Both the position numbers and the translations under genes were made by a program. From NCBI GenBank assembly GCA_038893995.1, contig JAWAQK010000006.1, positions 1 to 24,356 on the forward strand: a stretch of DNA of 24,356 nucleotides, written 5' to 3'. Below, piece after piece: positions 1 through 24,356 of the stretch (within the stretch, counting starts at the first letter, position 1; every line of letters begins with the position of its first letter). The notes beneath the pieces were generated by a model, which made no database searches, had not been told where the DNA came from, and worked only from the letters and a program-made list of their open reading frames with translations. The stretch is from Candidatus Thorarchaeota archaeon. Lineage in GTDB: Archaea > Asgardarchaeota > Thorarchaeia > Thorarchaeales > Thorarchaeaceae.

Positions 1-198
1 GTCTGACACCACATCGGCCATTGCCTCGCCTCTGACTCGCAGATCGCAGTCTACGAATACTGTGAGTACATGATCCCCATGATTGAGAGCAATCGACCAT
101 ATTCCCTGCCTCGGACTGTTGAGGCAATCCGTGTCCACAGTCGTGTCATACCATTTCTGACATCTCTTGCAGAACACTCTGATCTTGCCCTTTGGCAT
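1..198 (-). CDS. Partial CDS (runs off the window start) with an Asgard-type N-terminal zinc-binding domain
   Basis: Not in the ORF track. ATG at 198; manual translation MPKGKIRVFCKRCQKWYDTTVDTDCLNSPRQGIWSIALNHGDHVLTVFVDCDLRVRGEAMADVVSD with no stop. The CxxC...HGDH...(F)VD..L.VRG pattern resembles a common Asgard N-terminal module. Confidence 0.75.
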   Translation of the reverse strand, partial: MPKGKIRVFCKRCQKWYDTTVDTDCLNSPRQGIWSIALNHGDHVLTVFVDCDLRVRGEAMADVVSD

Positions 199-383
199 AC
201 TGGGCCACGCCGGTTCAGCTAACGTGACAGGCATCTTATCAATATTCCGTGGATGGGGCGCAAGGGAGCGAAGAGGTGACGACACGACGCCGTTCGCTGT
301 CTGCAGGTGCCTGGGCCTGACCAATCACCATTCCGACTTTCCCGTACGCACACGAGCTTCCAGGCCAGGTGAGCCGTAACCGG

Positions 384-905
384 TCAGACTCTGCCACGCC
401 GCTCCAGTTGCTCGAGGAGCATCTCGAACGGTTCTCTGACGTTTATGGCCATCTTTGCACTGGTCTCCACATAGCCTATCAGGTTCTGATCCCGTGCAAA
501 TGCCTCTGCATGCTCTCTGGGGACCTCCCTGTCCTCACCAATGTCTGCCTTCGTACCGACGAGCAGGATGCAGTCTGACGGGATTGCAGTCTGGATCAGT
601 CCAAGCCACTCTGGCAAGTGCAGGAAGCTTATGAATCGCCCTATGTCGAATGCAAGTATTGCCCCTTGTGCTGACTTTGCCCAGGAGGGAAGCAGGAACT
701 GGAAGCGTTCCTCACCTCCGGCGTCCATTATCGTCACTCGACGCCTAGTGCTACCCCTCTCATAGTTCCATGTCTCCACACTCAGTCCTACCGTGAGCTT
801 CTGTGGCACGTAACTCCCACTCACTAGGCTCCTGACCAGTGTGGTCTTTCCAACGCCCCCCTCTCCTGCTATGAGGATCACTATGACATTGTTGGCGCCA
901 CCCAC
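384..905 (-). CDS. Rab/Ras-like small GTPase
   Basis: G1 GEGGVGKT, G2 LTVGL, G3 DAGGEERF, G4 GTKAD, G5 ETSAK. The start is likely the GTG at 905, preceded by GAGGTG (920-915); the ORF-track extension to 1136 looks non-coding. No C-terminal CAAX/CC motif. Confidence 0.92.
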   Translation of the reverse strand: MGGANNVIVILIAGEGGVGKTTLVRSLVSGSYVPQKLTVGLSVETWNYERGSTRRRVTIMDAGGEERFQFLLPSWAKSAQGAILAFDIGRFISFLHLPEWLGLIQTAIPSDCILLVGTKADIGEDREVPREHAEAFARDQNLIGYVETSAKMAINVREPFEMLLEQLERRGRV

Positions 906-1193
906 GTGGACATACACCTCGTCCTCGGTCGAACAACTAGGCAGAAGAAAAATGTTGTCTACTAGCCCAGCAATAAGTCTTGTCCAGCATGTGTAATGAC
1001 GACCCAGTCGAATCGGGCTCCTCGTTTCTGGGCTGAGGTGATCCAACACCCAACTTGACTCCGATCGGGGATGTTGCACGACCATGTATCTGCTGATGTC
1101 AGCATTGCAGGCGTAGTAAACTATCCAATTCAGCAATCGCGGGGTCTGCTTTGTGAAAAAAATAATAAACGAACACTACGTCGAGAATTAGAC

Positions 1194-3699
1194 ATGCAAC
1201 ACCGCACGCCTTTCCTTGTTCTTGTCATGCTGATTCTGGTGTTCCCCGCCACAGTCTGCATGACGCCTACGGACCAGAAACGCGATGGCCCGAGCATTGA
1301 GCAACAGGGCAGTGCAGTTTCTGAGGTGATACAGCGTCCGATAAGGGTTGCTGTGTATGACGAGAGGAACCACACCACTCCTGGCTATTCGCACATCGGA
1401 CTATGGGCCCAGAATGGGACGGTCATGGCATCGTTCCTGGCCAGCAGAGGATTCGATGTCACACTGGTGGATGCCTCTGACATAACCGACGGCATCCTGT
1501 CAACAGCCCGCTTCGATGTGCTCGTACTGCCAGACAGCGTGCCGAGGGAGAACGGCACCAACTTTGTGAAGCAATTCTGGCTCGCCGGCGGAGGTATCCT
1601 GAGCATCGATAGCTCTATCAGCTACGTATGTTTTGCAGGGATGTTGCCACACGAGTCCGAAGGAAACAACGGCTACGGCACCTACTGGTCGTACGTATGG
1701 TCAGAGCTGCAGGTGGTGAAGAGTCTTCACGCCACAACTCGCAAGTATCACGTGGGTGACATGGTCAATTCCACTCTGTTTGACTGGGCAACATTCTCGC
1801 GGACGGCCCTCGATTCAACTGCCGATTCCTCCCTGTACACAGTCCTGCTGACTACTCAGTCATCTGACGACTCGGTCACAGGTATCGCGTACGATTCCAG
1901 TGTTCGAGGCGGGAAGGTGGTACAACTGCCGGGTCCTGGTGACGAGATTGTCCCCGGATTGGCTGACCTCATTGCGGACAGTGTGACGTGGCTCGCCCCG
2001 AACCCGAGAGCGAGAATAGTGTTCGACCTGAGCCACCGCCCGAGATTGGCTGTCGACACGTGGGACACGCAGTCAATGTTTCCAGGGAGATACAGAGCTC
2101 TTCGAGACGCGTTGGTCTCTCGAAGATTCACTTTCGACAAGCTGTACCCGACACCGACGGCAAATCTGACACTGGAGCGTCTGATGCCCTACGACATCCT
2201 GATACTGGTTTGCCCTGACTTCAACTACACTCAGTCGGAGGTTGATGCTGTCAAGGCATGGGTGGCGATGGGCCGGAGTCTCTGGGTGTTTGGTGAGCAC
2301 CCCTCCATCGGCTTCGCCAAACATGATTCTCAGCTCAATCGAATCATATCTGACATGGGCATACAGATATGGCTCGACGGTGGAGACAGTGTGGATCGCA
2401 CCTACACAAAGAGGATGCACGTGGTGAATGACATCTCGACAGACCTCCTGTGTGACCAAGGGTTATCTCAACATCTCGAATTCAGCTGTTCCATTGTGGA
2501 CCTACGAGGGTAACACGGTTGCTGCTGTGAGTACCTACCAGAATGGACGGGTCTTCGTGATGGCTGACATGAACTGGGCCGAATCCACACAGTTCAGCAG
2601 CAACAGGTTTTTCGCGGTCACCGTGCCCACCTGGCTCGGCGCGGTCGGGTCCTCGATACTCTACTTCACTAATGAACCCGCGAGTGTCAACTATTATCGG
2701 ACGCCAGCTGCTTTGGCCCTGAACGAGCTCGGCCTCAAGTATATGGTCGTGACGACGAGCTCTTGCCTGAACTACACACTGGTTGCTGACCACTACGACC
2801 TGACCGTGATTGACTCTCCGTTGAGCGCTATCACCAGCTCCCTGAACTCGATCGAGTCGTATGTCAGGAACGGCGGGAAATTGATCATGTCGTACTATTA
2901 TGCTCAAGCCACTCCCACCCATGGGCTCTGGCCACTGCTAGGCTTCAAGCCACTAGGACCGCTCCCCAATCCTGATCCCGTGTATATCTGGGACACCAAC
3001 CATCCCGCATTCCTGCACCCAGTGCATTACGGGGCAACCCGCTTCAACACTACTATTGACTATGGGACCATGGGCTCCGTCATGTACGTGTTTGACAACG
3101 CGACACCAATCGCAGGCAGTACCCCTACTCCTTCAGAGAACAAGTCGCTGATCATTGAACGCAAAGACGGTCAGACAATCTACGTCGGATGGCTCATAGA
3201 TGGATTCGCTGCCGATTCCGACAAGTCTGCCTATCCTGACAACTTCGAGCTGTGGCTTGGCCTGATCTCGTACATGATGCGACCGACCCTCAGCTCGCCC
3301 TCTGACATTGAACTTGATGAGGGCACTACCTCGGGACATAAGATAACATGGCAGGCCAATAGCTACTCTCCCAGACGTTATGTCGTGCGAGTGAATGGCA
3401 CACCAGTCGTTGACAGCATATGGTCCGTCAGTGGCCCCATACAGTATGATCTAGGCAATCTTGCGCGTGGGACCTATGTCGTCGAACTCACTGTCTATGA
3501 CATAGCGGATCACAGTTCGTCAGACGAGGTCCTGGTCCGTGTGAGGCCAGTGATCACTCCGCCATTCGGACTTGACATGTGGCTCCTCCTTCTCATTGGA
3601 GGAGTGGGTGCGGTGGTCGTCATCGGAGCTGTTGCTCTTGCGAGACGGCCCAAGCCTCCGAAGATGCCGCCAAGTCGGACACGCAAGACCAAGAAGTAG
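1194..3699 (+). pseudogene. Secreted, C-terminally membrane-anchored multidomain surface protein (GATase-like/DUF4350-like alpha/beta domains plus Ig-like domain), split by a frameshift near 2450
   Basis: The N-terminal part (ATG 1194) has a signal peptide (FLVLVMLILVFPATVC) and repeated 'DVLVLPD...GGGIL' / 'YDILILV...GRSLWVFGEH' domains. The +1 frame (2428-3699) continues mid-domain (GYLN...GRVFVMADMNW), then gives an Ig-like domain, a TM helix (WLLLLIGGVGAVVVIGAVALA) and a basic tail. It could be a true frameshift or an assembly error. Confidence 0.7.
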
Positions 3700-3861
3700 T
3701 CATGCAGCGCGGGTCCTCATGGATCCGCCTGCCCTCTATTTACGTGATGTCAGACCGGGTGGTATCTGAAATCAATCCAATTACGCCGACAGGTCCATTC
3801 CAGCTTATTTTTAATGCTTCTCTGTGGTTCTCAGTTCATCACTCGGTCGCAGTTGATGTAG

Positions 3862-5661
3862 TTGAGAGTCCCACGTACCCGCTCGTTCATGGTACACTTG
3901 TTGATCGCAATGCTCGCGCTGGAGCTCCCATTGCTGAGCGTAGCACTGGTGTACAACTACGCCGCAGTCTGCCAGGGTGTTCTAGACAACTTTGCACTCA
4001 TGGAGAAACAGACTCAGGCTGACATGTTTTCAGCAATGAGCGTCATGGACGAGTCGCTCAAGGCCTGGAGTGATAGGCTAAGGCCGGTCTTCGAGTCTGG
4101 ATTTGGTCTGTTTCTAGACGAGTATGAACTGTCGGGTTCGGATCCCTTCCAGATGAATCTGACCCGAGTCGTCAACCAGCTTGGTCCCGGATTCGACCTC
4201 TATGTCATCAATGCAAGTGCAGTCGTGATAATGACCACATATCCTCCTGATCAGTGGCTGGACTTCAGACAGTGGCCGCATTTTGCCGAGGCACTGGCAC
4301 GCATACGCACCGGGGGCGAGCTGGTGATGGACAGGCTCACACCAGAGACCCAGAGCGGCATGGTCCGCATCTATGCATACATGCCGACGCCGGATCACCA
4401 GTACGTGCTGGAGATTGGCCTAATAACGGACACCTTCTCTCCCTACCTCAGCAAAGTGAACTACATGGACCTTGCGAGTGACGTTGCAGCCTCGAATCCC
4501 TATGTGCTCAGGATAAGAGTCTTTGGGAACACGGGCTTTCAGGTGGGGAACTCGAGCTTCATCCCCAATGAGGAACACATCCACCTCATCAAGAGCGTGA
4601 TTGACTCTGACAGCCCTGTCGTAGTATCTGACTCTGCGACCAAGAGGGTGTTTGTCGCTGTCAATTTCATAGATTCGAAGTTCCCCACGCGGCTTACACT
4701 TGTTGTCGAGATGACATATGATATTGCAATGACGAATCAGATACTCTGGGCCCGGACCTTGGAGCATGTCTTTCTGGGAATCACATTGGCACTGGCAGCC
4801 TGTGTGGCCACCTGGTATGTCGCCAGGAGAGTCACTCAGCCACTCTCCCAGATGGTTGACTCAGTCGATCGTATCACCAGTGGCGACCTCGCTCTCGTTG
4901 ATGTTCACTGGTCAAGTCAAGAGATGACGCTTCTTGCAAAGAGCATCAATGTAATGGTGACGAGCCTGAGGTCGCTGTCAACTCGGACGCAGCTCTACAT
5001 GGACATTCTCTGTCATGACCTTCGGAACTGGCTGCAGGCCATGGTCATTGGTATAGAGCTGATATCTCTCACCGACCAGAGCCAGAGTATTCTGTTGGCA
5101 CTTGAGAAGGCAAATCAGTGTGCCGAGCTATGTAGGAAGACCATCGAGAAGCTGAGTGCTGCAGAGTCCGCATTCGGCGAACGCCTACGCAGAAGAGATC
5201 TGGGCCCCATTCTTCGGTCCCTGATGACCGATTTCGAACTCCTGTTTCCTGACACTGAACTGAGAGAGCTCCTGTTTCTTGACCACGCCATCGTTGAAAC
5301 GGACAGCTTCTTGGAGGACTGCCTGTGGTTTGTTCTTGAGAACGCTGTTGTGCACAACACATTTGAGAAGAGAGTGGTTGAGGTGTGGTTCATGCACGAG
5401 GGCAACGGCGTTCTTGTGGCAGTTGCTGACAATGGGCCTGGCATCTCCGAGGCTGACCGATCTCATGTCTTCGATATCACCCGCAGATACGGTGGTATAT
5501 CTCTGCATATTGCTAGTAGTTTCTTGTCGAAATACGGGGGCTATATCGAGATCGATGACAGTGTGTGGGGCCACTCGGAAGGTGGATCACTGTTTGCGGT
5601 CTGGCTGCCCCTGGAACAGAACGTTGGGTCAAGCCGACCTAAGATCTATTGCTGGGCATGA
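3862..5661 (+). CDS. Membrane sensor histidine kinase (TM - Cache-like extracytoplasmic domain - TM - HAMP - HisKA - HATPase)
   Basis: Two TM segments, a HAMP domain (RRVTQPLSQM...GDL...QEMTLLAKSINVM), H-box DILCHDLRN, N-box LENAVVHN, G1 DNGPGI and a degenerate G2 (RRYGGISL). The start may be the ATG ~27 nt downstream. Confidence 0.88.
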   Translation: MRVPRTRSFMVHLLIAMLALELPLLSVALVYNYAAVCQGVLDNFALMEKQTQADMFSAMSVMDESLKAWSDRLRPVFESGFGLFLDEYELSGSDPFQMNLTRVVNQLGPGFDLYVINASAVVIMTTYPPDQWLDFRQWPHFAEALARIRTGGELVMDRLTPETQSGMVRIYAYMPTPDHQYVLEIGLITDTFSPYLSKVNYMDLASDVAASNPYVLRIRVFGNTGFQVGNSSFIPNEEHIHLIKSVIDSDSPVVVSDSATKRVFVAVNFIDSKFPTRLTLVVEMTYDIAMTNQILWARTLEHVFLGITLALAACVATWYVARRVTQPLSQMVDSVDRITSGDLALVDVHWSSQEMTLLAKSINVMVTSLRSLSTRTQLYMDILCHDLRNWLQAMVIGIELISLTDQSQSILLALEKANQCAELCRKTIEKLSAAESAFGERLRRRDLGPILRSLMTDFELLFPDTELRELLFLDHAIVETDSFLEDCLWFVLENAVVHNTFEKRVVEVWFMHEGNGVLVAVADNGPGISEADRSHVFDITRRYGGISLHIASSFLSKYGGYIEIDDSVWGHSEGGSLFAVWLPLEQNVGSSRPKIYCWA

Positions 5662-5781
5662 CTGACGATATCGGAAACTGTCAGCCTGGGTCTTGACTGT
5701 ATGGGTACTCACAGTCTTTGTTCAGGTTCAGGGAGTACAAGACTCGGGTCAACGCTCCTATCACTCAGCGCCACTGGACCC

Positions 5782-6846
5782 TCATCTCTCATAGAAGAAC
5801 TTGCCCCGCTCGTAGATGACCTCGTCGCCAGCCACTATGCGACCTTCCCTCATGTTCTTTACCATGTCTACGTGTACTGCGCTCTTGTTTACACCTTTGC
5901 ACTCTTCGTAGGCCCTGCCGAGTGCGCAGTGGATGGTATCACCGATCTTCTCGTCGAAGAGCATGTTCAGTGTGTACCTCTTTATTCCGCGATTTGTTCC
6001 AATTGCGACCTCGCCAAGCCGCGACGCACCCTCATCGACCTCAAGAATGGCCTTGAGAGTGCTCTGCTCTCTCTCGGCTGAGTAGTCAACTACGATTCCT
6101 CTCTCAAATCTGAGCCTGACTCCGGATATCACTCTGCCCTGATACATGAACGGTATGTCGAAGTAGACCTTGCCCTCCACTGAGTCCTCAACAGGTGCAG
6201 TAAAGACCTCTCCGCTGGGCATGTTGTGCTTCCCATCTGAGGCAACCCAGACTCTTCCCTCAGTCCGTGCGTACAGGTCAGTCTCCGGACCGACGAATCT
6301 GACATCGCTGTGGCTCTCGAGGTGCTCCTTGAGAAGGTACCAGTTCTTGGACTCGGACGCCCAGTCTATCAGCACAGAGTCATACACAAAGTCCTGATAC
6401 TCCTGTAGACTCATGCCTGCCTGTTGCGCTAGAGACCTACACGGATGTACGGTGCCGCACCAACGCTTCGAGAGTACCACTTCTGACAGGGGTTCGCTGG
6501 CCCGAGCCATCTCCAACTGTTTCTGCATGTCGACACTTGCCAGGCTCATGGTATTGAGCGGAGCTCCAAGTGAGATATAGACATCAGACTCCTTCAGCGC
6601 GGCCATCAGATGCCTCGGAAGAGTTTCTATGGTCTCAGAGTCTGCAGCGTCGTAGAACGCCTTTGTGACCTCATCACTGTCCATCAATACCAGCGCTCGG
6701 GCTCCCCGTGCCGTGACCTCTCTCATCACTGCCACAGCGAGGTCATGTGATTCGGGGGACGCTCTGATAGTGACCATTTCTCCTCTCTTTACGGCGGTAC
6801 TCCAGTCGACAAGGACTCTTGCATGTTCGACTACTCTAGGGTCCAT
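5782..6846 (-). CDS. Thermophilic metalloaminopeptidase, peptidase family M29 (AmpS/AmpT-like)
   Basis: Family motifs NMPSGEVFTAP, LGEVAIGTN, LFDEKIGDTIHCALG and SAVHVDMV. Confidence 0.93.
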   Translation of the reverse strand: MDPRVVEHARVLVDWSTAVKRGEMVTIRASPESHDLAVAVMREVTARGARALVLMDSDEVTKAFYDAADSETIETLPRHLMAALKESDVYISLGAPLNTMSLASVDMQKQLEMARASEPLSEVVLSKRWCGTVHPCRSLAQQAGMSLQEYQDFVYDSVLIDWASESKNWYLLKEHLESHSDVRFVGPETDLYARTEGRVWVASDGKHNMPSGEVFTAPVEDSVEGKVYFDIPFMYQGRVISGVRLRFERGIVVDYSAEREQSTLKAILEVDEGASRLGEVAIGTNRGIKRYTLNMLFDEKIGDTIHCALGRAYEECKGVNKSAVHVDMVKNMREGRIVAGDEVIYERGKFFYER

Positions 6847-7050
6847 ATCACTTGCCTCTCAGGTGACCTGATTCGTCGATGTGACGGTGTGAAGGGTCGT
6901 CCATCCTGTTGATAAACATGGTCATGGAGAGTCGTCTTCACGATCCGACTCTTCGAGGGCCCTCTTGATGCGGAGCAGTCCTCCCATGAAGAATCCCTTT
7001 CTCAAGATTGATATGGAAGGTCGAGGGCGGTCGCATGAGATGATTCTCAG

Positions 7051-8913
7051 TTGCAGGCGTGGGAGTATCTGACGTCCCTGATGGGGCCGACCGATCGTGA
7101 TAGGGCGGCAGCACTAAGTCACCATCTACTGAAATTCATTGATGATTCTGCACGGCTCTGCCAGCCTGAGCGTATCCGTATCTTTGGTGACTCTGCCAGC
7201 GATGTTGACGAGGTCAGACGCATGGCCCTCCGTACTGGCGAGGAGTTCCAGCTGGCGATCGACGGTCACACATGCCATTTTGATGGGTACTTCGACCTGG
7301 CTAGAGACACAGGTAACACACGTTACCTGGTACCCCCAGGCGAATATCTGGATCCGACACTTAACCAGCTGGAACGTGAGGCCGGTCTCAACGAGATGCA
7401 TCGATTGCTCAGAGGCTCGATGGCTGGCAAGGACATGATCGTGCAGTTTCGTTCTCTCGGTCCAGTAGGTTCCACGTTCTCGATGCTTGCGCTTCAGATA
7501 ACGGACTCATACTACGTGGCCCACAGTACGAACATCCTCTACCGGTCTGCCTATAGGGTCTTCGTTGACAGCGAGACTCTCGGTCCCGTCCTTAGAGTGC
7601 TCCATTCTGCAGGACGTACTGAGAATGGTGTTTCAGCTGATGTGGCACACCGTAGGGTCTACATTGACCTGCTCGACGAGACTGTCTATAGCGTCAACAA
7701 CCAGTATGCCGGCAACTCTCTGGGCCTCAAGAAACTGGCCTTTCGTCTGGCAATTCGAAGGGCGCATCGGGAAGGTTGGCTTGCTGAACACATGTTCCTG
7801 ATGGGTGTACATGGTCCTGGCGGTCGTAAGGCATACTTCGCCGGCGCATTTCCCTCTGCTTGTGGTAAGACCAGTACCTGCATGGTACCCGGCGAGAGTG
7901 TGATAGGTGACGATATCTCGTACATCCGGAATGTCGGCGGGGTGACAAGGGCGGTCAACGTGGAACAGGGCATCTTTGGCATCATCCACGGTGTGAGTGA
8001 GGCGCATGATCCGATCATCTTTCGAGCGTTGATGACACCTGGGGAGGTCATCTTCTCGAACGTCCTGGTACATGATGGCACTCCGTACTGGTTGGGGGAC
8101 GGAAGAGAGCATCCCAGTAGTGGTCGTAACTTTGCCGGTGCATGGCGGCCCGGACTGAAGGGACCTGACGGGGCTGAGGTGCCTCTCGCACACGAGAATG
8201 CGAGGTATACAATGGGGCTGTCCAAGCTTGACAATGTGGACCCCGAGTTCAACAGTCCCCAGGGCGTCCCGTTGAGTGCGATACTCTATGGTGGTCGCGA
8301 CAGCGACACGAACGTGCCACTCAGGGAGGCGTTTGACTGGCAGCATGGCGTCATCACTATTGGTGCCTGTCTGGAGTCACAGACGACATCTGCGACTATC
8401 GGGAAGAAGGGTGTACGTGCCTTCCAACCCTTTGCCAACATCGATTTCATATCAATACCTCTGGGAAGGTACATCCTCGACCATCTCAAGTTTGGCGCAG
8501 GGCTGACAAGACCTCCCTCCATCTTCGGTGTAAACTACTTCTTAATCGATTCAGAGGGGCGGTACCTGAATTCGCGTGAAGACAAGAGAGTCTGGCTCAA
8601 GTGGATGGAGCGTCGGATTGCAGGTGAGATGGACGCAATCAGATCCCCTGTTGGATATCTGCCGCTATACTCGGACCTCAGGAGCCTCTTTAGGGTCGTC
8701 TTGGCCAAGGACTACTCACATGCGGACTACGAGATCCAGTTCTCAGTCCGAATAGCACGTCTGTTGGAGAGAAACGAACGGATGAGGACAATATACAGCA
8801 ACATTCGAGAGGTGCCGCGAGAGCTGTTTCTTGAACTGGATGCGGAGAGAGAACGACTACTTAGGGCGCGAGACATGTACGGTGATCTTGCCAGCCCGGA
8901 GTCATTCGTCTGA
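7051..8913 (+). CDS. pckG: Phosphoenolpyruvate carboxykinase (GTP)
   Basis: Motifs YAGNSLGLKKLAFRL, GWLAEHMFLMG, AFPSACGKTST (P-loop), IGDDI, HENARY and GGRDSDT. The TTG start is uncertain. Confidence 0.95.
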   Translation: MQAWEYLTSLMGPTDRDRAAALSHHLLKFIDDSARLCQPERIRIFGDSASDVDEVRRMALRTGEEFQLAIDGHTCHFDGYFDLARDTGNTRYLVPPGEYLDPTLNQLEREAGLNEMHRLLRGSMAGKDMIVQFRSLGPVGSTFSMLALQITDSYYVAHSTNILYRSAYRVFVDSETLGPVLRVLHSAGRTENGVSADVAHRRVYIDLLDETVYSVNNQYAGNSLGLKKLAFRLAIRRAHREGWLAEHMFLMGVHGPGGRKAYFAGAFPSACGKTSTCMVPGESVIGDDISYIRNVGGVTRAVNVEQGIFGIIHGVSEAHDPIIFRALMTPGEVIFSNVLVHDGTPYWLGDGREHPSSGRNFAGAWRPGLKGPDGAEVPLAHENARYTMGLSKLDNVDPEFNSPQGVPLSAILYGGRDSDTNVPLREAFDWQHGVITIGACLESQTTSATIGKKGVRAFQPFANIDFISIPLGRYILDHLKFGAGLTRPPSIFGVNYFLIDSEGRYLNSREDKRVWLKWMERRIAGEMDAIRSPVGYLPLYSDLRSLFRVVLAKDYSHADYEIQFSVRIARLLERNERMRTIYSNIREVPRELFLELDAERERLLRARDMYGDLASPESFV

Positions 8914-11295
8914 GCCCCCTTCGAACCTTCTGACTCTCACTAGGATTGAGTTGAACCCCGGTGTATGACCGAACGCCGTGTGTCGGTCCTCAGTCAAGAC
9001 GTTGACGTTTCCATCGTCATTCCACCACCCATCGGAGAGCCAGATGACTCGTGGGTCGATGTCATTCGTGACCTCAAGACGAATGTCTGGTAGGACTCCA
9101 TGTCTTGACTCGATCGTGACCCTGTCGCCATCACTGAGTCCGAGTGACCTTGCGGTGTCCGGATGCATCCTGACGAACGATCTCCTTCCCCTCACTTCGT
9201 CCCGACATGGCATCCTGATGGGCTGGACGATCACCCCGAAGGGACAGTAGTCAAGCTCGCACTCCCTGCATCCTATGCACAGACTTGGGTCCCAACTCGG
9301 TACCAATAGACTGGTGATTTCCAGAGGGACTGCCAGAGGTCTGCTATCCGATCTGACTGAGAGGCCTCTGACGTGTTCGGTCAGTCTGACCCTCAGTTTT
9401 GCTCGAGCGTTGGTCATGCCTTCTTCCGCCGCGGCGACAATCTGTGCAGCGCTTGGCGGCACGAGGGAGATCGCCTTGTCCGGACACTTCTCGACGCATC
9501 TCTGGCAGGTCGTGCACTGGGCGAAGCTCTTGACTGAACCGCCTGTACTGACTGTGGTGTACTGCGAGTGAAGCCTGTCTCTCAGCCTTCCCGAGATCAT
9601 GATGAGCGGATAGTCCCTGTACAGATCGGGCGTGCTGACAGGACTCTCTGCAGGCTCCTCGTGGAAGGGCAATGGATCGTATCCCATCTCGAGAAGGGTC
9701 CTCGAATACAGCTCGACCTTACCCGATGGTGTGTTGAATACACGGTTGGCAAACGGTATCACCTCTGACTTCGTACGTATTCCCTCGGGATGCTCTATGA
9801 GGCTCTCGAGTGAGATGTGAGCGCATTCCTCTGACCTCAACGCCTCACGAATGAGGTCGAGCTCATCGGCCTGGAAATAGTGACCGAGACCAAGCCTCTC
9901 TGCAATACCACGCCATATGTCGAGTTCGCTCCGGCACTCTCCCACTGGCTCGATCAACTTCGGTGCGTACTGTACGATACGGTGTAGCTCGCTGTACACC
10001 AAGTTGTGATGCTCGAATATGAAGGTGGCTGGCAAGACGATGTCACACATTCGTGCCGTGTCGGTCATCTCAAGATCGATACAGACCTTGAACGGAATTC
10101 TCTTCAATGCCTCAACGGTGAGACCGGTGTTGGGCCACTGAGTGAGCGGGCTTGCTGCCTGGATGACCAACACACGCAGTGGGCAGGTCGTGGAGTTCAT
10201 GATGAGCCGGGGCAAGTAAGTCGCGGACGGTACGACCGGTCTGACAGACTCGTCCAGTAGGTGGTCGAGAGTGACGCCTCGGTTGTTGAAGGGACTGCAG
10301 TCTGATGAGAGGTACTGGAAACCGCCGCCACTGACTCCAAGATAACCACATATTGCGAGGAGACTGTGTACCGCCCTTGCAGCCCAAGTACCGTTCGTGT
10401 AGTGGTTCATTCCAGCCGGGGCCGTCATGATCAGCCCTGGCCCATGCGTAGCAAAGGTCACTGCGATGTCCCGAATGATGCTCGGACTGACCCACGTGAG
10501 ACTACTCACTCGCTGCACGTCATACTCGCGCACTCTCTGACAGTACTCCTCGAAGCCCACGACATACTTCTCCACGAAATCGCGATTCCACAGCCCTCTC
10601 TCTATTATCACGTTGGCGATACCCAGTGCCAGTGCACCATCGGTCCCCGGTCGTATTGTCGTATATATGTGGGCCATCTTTGCATGCGGAGTCCTTCTGG
10701 GGTCGATCACTATCAGCTTGGCACCTCTATCGAGTGCCTCCTGTATCACTCTCTTGCAGTGAAGACTTGACTCGAACTTGTTTGTACCCCATATGACGAG
10801 ACAACGCGAGTTCGCCCAGTCTTTCAACTCATGCGGCGGGAATGGCCCGACGTTGAAACGAGCGCCCTCATATGCTCCCTTGAAGCATATCTCTGATATC
10901 CCCGGGATCATCCTGGTCCCCAGTGCATTTGCAAACCTGGCTGCGTATCTGGGTGCCATACCATCATTTCCCGATCCCGAGTATATCCCGACTGACTGGG
11001 GCCCGAACTCTCGTCTGGCCTCATCTATTCTCTGTGCGATATCGTCCAGGGCCTCGTCCCAAGATATGCGTATGAAGGAGCCATCCGGCTGTCTTCTCAG
11101 TGGATGCTTCAGTCGGTCCCCGTAGTAGGTCCTCATTGCATGGGCGTAGCCCTTAGGACAGCACCTTCCCAGCGTGTAGGGGTGATTTGGGTCTCCAAGT
11201 ATGCGTGTTACTCTGCCATCCTCGATGACTACCTGGTACGCGCATATGTCTGGGCAGTTGAGAGCACAGGCGGAGTACTTGACTTCGCGGGGCAT
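8902..11295 (-). CDS. Mo/W-bisPGD (DMSO reductase superfamily) oxidoreductase catalytic subunit with an inserted 2x[4Fe-4S] ferredoxin module
   Basis: N-terminal Fe-S motif CALNCPDIC...GRCCPKG, RLKHPL, ISWDEALD, IDPRRT, IRPGTDGALALG, TDTARMCDIVLPA and TPSGKVEL. C-terminal MHPDTARSLGLSDGDRV...NVNVLT. No Tat signal. Candidate Cys ligand in EICFKG. SD GGAGGAG upstream. Confidence 0.92.
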   Translation of the reverse strand: MPREVKYSACALNCPDICAYQVVIEDGRVTRILGDPNHPYTLGRCCPKGYAHAMRTYYGDRLKHPLRRQPDGSFIRISWDEALDDIAQRIDEARREFGPQSVGIYSGSGNDGMAPRYAARFANALGTRMIPGISEICFKGAYEGARFNVGPFPPHELKDWANSRCLVIWGTNKFESSLHCKRVIQEALDRGAKLIVIDPRRTPHAKMAHIYTTIRPGTDGALALGIANVIIERGLWNRDFVEKYVVGFEEYCQRVREYDVQRVSSLTWVSPSIIRDIAVTFATHGPGLIMTAPAGMNHYTNGTWAARAVHSLLAICGYLGVSGGGFQYLSSDCSPFNNRGVTLDHLLDESVRPVVPSATYLPRLIMNSTTCPLRVLVIQAASPLTQWPNTGLTVEALKRIPFKVCIDLEMTDTARMCDIVLPATFIFEHHNLVYSELHRIVQYAPKLIEPVGECRSELDIWRGIAERLGLGHYFQADELDLIREALRSEECAHISLESLIEHPEGIRTKSEVIPFANRVFNTPSGKVELYSRTLLEMGYDPLPFHEEPAESPVSTPDLYRDYPLIMISGRLRDRLHSQYTTVSTGGSVKSFAQCTTCQRCVEKCPDKAISLVPPSAAQIVAAAEEGMTNARAKLRVRLTEHVRGLSVRSDSRPLAVPLEITSLLVPSWDPSLCIGCRECELDYCPFGVIVQPIRMPCRDEVRGRRSFVRMHPDTARSLGLSDGDRVTIESRHGVLPDIRLEVTNDIDPRVIWLSDGWWNDDGNVNVLTEDRHTAFGHTPGFNSILVRVRRFEGGSDE

Positions 11296-11373
11296 CGTTC
11301 TCCTCCGTGATCTTCATGCTTGAATACTCATTGTTTGGGTCACGGTAGTCCGTGTCACTGGTCCACGTCAGTA

Positions 11374-11402
11374 TGATGTACATTCCTGTACATCAATGTA
11401 CT
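11374..11402. promoter_or_regulatory. Three phased TGTACA/TGTACT boxes, matching the TrpY TRP-box consensus
   Basis: TGTACA 11377-11382, TGTACA 11387-11392 and TGTACT 11397-11402, with a 10-bp period and 4-bp spacers. The first two form a perfect 9-bp inverted repeat, TGATGTACA-TTCC-TGTACATCA. They lie directly upstream of the trpB2 leader TATA box. Confidence 0.7.
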
Positions 11403-11410
11403 TAATAGGA

Positions 11411-11424
11411 CAATACTTATAAGG
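11411..11424 (+). promoter_or_regulatory. TATA-box promoter of the trpB2-1 leader transcript
   Basis: CAATACTTATAAGG, with TTATAA at 11417-11422. A near-identical CAATGCTTATAAGA sits at the equivalent position before trpB2-2. Confidence 0.72.
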
Positions 11425-11468
11425 GGGTTCACGGCATCGCCCGGTCGGTCTACCCTGAGGTGATTCGA

Positions 11469-11522
11469 ATGGTGAGCGTGTGTCTGCTCCACTGGTATTG
11501 GGGTCCGAGAGGACCCGTCTAG
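11469..11522 (+). CDS. Trp-containing leader peptide (uORF) of trpB2-1: MVSVCLLHWYWGPRGPV
   Basis: SD GAGGTGA (11457-11463), ATG 11469, two TGG codons (positions 9 and 11) and TAG 11520-11522. A same-length homolog lies upstream of the second trpB2. Confidence 0.75.
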   Translation: MVSVCLLHWYWGPRGPV

Positions 11523-11532
11523 TCAGCTCACC
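11497..11532 (+). repeat. 36-nt sequence repeated exactly at 22299-22334
   Basis: ATTGGGGTCCGAGAGGACCCGTCTAGTCAGCTCACC is present in both trpB2 leaders. Confidence 0.97.
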
Positions 11533-11682
11533 GTCCACCGAGGGTATCTCTTCTGTTTCTCTTGCGCGCTCGGCACCCACTGAGTGGAAGGGCGGATTGA
11601 GCTCTCAGATGTCAGTGGTCTCCGCACGGTACTCCATCAACATCTCAGGACAGACCACCTCAGAACAATGGTGAGATCCGAG

Positions 11683-12993
11683 ATGAAGACAGAATTCACA
11701 CGAGTGATCTTGAACCAAGAAGACCTTCCGAAGAACTATGTGAACATCGTACCGCATCTGAGAAGTCCTCTGCCCCCTCCCATCGATCCTCGCACGTCTC
11801 AGCCGATCGACCCCGAGGCGCTGAAGGCACTCTTTCCTGTCGAATGCATAAGACAGGAGGTGAGTACGGCCAGGGAGATCCGGATACCGGACGAACTCCG
11901 CGAGGCATACCTACAGATAGGACGTCCGACCCCACTCCAGAGAGCCGTGCATCTCGAGGCGGCCCTGAAGACACCAGCTAGGATATACTTCAAGCGAGAG
12001 GACACATCTCCAACTGGGAGCCACAAGCTCAATACAGCATTGGCACAGGCCTACTTCGCATCGAAGGAGGGTACTGAGAGGCTCGCCACGGAGACCGGTG
12101 CAGGGCAATGGGGGAGCGCTGTTGCGTACGCCGCGGCGCACTTCGGTCTGAAGGCCACCATCTACATGGTCAGTGCAAGCTACGAGCAGAAACCCTACCG
12201 AGGCATCATGATGAGGATGTATGGAGCCGATGTGACTCCCTCGCCATCCGACCGTACTGAGGTGGGTCGAAAGATCAGGGCTACTGACCCAAACCATCCC
12301 GGCTCTCTCGGGATAGCCATCAGCGAGGCTCTCGAAGACACCATGAATAGTCCAAACACCAAATACACACTCGGCTCGGTCCTGAATCATGTCCTGCTAC
12401 ATCAGACAGTGATCGGACAGGAGGTCGTCCAGCAGCTCAGGATGATTGGTGAGACTCCCGATGTGATAGTGGGATGTGTCGGCGGTGGTAGCAACTTTGC
12501 AGGCATGAGCTATCCCTTTCTGGCGCGGTCCGAATACCGTGATGTCGATTTCCTGGCCGTGGAACCTGTCGTTTGCGGAAAGATGACTAGGGGAGAGTAT
12601 CGTTACGACTATGGCGATTCTGCTGGCCTGACACCCATGTTGAAGATGCACACGCTCGGGGCAGACTTCACCCCGCCGCGGATTCATGCAGGAGGTCTCA
12701 GGTATCACGGTGTCGCTCCGACCATCAGTGCACTGATACTGGAGGGCCGCATCCGGCCAGTGGCATATGAGCAGGTCGAGGTGCTTGAGGCCGGCCGACT
12801 CTTCGCTCGTTCAGAGGGAATCGTGCCCGCTCCCGAGTCGTCTCACGCCATAAAGGCGGTCATTGATCTTGCCCTCAAGGCCAAGCAGGAGAAGCGGGAG
12901 CGTGTCATCGTGTTCAACCTCTCCGGTCACGGTCACTTCGACATGGCGGCCTACGGCTCTCTGATGGACGGGACGCTCGGCAGCGCAGCCTAA
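11683..12993 (+). CDS. trpB2: Tryptophan synthase beta chain, TrpB2 type (copy 1)
   Basis: PLP lysine motif [38 protein letters not shown], the TrpB2-specific HAGGLRYHG, and [12 protein letters not shown] 11683 follows GGTGAG and aligns with the copy 2 N-terminus; ATG 11668 is an alternative start. Confidence 0.95.
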
Positions 12994-13187
12994 TTTCTCC
13001 CGACATGTGGGCTGAAGGGCCTGTGACAGTCGCTGGGGTCCGCCTTGGGAAACCGGGGTGAACCCCTAATGACTCCTGCTGCGGGAATGTTCTTAATCTG
13101 CCGAGTAGGTCACCGGGGTCAGCAGCTCCGCATCTGTATCTTGTGTCTGAGATTCAGACATGTTCTCAACAGGGAGTGAAAGTCAGG

Positions 13188-16100
13188 ATGAAGACCGAGT
13201 GCATGGACATAGAGATAGTGGAGTATCGAGATGACTTGGCTGAGGCACTCGCCCACATGTACAACACTTGGGACACACTCTGGCCGACCGGATATACACG
13301 TGGGGTACCCTACACGGCCGAGAGGGTCAGAAAGGAACTTGGAACAATGAATGCAATATCCATCCTGATTGCGATCGACAGACAATCTGGACGCCCTGTC
13401 GGATCCTGCACGCTCCATGCCCACATGAGGGACACTGATGCTGCTTACATTGGAGTCTTGGGAGTGTCCCCTGAGGCTCTCAACAAGAGGGTTGGCAAGA
13501 GGTTGCTGCTCAGGGCAATCGAAGTAGCACTCGAACGTGGCTATGGTCGAGTTGACCTGAACACGTGGGCCGGTAATCTCAGAGCGGTACCTCTCTACAA
13601 GCGAGTGGGCATGATGTGGAATCCCGAAGGCATGGGCGTCACCATGGAAGACTATGTCCCTGCGATACTTGCACACCCACTCTGCAGAGGGTTCTTCTCA
13701 GGCACGAGTCCTGACGAGTGGTACAGTCTTCTTCGAAGGGAGATCAAACAGGCACCGGACGATCTGACCGTCGACGGGATGAGGGTCTACGAGTATAGGT
13801 TTGAGAGGGGAGATGACACCCTGACTGTCCGTGTTGACCGCCACTGCAAGGCAATATCCTCCGTCGAGAGTGTCGTGAGCGGTAAGAGACTCAGGGTCAG
13901 CACCAGACTTGCACACCACGATGTGCAGATAGGACTGAAGTCGCGACACATTCTTGAGATTGTCAATGGCACTGACCAGCAGCTGAAGGTGGCTGCCTCG
14001 CTCAAGGTCTTCGATGGCATATCGCTGGACGGCGTACCCAGTGCCGAATTCACTGTTGAACCGGGTGACCAAGTGACATGGGTGGTAACACTACGTCCTG
14101 ATGACAATGCACCCCTCTCAGTGGTCGGAAAGAGGACTCCCGCAATCATCACGAGTCTAGTAATAGATGGACTGGTATGTGAGCTCTCGACTGGACCATT
14201 CGTGCAACCTATCGCCGAGATAGTCAATGAGGAGAATGAGTGCATTATCGGTCCGGGTGGCGACGTCATCCTTCCGCTATCCATATTGAGTTCTGCGGAC
14301 ATGACACTGAGAGGCAAGATCGAGCTGGAGACGTCGCAAGCCGGTCTGACCATCAGTCCGTCCTCAGCAGACATCGTACTCTCTCCACGAGGCAGGGCCG
14401 GGGCTATGATACATGTAGTCGCTGACACGAGTCTTCCACACGGGGCGTATAGCATCAGGGCACGCCTCAGACTGGAACCAGACCGCACTTCTCCGGACGC
14501 TCCAATTGTCACCGGCTGGTCCAAGCTTCGCGTGTTCTGTCTCGCAGATATGAGAGCTGCTGTATCAACTGACGAGGTCAAGCGCGAGGTAGTGGTTGCC
14601 TCTGTCGGATACATTGCCAGATTGCAGGTCGAGGGAGGTGCGTTGATTGTCTATAGTCCAATCGGTTCTATGGATAGTCCGATCTTCAGAGCATCTGATG
14701 TAGGGCCTCCCTTTGGAATTGGCCCTCTGCGTCAGGCAGACCGCATCCCGAGAATAGCGGAGGATCCTCATCAGACGACTGTCGTGATGTCCGTGGATCA
14801 TCCCGAACGACCCCTGAGGCTTGAGGATCGATACATCTTCGAGCACAATGGCATGATCGTGCGGCATGAGATATGGGTCGAGAACACGGGTTCTGTTCCC
14901 GAGACGATTCAGGCCAGGGCGACGGGACGGTTGGGTGGGATCGGTCTCAGCCCCGGGGTGTGCTACGTACCTCTCGAGCACGGAGTTGTCCGGAACGATC
15001 TGAGTGACATCACCTTCTCGTATCCCGTGATCCCCAGCGACCCAACGAGGTTCAGTGAGGGATGGTTCGCTGTTGAGAGGACACAATCGTACGCCCTCGG
15101 CCAGTTCTGGAAACCCAGTGCAGTCGAAGAGGTGCAGTTGGCACAGGACCAAGTTGGCAACGTGGTGTTCCCGAGCACCACTCTGCCGCCCAGAGAGAGT
15201 CGCAAGGTCGGGGAGATCTGGATGGTCTTTGGCGCCCGTGATTGGAGAGAGGTCCAACAGATCTGGCGCCACAGAGTAGTTGGCGTGGTCACTGATGGAG
15301 TGGTGAAGAGTGGCATCTATCCATTGATGGCCCCTGTCGATGTCCTCGTCAGACCTGCGGTGATTCCTCATCTCCGCGAAACAGATGTGACCATCAAGTT
15401 GGCCACCCGAAGGGGCCCAACGGTAGTGAGCCTGACGGTCGAGCCTCCAGAGGGTTGGAGCTGCGACCCACAGACCATCAGTGAGCTGAGATTGGATGGC
15501 GAGAGTGACCTGAGCGTAGTCCTGACACCATCTGACGATGTTCCACGAGACCGGCTGGTCCATCGAGGTCGCGTACGGCTCATGGCAGCAGTCGAGAGAG
15601 TTGTCCCCCTGCGGGTGATCCAACTGGGACACGGAGGGTCTCTACAGGTGGTGGGTATCGAACGAGAGGGGCTTGAGGTATTCCAGGTGACCACTGATGC
15701 ATGTGAATTCCAGGTGTCAGCTGAGTACGGCGGCTGTATGATATCTCTCAGGAATTCTTCCAAGACCGAGTTCCTGAAGTCAAGCTTCCCAACACCGACT
15801 CCCAGAGAAGGCGGTTTTATGGAGAACTACTATGGGGGTGTGCAGCCAATTATATGGTCTGACAGCCCGTCCGACGGTCTCACAAGGGCCCGTACCAACA
15901 GGGAGAACATGGTTGCCAGAATGGTCGAGATTGGGTGTTGGAGGGGTGTCGAGGTGTCTTGGAAATCGGTGCTGCAGAGGATCATTCGCGGGATGGATGT
16001 CGCTGTCCAGTATCTCACCTGTGCAGGAAGTCCCCTTGTCCTGGTCAGAATGTTACTCCGCAACAGCACTGCGAGCCCGACGGCCATTAACCCGTCCTTC

Positions 16101-16466
16101 ATGACTGACATCGCGATTGACACGTCACCACCGGGCTGGGTAATGAGGACTGACTGGCTGGACGGGAGGTCCGACGTATACCTGGGGTCACTACCCATTG
16201 CGGCAGCTCCTTCCAGTCGAGTACTCCTTGTCAGACGTGGAGGGCCTATCTGTGACAGTGTTGCTATGATTGCAGACCCCGAGCAGTCACGAGTCATTGG
16301 TGTGTGCTTCCAAGACATGCTCATGCTTGGTGCGTTCGGAAAGATGTTGGTGTTGCCGGGCGAACACAGAGAACTTGTGCTATGCCTTGCAGTCAATATC
16401 TGTTCAGATGAGGACCTTCTGGACGTCCAGAATGCCCTGAGGGAGATCGCCAACTCCGTGAGGTGA
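13188..16466 (+). CDS. Large (~1,090 aa) protein with an N-terminal GNAT acetyltransferase domain followed by beta-rich/Ig-like domains
   Basis: GNAT acetyl-CoA motif A (YIGVLGVSPEALNKRVGKRLL) and motif B (WAGNLRAVPLYKRVG). ATG 13188 follows GGAGTGA; ATG 13203 is an alternative start. Confidence 0.85.
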   Translation: MKTECMDIEIVEYRDDLAEALAHMYNTWDTLWPTGYTRGVPYTAERVRKELGTMNAISILIAIDRQSGRPVGSCTLHAHMRDTDAAYIGVLGVSPEALNKRVGKRLLLRAIEVALERGYGRVDLNTWAGNLRAVPLYKRVGMMWNPEGMGVTMEDYVPAILAHPLCRGFFSGTSPDEWYSLLRREIKQAPDDLTVDGMRVYEYRFERGDDTLTVRVDRHCKAISSVESVVSGKRLRVSTRLAHHDVQIGLKSRHILEIVNGTDQQLKVAASLKVFDGISLDGVPSAEFTVEPGDQVTWVVTLRPDDNAPLSVVGKRTPAIITSLVIDGLVCELSTGPFVQPIAEIVNEENECIIGPGGDVILPLSILSSADMTLRGKIELETSQAGLTISPSSADIVLSPRGRAGAMIHVVADTSLPHGAYSIRARLRLEPDRTSPDAPIVTGWSKLRVFCLADMRAAVSTDEVKREVVVASVGYIARLQVEGGALIVYSPIGSMDSPIFRASDVGPPFGIGPLRQADRIPRIAEDPHQTTVVMSVDHPERPLRLEDRYIFEHNGMIVRHEIWVENTGSVPETIQARATGRLGGIGLSPGVCYVPLEHGVVRNDLSDITFSYPVIPSDPTRFSEGWFAVERTQSYALGQFWKPSAVEEVQLAQDQVGNVVFPSTTLPPRESRKVGEIWMVFGARDWREVQQIWRHRVVGVVTDGVVKSGIYPLMAPVDVLVRPAVIPHLRETDVTIKLATRRGPTVVSLTVEPPEGWSCDPQTISELRLDGESDLSVVLTPSDDVPRDRLVHRGRVRLMAAVERVVPLRVIQLGHGGSLQVVGIEREGLEVFQVTTDACEFQVSAEYGGCMISLRNSSKTEFLKSSFPTPTPREGGFMENYYGGVQPIIWSDSPSDGLTRARTNRENMVARMVEIGCWRGVEVSWKSVLQRIIRGMDVAVQYLTCAGSPLVLVRMLLRNSTASPTAINPSFMTDIAIDTSPPGWVMRTDWLDGRSDVYLGSLPIAAAPSSRVLLVRRGGPICDSVAMIADPEQSRVIGVCFQDMLMLGAFGKMLVLPGEHRELVLCLAVNICSDEDLLDVQNALREIANSVR

Positions 16467-16610
16467 CCGATGAAACACCTGACGGCAAGACATGTTCATG
16501 TCGACCACTCTGAGCCCCTCCTATGGAAACCTGCTCGGTTGGATCATCAGGACGGCAGAATACACTTTAGTCCGTTCCTGATGTCCATTGCCATTCGGGG
16601 TGACCGCATC

Positions 16611-16979
16611 ATGCCGGACCCGCCTAATGACCTTGTTGGACGACTGTTGCATCTGCTTTTGTCAAGAGTAACGAAGAGTGGAGTTGCCAGGCTGTCGACG
16701 AGTAGACAGGAATTGACAGTGGTGATTGAGACAGACTACTACCCCGTGAAACTGGTCTGGGGTGACGGTGTCCGCGTGACTCCGGACTGGTCAGGGGGCT
16801 CAGACATCACTGTCAAGACCTCAATGGACTGCATCGTGAGGGTAGCCTCTGGCCAGAGCACTCTTCTCAGGGAGATCCTGAGTCGCCGGATACGGGTGAG
16901 TGGGCTGGTGTGTCACCCGTTTGCAACAGCCCGGGTCTACAGACTGTTGTCAGCTGCTTTGAGGGGACAGGTCGGATGA
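16611..16979 (+). CDS. SCP2 sterol-carrier-like domain protein
   Basis: ATG 16611 follows SD GGGGTGA. The C-terminal pattern SDITVKTSMDCIVRVASGQSTLLREILSRRIRVSG fits SCP2. Its stop overlaps the next start (ATGA). Confidence 0.7.
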   Translation: MPDPPNDLVGRLLHLLLSRVTKSGVARLSTSRQELTVVIETDYYPVKLVWGDGVRVTPDWSGGSDITVKTSMDCIVRVASGQSTLLREILSRRIRVSGLVCHPFATARVYRLLSAALRGQVG

Positions 16980-18400
16980 ACATAGTCCAGGATCTGATCT
17001 CGGTTGTTGGCAAGGAATACGTATCAGACAGGCTGCCCGAACGATACGTCTACTCCTTCGATATGACTGAGAACGAACCAAGAGAGCCCGCTGCTGTGGT
17101 CATGCCCAGCACTGTTCGTGAGGTCCAGGAGATACTTCTGCTTGCAAACAGGACGAGAACCCCAGTGGTCCCCTTTGTCACCGGTCAGAATGTGGGCGGC
17201 CTGACTATCCCTCAAGTCGATGGCGCTGTTGTAATCGACCTCAAGAGGATGGACCGGATAGTGGAGGTCGACGAGGACGCCATGTATGCGGTCCTTGAAC
17301 CGGGTGTCACATTTGGCCACCTCCGAAGACATCTCGACCAATACCACCCCTTCCTGAGATACACCTATCCTCTAGCACCCCCGTACACATCGGTGATGGC
17401 AAATGCATTACTACAGGGCCTGTGTGACCTGTCGACGAGACAGGGAGCGATGGGCGACTTCATCAACGGGCTTGAGGCCGTGCTTCCCACGGGTGAGATA
17501 GTGCGGGTTGGCTCCGGCGTCATGGGCGACGGGAACTGGTTTGGCCGCTATCCCCTCCCTGACCTCGTGGGGCTATTCAGCGGGTGGCAGGGCATGACCG
17601 GTATTGTGACGAAGATCGCTGTGCAGCTCTGGCCGAAGCCACGTCATGTGGAACACGCTGCCCTCTTCACCTTTGGTGAACAAGAGACAACTGATCTCGT
17701 CAGTGCCATCGCCCGGACTCAGGTACTCGATGATGCGGACTGCATGTCGTTGTCAATCGCCAAGATGCTCTTGGGAGTAGCGGCCCCGGTAAAGGCGTTC
17801 CCTGGTGAACCGGACTATGCGACATTACTGACTGTCAGCGGAAACACCGCGTCGGAGGTCTCTGAGAAGATGAGTGTCGTCCGAGAGTGTGTCGAGCGGG
17901 CCAAGAGAGTCGAGCCAAGACAACTACTGGTGCCCTGGCGTGCCGTGAAGACCCTGATGGGCGAGCAGGCTGACTCGTGGGTAGACTTTCCCTCTGACGC
18001 CTTCAAGGTCCTGACAGAGTATGACGGGCTCACATGGGTCGGGACCTACATTCACCCACGTCAGTGGGCCGCAGCACTCCGGGGAGGTCGGGCGATAGTG
18101 GAGAGGTACGGATTTGAACTCATGGCCTTCCTCAAACCGATGAAGGGCATGCACTTCTCGGAGTTCAAGTTCATCATCCGCTTCCCCAAGGACCAGGCCA
18201 CCGTCGAGAGAGTGAGGCGCTGTAACGAAGAGATTCTTGACCTTGCTCTGTCGCTGGGGGCAATCCCGTATAAGACGCCAGTCTGGGCTGCGAAGAGACT
18301 CCAGTCCCTCATGGATCCTGGCTATGTTGCTCTTGTACGAAGAGTCCGGGACCTGCTCGATCCCAACCATATCATGAATCCGGGGAGGTGGGGTCTGTGA
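16976..18400 (+). CDS. FAD-linked oxidoreductase (FAD_binding_4 / GlcD, VAO-like family)
   Basis: Motifs PAAVVMPSTVREVQ, IDLKRMDRIVEVD, EPGVTF, GLEAVLPTGEI, GMTGIVTK and C-terminal LDPNHIMNPG. ATGA-coupled to the SCP2 gene. Confidence 0.9.
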   Translation: MNIVQDLISVVGKEYVSDRLPERYVYSFDMTENEPREPAAVVMPSTVREVQEILLLANRTRTPVVPFVTGQNVGGLTIPQVDGAVVIDLKRMDRIVEVDEDAMYAVLEPGVTFGHLRRHLDQYHPFLRYTYPLAPPYTSVMANALLQGLCDLSTRQGAMGDFINGLEAVLPTGEIVRVGSGVMGDGNWFGRYPLPDLVGLFSGWQGMTGIVTKIAVQLWPKPRHVEHAALFTFGEQETTDLVSAIARTQVLDDADCMSLSIAKMLLGVAAPVKAFPGEPDYATLLTVSGNTASEVSEKMSVVRECVERAKRVEPRQLLVPWRAVKTLMGEQADSWVDFPSDAFKVLTEYDGLTWVGTYIHPRQWAAALRGGRAIVERYGFELMAFLKPMKGMHFSEFKFIIRFPKDQATVERVRRCNEEILDLALSLGAIPYKTPVWAAKRLQSLMDPGYVALVRRVRDLLDPNHIMNPGRWGL

Positions 18401-19515
18401 AGGTCATTGAGGAGTGGTCACACAACTGCATCAGATGTGGCAACTGCAAGTACGCCTTCAGGCACTACTTCGACACTTGTCCGTCGGGCCACGTCTTTCG
18501 ATTCGAGAGTTACTTTGCCTCCGGAAGGGTTGCGTTGGCCCGTGCGCTGAACCAGGGCATTCTATCCCCCGACGTGTCACTCATGGACCCAGTGTTTCTC
18601 TGTACCACCTGCGGGAGCTGCGAGGTCCAGTGCCTCGCACCTCACCGTGCGCACATTGTGGAGATAATCGAGGAGTTGAGGCACGACCTAGTCACTGCAC
18701 TCGGCTCACACCCAGCACACGCTCGCATAGTGGAGAGCGTGCGGACCCACCACAACCCATACGGTGTCCCTCACGATTCGTATAGACTGCGAGAGTCATT
18801 TGGGCTACCTGACAGGGCAGACGTGGTGTACTTCATCGGCTGTACCTCCAGATACCGCGAGACTTCGATCCGCGATGCCACTGTCAGAGTGTTGAGAAAG
18901 TCCGGAGTCCGCTTCACTGTAGTCGATGAGTACTGCTGTGCATCACCACTGCTGCGTACAGGTCACCGCGAGCTGGCATTAGGACTTGCAAGACACAATG
19001 CGCACGTGATTCAAGAGGCTGACGCAAGGACTGTGGTGACCTCATGTGCGGGGTGTTACCGGGCCCTGACAAGAGACTATCCGCGTCTTGGTGTGGACCT
19101 TGGCGCTGAAGTTGTCCACTCGAGCCACCTGTTTGACGATCTACTTGAGGACGGCAGAATGAGCGTTCGGTCGCACGACGGGGTAGTGACATATCATGAC
19201 CCGTGTCATCTTGGGAGACACTGCGGCGTCTACGAGCCGCCTCGGAACGTGATCCGGAGGCTAGGGTTTGAGCTTGTGGAGATGCAGTCATCAAGAGAGA
19301 ATGCCTGGTGTTGCGGGGCCGGTGGCGGAGTGAAGGCCGCCTATCCCTCTTTTGCGCTGAGCACGGCTCACGAGAGGATCGCACAGGCCAGGAACACTGG
19401 TGTCGACACGCTAGTGTCAGCGTGTCCTTTCTGCAAGCGCAATCTTGCGGAGTCATCAGATGGCTCAATCACCGTGATTGATCTGGCCGAGTTGCTTGAC
19501 AGTGTGACCCTCTAG
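18397..19515 (+). CDS. Fe-S oxidoreductase, GlcF/HdrD-like (4Fe-4S dicluster plus two CCG domains)
   Basis: Motifs CIRCGNC...CP, CTTCGSCEVQC, YFIGC, EYCCASP, SCAGC, YHDPCHLGR, CCGAGGG and SACPFC. The GTG start overlaps the upstream TGA (GTGA). Confidence 0.92.
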   Translation: MKVIEEWSHNCIRCGNCKYAFRHYFDTCPSGHVFRFESYFASGRVALARALNQGILSPDVSLMDPVFLCTTCGSCEVQCLAPHRAHIVEIIEELRHDLVTALGSHPAHARIVESVRTHHNPYGVPHDSYRLRESFGLPDRADVVYFIGCTSRYRETSIRDATVRVLRKSGVRFTVVDEYCCASPLLRTGHRELALGLARHNAHVIQEADARTVVTSCAGCYRALTRDYPRLGVDLGAEVVHSSHLFDDLLEDGRMSVRSHDGVVTYHDPCHLGRHCGVYEPPRNVIRRLGFELVEMQSSRENAWCCGAGGGVKAAYPSFALSTAHERIAQARNTGVDTLVSACPFCKRNLAESSDGSITVIDLAELLDSVTL

Positions 19516-19754
19516 CTCGACACAATTCAGAGTCTGTGACCATGCGTCCTCTGCAGACATCGGTGATGAAGTCTCGTCGAATGGCATGTCATCTGTATGC
19601 TGGGTCAGATTCATGTGTCTGAGACCTCCAGAGTCGTGTTGGTAGCGTCGGAGTGCATAGTTACGCGACCCGATTCGTGTAGGAAAGTGGAACTAGAAAC
19701 AGTTATTATTGCACTGAAGCAACACTCAACAGAACACCGAGAACGGGGATTGTA

Positions 19755-20486
19755 TTGTCTGAAGACGAGGCGATCATGGTCAACGACGGTATCTATTGGG
19801 TGGGCTTCAGTGATGTCAAGGCCGGATTCTCGAACAATCCGTACCTGATTGTTGATGGCGATAGTGTGGTCCTGTTCGATCCCGGCTCTCGCAGACCTGA
19901 ACACTTTGGGGTCGTTAGGAGAAAGATAGAGTCTGTGGTTCCTGTAGAGAAGATCAACGTCATCGTGTGTTCTCACCAAGACCCAGACCTGTGTGCCTCT
20001 GTCCCCCTCTTCGAGGAGATAATCGGGGTTGACAACTTTGAGTTCATCACCACGTGGCGCACGTCGTTGCTGGTCCCGTACTACGACATCAAGACGGAGG
20101 TGACCACTGTCGAAGACGGCGATATTCTTGAGCTCGATAATGGCCGGAGTCTGATGTTCATCACCGCTCCGTACCTTCATTTTGCCGGTGCCCACGTCAC
20201 GTACGACATGAAATGTAAGACCCTGTTCTCCGGAGACATATGCGGTGCTTTCACGTCTAACTGGAAGATCTTTGCAGATGACGATTACATAGAGGCAATG
20301 CGGATCTTTCATGAGCCCTATATCGGGCACAAAGACATCATAGCTTCCTTTCTGAAGAAGGTTCAGAGGCTGGGGATCGAGATTGACATGATCTGTCCCC
20401 AACACGGTTCTGTCATCAGGAAAGACATGGTGCCAAAGGCTCTCCAGGCACTGGCTTCATTCGAGGTGGGATCATGGCTGATATAG
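19755..20486 (+). CDS. Stand-alone MBL-fold di-iron protein, ODP/FprA N-terminal-like
   Basis: Motifs GIYWVG, NPYLI, LFDPG, SHQDPDLC, APYLHFAG, LFSGDICG and ICPQHG. No flavodoxin domain. Confidence 0.88.
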   Translation: MSEDEAIMVNDGIYWVGFSDVKAGFSNNPYLIVDGDSVVLFDPGSRRPEHFGVVRRKIESVVPVEKINVIVCSHQDPDLCASVPLFEEIIGVDNFEFITTWRTSLLVPYYDIKTEVTTVEDGDILELDNGRSLMFITAPYLHFAGAHVTYDMKCKTLFSGDICGAFTSNWKIFADDDYIEAMRIFHEPYIGHKDIIASFLKKVQRLGIEIDMICPQHGSVIRKDMVPKALQALASFEVGSWLI

Positions 20487-20791
20487 ACCCTGACAGATTG
20501 AAGGCATTCGTGTCACTGGTGGTACAGAGAGGACTGGGGCTGTACGGACAGGATGAGATGGCCCGCATGTGCTACGAGTCTGGGATTGCCCTCACTGATA
20601 TGAACGAGGTCGATTGGCTCGACGGTAATCCCTATGACAACGTACAGCAGTTGCTAATCAGATATGGTTCTCGAAATCTTCCCGCAAAGATGACTGCCAT
20701 AATACTCGCGAGACAGCACAACATCCCGGTTCCAGAGGTGTTGTTGGAGAAGAGGCAGAAGAAACGACGCTGGACCTTCCGTAAGAGGTAG
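20474..20791 (+). CDS. Small hypothetical helical protein
   Basis: 105-aa ORF with SD GAGGTGG that overlaps the MBL gene end by 13 nt; basic C-terminus (KRQKKRRWTFRKR). Confidence 0.75.
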   Translation: MADIDPDRLKAFVSLVVQRGLGLYGQDEMARMCYESGIALTDMNEVDWLDGNPYDNVQQLLIRYGSRNLPAKMTAIILARQHNIPVPEVLLEKRQKKRRWTFRKR

Positions 20792-20820
20792 ACACTGCTG
20801 CCGGTAGAGGGGGCCGAAGA

Positions 20821-22047
20821 TTGTCTAGAACGGAGAAGGTACTTATCTTCGATGCATCAGGAGTCCCGCTGCTCTTCTTTGACTTTGAGAGCCACGAGAT
20901 GAGGGTCGACAAGGTACTGGTCACCGGCTTCCTGACCGCACTACAGGCCTTCAGCTCCGAACTGTTTGAGACGGCGGCCCCTCGCATAGGCATCGAGCTT
21001 GGTCAGAATGTCGTTACCATGATCCGTCGTGAGGACCTGATCTTAGCAGTCATTGGTCATCGGAAGTACCTGCACCTGGAACGTGAACTCACTCAGATGC
21101 TTGCGGAGATAGACCACCTGCTGCCCAGGAGTGGTCTTGTCCTCGAGGACCAGGCAATACTCGAACCAATTCGACGTAGGCTAATCAGGATCCTGTTCAA
21201 GATCCCCATCGCACAGGACTGGATCCCCGTCCCTGTAGAAGAATCGACCGCATTTGAGACGTGTCAGACCGAGTGCTCATGGTTGTCCGAGCTGGACGGT
21301 CACAGACGTATCGAGGATCTGAGAGTGTTCGGTGAAAAGCCCCGAGAGGAGATCTATACGATCCTCAATGCGCTCTATGTGGATGGTGCAGTCACTTTCA
21401 CCAACTTCATAGAAGACAGAGACTACATCATTGGTTCCGAGCAGGTCAAATGTCTGCTGGGCCGCGTAAGCACCGATCGTGACATGCTGTCGCTGAGTCA
21501 CCCAGATGTCGACATCGTCAGCGTGGTCAAAGACTTGGACGAGTTCGTTCTTGTCGGAGTCCTGCGGGAGAGGTACGGCGGGGGCGTGGTCTCCCTTCTC
21601 GAACACCTCTGGAGACTGGGCTACGTACAGATAGCAGACGAGGACACGCGTCGGTTGTTGATTGCCATTGACGTCTTCTCAATCTTCATTACGATCCTCC
21701 GGCAGCTCGTTGATGAGTCCAAGCTAATGTCGGAAGTACAACAGCTCATCAGAAGCACTGCCGACCATGATGTCCTCCAGAGATTGAAGCTCCTAGATAA
21801 CGAGATCGAGATCGAGAGGGGATTCTCATTACTCGAGTTTGAGAGCGTGACAGACCGGGAGTCTGCTATCACATCATGGGTGAACATCACACTGCGACTG
21901 ATCGACATCTACCTACCGAAACTCAAGGCACGACTCGTCCCAATGGTCTACGAGTATCTGATAGGACAGTATCTGCAGAGGTTTCATAACGAGGACCTCA
22001 GCATACTAAACCCGATACTATATCGACTGGAGCAAGATGCCCGGTAA
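20821..22047 (+). CDS. Longin-like domain protein with C-terminal winged-helix-like repeats
   Basis: The N-terminus VLIFDASGVPLLF...DKVLVTGFLTALQAFSSEL matches the Asgard longin pattern. LDGHRRIEDL...ILNALYVDGAV and LLEHLWRLGYVQI resemble winged-helix (wHTH) domains. Confidence 0.78.
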   Translation: MSRTEKVLIFDASGVPLLFFDFESHEMRVDKVLVTGFLTALQAFSSELFETAAPRIGIELGQNVVTMIRREDLILAVIGHRKYLHLERELTQMLAEIDHLLPRSGLVLEDQAILEPIRRRLIRILFKIPIAQDWIPVPVEESTAFETCQTECSWLSELDGHRRIEDLRVFGEKPREEIYTILNALYVDGAVTFTNFIEDRDYIIGSEQVKCLLGRVSTDRDMLSLSHPDVDIVSVVKDLDEFVLVGVLRERYGGGVVSLLEHLWRLGYVQIADEDTRRLLIAIDVFSIFITILRQLVDESKLMSEVQQLIRSTADHDVLQRLKLLDNEIEIERGFSLLEFESVTDRESAITSWVNITLRLIDIYLPKLKARLVPMVYEYLIGQYLQRFHNEDLSILNPILYRLEQDAR

Positions 22048-22210
22048 TGAACGCATCAGCCTGTGTTGGCCCAGCCACGCCTGCGGCTCCATATTCTAGA
22101 CCTCCCTGGAGCCATCGCGGACTACGCCTACCACCAGTCTGATCGAGCGGCAGTGACTCTGTCAACCGGCCGTCAGTCGAGTTCTCGCCGGAGCTAGTTG
22201 CCACAGACAT

Positions 22211-22224
22211 CAATGCTTATAAGA
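22211..22224 (+). promoter_or_regulatory. TATA-box promoter of the trpB2-2 leader transcript
   Basis: CAATGCTTATAAGA, with TTATAA at 22217-22222; homologous to 11411-11424. Confidence 0.72.
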
Positions 22225-22266
22225 GGCAACCCGCGGTCTCTCTCTGGACCTATCCCGAGGAGCGAC

Positions 22267-22486
22267 ACAGATGGTGCGAGTTGGTCTACGCCACTGTCAT
22301 TGGGGTCCGAGAGGACCCGTCTAGTCAGCTCACCATCTGTCGCCAGGACCAATTCTCATTCTGCCTCGCACATTCTGAGCTCTGGAGTAGTCTCCGGTCC
22401 AGACTCATTCTTCGCACCCAGTCTTGGGACTGGACATCCTGCGGACTCGGGAAGGACCCTCCCAGAACAGGAAGTGAAAATAAGAC
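22267..22486 (+). promoter_or_regulatory. Structured 5' leader / candidate attenuator of trpB2-2
   Basis: GAGA-loop hairpin 22303-22318; helices 22267-22276/22331-22340, 22327-22332/22376-22381 and 22376-22386/22398-22407, the last followed by TTCTTC. Confidence 0.65.
22271..22324 (+). CDS. Trp-containing leader peptide (uORF) of trpB2-2: MVRVGLRHCHWGPRGPV
   Basis: SD GAGGAG (22257-22262), ATG 22271, TGG at codon 11 and TAG 22322-22324. Same length and frame as 11469-11522. Confidence 0.72.
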   Translation: MVRVGLRHCHWGPRGPV

Positions 22487-23803
22487 ATGACCAGACCAAT
22501 ACGAGTTACACTTGGCATTGAAGACTTACCAAGAAGCTATGTGAATATCGTACCATACCTGAGGGAACCGCTTCCTCCCGCAGTTGACCCAGTGACATCC
22601 GAACCTGTCACTGTGGAGAGACTGTCTGCAGTATTCCCCACTGAGTGTGCGAGGCAGGAGTTGTGTACAGACCCGGAGATACCGATTCCAGAAGAACTCC
22701 GTGAGTCCTACATACAGATAGGTCGACCAACGCCCCTCCAGAGAGCAGTCCACCTCGAGCAGAAGCTCAGGACCCCGGCAAGGATCTATTTCAAGAGGGA
22801 AGACCTGTCTCCAACGGGGAGTCATAAGCTCAACACTGCTCTTGCACAGGCGTACTTTGCGCTGAAAGACGGTGCACAGCGCCTCACTGCAGAGACGGGA
22901 GCCGGACAATGGGGCTGTGCCGTCGCTCTTGCTGCATCACACTTTGGTCTTAGTGCCTCGATCTATATGGTGCGGACAAGCTTTGAGCAAAAGCCCTACA
23001 GGACATTCATGATGAGGATGTATGGTGCAGAAGTCATCCAGTCTCCATCGGAACTGACTGAGTCCGGCAAGAGGGTCCGTGCGAATTCCCCTGAACATCC
23101 CGGATCCATCGGCATTGCCATCAGCGAGGCCGTCGAAGACACGCTACACAGTCCTGGTACCAAGTACGCAAACGGTTCTGTGATGAACCACGTACTCCTT
23201 CACCAGACTGTCATAGGCCAGGAAGTGGTTCAACAACTGAGGAAGGTCGATGAGACGCCAGATGCAGTCGTGGGATGTGTGGGAGGCGGCAGCAACTTCG
23301 CAGGGATAAGCTATCCCATGATGGTCAGACCTGAATACAGAGATGTCAGCTTCATTGCGGTTGAACCTGATGCGTGCAATAAGATGACGAGAGGCGAGTA
23401 CCGGTATGACTTCATCGACTCAGCTGGTCTGCTCCCAAGGCTGAAGATGCACACACTCGGTGCAGACTTCACGCCAAGGCGAATACATGCGGGTGGACTC
23501 AGATATCACGGTGTGTCGCCCACGGTCAGCGTCCTCATCAATGAGCGACGAGTTCATCCCGTCGCCTATGACCAGGTGGCTGTCCTAGAGGCTGGCCGGC
23601 TCTTTGCCCAGACAGAGGGGATCGTCCCCGCTCCTGAGTCTTCCCACGCAATAAGAGCAGCCATTGACCTTGCGACTGCGGCTCGAAGAGATGACAGAGA
23701 GATGGTCATTGTCTTCAATCTCTCTGGTCATGGCCATTTTGACATGGGTGCCTATGGTATGCTCATGGATGGTGCACTGGCCATGCCCCCGCTCGCCGCA
23801 TGA
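22487..23803 (+). CDS. trpB2: Tryptophan synthase beta chain, TrpB2 type (copy 2, divergent)
   Basis: Motifs [39 protein letters not shown] and NLSGHGHFD; colinear with copy 1. Confidence 0.95.
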   Translation: MTRPIRVTLGIEDLPRSYVNIVPYLREPLPPAVDPVTSEPVTVERLSAVFPTECARQELCTDPEIPIPEELRESYIQIGRPTPLQRAVHLEQKLRTPARIYFKREDLSPTGSHKLNTALAQAYFALKDGAQRLTAETGAGQWGCAVALAASHFGLSASIYMVRTSFEQKPYRTFMMRMYGAEVIQSPSELTESGKRVRANSPEHPGSIGIAISEAVEDTLHSPGTKYANGSVMNHVLLHQTVIGQEVVQQLRKVDETPDAVVGCVGGGSNFAGISYPMMVRPEYRDVSFIAVEPDACNKMTRGEYRYDFIDSAGLLPRLKMHTLGADFTPRRIHAGGLRYHGVSPTVSVLINERRVHPVAYDQVAVLEAGRLFAQTEGIVPAPESSHAIRAAIDLATAARRDDREMVIVFNLSGHGHFDMGAYGMLMDGALAMPPLAA

Positions 23804-24067
23804 CGCAGTACCGGACCATTGAGAGTCCTGGTCCTTACTCGACACGCCGGGTCAGTAGCCGGGGCCGGAACTTGCTGTCTGCCACCAGTGATGAATGTAT
23901 GCAGCCACGATACCAAGACCTACTTCTGGCATGGCAGACAGCGCCTCTGATCACGGGTGGTCCCTCCCCGCATGCGACGGTGTCAGACGGCACGGAGCAT
24001 CCTACAGACTATTTGTCAGCCACATCTTAATATCTGGGGCGTGGGTGTTAGTGTTGGCGATCAGGGA

Positions 24068-24356
24068 ATGGAGAGACACAACATCCAGGCCATGCTCATC
24101 ATGGAGCGAGGCGGAATCCCTCTGTTCTTTGCAAAGCTGGACCCACGTGCGCAAGACCTAGACCCAATGCTTGTTGCGGGTTTCTTCACCGCTCTCAAGA
24201 ACTTCTCCAAGGAGGTAGTCGAGAAGAGCAGCGACATGTTTCAGGTCGACTATGGTGCCCGCCTCTTTACTGTCATCTCTGGTGACAATGTAGACATGGT
24301 CGTGGTTGGCATGGGTGAGTGGGACAACACACTTGACTCGGTCCTCAGGTCCCTCA
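24068..24356 (+). CDS. Partial CDS with an N-terminal longin-like domain (runs off the window end)
   Basis: Not in the ORF track. Manual translation MERHNIQAMLIMERGGIPLFFAKLDPRAQDLDPMLVAGFFTALKNFSKEVVEKSSDMFQVDYGARLFTVISGDNVDMVVVGMGEWDNTLDSVLRSL. Same G(I/V)PL..F / D..LV.GF..AL..FS.E pattern as the 20821 protein. Confidence 0.82.
   Translation, partial: MERHNIQAMLIMERGGIPLFFAKLDPRAQDLDPMLVAGFFTALKNFSKEVVEKSSDMFQVDYGARLFTVISGDNVDMVVVGMGEWDNTLDSVLRSL

What the first reader, a model, noticed from the sequence alone, without database searches (positions are those of the whole stretch)
11374..11422. Phased TGTACA TRP boxes next to the trpB2-1 TATA box, absent from copy 2
Seen: TGTACA-N4-TGTACA-N4-TGTACT, a degenerate AGGACA in phase (11407-11412), then TTATAA (11417-11422). 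Known: euryarchaeal TrpY (Methanothermobacter) binds TGTACA TRP boxes, including upstream of trpB2. Inference: copy 1 has two-tier control, a TrpY-like repressor plus an attenuator, analogous to TrpR plus trpL in E. coli. The copy 2 promoter retains only ACATCAATG-CTTATAAG and no TGTACA. The boxes lie in a divergent intergenic region, so they might instead, or also, control the Mo/W-oxidoreductase.
Basis: partly seen in the sequence, partly recalled or inferred. Interest (0 to 1): 0.75.

Follow-up and report, generated by a model that had tools for sequence, protein, structure and literature searches.

The report
TrpY-type operator boxes before trpB2
Three to four evenly spaced TGTACA boxes just upstream of the promoter of one of this Asgard (Thorarchaeota) archaeon's two tryptophan-making trpB2 genes are a real, conserved operator, most likely for the known archaeal tryptophan regulator TrpY; this is a solid new example of a known switch, not a new kind.

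Summary
TGTACA (11377-82), TGTACA (11387-92), TGTACT (11397-402) and a degenerate AGGACA (11407-12) lie at an exact 10-bp period, ending 4 nt before TTATAA (11417-22). The finding's start coordinate is 3 nt early.

A matrix built only from relatives ranks this array as the best site in the 2.33-Mb genome. The same phased boxes abut the TATA box of trpB2 in all 14 other Thorarchaeota loci examined, although the upstream neighbour varies. The Mo-oxidoreductase is the neighbour only here and in one close relative.

A full-length TrpY-family regulator (HTH + ACT) is encoded on contig C43 and was found in all 24 family genomes sampled. In Jord-, Hod-, Bathy-, Brockarchaeota and others, its homolog sits divergently next to trpB2 with the same dyad between them. 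The four Thor genomes that have trpE carry the array there too. Families with trpB2 but no TrpY lack the boxes.

Copy 2 is a lineage-specific paralog that lost the boxes but kept the TATA box and leader.

Verdict: a TrpY/TRP-box operator, a new member of a known kind. Binding, sign and ligand are untested. The scan reached the same reading earlier on another Thorarchaeota genome and on a Bathyarchaeia genome.

The parts
11377..11382 (+). TRP box 1 (TGTACA), distal, strong
   Evidence: conserved position in relatives
11387..11392 (+). TRP box 2 (TGTACA)
   Evidence: forms one of the genome's only two exact TGTACA-N4-TGTACA dyads with box 1
11397..11402 (+). TRP box 3 (TGTACT), one mismatch
   Evidence: in phase in relatives
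11407..11412 (+). Degenerate box 4 (AGGACA), in phase, lying where the BRE is expected. In relatives this position reads TG(C/A)G(T/C)A and could be the BRE, a weak box, or both.
11416..11423 (+). TATA box (TTATAA core 11417-11422) of the trpB2-1 leader transcript
   Evidence: TTATAA is very rare in the genome: 56 copies against about 570 expected. The same element precedes copy 2 and all orthologs.
11457..11522 (+). Shine-Dalgarno sequence (11457-11463) and 17-codon leader ORF (11469-11522) with two Trp codons. This is the proposed second control tier, downstream of the operator.
   Evidence: Leader ORFs of the same type start 49-55 nt after the TATA anchor in the relatives.
11668..12993 (+). 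trpB2 copy 1 (TrpB-like PLP enzyme), the regulated gene. The start is 11668 or 11683.
   Evidence: NF009057/TIGR01415 above cut-off
8902..11295 (-). Divergent molybdopterin oxidoreductase (Fdh-alpha-like with inserted ferredoxin domain). Not a conserved partner of the boxes.
22204..22222 (+). Copy 2 promoter: a remnant of one box plus the spacer, fused to TTATAA (22217-22222), with no TRP boxes
22487..23803 (+). trpB2 copy 2, sister paralog of copy 1 on a longer branch

Best explanation
The phased boxes are the operator of the trpB2-1 promoter for the genome's single TrpY-family regulator, an N-terminal HTH plus C-terminal ACT protein encoded unlinked on contig C43 inside a GNAT-TrpY-MFS operon.

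Proposed mechanism (inferred): each HTH of a TrpY dimer reads one TGTACA. A dyad 10 bp apart is therefore one dimer site on one face of the helix, and the four boxes hold two dimers. Tryptophan bound to the ACT domains favours cooperative assembly from the strong distal boxes over the weak proximal box and the BRE. This keeps TFB and TBP off the promoter and shuts off the leader-trpB2 transcript.

The Trp-codon leader ORF further downstream would add a second, translational tier. Copy 2 lost the boxes and would answer only to the leader.

Shown here: the boxes, their phasing, their conservation, their restriction to trp-related promoters, and their co-occurrence with TrpY. Inferred: who binds, the sign of control, and the ligand.
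For: - The site is real and unique in the genome.
- Phylogenetic footprint: all 14 other Thorarchaeota trpB2 promoters with upstream sequence score 15-21 of 24 on a four-box, 10-bp-phase statistic. Random G000 windows average 9.3, reach 15 or more in 0.08% of cases, and never reached 19 in 200,000 draws.
- TGTACA is 117-fold enriched in the 50 nt before the TATA box: 19 observed, 0.16 expected.
- The register relative to the TATA box stays within 1-3 nt in 14 of the 15 promoters, the window's included.
- Between G000 and its closest relative, the boxes are the only conserved block of the intergenic region.
- Regulator: NF053754 TrpY_fam matched over 1-163/163, E 6e-47. It was found in 24/24 family genomes. 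The model has pLDDT 88, and its C-terminal ~73 residues superpose on ACT domains at 2-3.5 A.
- Linkage elsewhere: in 18 of 24 non-Thor loci (Jord-, Hod-, Promethearchaeota, Bathy-, Brockarchaeota, Thermoproteota, Nitrososphaerota), the TrpY homolog is the divergent neighbour of trpB2. In most of them a TGTACA-N4-TGTACA-like dyad lies next to the TATA box in the 100-180-nt spacer.
- Profile: the sampled phylum families that have trpB2 but no TrpY show no phased boxes.
- The four Thor genomes with trpE carry the same array + TATA + Trp-codon leader before trpE.
- Literature: M. thermautotrophicus TrpY binds TRP boxes in the trpY-trpE promoter region and represses with Trp (PMC6737238). The TGTACA consensus and the trpB2 target come from my own knowledge of Xie & Reeve 2005 and Karr et al. 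2008, which are not held in the library.
Against: - There is no binding or expression data.
- The Thor TrpY homolog scores 159.8 bits, under NCBIfam's 180-bit cut-off.
- It is unlinked to trpB2, sits in a conserved GNAT-TrpY-MFS operon, and has no boxes at its own promoter. This differs from Methanothermobacter and from the Jord/Bathy divergons.
- The T. kodakarensis TrpY homolog does not regulate trp genes (PMC6737238), so homology alone does not prove function.
- TrpY is present in Thor genomes where no trpB2 was found with this query (9 of 24).
- Boxes that lie wholly upstream of the TATA box are also the usual geometry of archaeal activators.
Confidence: 0.75

Rival explanations
1. The same boxes are bound by TrpY (or another factor) as an activator: bound upstream of the BRE/TATA, it recruits TFB/TBP when tryptophan is low, as Tar does in Thermococcales.
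For: The three strong boxes lie entirely upstream of the TATA box, which is the typical position of archaeal activators. Tar binds upstream of the BRE/TATA and activates trp promoters (PMC6737238).
Against: The proximal box abuts the TATA box and overlaps the expected BRE. At the second conserved target, the aminotransferase, the dyad in most genera lies 25-30 nt downstream of the TATA box, over the expected transcription start, which is a repressor geometry. In the Jord/Bathy divergons the boxes lie between the TATA box and the trpY start. The only characterised TrpY is a repressor.
Confidence: 0.12
2. A different DNA-binding protein recognises the boxes, for example the small winged-helix plus Cys-motif protein (about 117 aa) whose own promoter carries the same dyad in nine Thor genomes.
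For: Nine of 52 exact dyads in 41 Thor genomes precede this wHTH gene, as expected for an autoregulated factor. Thor TrpY itself shows no autoregulatory boxes.
Against: In G000 only the C-terminal half of that protein is detectable and there are no boxes near it, yet G000 keeps perfect boxes at trpB2-1 and at the aminotransferase. Outside Thorarchaeota the dyad travels with TrpY in a divergon. TrpY is in 24/24 family genomes.
Confidence: 0.08
3. The boxes chiefly control the divergent Mo/W-oxidoreductase gene (8902-11295, minus strand), with the palindromic TTATAA serving as its TATA box, so that the boxes cover its transcription start.
For: TTATAA is a palindrome and the boxes lie between it and the oxidoreductase start, 80 nt away. 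The same gene pair exists in G013.
Against: The oxidoreductase is the neighbour in only 2 of the 28 trpB2 loci searched, G000 and G013, while the boxes stay with trpB2 in all 14 other Thor promoters examined. The sequence on the oxidoreductase side is not conserved between G000 and G013. An SD and leader ORF follow the TATA box at a fixed distance on the plus strand. The A-rich BRE-like bases are on the plus-strand side (inference).
Confidence: 0.04
4. It is a chance cluster of a common hexamer.
For: TGTACA is not rare in the genome: 543 copies, with 9 in the window against 5 expected.
Against: all contradict this: no shuffle or reversed control reproduces the array, and it is conserved across genera.
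Confidence: 0.01

Closest known systems
TrpY / TRP-box system of Methanothermobacter thermautotrophicus (Xie & Reeve 2005; Karr et al. 2008, trpB2; summarised in PMC6737238)
   Same: The box has the same hexamer (TGTACA). Several boxes lie at the BRE/TATA of a tryptophan gene, and trpB2 is a target. The regulator belongs to the same family (NF053754, COG2150 'regulator of amino acid metabolism with ACT domain') with HTH + ACT. In four relatives the trpE operon is a target as well.
   Different: The lineage is Asgard (Thorarchaeota). The regulator is unlinked, embedded in a GNAT-TrpY-MFS operon, and lacks visible autoregulatory boxes. There are four boxes in strict 10-bp phase. A roughly 250-nt leader with a Trp-codon mini-ORF follows the promoter. 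The genome has no trpA, trpC or trpE, so trpB2 stands alone. The regulon also includes a KAT-II/Aro8-like aminotransferase.
TrpY-trpB2 divergons of Jordarchaeia, Hodarchaeota, Bathyarchaeia, Brockarchaeota and Thermoproteota (seen here; I found no paper on them in the library)
   Same: They share the same regulator family, the same dyad (TGTACA-N4-TGTACA or close to it) beside the trpB2 TATA box, and the same target gene.
   Different: There the regulator is adjacent and the dyad also lies between the TATA box and the trpY start, which gives autoregulation geometry. There are two boxes, not four, and no long leader.
Tar (TK0271) of Thermococcus kodakarensis (PMC6737238)
   Same: It is an archaeal regulator of trp and aromatic amino acid promoters that binds just upstream of the BRE/TATA.
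   Different: Tar is an activator and belongs to a different protein family. Its site is a palindrome, TGGACA-N8-TGTCCA, which is absent from G000.
E. coli TrpR repressor plus trpL leader attenuation
   Same: The logic is the same: a promoter-level tryptophan repressor is followed by a Trp-codon leader peptide on the same transcript.
   Different: The proteins are unrelated and the transcription machinery differs. The mechanism of the archaeal leader is unknown. This is an analogy only.

Membership tests
TrpY/TRP-box operator | TGTACA hexamer boxes, more than one, clustered | tested here: met
   There are two exact boxes, one with a single mismatch and one degenerate, at a 10-bp period. The array is the top-scoring site in the genome with an independently built matrix. 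That TGTACA is the Methanothermobacter consensus comes from my own knowledge; the papers are not held.
TrpY/TRP-box operator | Boxes lie at or overlap the BRE/TATA of a tryptophan-biosynthesis promoter (trpB2, trpE operon) | tested here: met
   Box 4 ends 4 nt before TTATAA. The gene downstream is trpB2 (NF009057 at 670 bits, TIGR01415 at 630 bits). The same layout appears in the 14 other Thor trpB2 promoters and in 4 trpE promoters.
TrpY/TRP-box operator | A TrpY-family protein is encoded in the genome | tested here: met
   G000:C43:15827-16318(-) matches NF053754 over 1-163/163 with E 6e-47. Its 159.8 bits fall below the curated 180-bit cut-off, so it is a divergent member. The family was found in 24/24 family genomes, and the Jordarchaeales homologs score above the cut-off.
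TrpY/TRP-box operator | Regulator architecture: N-terminal HTH plus C-terminal ACT-like ligand domain | tested here: met
   Pfam gives weak ACT hits at residues 114-182. The AlphaFold model has pLDDT 88.4, with a helical N-terminal domain and a beta-alpha-beta-beta-alpha-beta C-terminal domain. Foldseek aligns the C-terminal domain to ACT domains (IlvN, PGDH, TyrR) with probability 1.0 and rmsd 2-3.5 A. No solved relative was found by sequence.
TrpY/TRP-box operator | The regulator gene is divergent from a trp gene and autoregulated through the same boxes | tested here: not met
   In Thorarchaeota the gene lies in a GNAT-TrpY-MFS operon (77/80 and 68/80 loci) and there is no dyad at its promoter. 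The feature is met in Jord-, Hod-, Bathy- and Brockarchaeota and others. It belongs to the Methanothermobacter locus and is not required for operator function.
TrpY/TRP-box operator | Box-specific binding by TrpY and tryptophan-dependent repression | not testable with these tools
   This needs EMSA or footprinting and in vitro transcription.
[quoted passage not shown] | TGGACA-N8-TGTCCA palindrome upstream of the BRE/TATA | tested here: not met
   There are no occurrences in the window or in the whole G000 genome.
Bacterial-type two-tier control (repressor + leader-peptide attenuation) | The operator is followed, on the same transcript, by a translated leader ORF with regulatory Trp codons | tested here: inconclusive
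   An SD plus a 17-codon ORF with two Trp codons lies at 11457-11522. The ORF type (ending ...QW.WGPRGPV in many) is conserved in the relatives. A comparable Trp-codon ORF precedes trpE in four genomes. Whether and how it regulates was not tested here.

The most novel reading that the evidence does not exclude
Thorarchaeota run a true two-tier tryptophan control. A TrpY operator of four phased boxes acts at the promoter, and a ribosome-read Trp-codon leader peptide acts on the same transcript. The pair is installed at both trpB2 and, where present, trpE. In this genome, duplication has separated the tiers: copy 1 has both, copy 2 has the leader only. If so, this would be an archaeal counterpart of TrpR plus trpL, in an organism that has kept only the last, indole-salvaging step of the pathway.
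Probability: 0.4. Interest if true: 0.7.

Novelty: new member of a known kind. Interest (0 to 1): 0.45.

Why it matters
Very few archaeal regulator-operator pairs are known, and almost none for Asgard archaea, which cannot yet be manipulated genetically. Here one hexamer operator and one regulator family appear to be shared by Euryarchaeota, TACK lineages and Asgard archaea. That gives a ready, cheap test: recombinant protein plus a 60-bp probe, with and without tryptophan. It also gives a regulon readable from sequence: trpB2, trpE, a KAT-II/Aro8-like aminotransferase and a small wHTH protein. The paralog pair in this window, one with boxes and one without, is a natural experiment for separating promoter-level from leader-level control. 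The biology itself, TrpY repressing trpB2 through TGTACA boxes, was already established in Methanothermobacter, so this extends a known system rather than revealing a new one.

Tried and rejected
- Rfam over the whole window gave no family at gathering score, so the boxes and leader match no known RNA family.
- The Mo-oxidoreductase as the real target was rejected on synteny and footprint.
- A Tar-type palindrome is absent.
- I looked for autoregulatory boxes at the Thor TrpY operon and found none.
- The small wHTH protein as the box binder is weakened by its decay in G000.
- A third G000 site (C64:3352, two boxes before a 186-aa ORF) and a weak one (C47:5773) were looked at. They were left as probable background, because exact-dyad sites outside the conserved targets (about 9) roughly match the reversed-pattern control (11).
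- The primary Methanothermobacter papers (PMC1236654, PMC2293193) could not be opened. No held paper links TrpY with TGTACA or with Asgard.
- A protein search from the Jordarchaeales TrpY listed only Asgard and Bathyarchaeia relatives among its top 120. I therefore could not fetch the Methanothermobacter locus to re-read its boxes myself.
- The sigma-70 promoter scanner was not used because it does not apply to archaea.

Full report
**What is there**

Reading 11100-11700 shows TGTACA at 11377-11382, TGTACA at 11387-11392, TGTACT at 11397-11402, a degenerate AGGACA at 11407-11412 and TTATAA at 11417-11422. Each box is separated from the next by 4 nt, so the period is exactly 10 bp. The finding's start (11374) is 3 nt early; everything else is as described.

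- Downstream on the plus strand lie a Shine-Dalgarno sequence (11457-11463), a 17-codon ORF with two Trp codons (11469-11522) and then trpB2 copy 1 (start 11668 or 11683, end 12993). Copy 1 matches the TrpB-like families NF009057 and TIGR01415 above their cut-offs.
- Upstream on the minus strand is a molybdopterin oxidoreductase (8902-11295).
- A second trpB2 (22487-23803, 74% identical) has the same TATA box and leader but no TGTACA upstream.

**Is it more than chance?**

- The three-box pattern with up to two mismatches occurs only here in the window and in none of 100 shuffles.
- In the whole assembly (2.33 Mb, 82 contigs, 53.6% GC, 91% complete), TGTACA-N4-TGTACA occurs twice, against about 0.13 expected from 543 hexamers. 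The reversed pattern occurs 0 times.
- A position matrix built from relatives only, with the window left out, has the consensus R-A-TGTACA-W-T. It ranks this array first in the genome at 28.8 bits for three boxes and 32.6 bits for four. The runner-up scores 19.5, and the reversed genome gives nothing at 18 bits or more.

**Who are the relatives, and do they keep it?**

The closest homologs of the regulator come from 'Candidatus Thorarchaeota archaeon' MAGs, so the genome is a Thorarchaeote (Asgard), as earlier notes of this scan also say.

- trpB2 orthologs were found in 15 of 24 sampled genomes of the family.
- In all 14 of these loci that have a usable promoter region, 2-4 (once 6) TGTACA-like boxes at 10-bp phase run up to the TATA box, about 270-300 nt before trpB2.
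- On a four-box phase statistic these promoters score 15-21 of 24. Random G000 windows average 9.3, reach 15 or more in 0.08% of cases, and never reached 19 in 200,000 draws.
- TGTACA is 117-fold denser in the 50 nt before the TATA box than in the rest of the same loci: 19 observed against 0.16 expected.
- The register relative to the TATA box is held within 1-3 nt in 14 of the 15 promoters scored, the window's own included.
- The promoter-proximal box is always weak (typically TG-C/A-G-T/C-A) and sits where the BRE should be. It may be the BRE, a weak box, or both.

**Which gene do the boxes belong to?**

- The oxidoreductase is the upstream neighbour of trpB2 only in G000 and in its closest relative G013.
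- Between those two genomes, the box array is the only conserved block of the intergenic region.
- A Shine-Dalgarno sequence and a leader ORF start 49-55 nt after the TATA anchor in most relatives. The ORFs share a Q-W core, and many end in W-G-P-R-G-P-V.
- The TATA box and its boxes therefore serve the plus-strand leader-trpB2 transcript. A side effect on the oxidoreductase through the palindromic TTATAA cannot be excluded but has no support.

**Is there a TrpY?**

- Searching the genome for ACT domains led to a 186-aa frame on contig C43. It matches NCBIfam NF053754 'TrpY family transcription regulator' over the whole profile (1-163/163, E 6e-47, 159.8 bits, below the 180-bit cut-off).
- It probably starts at a GTG right after the stop of a GNAT acetyltransferase gene and is followed by an MFS transporter gene. 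That three-gene context is conserved in Thorarchaeota: GNAT in 77 and MFS in 68 of 80 loci.
- An AlphaFold model from a 14-sequence alignment is confident (pLDDT 88.4). Its C-terminal ~73 residues superpose on ACT domains at 2-3.5 A with probability 1.0. The whole protein resembles Lrp/AsnC-type HTH-plus-ligand-domain regulators only weakly. No solved relative is detectable by sequence.
- The family is in 24 of 24 sampled genomes of the Thor family. Among 13 other families of the phylum sampled, it is in only two.

**Co-occurrence and linkage**

- Both Jordarchaeales genomes sampled (family f7) have TrpY divergently adjacent to trpB2, with a two-box dyad next to the TATA box between them.
- Among the 24 non-Thor loci returned by a scan of one genome per species (Jord-, Hod-, Promethearchaeota, Bathy-, Brockarchaeota, Methanomethylicota, Thermoproteota, Nitrososphaerota), 18 have trpB2 as the divergent neighbour. 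Most carry a TGTACA-N4-TGTACA-like dyad beside a TATA element in the 100-180-nt spacer.
- The sampled phylum families with trpB2 but no TrpY show no phased boxes.
- This regulator-operator-target triad is what is described for Methanothermobacter thermautotrophicus. There TrpY binds TRP boxes in the trpY-trpE promoter region and represses with tryptophan (PMC6737238). The TGTACA consensus and the trpB2 target are from my own knowledge of Xie & Reeve 2005 and Karr et al. 2008, which could not be opened.

**The regulon in Thorarchaeota**

Exact dyads number 52 in 41 genomes of the family, against 11 for the reversed pattern. They fall as follows.

| Target promoter | Exact dyads |
|---|---|
| Class I/II aminotransferase | 28 |
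| 117-aa winged-helix protein with a Cys motif | 9 |
| trpB2 | 4 |
| hisG | 1 |
| trpE | 1 |
| Scattered (about the background level) | about 9 |

- The aminotransferase's best solved relatives are the Pyrococcus KAT-II homolog PH0207, the Thermococcus multiple-substrate aminotransferase, and kynurenine/aminoadipate and Aro8 aminotransferases.
- The genome's other exact dyad (C4:21461) precedes this aminotransferase gene.
- In most genera that dyad lies 25-30 nt downstream of a strongly conserved BRE/TATA, over the expected transcription start. This is a repressor geometry.
- trpE is found in only 4 of 41 family genomes. All four carry the phased array plus the TATA box plus a short Trp-codon ORF before it.
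- G000 itself has no detectable trpA, trpC or trpE (91% complete). Its two trpB2 genes therefore stand alone, presumably making tryptophan from indole.
- Repressing both trpB2 and an aromatic-type aminotransferase when tryptophan is plentiful would be coherent, but this is inference.

**Copy 2**

In a maximum-likelihood tree, the two G000 copies are sisters (support 100/99), and copy 2 is on the longer branch (0.40 against 0.12). All orthologs carry boxes, so the box-less promoter of copy 2 is derived. Relative to copy 1 it retains part of box 2, the spacer and two bases of box 3 fused to the TATA box, which looks like a 17-bp deletion.

**Mechanism proposed**

TGTACA is too short to be a dimer site, and the conserved minimal unit across phyla is two boxes 10 bp apart. 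I therefore infer one HTH per box, one dimer per dyad and two dimers on the four-box array, all on one face of the DNA. Tryptophan binding to the ACT domains would promote assembly from the strong distal boxes across the weak proximal box and the BRE, excluding TFB and TBP.

This fits what I recall of Karr et al. 2008: repression of trpB2 needs TrpY assembly beyond simple box binding. The position upstream of the TATA box would also suit an activator, so the sign of control needs an experiment. I put 0.75 on 'TrpY-family protein binds here and controls trpB2-1 in response to tryptophan', and about 0.12 of the remainder on activation rather than repression.

**Comparison and novelty**

This is the TrpY/TRP-box system in a new lineage. 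It differs from the Methanothermobacter case in these ways:
- the regulator is unlinked and not visibly autoregulated;
- there are four strictly phased boxes;
- a conserved Trp-codon leader lies downstream;
- the target set is rewired (aminotransferase, wHTH protein);
- the rest of the trp pathway is missing.

No held paper mentions TrpY together with Asgard archaea. PMC6737238 states that Crenarchaeota almost lack TrpY homologs, whereas I see TrpY-trpB2 divergons in several TACK lineages.

The scan reached the same reading earlier on another Thorarchaeota genome (e1-5701078) and on a Bathyarchaeia genome (e1-5284607). I read those notes after finishing my own tests, and they agree.

Class: new member of a known kind. 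Interest is moderate.

Noticed in passing
L192, L193, L194, L195 (trpE loci of G008, G007, G013, G019), about 150-230 nt upstream of trpE: Only 4 of 41 Thorarchaeota genomes have trpE. All four carry the same phased box array + TATA, followed by a short ORF (M-T-R-R...C-H/V-W...) with a Trp codon. The 'operator plus Trp-codon leader' pair is therefore not peculiar to trpB2.
   Followed up: partly
L001:1501-1516 (G000:C4:21461-21476) and L001:1643-2908: The genome's only other exact TGTACA-N4-TGTACA dyad precedes a KAT-II/Aro8-like aminotransferase. This is the most widely conserved dyad target in the family (28 of 52 exact dyads). In most genera the dyad lies 25-30 nt downstream of a highly conserved BRE/TATA; in G000 and G024 it lies about 45 nt upstream of it, and G010 has both.
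   Followed up: partly
L082, L083, L086, L092, L174-L176, L178, L182; G000:C5:42601-42798: A roughly 117-aa winged-helix protein with a C-terminal Cys motif has the same box array in its promoter in nine Thor genomes. In G000 only its C-terminal half is recognisable, so the gene may be decayed there.
   Followed up: partly
L069:1501-1560 (G013:C71), hisG at L069:1782-2762: A four-box array + TATA with the trpB2-type layout lies 281 nt upstream of hisG (ATP phosphoribosyltransferase) in one genome. This may be a regulon extension to histidine genes, or chance.
   Followed up: no
L063:1486-3878 (G000:C43): In Thorarchaeota the TrpY homolog is embedded in a conserved GNAT acetyltransferase - TrpY - MFS transporter operon (77/80 and 68/80 loci). 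This hints at a link to an acetylated or exported amino-acid derivative.
   Followed up: partly
whole genome G000: TTATAA (56), TTTAAA (48) and AAATTT (21) are about ten-fold rarer than other palindromic hexamers (about 570 expected each). This is consistent with strong avoidance of spurious TATA boxes.
   Followed up: no
whole genome G000: No trpA, trpC (IGPS) or trpE was detected (assembly 91% complete), while two trpB2 copies are present. This looks like an indole-salvage lifestyle for tryptophan.
   Followed up: partly
L179:1682-3010 (G019:C5): trpE of G019 reads as two consecutive frames (214 aa and 216 aa), which may be a frameshift, a pseudogene or an assembly error.
   Followed up: no
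window 11488-11530 and 22290-22335: An uninterrupted run of about 40 identical bases is shared by the two leaders (end of the leader ORF and beyond), although the coding regions are only 74% identical at the protein level. This suggests strong constraint or gene conversion. It was covered by other findings of this scan.
   Followed up: no
L061:2003-2022 (G000:C64:3354-3373): A two-box site (TGTACA-N4-TGTACT) lies directly before a 186-aa ORF of unknown family. It was not annotated and is probably background.
   Followed up: no

Follow-up and report, generated by a model that had tools for sequence, protein, structure and literature searches.

For decades, frameshifting at hungry codons has been treated as a mistake that starved cells make. 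A 2016 review knew of no useful product of starvation-specific frameshifting, and it describes regulatory frameshifting induced by ketolides in the bacterial ermCL leader (PMC5009743). Some ribosomes there shift frame within the upstream open reading frame (uORF), enter the spacer and unfold its structure, the downstream gene then starts, and the peptide is unimportant. Frameshifting of the dnaX/IS type uses a slippery heptamer, X_XXY_YYZ, whose -1 stimulators include an internal Shine-Dalgarno (SD) sequence 9-14 nt before the site (PMC5009743) and a 3' stem-loop, and the +1 autoregulation of prfB uses a slow A-site codon as its sensor. Attenuators of the E. coli trpL type (Rfam Trp_leader) combine a short SD-led uORF containing tandem Trp codons with mutually exclusive 2:3/3:4 hairpins and an intrinsic terminator, and E. 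coli TnaC carries Trp several codons before a Pro-containing end. Within archaea, Trp control is known to act on the DNA, through TrpY, which binds TRP boxes, and Tar (PMC6737238). Translation of neighboring genes in Haloferax can be coupled by termination-reinitiation, most commonly at AUGA overlaps (PMC6728339, PMC10666635), where a distance of 13-14 nt leaves 40-60% of reinitiation and one of 22-23 nt leaves none (PMC10666635). Our literature search, which covered few subscription journals, found no report of leaders like those considered here.

The window analysed is a stretch of 24,356 nt from a Candidatus Thorarchaeota genome and carries two genes for stand-alone TrpB2 (TIGR01415, NF009057: 630/589 and 672/627 bits against curated cut-offs of 518.85 and 366). 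A sequence-only reading of this DNA had placed a TATA box, an SD and a 17-codon uORF ahead of each gene. Both uORFs were confirmed with the translations claimed, as were the TATA boxes and the SD sequences (11457-11463 and 22257-22262), and the spacers to trpB2 measure 160 and 162 nt for copies 1 and 2, respectively. The 16S rRNA of the source genome ends in a standard anti-SD. Neither leader shows a single difference between contigs of two DNA runs, of which one is possibly the source and the other a second sample from the same study. In the source genome, which is 91% complete, neither trpA nor trpE was found, and tRNA-Trp is absent from its assembly. The sequence-only reading had also noted the likeness of the two leaders. 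Because a quick tree groups the two trpB2 genes as sister paralogues (SH-aLRT 99), and because they share a block of 36 identical nucleotides (11497-11532 and 22299-22334) in which even the third codon positions all agree and which extends 10 nt beyond the uORF1 stop, this match is not independent and says little by itself; conservation across the whole family does exceed chance.

The trpB2 genes of 87 genomes of the order were picked by their protein, with the leader ignored. This survey, of a kind that the sequence-only reading had proposed, yielded 57 intact Thorarchaeota trpB2 genes with an assembled leader region; 56 of them have the leader, and the sole leaderless gene belongs to a distant TrpB2 clade. 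We analysed the 55 complete leaders, which represent 13 genera, and give positions relative to W, where the conserved UGG begins, and to B, the trpB2 start. The parts follow one another in this order: TGTACA boxes, TATA box, SD, start codon, CCA followed by A or C and UGG, a hairpin, and a stop usually at W+27. Start codons lie in frame with UGG at four distances, W-21, -24, -27 or -30; the AUGs near the SD fall in that frame at a fraction of 0.82, against 0.12 and 0 in the other two, and insertions within the hairpin are 3 or 6 nt long. The in-frame starts and the size of these insertions argue for translation, and on this comparative evidence uORF1 is a real, translated leader ORF. The expectation that homologous leaders keep start, frame and Trp thus held. 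The Trp of the family is codon 9, encoded by UGG in 54 of 55 leaders with copy 2 of the window as the exception. The placement of the leader family in the Thorarchaeota comes from pattern matches that carry organism names. A leader ahead of other genes was rejected: all archaeal pattern matches with enough downstream DNA precede trpB2, and the 11 bacterial matches were consistent with chance. A loose leader pattern run across the 87 genomes was uninformative. An Rfam search gave no match for the leader on the + strand at E up to 5, and a riboswitch or T-box was set aside for want of a model match and in view of the frame evidence, which favors translation.

Table 1. Features of the trpB2 leaders in the window and of related leaders in other genomes (window positions unless a contig or locus is named).
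Feature	Position	Strand	Remarks
TGTACA-type boxes (TRP boxes), three, 10-nt spacing	11377..11402	+	upstream of the copy-1 promoter; probable TrpY sites
TATA box, copy 1	11416..11423	+	from sequence; distance to the Trp codon fixed across the family
Helix P0 5' arm, copy 1	11447..11462	+	transcript 5' end; overlaps the uORF1 SD; from folding
uORF1, copy 1, 17 codons	11469..11522	+	sensor Trp is codon 9, 11493-11495
Internal SD-like element, 5' arm of helix P1	11474..11480	+	pairs with about 11526-11534
Proposed frame-change site C_CAC_UGG	11489..11495	+	family form C_CAA_UGG; from conservation, function inferred
uORF2, -1 frame, copy 1	11492..11674	+	begins at the Trp codon; its stop is within the trpB2 SD, 8 nt before AUG
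Hairpin P2, source of the GPRGP residues	11501..11516	+	5 nt 3' of the Trp codon; from covariation
Pyrimidine-rich tract, candidate aCPSF1/FttA termination site	11547..11563	+	from sequence
Helix P0 3' arm, copy 1	11641..11656	+	ends 27 nt before the trpB2 AUG
trpB2 copy 1, stand-alone TrpB2	11683..12993	+	NF009057 and TIGR01415 above cut-offs
TATA box, copy 2	22216..22223	+	from sequence; no TGTACA boxes upstream
Helix P0 5' arm, copy 2	22246..22259	+	pairs with 22446-22458
uORF1, copy 2	22271..22324	+	codon 9 is UGU (Cys); W11 (22301-22303) is the sole Trp left; P2 at 22303-22318
-1 open frame, copy 2	22294..22521	+	ends 32 nt inside trpB2 (35-nt overlap)
trpB2 copy 2, faster-evolving sister paralogue	22487..23803	+	NF009057 and TIGR01415 above cut-offs
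Two-step leaders upstream of trpB2	L024, L025, L027, L275, L188, L265, L273, L276, L280, L295-L299, L302, L303		
hisG leader of the source genome (L329)	G000 C10, uORF start near 54356	-	others are L330-L342
Trp-rich leaders of family f9	L268-L271, L304, L305, L309-L328		

The main feature of these leaders had been overlooked: a second open frame, in the -1 register, that leads from the Trp codon to the trpB2 start. It is open in every complete leader (55/55, median 62 codons) and ends near that start. Between W+30 and B-20 the -1 frame contains 3 stops in 2566 codons, whereas the two remaining frames have 129 and 143; the depletion persists to B-20 and ends there. Dinucleotide shuffles put the chance of finding all 13 genera open at about 7e-12, a probability that the kinship of the genera makes optimistic; spacer sequences are saturated between genera (similarity 0.49, against 0.47 when shuffled). 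A further 14 leaders from metagenomes, held out and found by a pattern that excluded the spacer, have no stop in the -1 frame and 40 and 38 in the other two. The most depleted sense codon of the -1 frame is UGG itself (6, against 30 and 47), as expected if this frame must be read when Trp is short; copy 1 is unusual in that its -1 frame contains two UGG codons. The frame was rejected as a protein gene by its neutral substitution pattern (126/111/121 by codon position, with 1-nt indels tolerated) and by the lack of a Pfam match for the uORF2 peptide. Fusion of the -1 frame to TrpB2 was likewise never seen, and where the two frames agree a stop stands 3-6 nt before AUG. In 41 of 55 leaders the -1 frame stops no more than 13 nt from the trpB2 AUG, close enough for archaeal reinitiation (PMC10666635), with an AUGA overlap in 15 and a distance of 8 nt in copy 1; in 7 of the 55 the stop is more than 22 nt from the start, which counts against coupling. 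In the one trpB2 pseudogene of the set (L080, G015 C167) the uORF1 AUG has been lost, a stop has been gained two codons past Trp, and a premature stop shortens the -1 frame by about 85 nt.

The sequence at which the two frames meet is itself constrained. CCA is invariant (55/55), the CAA before UGG is never exchanged for CAG, although trpB2 genes themselves use both equally, and the preceding C is always kept despite being a third codon position. Read one base back, the site becomes CCA-AUG-G, and the -1 codon over the Trp codon is AUG in 53 of 55 leaders and CUG in the source genome. The general form is X_XA(A/C)_UGG rather than the slippery heptamer. After a -1 slip, P-site re-pairing would involve one mismatch for CAA and two for the CAC of the source genome, and would be poor at most of the his sites described below; with re-pairing this poor, the frame change may be out-of-frame decoding. 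Pairing with the anti-SD peaks within uORF1 at W-20/-19, where a weak SD-like element ends about 9-12 nt upstream of the site and doubles as an arm of helix P1, a helix that encloses uORF1 and exceeds controls in 11 of 13 genera. Downstream, hairpin P2 begins 3-6 nt past UGG in 45 of 55 leaders (mean -11.6 kcal/mol), the position of a 3' stem-loop in dnaX/IS-type -1 frameshifting, and shows double-sided changes in 4 of 6 pairs, a result equaled in 0 of 500 shuffles although relatedness inflates the figure. The site resembles dnaX in its 3' hairpin and perhaps, with its weak SD-like element inside the 9-14 nt range of -1 stimulators, the dnaX/IS3 type more broadly, and would resemble prfB in using a slow A-site codon as sensor. 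It differs from these systems in that the heptamer is missing, the slow codon is a sense codon, and no functional trans-frame protein was found.

The best explanation of these features, to which we assign a probability of roughly 0.6 on comparative sequence evidence, is a two-frame Trp sensor read by the ribosome, in which Trp shortage would cause a -1 slip at UGG and so deliver ribosomes to trpB2. Ribosomes would start at uORF1, as its conserved SD, start and frame suggest. With ample Trp-tRNA the ribosome would pass UGG and stop about nine codons on, the spacer would fold, helix P0 would mask the uORF1 SD, and trpB2 would be left without an upstream ribosome. When Trp-tRNA is short, the ribosome would pause while CAA or CAC occupies the P site and the A site is vacant, and would enter the -1 frame. 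Two elements probably help it to do so, the SD-like stretch 9-12 nt before the site and the hairpin that follows 5 nt after it. It would then read a Trp-poor frame whose product is irrelevant, in keeping with a frame that is open, depleted of UGG and neutrally evolving, and in doing so would unfold P0, cover the pyrimidine tract, stop at the trpB2 start and hand over by translational coupling. The parallel with ermCL (PMC5009743) is close: some ribosomes shift frame in a uORF, enter the spacer and unfold its structure, and the downstream gene starts while the peptide is unimportant. An alternative frame open across the spacer to the downstream start was found in all 55 leaders and all 14 held out. 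The trigger of ermCL is an antibiotic acting in bacteria, whereas here it would be a starved codon in archaea, and unlike in ermCL selection preserves an open new frame all the way to the start codon. The last step resembles termination-reinitiation in Haloferax (PMC6728339, PMC10666635) in that an upstream frame ends at or near a downstream start provided with an SD, and differs in that this frame would be a conditional, peptide-irrelevant delivery frame and not a gene. In sum the trpB2 leader would be a leader-peptide sensor in its input and ermCL-like in its output, and the defining features of trpL, TnaC and dnaX-type systems were not found in its sequence.

The same two-frame switch could also be entered by a different route, in which the ribosome stalls, the peptide is released or the ribosome rescued, and translation restarts at a start codon overlapping the Trp codon. 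We consider this unlikely, although termination-reinitiation is established in archaea (PMC6728339) and A-UGG shares the geometry of an AUGA overlap. The AUG of the 53 Thorarchaeota leaders recurs at the G_GAA and C_CAA sites of other families, and in both window copies a UUG overlaps W11. However, the AUG is replaced by CUG in the source genome and four other families and by UCA in his leaders, and two leaders (L298 and L342) are without any start codon. Normal initiation at the -1 AUG would moreover call for a closer SD-like element, since its aligned spacing of 15-18 nt is about 5 nt longer than the 10-12 nt at real starts, and a restart leaves the invariant CC before A unexplained.

Classical attenuation, in which a stall at UGG would refold the leader, by way of an antiterminator or an anti-SD, without any change of frame, and the open -1 frame would be secondary, we regard as improbable. 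The trpB2 leader does resemble E. coli trpL: it is structured, it lies ahead of a Trp-synthesis gene, and its short uORF has an SD and contains a Trp codon; in both, output is expected to rise on Trp shortage. The conserved uORF, helices P0 to P2 and the pyrimidine tract are compatible with such a scheme, the trpB2 genes of family f9 follow Trp-rich, trpL-like leaders that have an AUG of their own, and in a folding model a blocked uORF1 start lowers access to the trpB2 SD in 13 of 14 groups. Unlike trpL, however, the leader has a single regulatory UGG (most leaders have one Trp codon, and W11 is present in 12/55), no conserved 2:3/3:4 pair or intrinsic terminator, and a second open frame; depletion of stops and UGG in one frame over 150 nt is left unexplained. 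Neither a mutually exclusive hairpin, for which pairing of the 3' arm of P1 or P2 with downstream RNA was compared with other-genus and shuffled partners, nor a fixed anti-SD 45-80 nt before trpB2 did better than controls (7/13 and 8/13 genera), and a stall at UGG changes the modelled SD access little. The sequence-only reading had proposed that sensing of Trp-tRNA at UGG controls trpB2; a translated leader with its SD and UGG favors this part of the proposal on sequence grounds, and the hairpin switch of the classical trpL model finds no support.

Besides P1 and P2, the leaders have P0, a long-range pairing of the inferred transcript 5' end (about 11447 in copy 1, from the promoter sequence) and the uORF1 SD with B-43 to B-22. 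In all 13 genera each 5' arm pairs best with its own partner, at -19.6 kcal/mol compared with -11.5 for partners from other genera and -11.6 for shuffled ones. The whole-leader folding energy is ordinary (z -1.4 and -0.6). P0 ends 20-27 nt before AUG, and in a naked-RNA model opening the region from -35 to +13 costs 14 kcal/mol and the core trpB2 SD about 6 kcal/mol; the core SD is thus fairly open in this model, a weak point of the two-frame reading. As an on/off switch set by uORF1 initiation, P0 was dropped, since folding gave generic support alone. A run of at least 8 pyrimidines occurs in 29 of 55 leaders, compared with 7% of windows of coding DNA, and T4 in 23 of 55, again judged against coding DNA; the source genome has a gene for aCPSF1/FttA. 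The pyrimidine tract paired with neither P0 nor the SD better than in controls. In the two-frame reading, P0, termination, or both would be candidates for holding trpB2 off at high Trp. Leaders of genus g3 (L066, L070, L074) have a P0 3' arm about 30 nt before trpB2 that resembles a strong SD, followed by a mini-frame of two codons, UUG-NNN-UAA.

If the conserved core were instead an RNA or DNA element, such as a ligand aptamer, a protein site or the palindrome CCANTGG, the frames would be incidental. CCA(A)UGG is indeed invariant at the nucleotide level and the hairpin covaries, but the in-frame placement of starts with UGG, the multiples of three among hairpin insertions, the exchange of the amino-acid codon with the pathway (His before hisG) and the empty Rfam search make this very improbable. 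Hardly credible is arrest of the TnaC type, also raised by the sequence-only reading, in which a nascent peptide ending in WGPRGPV would bind Trp or indole in the tunnel and block termination: the C-terminus common to both window copies, with a conserved V at -5 and Q/H at -1, recalls the Trp and Pro of TnaC, but W11 and this ending are not a conserved signal (the full C-terminus is kept in 5/55), the GPRGP codons are hairpin P2 and their residues follow its compensatory changes, the stop shifts from W+15 to W+54, the gene is biosynthetic or salvage rather than catabolic, and depletion of UGG in the -1 frame implies activity at low, not high, Trp.

The two copies in the window appear to have diverged. 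Copy 1 looks intact as judged from its sequence, with three boxes, the site, P2, P0 and the -1 frame. The frame-change site of copy 2 is C_CAC_UGU, with the family sensor Trp lost, and its +1 frame is open as well as its -1 frame, reaching an AUGA overlap at 22487-22490. The spacer is rich in GC, and shuffling leaves a frame open with a chance of about 0.3, so that this copy proves nothing alone. The trpB2 branch of copy 2 is also longer (0.55 vs 0.15), and its protein differs at positions common to five other aligned TrpB2 sequences, so far as sequence can tell a sign that its specificity may have changed. Examples of these differences are TL to AN before GSV and G to I in the D-x-G-D loop. 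Copy 2 has probably been released from Trp control or re-wired, possibly by a switch to +1 at CAU_UGG or to Cys sensing.

Boxes of the form TGTACA, which we take to be the TRP box consensus, are present at least once in 54 of 55 leaders and at least twice in 45, and would add a transcriptional layer through TrpY. The source genome has a TrpY-like gene (L264, G000 C43:15827-16318) that scores 159.6 bits, below the cut-off of 180, and starts GUG-UGG; its Trp codon 2 is a possible further check point for Trp-tRNA. These promoter boxes and the Trp codon 2 resemble the TrpY/TRP-box system of Methanothermobacter, which is a DNA-level layer, described with no two-frame leader (PMC6737238). At L163-L180, in several families, the trpB2 leader is short and has no uORF, and trpY is divergent with TGTACA boxes in between.

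Comparable leaders occur beyond the Thorarchaeota. In seven further Asgard families (16 loci), a uORF of 3-9 codons with G_GAC_UGG, G_GAA_UGG or C_CAA_UGG precedes trpB2, and the GAA/GAC alternation parallels the change from CAA to CAC in the source genome. The -1 frame of these two-step leaders is open for roughly 40-80 codons and has a Trp-rich tail, 75-190 nt before trpB2 and ahead of a hairpin or U-rich stretch. Relative to the downstream ORF, X_XA(A/C)_UGG lies in -1 17 times, in +1 twice and in 0 never, compared with 14/32/10 for other UGG codons, and the -1 relation holds in 7 of 7 families (p 5e-4). The codon over the Trp codon is mostly CUG, one locus has no start codon anywhere in the long frame, and the 3' stem-loop is variable. 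Family f9 has plain Trp-rich leader ORFs (WxWxW), mostly with their own AUG, 150-195 nt before trpB2 in 23 of 30 loci.

The same arrangement is found with another amino acid. All 14 Thorarchaeota hisG leaders, including that of the source genome, contain a uORF that follows an SD and has His as its sixth codon, and their -1 frame is open in 14 of 14 (0 stops, against 47 and 39), is poor in His codons (6, against 18 and 19) and ends at the hisG start, being fused to HisG in three. Two hisG leaders have no start codon close to the frame-change site, and in one leader the -1 frame opens only 4 nt before the His codon and continues for 60 nt without one. Ahead of trpE, at 14 loci in five Asgard families (L133-L146), a short uORF with an SD contains NUU_UGG or CAU_UGG, and the gene is in the +1 frame relative to it, often without a start codon of its own, a geometry like that of prfB. 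In two families (L186, L187, L189, L190) a +1 change at NUU_UGG leads into an unannotated helix-turn-helix ORF that overlaps the trpB2 start and is reached from the short uORF only by that change. Taken together, these sequences tip the balance slightly toward a general amino-acid sensor in Asgard archaea based on programmed frameshifting at starved codons (-1 for trpB2 and hisG, +1 for trpE and for the regulator gene coupled to trpB2), in which the change of frame rather than an RNA hairpin switch would turn on biosynthesis genes.

If this is true, the trpB2 and hisG leaders represent a case of hungry-codon frameshifting put to use. They would do so in the archaea most closely related to eukaryotes, whereas control by amino acids through uORFs is otherwise known as a theme of eukaryotes and bacteria. 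With a length below 260 nt, the leader yields sharp predictions, and one implication is that gene-calling programs place the starts of Asgard trpE and of some hisG genes wrongly or overlook them. Elsewhere in the window, positions 13020-13085 match the fluoride riboswitch weakly (24 bits against a gathering threshold of 34; E 0.008); they lie between trpB2 copy 1 and a gene for a 1107-aa protein with a GNAT domain. A molybdopterin oxidoreductase gene (8902-11295, - strand) is divergent from the copy-1 promoter, and its product has two 4Fe-4S motifs inserted ahead of the C-terminal dinucleotide-binding domain.

Follow-up and report, generated by a model that had tools for sequence, protein, structure and literature searches.

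Two overlapping reading frames in the trpB2 leaders of Thorarchaeota: a candidate translation-based tryptophan sensor

How is trpB2 controlled by the leader that precedes it in Thorarchaeota? The window analysed here, a stretch of 24,356 nucleotides from contig JAWAQK010000006.1 of a Candidatus Thorarchaeota archaeon (assembly GCA_038893995.1), contains two paralogous stand-alone trpB2 genes, 11683-12993 and 22487-23803, which are ~72% identical and match NF009057 with 672 and 627 bits, respectively. Each copy has a TATA box and a leader of ~215-230 nt, and the two leaders share a common core of ~90 nt (77% identical, with 36-40 nt identical). TrpA (PF00290) and anthranilate synthase component I (TrpE, PF00425) are both absent from the genome of the window, which is 91% complete. 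Because the organism's own genome lacks these enzymes, TrpB2, which uses indole and serine, looks like its sole route to tryptophan, and Trp is probably made only from scavenged indole. A preliminary description of the copy 1 leader had proposed an attenuator scheme, in which two mutually exclusive helices (1:2 and 2:3) are kept in both copies by compensatory changes. The comparative analysis reported here indicates that this proposal is only partly right, and that the leader looks like a variant of leader-ORF sensing, not the stop-hairpin switch of bacteria. The gene and its ribosome binding site are as follows:

11683-12993, plus strand: trpB2-1, encoding a TrpB-like PLP enzyme (NF009057, 672 bits); the start was chosen from an N-terminal alignment with homologues.
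11670-11674, plus strand: Shine-Dalgarno (SD) sequence GGUGA of trpB2-1; an alternative in-frame ATG lies at 11668.

Searches by BLAST, by exact pattern and with a covariance model built on the 75-nt core, the last of which had been suggested in the preliminary description, located the leader in 60 of the 86 genomes of the family, with true matches always before trpB2. The homologous loci carry the name of Thorarchaeota-type Asgard archaea. Raw matches covered 15 of the 16 genera; those in g16 and g4 proved false, and once false matches were removed 13 genera remained in addition to that of the window. Ten low-scoring covariance-model matches (L088-L092 and L094-L098) were discarded as false positives inside unrelated coding regions, which left 57 true leaders, 39 of them non-redundant and all upstream of trpB2. 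Applied to 400 Asgard genomes and 185,579 species genomes, the exact core pattern gave no match outside this family, and a metagenome scan with an exact pattern added two more leaders only. Comparison with Rfam, which had also been proposed as a check on novelty, returned no match in the window at the gathering score; the sole sub-threshold match was a chance lncRNA (22 bits versus a gathering score of 70). One genome, G064, contains two leaders (L055 and L083) of sequence types typical of two different genera, which could reflect a second trpB2 copy or a mixed bin.

The 5′ part of the copy 1 leader contains three elements:

11457-11464, plus strand: SD-like sequence GAGGUGAU, 4 nt ahead of the start codon of the uORF.
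11469-11522, plus strand: uORF1, MVSVCLLHWYWGPRGPV, 17 codons followed by UAG, with Trp codons at 11493-11495 and 11499-11501.
11501-11516, plus strand: RNA hairpin GGGUCC-GAGA-GGACCC, which begins exactly 5 nt after the first Trp codon.

Throughout the family the uORF is 16-18 codons long, is led by an SD (a GAGG/GAGU motif lies 4-10 nt ahead of its AUG in all homologues) and carries an almost invariant CCAAUGG, which lies seven to nine codons after the AUG. The distance between the AUG and the Trp codon changes only in 3-nt steps among genera (17, 20, 23 or 26 nt before CCAAUGG). Since the upstream length varies by whole codons, UGG is always read as Trp within the uORF, whose frame is thus conserved. 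Every genus has the first Trp codon, and uORF1 holds one or two Trp codons in every lineage. Copy 1 of the window has two; copy 2 has one, as the first has been lost (UGU) and only the second is kept, with no spacer before the hairpin. Synonymous positions flanking the Trp codon are fixed: CAA encodes the Gln before UGG in every genus except that of the window (CAA accounts for 0-67% of Gln codons in the adjoining gene), and the codon preceding Gln ends in C whatever the amino acid (GGC accounts for 10-30% of Gly codons). In the genome of the window the P-site codon is CAC (His), and the AUG that overlaps UGG in other genera is CUG in both copies. These two changes, together with the loss of the first Trp codon in copy 2, make the window's own leaders atypical members of the family. 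The stop codon of the uORF directly follows the hairpin in most genera and comes a few codons later in three; genera g5, g8 and g9, which lack the canonical stop, end 4-9 codons later with unrelated tails. In a second species of genus g13 (L021/L042), the loop GUGA gives an in-frame UGA after Trp-Gly-Pro, with the later UAG still in place, and the contig continues for only another 68 nt.

The RNAalifold consensus across leaders consists of the hairpin only. It begins 5 nt after UGG in nearly all leaders, within the 5-9 nt at which stimulatory structures are found, a distance that by geometry places it at the mRNA entrance when UGG occupies the A site of the ribosome. In copy 1 it forms a perfect stem of 6 bp, followed by Val and UAG, with a pairing probability of ~1 in all folds. 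The stem covaries across leaders (GCGUCC/GGACGC, GGCUCC/GGAGCC, GGGCC/GGCCC and variants of 8-9 bp) with frequent U.G pairs, and the loop is free (GAGA, GUGA, ACGA, UACG, CGCG, UGUG, CAGG and 6-nt variants). The peptide encoded by the arms shifts when the stem is compensated (for example in genus g12), which argues for selection on the RNA. GPxGPV was rejected as the selected feature because it becomes GRRRPV where the stem is compensated. A GNRA loop was rejected because the loop sequence is not conserved, and a DNA palindrome for a transcription factor was rejected because U.G pairs recur, stem length is variable and the position relative to the codon is fixed.

The covariation of the hairpin arms also bears on an alternative reading of uORF1 as an arrest peptide similar to TnaC, where free Trp would stall termination and the parked ribosome would block a second frame downstream (ORF2, see below) until low Trp releases it. 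TnaC uses W12 and P24-stop. The leaders resemble it in having a small uORF with a conserved Trp, which in most lineages is placed at a fixed nine codons from the stop with Pro at -2, and the sign of the response would be right. However, the peptide tail is not conserved as in TnaC: the residues between Trp and the stop vary without restraint, with R, T, A, V or even a stop at the same positions and RR in place of GP, g5, g8 and g9 do not keep the canonical stop, and hairpin arms that covary at the RNA level account for the Gly-Pro pairs. An arrest peptide is therefore quite improbable.

The preliminary description centred on two further pairings, which share segment 2 (coordinates from copy 1):

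11525-11536, plus strand: segment 2, after the uORF stop, which pairs with 11469-11477 (helix 1:2) or with 11590-11603 (helix 2:3).
11590-11603, plus strand: segment 3 of helix 2:3, inside ORF2 and specific to copy 1 (p=0.015).

On re-reading the sequence, all of the coordinates given there were correct. Helix 1:2, between AUGGUGAGC (11469-11477) and GCUCACCGU (11526-11534), has 9 bp including one G.U (-13.7 kcal/mol), and helix 2:3 in copy 1, between 11525-11536 and 11590-11603, has 12 bp with a 2-nt bulge (-17.2 kcal/mol). The pairing CCGAG/CUCGG at 11538-42/11569-73 is present as described, and a 6-bp stem was found inside the coordinates of a separate stem placed at 11603-12/11640-49. Mutual exclusivity was also borne out in copy 1, where the length of the transcript decides which helix forms: helix 1:2 has a probability near 1 in RNA cut just beyond segment 2, and helix 2:3 reaches a probability near 0.99 in the full leader, once segment 3 and the far 3′ part are added. 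The claim that both helices form in both copies holds for helix 1:2, which in copy 2 gains further pairs from flanking bases that differ from those of copy 1 (-21 to -27 kcal/mol). It does not hold for helix 2:3, of which only the unchanged common core AGCUCA/UGAGCU is left in copy 2 (6 bp, -7.8 kcal/mol). Against shuffled partners, helix 1:2 gave p=0.026 in copy 1 and p=0.002 in copy 2, and helix 2:3 gave p=0.015 and p=0.12, respectively. The supposed compensatory changes were not recovered: none supports helix 2:3, and for helix 1:2 there is a single one-sided change (U.G to U-A) in addition to the extensions from different flanks.

Analysis of the homologues separates the two helices further. 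The segment after the uORF stop is complementary to the uORF start region with p<0.05 in 8 of the 39 non-redundant leaders (Fisher 3e-6), and to the CCAAUGG region in 7 of the 39 (Fisher 8e-5), where the duplex tests are register-free and the p-values are optimistic because the leaders are related by descent. The paired sequences differ between genera, as with AUGGCGAGC and GCUUGCUAU in the metagenome lineage, and these results support a 1:2-type helix enclosing the uORF as a recurrent, register-variable feature. For helix 2:3 there is no trend in the homologues (Fisher p ~0.3 over independent lineages, 11 other leaders). A conserved 2:3 antiterminator was rejected on the duplex-versus-shuffle tests, which cover 12 leaders, and the helix in copy 1 is no more than a local addition specific to that lineage. 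The folding energy of the whole leader is within chance (z -1.40 for copy 1 and -0.62 for copy 2), and a global leader structure was rejected on these scores. Selection on structure, as originally suggested, can thus be upheld for the hairpin after the Trp codon and for the 1:2-type helix, but not for helix 2:3 or the fold of the leader as a whole.

These results largely refute a classical ribosome-mediated transcription attenuator, in which a ribosome stalled on the Trp codons would prevent helix 1:2, helix 2:3 would form and a terminator would be prevented. Such a scheme draws on the exclusive pairing of 1:2 and 2:3 with transcript length in copy 1 and on the recurrence of 1:2-type helices in the family, but helix 2:3 is not conserved and the Trp codons lie outside segment 1. 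The preliminary description had found no clean 3:4 terminator in copy 1, and none was found on re-folding either. The longest T-run averages 3.92 per leader versus 3.84 in shuffles (3 in copy 1 and 2 in copy 2), and an oligo-T terminator was rejected for this lack of enrichment. An attenuator would also leave unexplained an open -1 frame and its end at the trpB2 start codon, which are described below, and we regard it as highly improbable. Masking of the trpB2 ribosome binding site was likewise rejected as a consistent feature, as its pairing probability ranges from 0.28 to 0.71 across leaders. The SD region of the uORF, CUGAGGUG (11455-11462), is perfectly complementary to CACCUCAG (11656-11663), which lies ~20 nt before the trpB2 SD, and the minimum-energy fold of the complete copy 1 leader joins the two; in copy 2 the 5′ end is likewise closed onto a stretch ~30-50 nt ahead of the trpB2 start.

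Beyond the uORF, it is mainly a reading frame that is constrained, and not a fold. In copy 1 the following features define this frame:

11492-11674, plus strand: ORF2, in the -1 frame relative to uORF1 and open from 11459; the codon at 11492-94 is CUG.
11672-11674, plus strand: UGA that ends ORF2 in copy 1, located within the trpB2 SD, 8 nt ahead of the start codon.
11598-11667, plus strand: blocks common to copy 2, namely TGAGCTCT (11598-605), AGTGGTCTCCG (11614-24) and CAGAACA (11661-67), in the -1 frame in both copies.

In 37 leaders, counted from 30 nt after the Trp codon to 9 nt before the trpB2 start, there are 5 stops in frame -1, 85 in frame 0 and 111 in frame +1. In nearly all leaders the -1 frame stays open, for 50-70 codons up to the trpB2 start, for which the product of shuffle probabilities is ~6e-8 over eight lineages with unalignable spacers; in the window copies alone an open frame is not improbable (P 0.43 and 0.33). 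ORF2 ends within about -10 to +20 nt of the trpB2 start in most leaders, and its stop overlaps the start codon as ATGA or GTGA in at least 11. The first base of the UGA lies 11 nt upstream of the A of the trpB2 ATG in copy 1, and ORF2 of copy 2 ends 32 nt beyond the ATG. Elsewhere ORF2 ends 20-85 nt before the trpB2 start (four leaders) or extends 16-116 nt into trpB2 out of frame (several leaders). A 1-nt indel between two congeners leaves the frame still open to the trpB2 start.

A conserved small protein was rejected as the product of ORF2. Substitutions between close relatives are spread evenly over its three codon positions (20, 14 and 21, versus 16, 17 and 134 in trpB2), and neither spacer sequences nor ORF2 peptides can be aligned between genera. 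Judged from these sequence comparisons, selection is on the frame of ORF2 and not on its peptide. The motifs TGAGCTCT and AGTRGTCTCCG, cited earlier as retained in both leaders and as a sign of structure, are indeed present in both. The four blocks common to copies 1 and 2 differ in spacing by 24, 6 and 30 nt, all multiples of three, and in either copy the two motifs cited as retained translate in the -1 frame as Leu-Ser-Ser and Val-Val-Ser. The differences in multiples of three indicate that these motifs are in-frame remnants of a translated spacer.

The promoter provides a further indication of the signal to which trpB2 responds. It contains two elements:

11377-11402, plus strand: three TGTACA-type boxes with 10 bp phasing (11377-82, 11387-92 and 11397-402, the last TGTACT), upstream of the TATA box.
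11416-11423, plus strand: TATA box CTTATAAG, kept in both copies and in homologues.

Transcription is expected to start near 11445-11450, given the usual archaeal spacing. The TGTACA boxes are present in copy 1 and absent from copy 2. Phased TGTACA boxes also stand before the TATA box in homologous leaders of other genera (L014, L017-L020, L022 and L033), and in many genera trpB2 is preceded by two to three TGTACA boxes, a ATGCGTAA-like motif and the TATA box, in that order. We take the TGTACA boxes to be the TRP boxes of the Methanothermobacter TrpY work. They are probably the operator of a TrpY-like repressor, which suggests that such a repressor acts alongside the leader. TrpY binds TRP boxes, and beyond this repressor little is known about the regulation of Trp supply in archaea (PMC6737238). 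With TrpB2 as the sole route to Trp and TrpY-type boxes in its promoter, induction of trpB2 on Trp starvation is to be expected.

A mechanism is proposed where the leader is a translation-based Trp sensor built from two overlapping frames, and a starved ribosome is diverted from uORF1 into the -1 frame; we assign this reading a probability of about 0.5. When Trp-tRNA is plentiful, ribosomes would complete the uORF and leave, the segment after the stop would pair back onto the uORF start as helix 1:2, and the spacer would remain untranslated, with poor expression of trpB2. When Trp-tRNA is scarce, the ribosome would wait at UGG against the hairpin and be diverted into the -1 frame, either by slipping back one base or, once the stalled ribosome has been split, by restarting on the overlapping AUG. 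By continuing through segment 2 in the -1 frame, it would keep the uORF start from being closed by helix 1:2. The diverted ribosome would then translate the spacer and end at the trpB2 start, where it could restart or open the site, and output would rise. As expected of a frameshift, the -1 frame is nearly free of stops beyond the 0-frame stop across the 37 leaders, and as expected of coupled cistrons, ORF2 ends at or overlapping the trpB2 start in most leaders. Coupling between ORF2 and trpB2 may not be needed, since the trpB2 ribosome binding site is not consistently buried.

At the site of the proposed diversion the second frame overlaps the Trp codon, reading A-UG-G, and the sequence C-CAA-UGG (C-CAC-UGG in the window) does not provide the slippery heptamer X XXY YYZ. 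A -1 slip would leave the Gln tRNA of the P site re-paired at only two of three positions (C-CAA to CCA) with a mismatch in the middle, and the CAC (His) codon of the window would re-pair worse than CAA. The AUG inside CCAAUGG is invariant in 12 genera and the metagenome lineage, and is CUG in the copies of the window. This AUG has no SD, lies inside the translated uORF and has the hairpin at +10, which disfavours independent initiation there. The thorarchaeal trpB2 leaders may nevertheless represent a natural starvation-triggered recoding switch, acting by slip or by restart on the overlapping AUG, and we advance this view tentatively.

Initiation at the same AUG could also be turned to the opposite effect. 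ORF2 might be started there independently, or by backward re-initiation after uORF1, and a starved ribosome would block it. Such a model would account for the invariance of the AUG, including the synonymous third base of CAA, and for those leaders in which ORF2 runs 16-116 nt into trpB2. Occlusion of a ribosome binding site by a uORF is known in bacteria (PMC13285730). As starvation would lower ORF2 translation, a rise in trpB2 would need ORF2 to be inhibitory by occlusion, as is ATF4 uORF2, and a sensible response would thus require two sign inversions. ORF2 does resemble ATF4 uORF2 in its length and in its out-of-frame overlap with the main start; unlike ATF4, its ATGA-type stop/start overlaps resemble prokaryotic positive coupling, of which they are a hallmark. 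Moreover, the AUG is the one element missing from both window copies, where all else is kept, and the lack of an SD and the hairpin at +10 speak against this model as well. We therefore consider it unlikely.

Another alternative concerns the step that follows entry into ORF2. FttA gives polarity in archaea, and ribosomes translating ORF2, with entry set by the Trp codon, could shield the RNA from FttA/aCPSF1-type termination or decay. A frame that is open while its peptide is unconstrained would suit this role, as would pyrimidine-rich leaders and a trpB2 ribosome binding site that is not clearly masked. However, T-tracts are not enriched, and the close fit between the ORF2 stop and the trpB2 start codon is indicative of translational coupling. 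Anti-polarity would in any case be a variant of the output step of the two-frame sensor and not a separate sensor, and as the explanation of the leader it appears improbable.

The two-frame sensor proposed here can be compared with several known systems. Like bacterial trpL attenuation, it has a short, SD-led ORF containing Trp codons in the leader of a gene for Trp synthesis, the likely sensor is where the ribosome stands on these codons, and a helix links the leader ORF to the segment after its stop. Unlike trpL, the thorarchaeal leader has no terminator hairpin, U-run or conserved antiterminator; a hairpin in fixed position comes after its one or two Trp codons, a second, overlapping frame that is coupled to the gene takes up the entire spacer, and its host is an archaeon. 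The nearest regulatory case is the ketolide-induced frameshift in the ermC leader, ermCL (PMC5009743). In both, as proposed for the thorarchaeal leader, ribosomes leaving the leader frame would pass its stop into the spacer and switch on the gene, and no canonical slippery site is needed. The trigger in Thorarchaeota would be a starved Trp codon, not a drug; further differences from ermCL are the -1 frame open for 50-70 codons, the hairpin at the distance of a frameshift stimulator, and ribosome binding site masking that is not evident. With the -1 frameshift signals of dnaX, IS elements and viral gag-pol, the leader shares a -1 frame that is conserved as open and a stable structure that follows the A-site codon by 5 nt. 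Unlike these, it lacks the X XXY YYZ heptamer, the sequence of its product is irrelevant, and its purpose would be regulatory.

According to a review of recoding, no productive use of hungry-codon frameshifting is known (PMC5009743), and our literature search found no archaeal Trp leader peptide or leader-peptide sensor. If the proposed mechanism is correct, a hungry codon would for the first time be seen to serve gene control productively, and archaea would have their first described amino-acid sensor of the leader-peptide type. If the -1 hand-over is real, it would answer the recoding question on the productive use of hungry codons, in the archaeal lineage closest to eukaryotes. The leader is a well-defined, family-wide element with ~50 natural variants, in which the Trp codon, the hairpin, the spacer frame and the stop/start overlap can be mutated separately. 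It also provides a caution for annotation, as a "structured 5′ UTR" can be a translated spacer.

Two minor observations were made in the course of this work. The leader L093 (genus g7) is degenerate and may be decaying: its uORF has no AUG, a stop directly follows the Trp codon, the hairpin carries a mismatch and ORF2 falls 85 nt short of trpB2. Downstream of trpB2-1 in the window, an ORF of 1107 aa (13143-16466) combines an N-terminal GNAT acetyltransferase domain with weak NPCBM-associated and ASH-like repeats, which is an unusual combination.

Follow-up and report, generated by a model that had tools for sequence, protein, structure and literature searches.

The window analysed is the whole 24,356-nt stretch at positions 1 to 24,356 of contig JAWAQK010000006.1 from a Candidatus Thorarchaeota archaeon. 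It carries two genes of the TrpB2 type, and about 150 nt upstream of each lies the same 36-nt block. The features of the two loci are the following.

11377-11401 (+), TGTACA repeat boxes upstream of the TATA-like box, a candidate operator; lost in copy 2
11416-11423 (+), TATA-like box; the same octamer is at 22216-22223 in copy 2
11457-11464 (+), Shine-Dalgarno (SD) sequence of uORF1
11469-11522 (+), uORF1 of copy 1, 17 codons with two Trp codons
11474-11482 (+), SD-like element inside uORF1, in a register 11 nt before the P-site codon
11489-11495 (+), conserved heptamer, the proposed frame-switch site; C-CAA-UGG in the family, C-CAC-UGG here
11492-11674 (+), uORF2 of copy 1 in the -1 frame, 60 codons, its stop 8 nt before the trpB2 start
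11497-11532 (+), 36-nt block of copy 1, by sequence comparison: spacer, hairpin, uORF1 stop and 10-nt tail
11501-11516 (+), hairpin of copy 1, by folding and covariation: five conserved base pairs, six here, with a loop that varies in the family
11545-11563 (+), U/C-rich tract 3' of the uORF1 stop, a candidate zone of premature termination
11683-12993 (+), trpB2 copy 1, by homology
22271-22324 (+), uORF1 of copy 2; the conserved Trp codon is UGU and the second UGG is kept
22291-22297 (+), heptamer of copy 2, C-CAC-UGU
22294-22521 (+), uORF2 of copy 2, 75 codons, overlapping the trpB2 start
22299-22334 (+), 36-nt block of copy 2, identical to copy 1 by sequence comparison
22303-22318 (+), hairpin of copy 2, by identity and family comparison
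22487-23803 (+), trpB2 copy 2, a fast-evolving sister paralogue, by homology and tree

An earlier note on this DNA had reported that the two blocks are identical and that the trpB2 coding regions differ at many positions, and both observations hold. The blocks agree letter for letter and form the maximal identical run between the two sites, whereas the proteins are 74% identical, the four-fold sites are saturated (26% identical) and the longest identical run common to the two genes is 19 nt. With genes so diverged, a 36-nt identity by chance is excluded. An assembly artefact is unlikely because an independent run (SRR27730018) yields a k=31 unitig whose first base is precisely 11503, the point at which a genuine 36-nt repeat breaks the graph, so that the identity, or at least its 3' part, is present in the reads. 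The two paralogues are sisters in the tree (100/100), with branches of 0.48 for copy 2 and 0.13 for copy 1, and the promoter, uORF and leader were duplicated together with the gene.

Copy 2 differs from copy 1 in several other ways. Its conserved sensor codon has become UGU (Cys, 22295-22297), its TGTACA boxes are gone, and 19 positions of its protein that are otherwise conserved have changed, several of them around residues 298-331. This single case may represent a change of function or of the amino acid that is sensed. No trpA or trpE family member was found in the source genome (91% complete), which is consistent with a stand-alone TrpB2 and is no proof that these genes are absent. Elsewhere in the window, a molybdopterin oxidoreductase gene at 8902-11295 (-), with a two-cluster ferredoxin-like insert near the C-terminus of its product, is divergent from trpB2 copy 1. 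At 13020-13085 (+), in the interval that separates trpB2 copy 1 from a GNAT-domain gene of 1,100 aa, is a motif resembling a fluoride riboswitch (RF01734; its 24 bits fall short of the gathering score, 34); its pseudoknot strands and conserved 3' motif are present.

When trpB2 loci were extracted from the genomes of the class, the same leader was found upstream of 56 trpB2 genes, counting both copies here, in 13 genera of the source organism's family. The 36-mer is the 3' part of this leader. The leader is absent before one more divergent trpB2 of the family and before the trpB2 genes of other families. A search of 87 genomes with a covariance model returned 59 strong matches, of which 57 are upstream of trpB2 (one of these broken) and two are at contig ends, in genomes whose trpB2 comes without upstream DNA. 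There was no convincing match outside the family among 151 genomes of the phylum (best E ~1e-3), a degenerate-pattern search of contigs returned two bacterial matches that were taken as chance, and no Rfam family matched at the site. The 36-mer itself has no third copy in the genome (2.33 Mb) when up to 10 mismatches are allowed, and no exact or 3-mismatch match beyond the source genome among the 87 genomes of the class. It is therefore not invariant family-wide: the word "invariant" used for it in the earlier note is right for the two paralogues, and across the family identity averages ~19-28 of 36 positions at comparable depth. The same note had named a dispersed repeat or MITE end as what would overturn a regulatory role. 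Beyond the exact duplication nothing speaks for such a repeat, whose probability we consider negligible given two copies in the genome and the specificity for trpB2, since all 57 strong matches that can be placed precede this gene.

Variation on the leader and its surroundings was also seen. A TGTACR-type box is present in 53 of the 56 leaders, and the TGTACA repeats at 11377-11401 resemble the TRP boxes of TrpY. One degenerate leader (L101, G013:C167:8378-8499), in which uORF1 stops one codon after Trp, is the only one with a short second frame; it precedes a frameshifted trpB2, which points to decay or an assembly error. Upstream of trpB2 in family f3 (L029, L030, L032) there is a different leader, whose uORF encodes Met-Pro-Trp and which has an ORF of ~45 codons in the +1 frame, ending in four Trp codons. 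At the f7 loci (L028, L031) a gene that looks regulator-like by eye is divergent from trpB2, with TGTACA-like boxes between the two and no long leader.

The first reading frame of the leader is short. An in-frame ATG or GTG occurs 6-9 codons upstream of the conserved site in 56 of 56 leaders, and the site itself, the heptamer just upstream of the 36-nt block, is the invariant stretch of the family, with CAA in 54/56 and UGG in 55/56. The source genome is an outlier, having CAC in both copies and UGU in copy 2. Read in the -1 frame, the heptamer gives CCA followed by AUG (54 of 56) or the near-cognate CUG (the other two). The Trp codon from which the earlier note started, UGG at 11499-11501, is not the conserved one; it is present in only 13 of the 56 leaders, and the conserved codon lies two codons upstream of it. 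No leader has a tandem WW, and there is a single conserved UGG. A dual constraint on peptide and RNA had also been proposed. The RNA and the reading frame bear this out and the peptide residues, which are not conserved, do not; as judged from the leader alignment, the coding constraint in uORF1 is on the frame and not on the residues. The 36-mer is under a triple constraint, namely the frame and stop of uORF1, the open -1 frame and the stem.

The hairpin GGGUCC-GAGA-GGACCC folds as it had been drawn, with a 6-bp stem and a GAGA loop. The first stem base is the final base of the UGG at 11499-11501, and the stop codon follows the hairpin. Five stem pairs are kept in 53-55 of 55 sequences and two-sided changes occur at four of the six pairs, a result matched by 0 of 500 shuffles and by no slid register. 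By the covariation of these sequences the hairpin is real. Its support is comparative, since single-sequence folding z-scores are unremarkable (-1.4 for the 36-mer). Conservation does not extend to the GNRA cap, seen in 4 of 50 hairpins and 3 of 13 genera; the GAGA loop likewise recurs in 3 of 13 genera. Among the 50 hairpins there are 23 different central tetramers, the loop length ranges from 3 to 6 nt, and one loop contains a stop codon. Longer hairpins (19 or 22 nt versus 16) have gained 3 or 6 nt only, and the frame is always kept.

The stem starts 5 nt after the conserved UGG in 53 of 56 leaders and 6 nt after it in three, and with that UGG in the A site the stem start is 11 nt after the first P-site base. 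This geometry, for which the E. coli ribosome was used, fits the suggestion in the earlier note of a ribosome roadblock at a single Trp codon. With E. coli ribosomes the dnaX and HIV stem-loops hinder A-site tRNA binding at the 11-nt spacing (PMC7282821), and truncation of a stem to 6 bp weakens the effect without removing it, the loop sequence not being critical (PMC8861025).

A second open frame spans the rest of the leader. The -1 frame is open from the heptamer across the ~190-nt leader in 56/56 sequences and all 13 genera, with 0 stops in 1,959 interior codons, where the two other frames have 95 and 118. The product of the per-genus shuffle probabilities is 1e-8.9, a value that is overstated as the genera are related. 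Because of upstream stops in the -1 frame, the point of entry can lie no more than 2 codons before the site; on the other side it is bounded by a uORF1 stop that is found 5 codons after Trp. Copy 2 has no ATG, GTG or TTG near the entry. In 49 of 56 leaders uORF2 stops between -14 and +17 relative to the trpB2 start, 15 of them with a 4-nt AUGA/UUGA overlap. Such an overlap is typical of termination-reinitiation (TeRe), which has been demonstrated in archaea (PMC6728339). A functional small protein was considered as the product of uORF2 and rejected, as substitutions are even by codon position (67/69/67, compared with 56/33/302 in trpB2). These even substitutions, together with single-base indels between close relatives that lie mostly near the far end, indicate that uORF2 is selected for openness and end point only. 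An antisense ORF was rejected as the cause of the open frame because the antisense frame is not open.

Inside uORF1 there is an SD-like element whose pairing was evaluated with the anti-SD of the source genome's own 16S rRNA. The register to the P-site codon is 11 in 42 of 55 leaders and 9-11 in 54 of 55, whereas true starts in the same leaders have registers of 7-9. The mean pairing energy is -7.1 kcal/mol versus a background of -3.9 kcal/mol; the duplex contains a bulge, the register was measured differently from the published metric, and other pairings of these bases within the leader are also possible. A stretched SD with a spacing of 9-14 nt is a known stimulator of -1 frameshifting (PMC5009743). 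The site combines three elements of canonical programmed -1 frameshifting (-1 PRF): a 3' stem-loop 5-9 nt downstream, an internal SD 9-14 nt upstream and an open -1 frame.

A leader with the same two-frame layout was found before the his operon (G000:C10:54321-54353 (-), L116, L127-L141), where it has one His codon. The -1 frame of these leaders has 0 stops in 327 codons versus 24 and 23 in the other frames, with no conserved start. In three genomes hisG is an in-frame continuation of the second frame, which therefore cannot be inhibitory, and the sign of the switch would be activating. The his leaders come without an equally clear hairpin and have an SD register of 6. A repeated UUCA-Y word, 19 nt apart, was observed in them, and TGTACA repeats are also upstream of several.

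We propose that the 36-nt block is the 3' core of a Trp sensor read by the ribosome, in which a Trp-starved ribosome shifts -1 and so reaches trpB2; on the comparative evidence we give this reading an even chance. When Trp-tRNA is plentiful, the ribosome would read UGG, melt the hairpin and stop 9 codons later. The U/C-rich remainder of the leader (in the family the pyrimidine peak is at +60 to +84) would then be left bare, trpB2 would lose coupling and the transcript would perhaps be terminated early. The bare RNA may be exposed to aCPSF1, which is encoded in the genome; the exclusion of aCPSF1 by a coupled ribosome is itself only a proposal (PMC8116511). When Trp-tRNA is scarce, the ribosome would wait with UGG in the A site; decoding would be further delayed by the hairpin, located at the mRNA entry channel, and the stretched internal SD would pull backwards. 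Some ribosomes would then shift -1, translate uORF2 and restart on trpB2. The wider claim, which is tentative and somewhat less probable than an even chance, is that these Asgard archaea sense single amino acids by programmed -1 frameshifting at one starved codon, using an internal SD, an entry-channel hairpin and a disposable bridge ORF to the biosynthetic gene, with the two-frame design serving both trpB2 and the his operon. The weak point of the frameshift model is poor tRNA re-pairing at the Trp and His sites. The heptamer is not a canonical X XXY YYZ slippery site; P-site re-pairing from CAA to CCA keeps two of three pairs, CAC to CCA in the source genome keeps only one, and the His site keeps none. 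Hungry-codon slippage has been reported to be independent of a stimulatory element (PMC8211752). In copy 2, where the conserved UGG is lost, the hairpin would already be inside the ribosome at the UGG that remains.

How else could ribosomes enter the second frame? The main rival keeps the two-ORF sensor and has uORF2 entered by initiation. The stalled ribosome would drop its peptidyl-tRNA of 7-9 residues, or be rescued, and restart at the overlapping AUG (CUG here) 2 nt from the P site; de novo initiation controlled by uORF1 traffic and the hairpin is a variant. We consider this rather unlikely. It explains directly the AUG that occupies the -1 codon in nearly all leaders, it suits the poor re-pairing, and in the distant f3 leaders the second ORF begins at its own AUG just after the Trp codon. 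The start codons themselves raise a difficulty, as a synonymous CAA to CAG change, which would give a usable GUG start, is never seen and the sole change that is seen gives CUG. To the overlapping AUG the SD register is 13, whereas real starts have 7-9, and one of the his leaders, which have no conserved start, carries a stop codon two codons upstream of the site and lacks a start codon over a run of 37 codons. De novo initiation would moreover be blocked by the stalled ribosome, which gives the wrong sign.

A classical attenuator with alternative hairpins is less likely again. The hairpin would act as an RNA polymerase pause site and synchroniser, as the earlier note had also considered, the stalled ribosome would select 1:2 versus 2:3 helices, and uORF2 would be incidental. 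Alternative pairings do exist: the uORF1 start or sequence further downstream is a partner for the tail of the block in the source genome, and in the family UGG can pair with YYA just 3' of the stem (54, 54 and 51 of 55) or alternatively with CCA/CUA located 15 nt further on, where one flanking pair covaries. There is also the pyrimidine-rich tract downstream. The RNAalifold consensus, however, shows the hairpin only, copy 1 has no hairpin-U terminator, and the zero stops in one frame and the clustering of uORF2 stops at trpB2 are left unexplained. Sequestration of the trpB2 SD was rejected because its pairing (0.51) is not above the control (0.58). The bacterial elemental pause consensus is G-10, Y-1 and G+1, with a hairpin ~11 nt before in class I pauses. 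At 11 nt the leaders match this bacterial consensus at G-11 (0.84) and Y-1 (0.90) only, G-10 being 0.00 and G+1 0.13. The alternative helices may still serve as auxiliary parts. It is very improbable that the GNRA hairpin is a site for a protein or ligand, riboswitch-like or in a tertiary contact, or that G-P-R-G-P is an arrest peptide. The recurrence of the GAGA loop and a possible internal loop formed by conserved bases flanking the stem could be read in favour of a binding site, and the R-G-P residues resemble known arrest motifs. The freedom of the loop in sequence and length argues against both, as do the freely variable peptide and the lack of an Rfam match. A GNRA recognition element was accordingly rejected, as was an arrest peptide of the TnaC/SecM type, the residues after Trp being variable and one leader stopping in the loop.

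The perfect identity of the two blocks is a separate matter. A short recent gene conversion between the paralogues, 10.8 kb apart, over a functional element would account for it; this is compatible with the other readings, and we put it only slightly short of an even chance. Among 1,017 pairs with saturated four-fold sites only one is identical at 36/36, and the mean is 19.6. At tree distances of 0.2-0.4 the mean is 28 and the maximum 34, and the probability from independent columns is ~4e-5. Similarity in the 5' flank is below expectation (20/28 versus 26), and the flanks drop sharply. Copy 2 is otherwise relaxed, with a branch three times longer and with the boxes and the conserved UGG lost. 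Selection is suggested instead by the coincidence of the block with the functional core, by extra lineage-specific pairings of its tail and by the slow evolution of this variant, the first 26 nt of which match at 24/26 in two distant genera. No sister lineage with both paralogues was found, the searches giving only near-identical assemblies of copy 1. The identity exceeds the conservation of the family and may reflect constraint plus, possibly, conversion. Recent conversion, the other condition that the earlier note had set against a function, is a live explanation of the 36/36 match and does not dispose of the element, as the evidence for function is the family comparison and the identity should not be used as such.

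The leader shares features with several known systems. Like the bacterial leader-peptide attenuators (E. coli trpL, RF00513; hisL, RF00514), it has a short uORF with a cognate codon before a biosynthetic gene and a hairpin inside the leader, and the sensing by ribosome stalling that is proposed here is also theirs. It differs from trpL in having one conserved Trp codon and no run, no hairpin-U terminator, no conserved 2:3/3:4 set and no match to the Rfam Trp_leader, and ribosomes appear, as its output, to enter a second open frame that is coupled to the gene. With the dnaX-type -1 cassette it has in common a stretched SD, seven conserved bases across the P and A codons and a stem 5 nt later. 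Here, in contrast, the heptamer is not X XXY YYZ, the stem is short, the product is disposable and the A-site codon is that of the sensed amino acid. In RF2 autoregulation, antizyme and the ketolide-induced ermCL shift, slow A-site decoding competes with a change of frame, and in ermCL translation of the spacer in the new frame turns on the next gene (PMC5009743). The trigger here, unlike in those frameshifts, would be the lack of one aminoacyl-tRNA. According to a 2016 review there was no known hungry-codon shift that gives a starvation-specific functional product (PMC5009743), and a 2021 review lists one chromosomal case of -1 PRF in archaea (PMC8211752). The case of Saccharolobus solfataricus fucA1 is alike in being an archaeal -1 shift with a 3' stem-loop, but it uses a canonical A-rich slippery site to join two enzyme halves and is neither a leader nor an amino-acid sensor (PMC8211752). 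Archaeal trp genes are also controlled through TrpY/TRP-box and Tar, which likewise involve Trp-pathway genes with promoter-proximal boxes (PMC6737238); TrpY and Tar are DNA-binding regulators, whereas the 36-mer is transcribed and translated.

A literature search that covered few subscription papers found no description of ribosome-mediated amino-acid sensing by an archaeal leader ORF, nor of a hungry-codon frameshift as a selected sensor. New in this work are the covariation of the hairpin and the freedom of its loop, the 11-nt register, the register of the internal SD, the finding that uORF2 is not selected as a protein, and the analysis of the paralogues. For mutagenesis, the hairpin geometry singles out the stem and how far it lies from the Trp codon as the features that matter, and not the loop. 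If the proposal is true, the leader is a compact 60-nt cassette that could be tested in an archaeal host or lysate, and frameshifting would have a further regulatory role, in the prokaryotic lineage nearest to the eukaryotes. Even if uORF2 is entered by restart, the leader would be an overlapping-uORF starvation switch in an archaeon.

Follow-up and report, generated by a model that had tools for sequence, protein, structure and literature searches.

The window analysed here is a 24,356-nucleotide stretch of contig JAWAQK010000006.1 from a Candidatus Thorarchaeota archaeon (GCA_038893995.1). It carries two trpB2 paralogues, each preceded by a leader with a short upstream open reading frame (uORF) (Table 1). 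In a profile search, the copy 2 product scored 627 bits against NF009057, for a cut-off of 366. Copy 1 and its related leader lie 10.8 kb upstream of copy 2 on the same contig; its open reading frame extends over 11584-12993, with a likely start at 11683 rather than at the GTG at 11584. Nearly all other genomes of the family that were searched contain one trpB2. No trpA above the family cut-off was found in the source genome (91% complete), and trpA is present in only 4 of the 61 family genomes searched, so that TrpB2 is probably the sole Trp-forming enzyme of the source genome, using indole. Thorarchaeota TrpB2 contains a single Trp, which fits synthesis during starvation, and TrpB2 from several other Asgard lineages contains 4-7. 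The source genome also encodes a TrpY-family protein, away from trpB2 (C43:15821-16330), and FttA/aCPSF1. Elsewhere in the window, open reading frames at 384-1136, 20821-22047 and 23957-24355 encode what we take, by sequence inspection only, to be a Rab-like small GTPase and two longin-like proteins, genes typical of Asgard archaea; the two longin-like frames (20821-22047 and 23957-24355) gave no NCBIfam match.

Table 1. Positions of the genes and leader features at the two trpB2 loci of the window.
Feature	Position	Strand	Remarks
Copy 1 promoter	11377..11423	+	Three TGTACA-type boxes at 10-bp spacing, and TATA
Copy 1 leader	11469..11674	+	uORF 11469-11522; C CAC UGG at 11489-11495; -1 frame open to 11674
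trpB2 copy 1	11683..12993	+	74% identity to copy 2; profile match
Copy 2 TATA box	22216..22223	+	Predicted transcription start near 22246
P1, 5' strand, copy 2	22249..22259	+	Overlaps the uORF SD
uORF SD, copy 2	22257..22262	+	Anti-SD pairing in 89% of leaders
Helix 1:2	22267..22340 (22267-22276 with 22331-22340)	+	10 bp, perfect; start region pairs with post-stop segment
uORF, copy 2	22271..22324	+	17 codons, frame 0, one Trp codon
Internal SD-like motif, copy 2	22273..22283	+	Candidate 5' frameshift stimulator; -10.0 kcal/mol
Heptamer position, copy 2	22291..22297	+	C CAA UGG eroded to C CAC UGU; Trp to Cys
+1 frame, copy 2	22293..22490	+	Also open; AUGA overlap with trpB2; chance about 0.4
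-1 frame, copy 2	22294..22521	+	No stop within the leader; ends 32 nt into trpB2
Only Trp codon of copy 2 uORF	22301..22303	+	Two codons 3' of the conserved site; touches the hairpin
Covarying hairpin, copy 2	22303..22318	+	Candidate 3' stimulator; compensatory changes in 4/5 pairs
Helix 2:3	22327..22381	+	6 bp; common to copy 1 only
Helix 3:4 and short tail	22376..22413	+	Not conserved
P1, 3' strand, copy 2	22446..22455	+	Just upstream of the trpB2 ribosome-binding region
trpB2 copy 2	22487..23803	+	TrpB-like PLP enzyme; 438 aa, single Trp, catalytic motifs intact

Leaders related to those of the window precede trpB2 in 57 Thorarchaeota loci from 14 genera. The relatives bearing the leader motif are named Thorarchaeota, and all strong matches of a covariance model fell at trpB2 loci belonging to this leader family. 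A protein-pattern scan of the source genome's contigs gave no match, and the matches from loose pattern searches mostly look like chance. The leaders share a layout in which an SD with its start codon is followed by a second, SD-like motif within the uORF, by the near-invariant heptamer C CAA UGG, by a hairpin that covaries and by a stop codon, and in which a helix joins the 5' and 3' ends (P1). Most of them are preceded by TGTACA-type boxes at 10-bp spacing, which resemble the TRP-box consensus, and by a TATA box located 71-79 nt (about 72) before the heptamer wherever it was called. The uORF SD pairs with the genomic anti-SD at -5 kcal/mol or better in 89% of the leaders; in nearly all of them, an SD is present and the start codon shares its frame with CAA UGG. 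AUG and GUG interchange at the start, and indels before the uORF stop keep the frame in 50 of the 53 scored cases. The conserved SD and start, the start codon swaps and the frame-keeping indels suggest that the uORF is translated, and they support an earlier proposal, made in a preliminary description of this DNA, that a uORF with a Trp codon serves trpB2 as a ribosomal tryptophan sensor. Several lineages have shifted the uORF stop or lack it, and the encoded residues track the hairpin. The conserved residues and fixed Trp-to-Pro-stop spacing expected of a TnaC-type arrest peptide are not seen in the family; the variable stop position and the variable peptide after the Trp make such a peptide unlikely.

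The internal SD-like motif pairs with the genomic anti-SD at -5 kcal/mol or better in 96% of the leaders versus 4% of control windows, and its spacing to the heptamer falls within the 9-14 nt range of known -1 stimulators, a count that depends on the register used, the Thorarchaeota motif pairing with one bulge. In the heptamer, the preceding C is found in 57/57 leaders, CAA in 55/57 and UGG in 56/57. This C is the third base of codons for six different residues and is thus fixed at the base level, and the Gln is always encoded by CAA, the less frequent of the two Gln codons in the source genome. The covarying hairpin (4-6 bp) follows about 5 nt after the heptamer in Thorarchaeota and is weaker than the dnaX stem. 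Since RNAalifold on MAFFT alignments recovered this small hairpin alone, the long helices were tested by comparing own-pair with cross-genus duplex energies. P1, which pairs the 5' end of the transcript with a region 18-45 nt before trpB2, gave -18.0 kcal/mol for own pairs versus -11.0 kcal/mol for cross-genus pairs and was better in 14/14 genera; in copy 2, it forms with p 0.7-0.97. The post-stop region of the leaders is C/U-rich and G-poor. At the gathering threshold, the leader gave no Rfam match (T-box, known riboswitches, Trp_leader).

The preliminary description had interpreted the copy 2 leader as a classic trpL-type attenuator, in which a ribosome stalled at UGG frees segment 2 for helix 2:3, while a ribosome reaching the stop allows helix 3:4 and a U-rich tail to terminate transcription near 22410. 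Its parts are all in the sequence where it had placed them, namely helices 1:2, 2:3 and 3:4, the UGG codon, the UAG (22322-22324) and the UUCUUC tail. A perfect 10-bp stem like helix 1:2 arises in only 9 of 1000 shuffles of the copy 2 leader, indicating that this helix exceeds chance, and pairing of the start region with the post-stop segment beats cross-genus controls in 11/14 genera, a moderate conservation; over its full length, the leader is no more stably folded than its shuffles (z = -1.0). Segments 2 and 3 also pair in copy 1, which speaks for the attenuator, but equivalent pairing in relatives is not above cross-genus controls (median rank 0.55; 6/14 genera). Helix 3:4 is not conserved, and copy 1 lacks an equivalent of it. 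Hairpin-plus-U matches resembling terminators occur in 21/56 leaders (38%) at scattered positions, versus 25% of shuffles, and the longest U run of the copy 2 leader is 2.

The switching step was modelled for a single ribosome stalled on UGG by masking its footprint (22284-22315) in the fold. Helix 1:2 then formed with p = 1.0 and helix 2:3 with p = 0.0, the opposite of what had been proposed. The Trp codon lies 30 nt from the AUG, so that one stalled ribosome leaves segment 1 uncovered, and 1:2 forms instead of 2:3. Helix 2:3 won (p = 1.0) only when all upstream sequence was removed, although a second, queued ribosome could cover segment 1. In the masked fold with a ribosome at the stop, helix 3:4 reached p of about 0.6. 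As a terminator, 3:4 with its tail is further weakened by the fact that U tracts, rather than hairpins, underlie archaeal terminators, and that efficient aCPSF1 binding in M. maripaludis requires at least two U4 tracts (PMC8716108). An E. coli-type terminator attenuator in the copy 2 leader is therefore unlikely, and we give very little credence to the complete 1:2 / 2:3 / 3:4 scheme with intrinsic termination near 22410.

The strongest conserved feature of the family is absent from that description: the -1 frame is open after the heptamer. It contains 6 stops in 2567 codons, whereas 118 and 137 were counted in the two remaining frames. In 52/57 loci, it is open across the leader, versus 9.6 expected. 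With one leader per genus, it is open in 11/13 (P about 3e-9, a figure inflated by kinship). The stop-depleted region is the poorly conserved middle of the leader, and the idea that an antisense gene causes the depletion was rejected. In 47/57 loci, the frame ends between -12 and +21 relative to the trpB2 start, with an AUGA overlap in 13 loci. Six loci have it in the same frame as trpB2, and each of them carries a stop at -3 or -6, so that a fusion to TrpB2 was rejected. Substitutions in the -1 frame show no third-position bias, which makes a functional -1 peptide unlikely and suggests that translation itself matters rather than its product. The leaders contain several elements of a programmed -1 signal: an alternative frame open from the shift site and under selection, an SD stimulator 9-14 nt upstream and a stem-loop a few bases 3' of the site. 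The site differs from the canonical slippery heptamer X XXY YYZ; it is X XAA UGG, on which only a P-site slip is possible. In one leader (L030, genome G015), the start codon has been lost and the -1 frame is no longer open (stop at -85), and the trpB2 that follows is broken by stops, consistent with joint decay of the leader and its gene.

Two other Asgard leader families of the same design were found upstream of trpB2, one with C CAA UGG (f16: L225, L226) and one with G GAA UGG (f3: L016, L018, L217, L218). Their start codon is located one or two codons before the heptamer, in frame 0 and at the ideal distance of 6-7 nt after the SD. These leaders have two steps, the heptamer being followed by a -1 frame of 45-59 codons that terminates in a Trp cluster, some 70-95 nt short of trpB2; the f3 frame runs across a hairpin and U tracts on its way. 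Whether the site is C CAA or G GAA, the base that precedes the P-site codon is identical to the first base of that codon, as a one-base slip of the P-site tRNA requires. Other Asgard lineages have other arrangements before trpB2. Three leaders (L020, L231, L235) have a Trp-Pro-Trp cluster just before the stop, followed by U-rich sequence, and are possibly conventional leader peptides. In several other Asgard families, a gene for a TrpY-family regulator is divergent from trpB2 (L019, L021, L229, L230, L233), and in family f15 (L219-L222), a small helix-turn-helix-like frame that ends at or overlaps the trpB2 start replaces the leader.

We propose that the Thorarchaeota leader is a tryptophan-sensing -1 frameshift switch that would turn trpB2 on under Trp starvation, and we assign this reading a probability of about 0.6. 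From the conserved layout, we infer translation of the uORF, the slip, its dependence on Trp and the output step as follows. Ribosomes would initiate on the uORF. When tRNA-Trp is charged, UGG would be read and the ribosome would stop at UAG and leave, P1 and helix 1:2 would close the leader, and trpB2 would be off. When tRNA-Trp is uncharged, the ribosome would pause while UGG occupies its A site and XAA its P site, and the P-site tRNA, stimulated by the internal SD and by the hairpin on the 3' side, could slip back by one base (XAA to XXA). The shifted ribosome would then continue in the -1 frame, meet no stop, pass through P1 and arrive at the trpB2 start. The output may be termination-reinitiation, a process that operates in archaea (PMC6728339), unwinding of P1, or shielding of the transcript from FttA. 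Shielding of a C/U-rich leader is possible because the FttA gene is present and because the f3 frame crosses U tracts.

This reading has weak points. The heptamer is non-canonical, and re-pairing of the Gln-tRNA on CCA would leave a middle mismatch; both copies of the window carry CAC, for which re-pairing would be poorer, and copy 2 has no Trp at the site. Slow A-site decoding matters more in +1 than in -1 shifts (PMC5009743), which counts against it. Gaps of about 20 nt nearly abolish coupling, for which short distances are needed (PMC10666635), and some of the -1 stops (+16 to +35, or +116) are loose for reinitiation. Finally, folding does not hide the ribosome-binding site of trpB2 in a consistent way (mean unpaired 0.55).

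The same frame could be entered in another way. A ribosome stalled at UGG could release its peptide and restart at the overlapping AUG, or ribosomes could initiate directly at this AUG once the leader opens. The -1 frame indeed starts with an AUG inside the heptamer in 55/57 Thorarchaeota loci and in all six f3/f16 loci, an SD-like motif is present upstream, A-UG-G would act like an AUGA stop-start, and the archaeal termination-reinitiation mentioned above applies equally to this route. However, this AUG is located 11-15 nt from the SD, past the 5-8 nt peak of the source genome, the presence of CC or GG as the two preceding bases is left unexplained, and both copies of the window lack the AUG while their frame is still open. 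We thus hold entry at the AUG to be unlikely. It could also be that a stall at the Trp codon alters RNA structure or FttA/aCPSF1 access, in a tnaC- or polarity-like manner, with no change of frame. The conservation of P1, of the hairpin and of the 1:2-type pairing would agree with such a mechanism, as would a C/U-rich, G-poor post-stop region in a genome that encodes FttA/aCPSF1. Yet it does not explain a stop depletion specific to one frame, and the variability of the stop position and of the peptide after the Trp argues against a TnaC-type arrest, so we regard it as quite improbable.

Judged from its sequence, copy 2 is the most eroded member of the family. It is the sole leader among the 57 without UGG at the heptamer, and no operator boxes were found in its promoter, even at one mismatch. 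A metagenome scan for the CAC variant of the source genome's lineage gave no match, and one with a broader pattern returned one typical locus. Copy 2 descends from the proposed frameshift design but, with its eroded shift site, may have become relaxed. A related question, compatible with the frameshift reading, is whether copy 2 is a relaxed or rewired paralogue that senses Trp poorly, copy 1 being the regulated one. Besides the missing UGG and the missing boxes, the overlap of its Trp codon with the hairpin and the fact that both shifted frames are open would fit such a relaxation. On the other hand, copy 2 retains the SD, the start, the internal SD, the hairpin, the stop and P1, its uORF still includes a Trp codon in frame, and its -1 frame is open, despite divergence from copy 1 in the middle of the leader. 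We therefore suggest a relaxed copy 2 only tentatively, at slightly less than even odds.

A second cassette was found at trpE, in 15 Asgard loci and in some other archaea (L177-L191, L200, L201, L206, L207, L209, the last from Thermoplasmatota, outside Asgard). There, a short uORF ends in a U-rich or CAU codon (CUU, GUU or CAU, for example) followed by UGG, and TrpE lies in the +1 frame; three of these loci (L177, L185, L188) have no in-frame trpE start before the conserved N-terminal motif. By its layout, this cassette resembles the +1 shift of RF2, with a Trp codon as the shift site. In bacteria, the SD is spaced by 3 nt in +1 shifts and by 9-14 nt in -1 shifts (PMC5009743), and the SD spacings of the trpE (+1) and trpB2 (-1) cassettes differ in this same direction. 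On balance, we lean slightly towards the broader proposal that Asgard archaea may use programmed frameshifting at hungry Trp codons as an equivalent of attenuation, in the -1 direction in trpB2 leaders (X XAA UGG, a stretched SD, and a frame that stays open until the gene or a second Trp cluster is reached) and in the +1 direction at the trpE start.

Our paper searches, which left subscription journals outside their coverage, found no published report of this trpB2 leader or of trpE frameshifting, and no published example of a Trp-starvation frameshift switch. Known archaeal Trp control relies on the DNA-binding regulators TrpY and Tar (PMC6737238). Among archaeal -1 frameshifts, a single demonstrated case is listed in a review from 2023 (PMC9855744), and a review from 2016 knew of no examples of starvation frameshifting giving useful trans-frame proteins (PMC5009743). 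If our proposal is true, the cassettes would represent productive amino-acid-starvation frameshifting, for whose protein-making form the 2016 review had no example. A short conserved cassette turning Trp shortage into a change of frame would also offer a direct test of productive hungry-codon frameshifting, as well as of SD scanning by elongating archaeal ribosomes, and would explain trpE starts placed too late by gene callers.

By analogy, the leader family would function like ermCL and prfB, while being a canonical member of none of the families tested. With E. coli trpL (Rfam Trp_leader), it shares a short leader with a Trp codon before a Trp-synthesis gene and pairing of the start region with a post-stop segment, but it has no tandem Trp codons, its segment 1 is left uncovered by the stall, and it has no conserved terminator. 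The TGTACA-type repeats upstream of the TATA box and the TrpY-family gene of the genome recall TrpY/TRP-box repression in Methanothermobacter thermautotrophicus (PMC6737238), which acts at the DNA level and whose boxes are lost in copy 2. The Saccharolobus solfataricus fucA1 gene provides an archaeal -1 shift with a heptamer and a stem-loop (PMC9855744), but it joins two parts of one enzyme and is neither a leader nor an amino-acid sensor. The E. coli dnaX and IS-element -1 signals have the same order of elements, with an SD 9-14 nt upstream, a heptamer, a short spacer and a 3' stem-loop (PMC5009743), whereas they are constitutive, canonically slippery and protein-making; the leaders described here have X XAA UGG as their site, and what is made after the shift seems irrelevant. 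Bacterial prfB (RF2), which is autoregulated by a +1 shift, senses through slow decoding in the A site and uses an internal SD as stimulator (PMC5009743). The archaeal trpE cassette would mirror this arrangement with UGG replacing UGA, while the trpB2 leader differs by the -1 direction, by a sense codon as the sensor and by a regulated protein that is not fused. Finally, in the ermC leader (ermCL), a frame change in the uORF leads to translation and unfolding of the spacer and turns on the downstream gene (PMC5009743). The trigger there is a ketolide antibiotic, and here, in an archaeon, it would be uncharged tRNA at a Trp codon; unwinding of P1 as the output would make the two switches alike.
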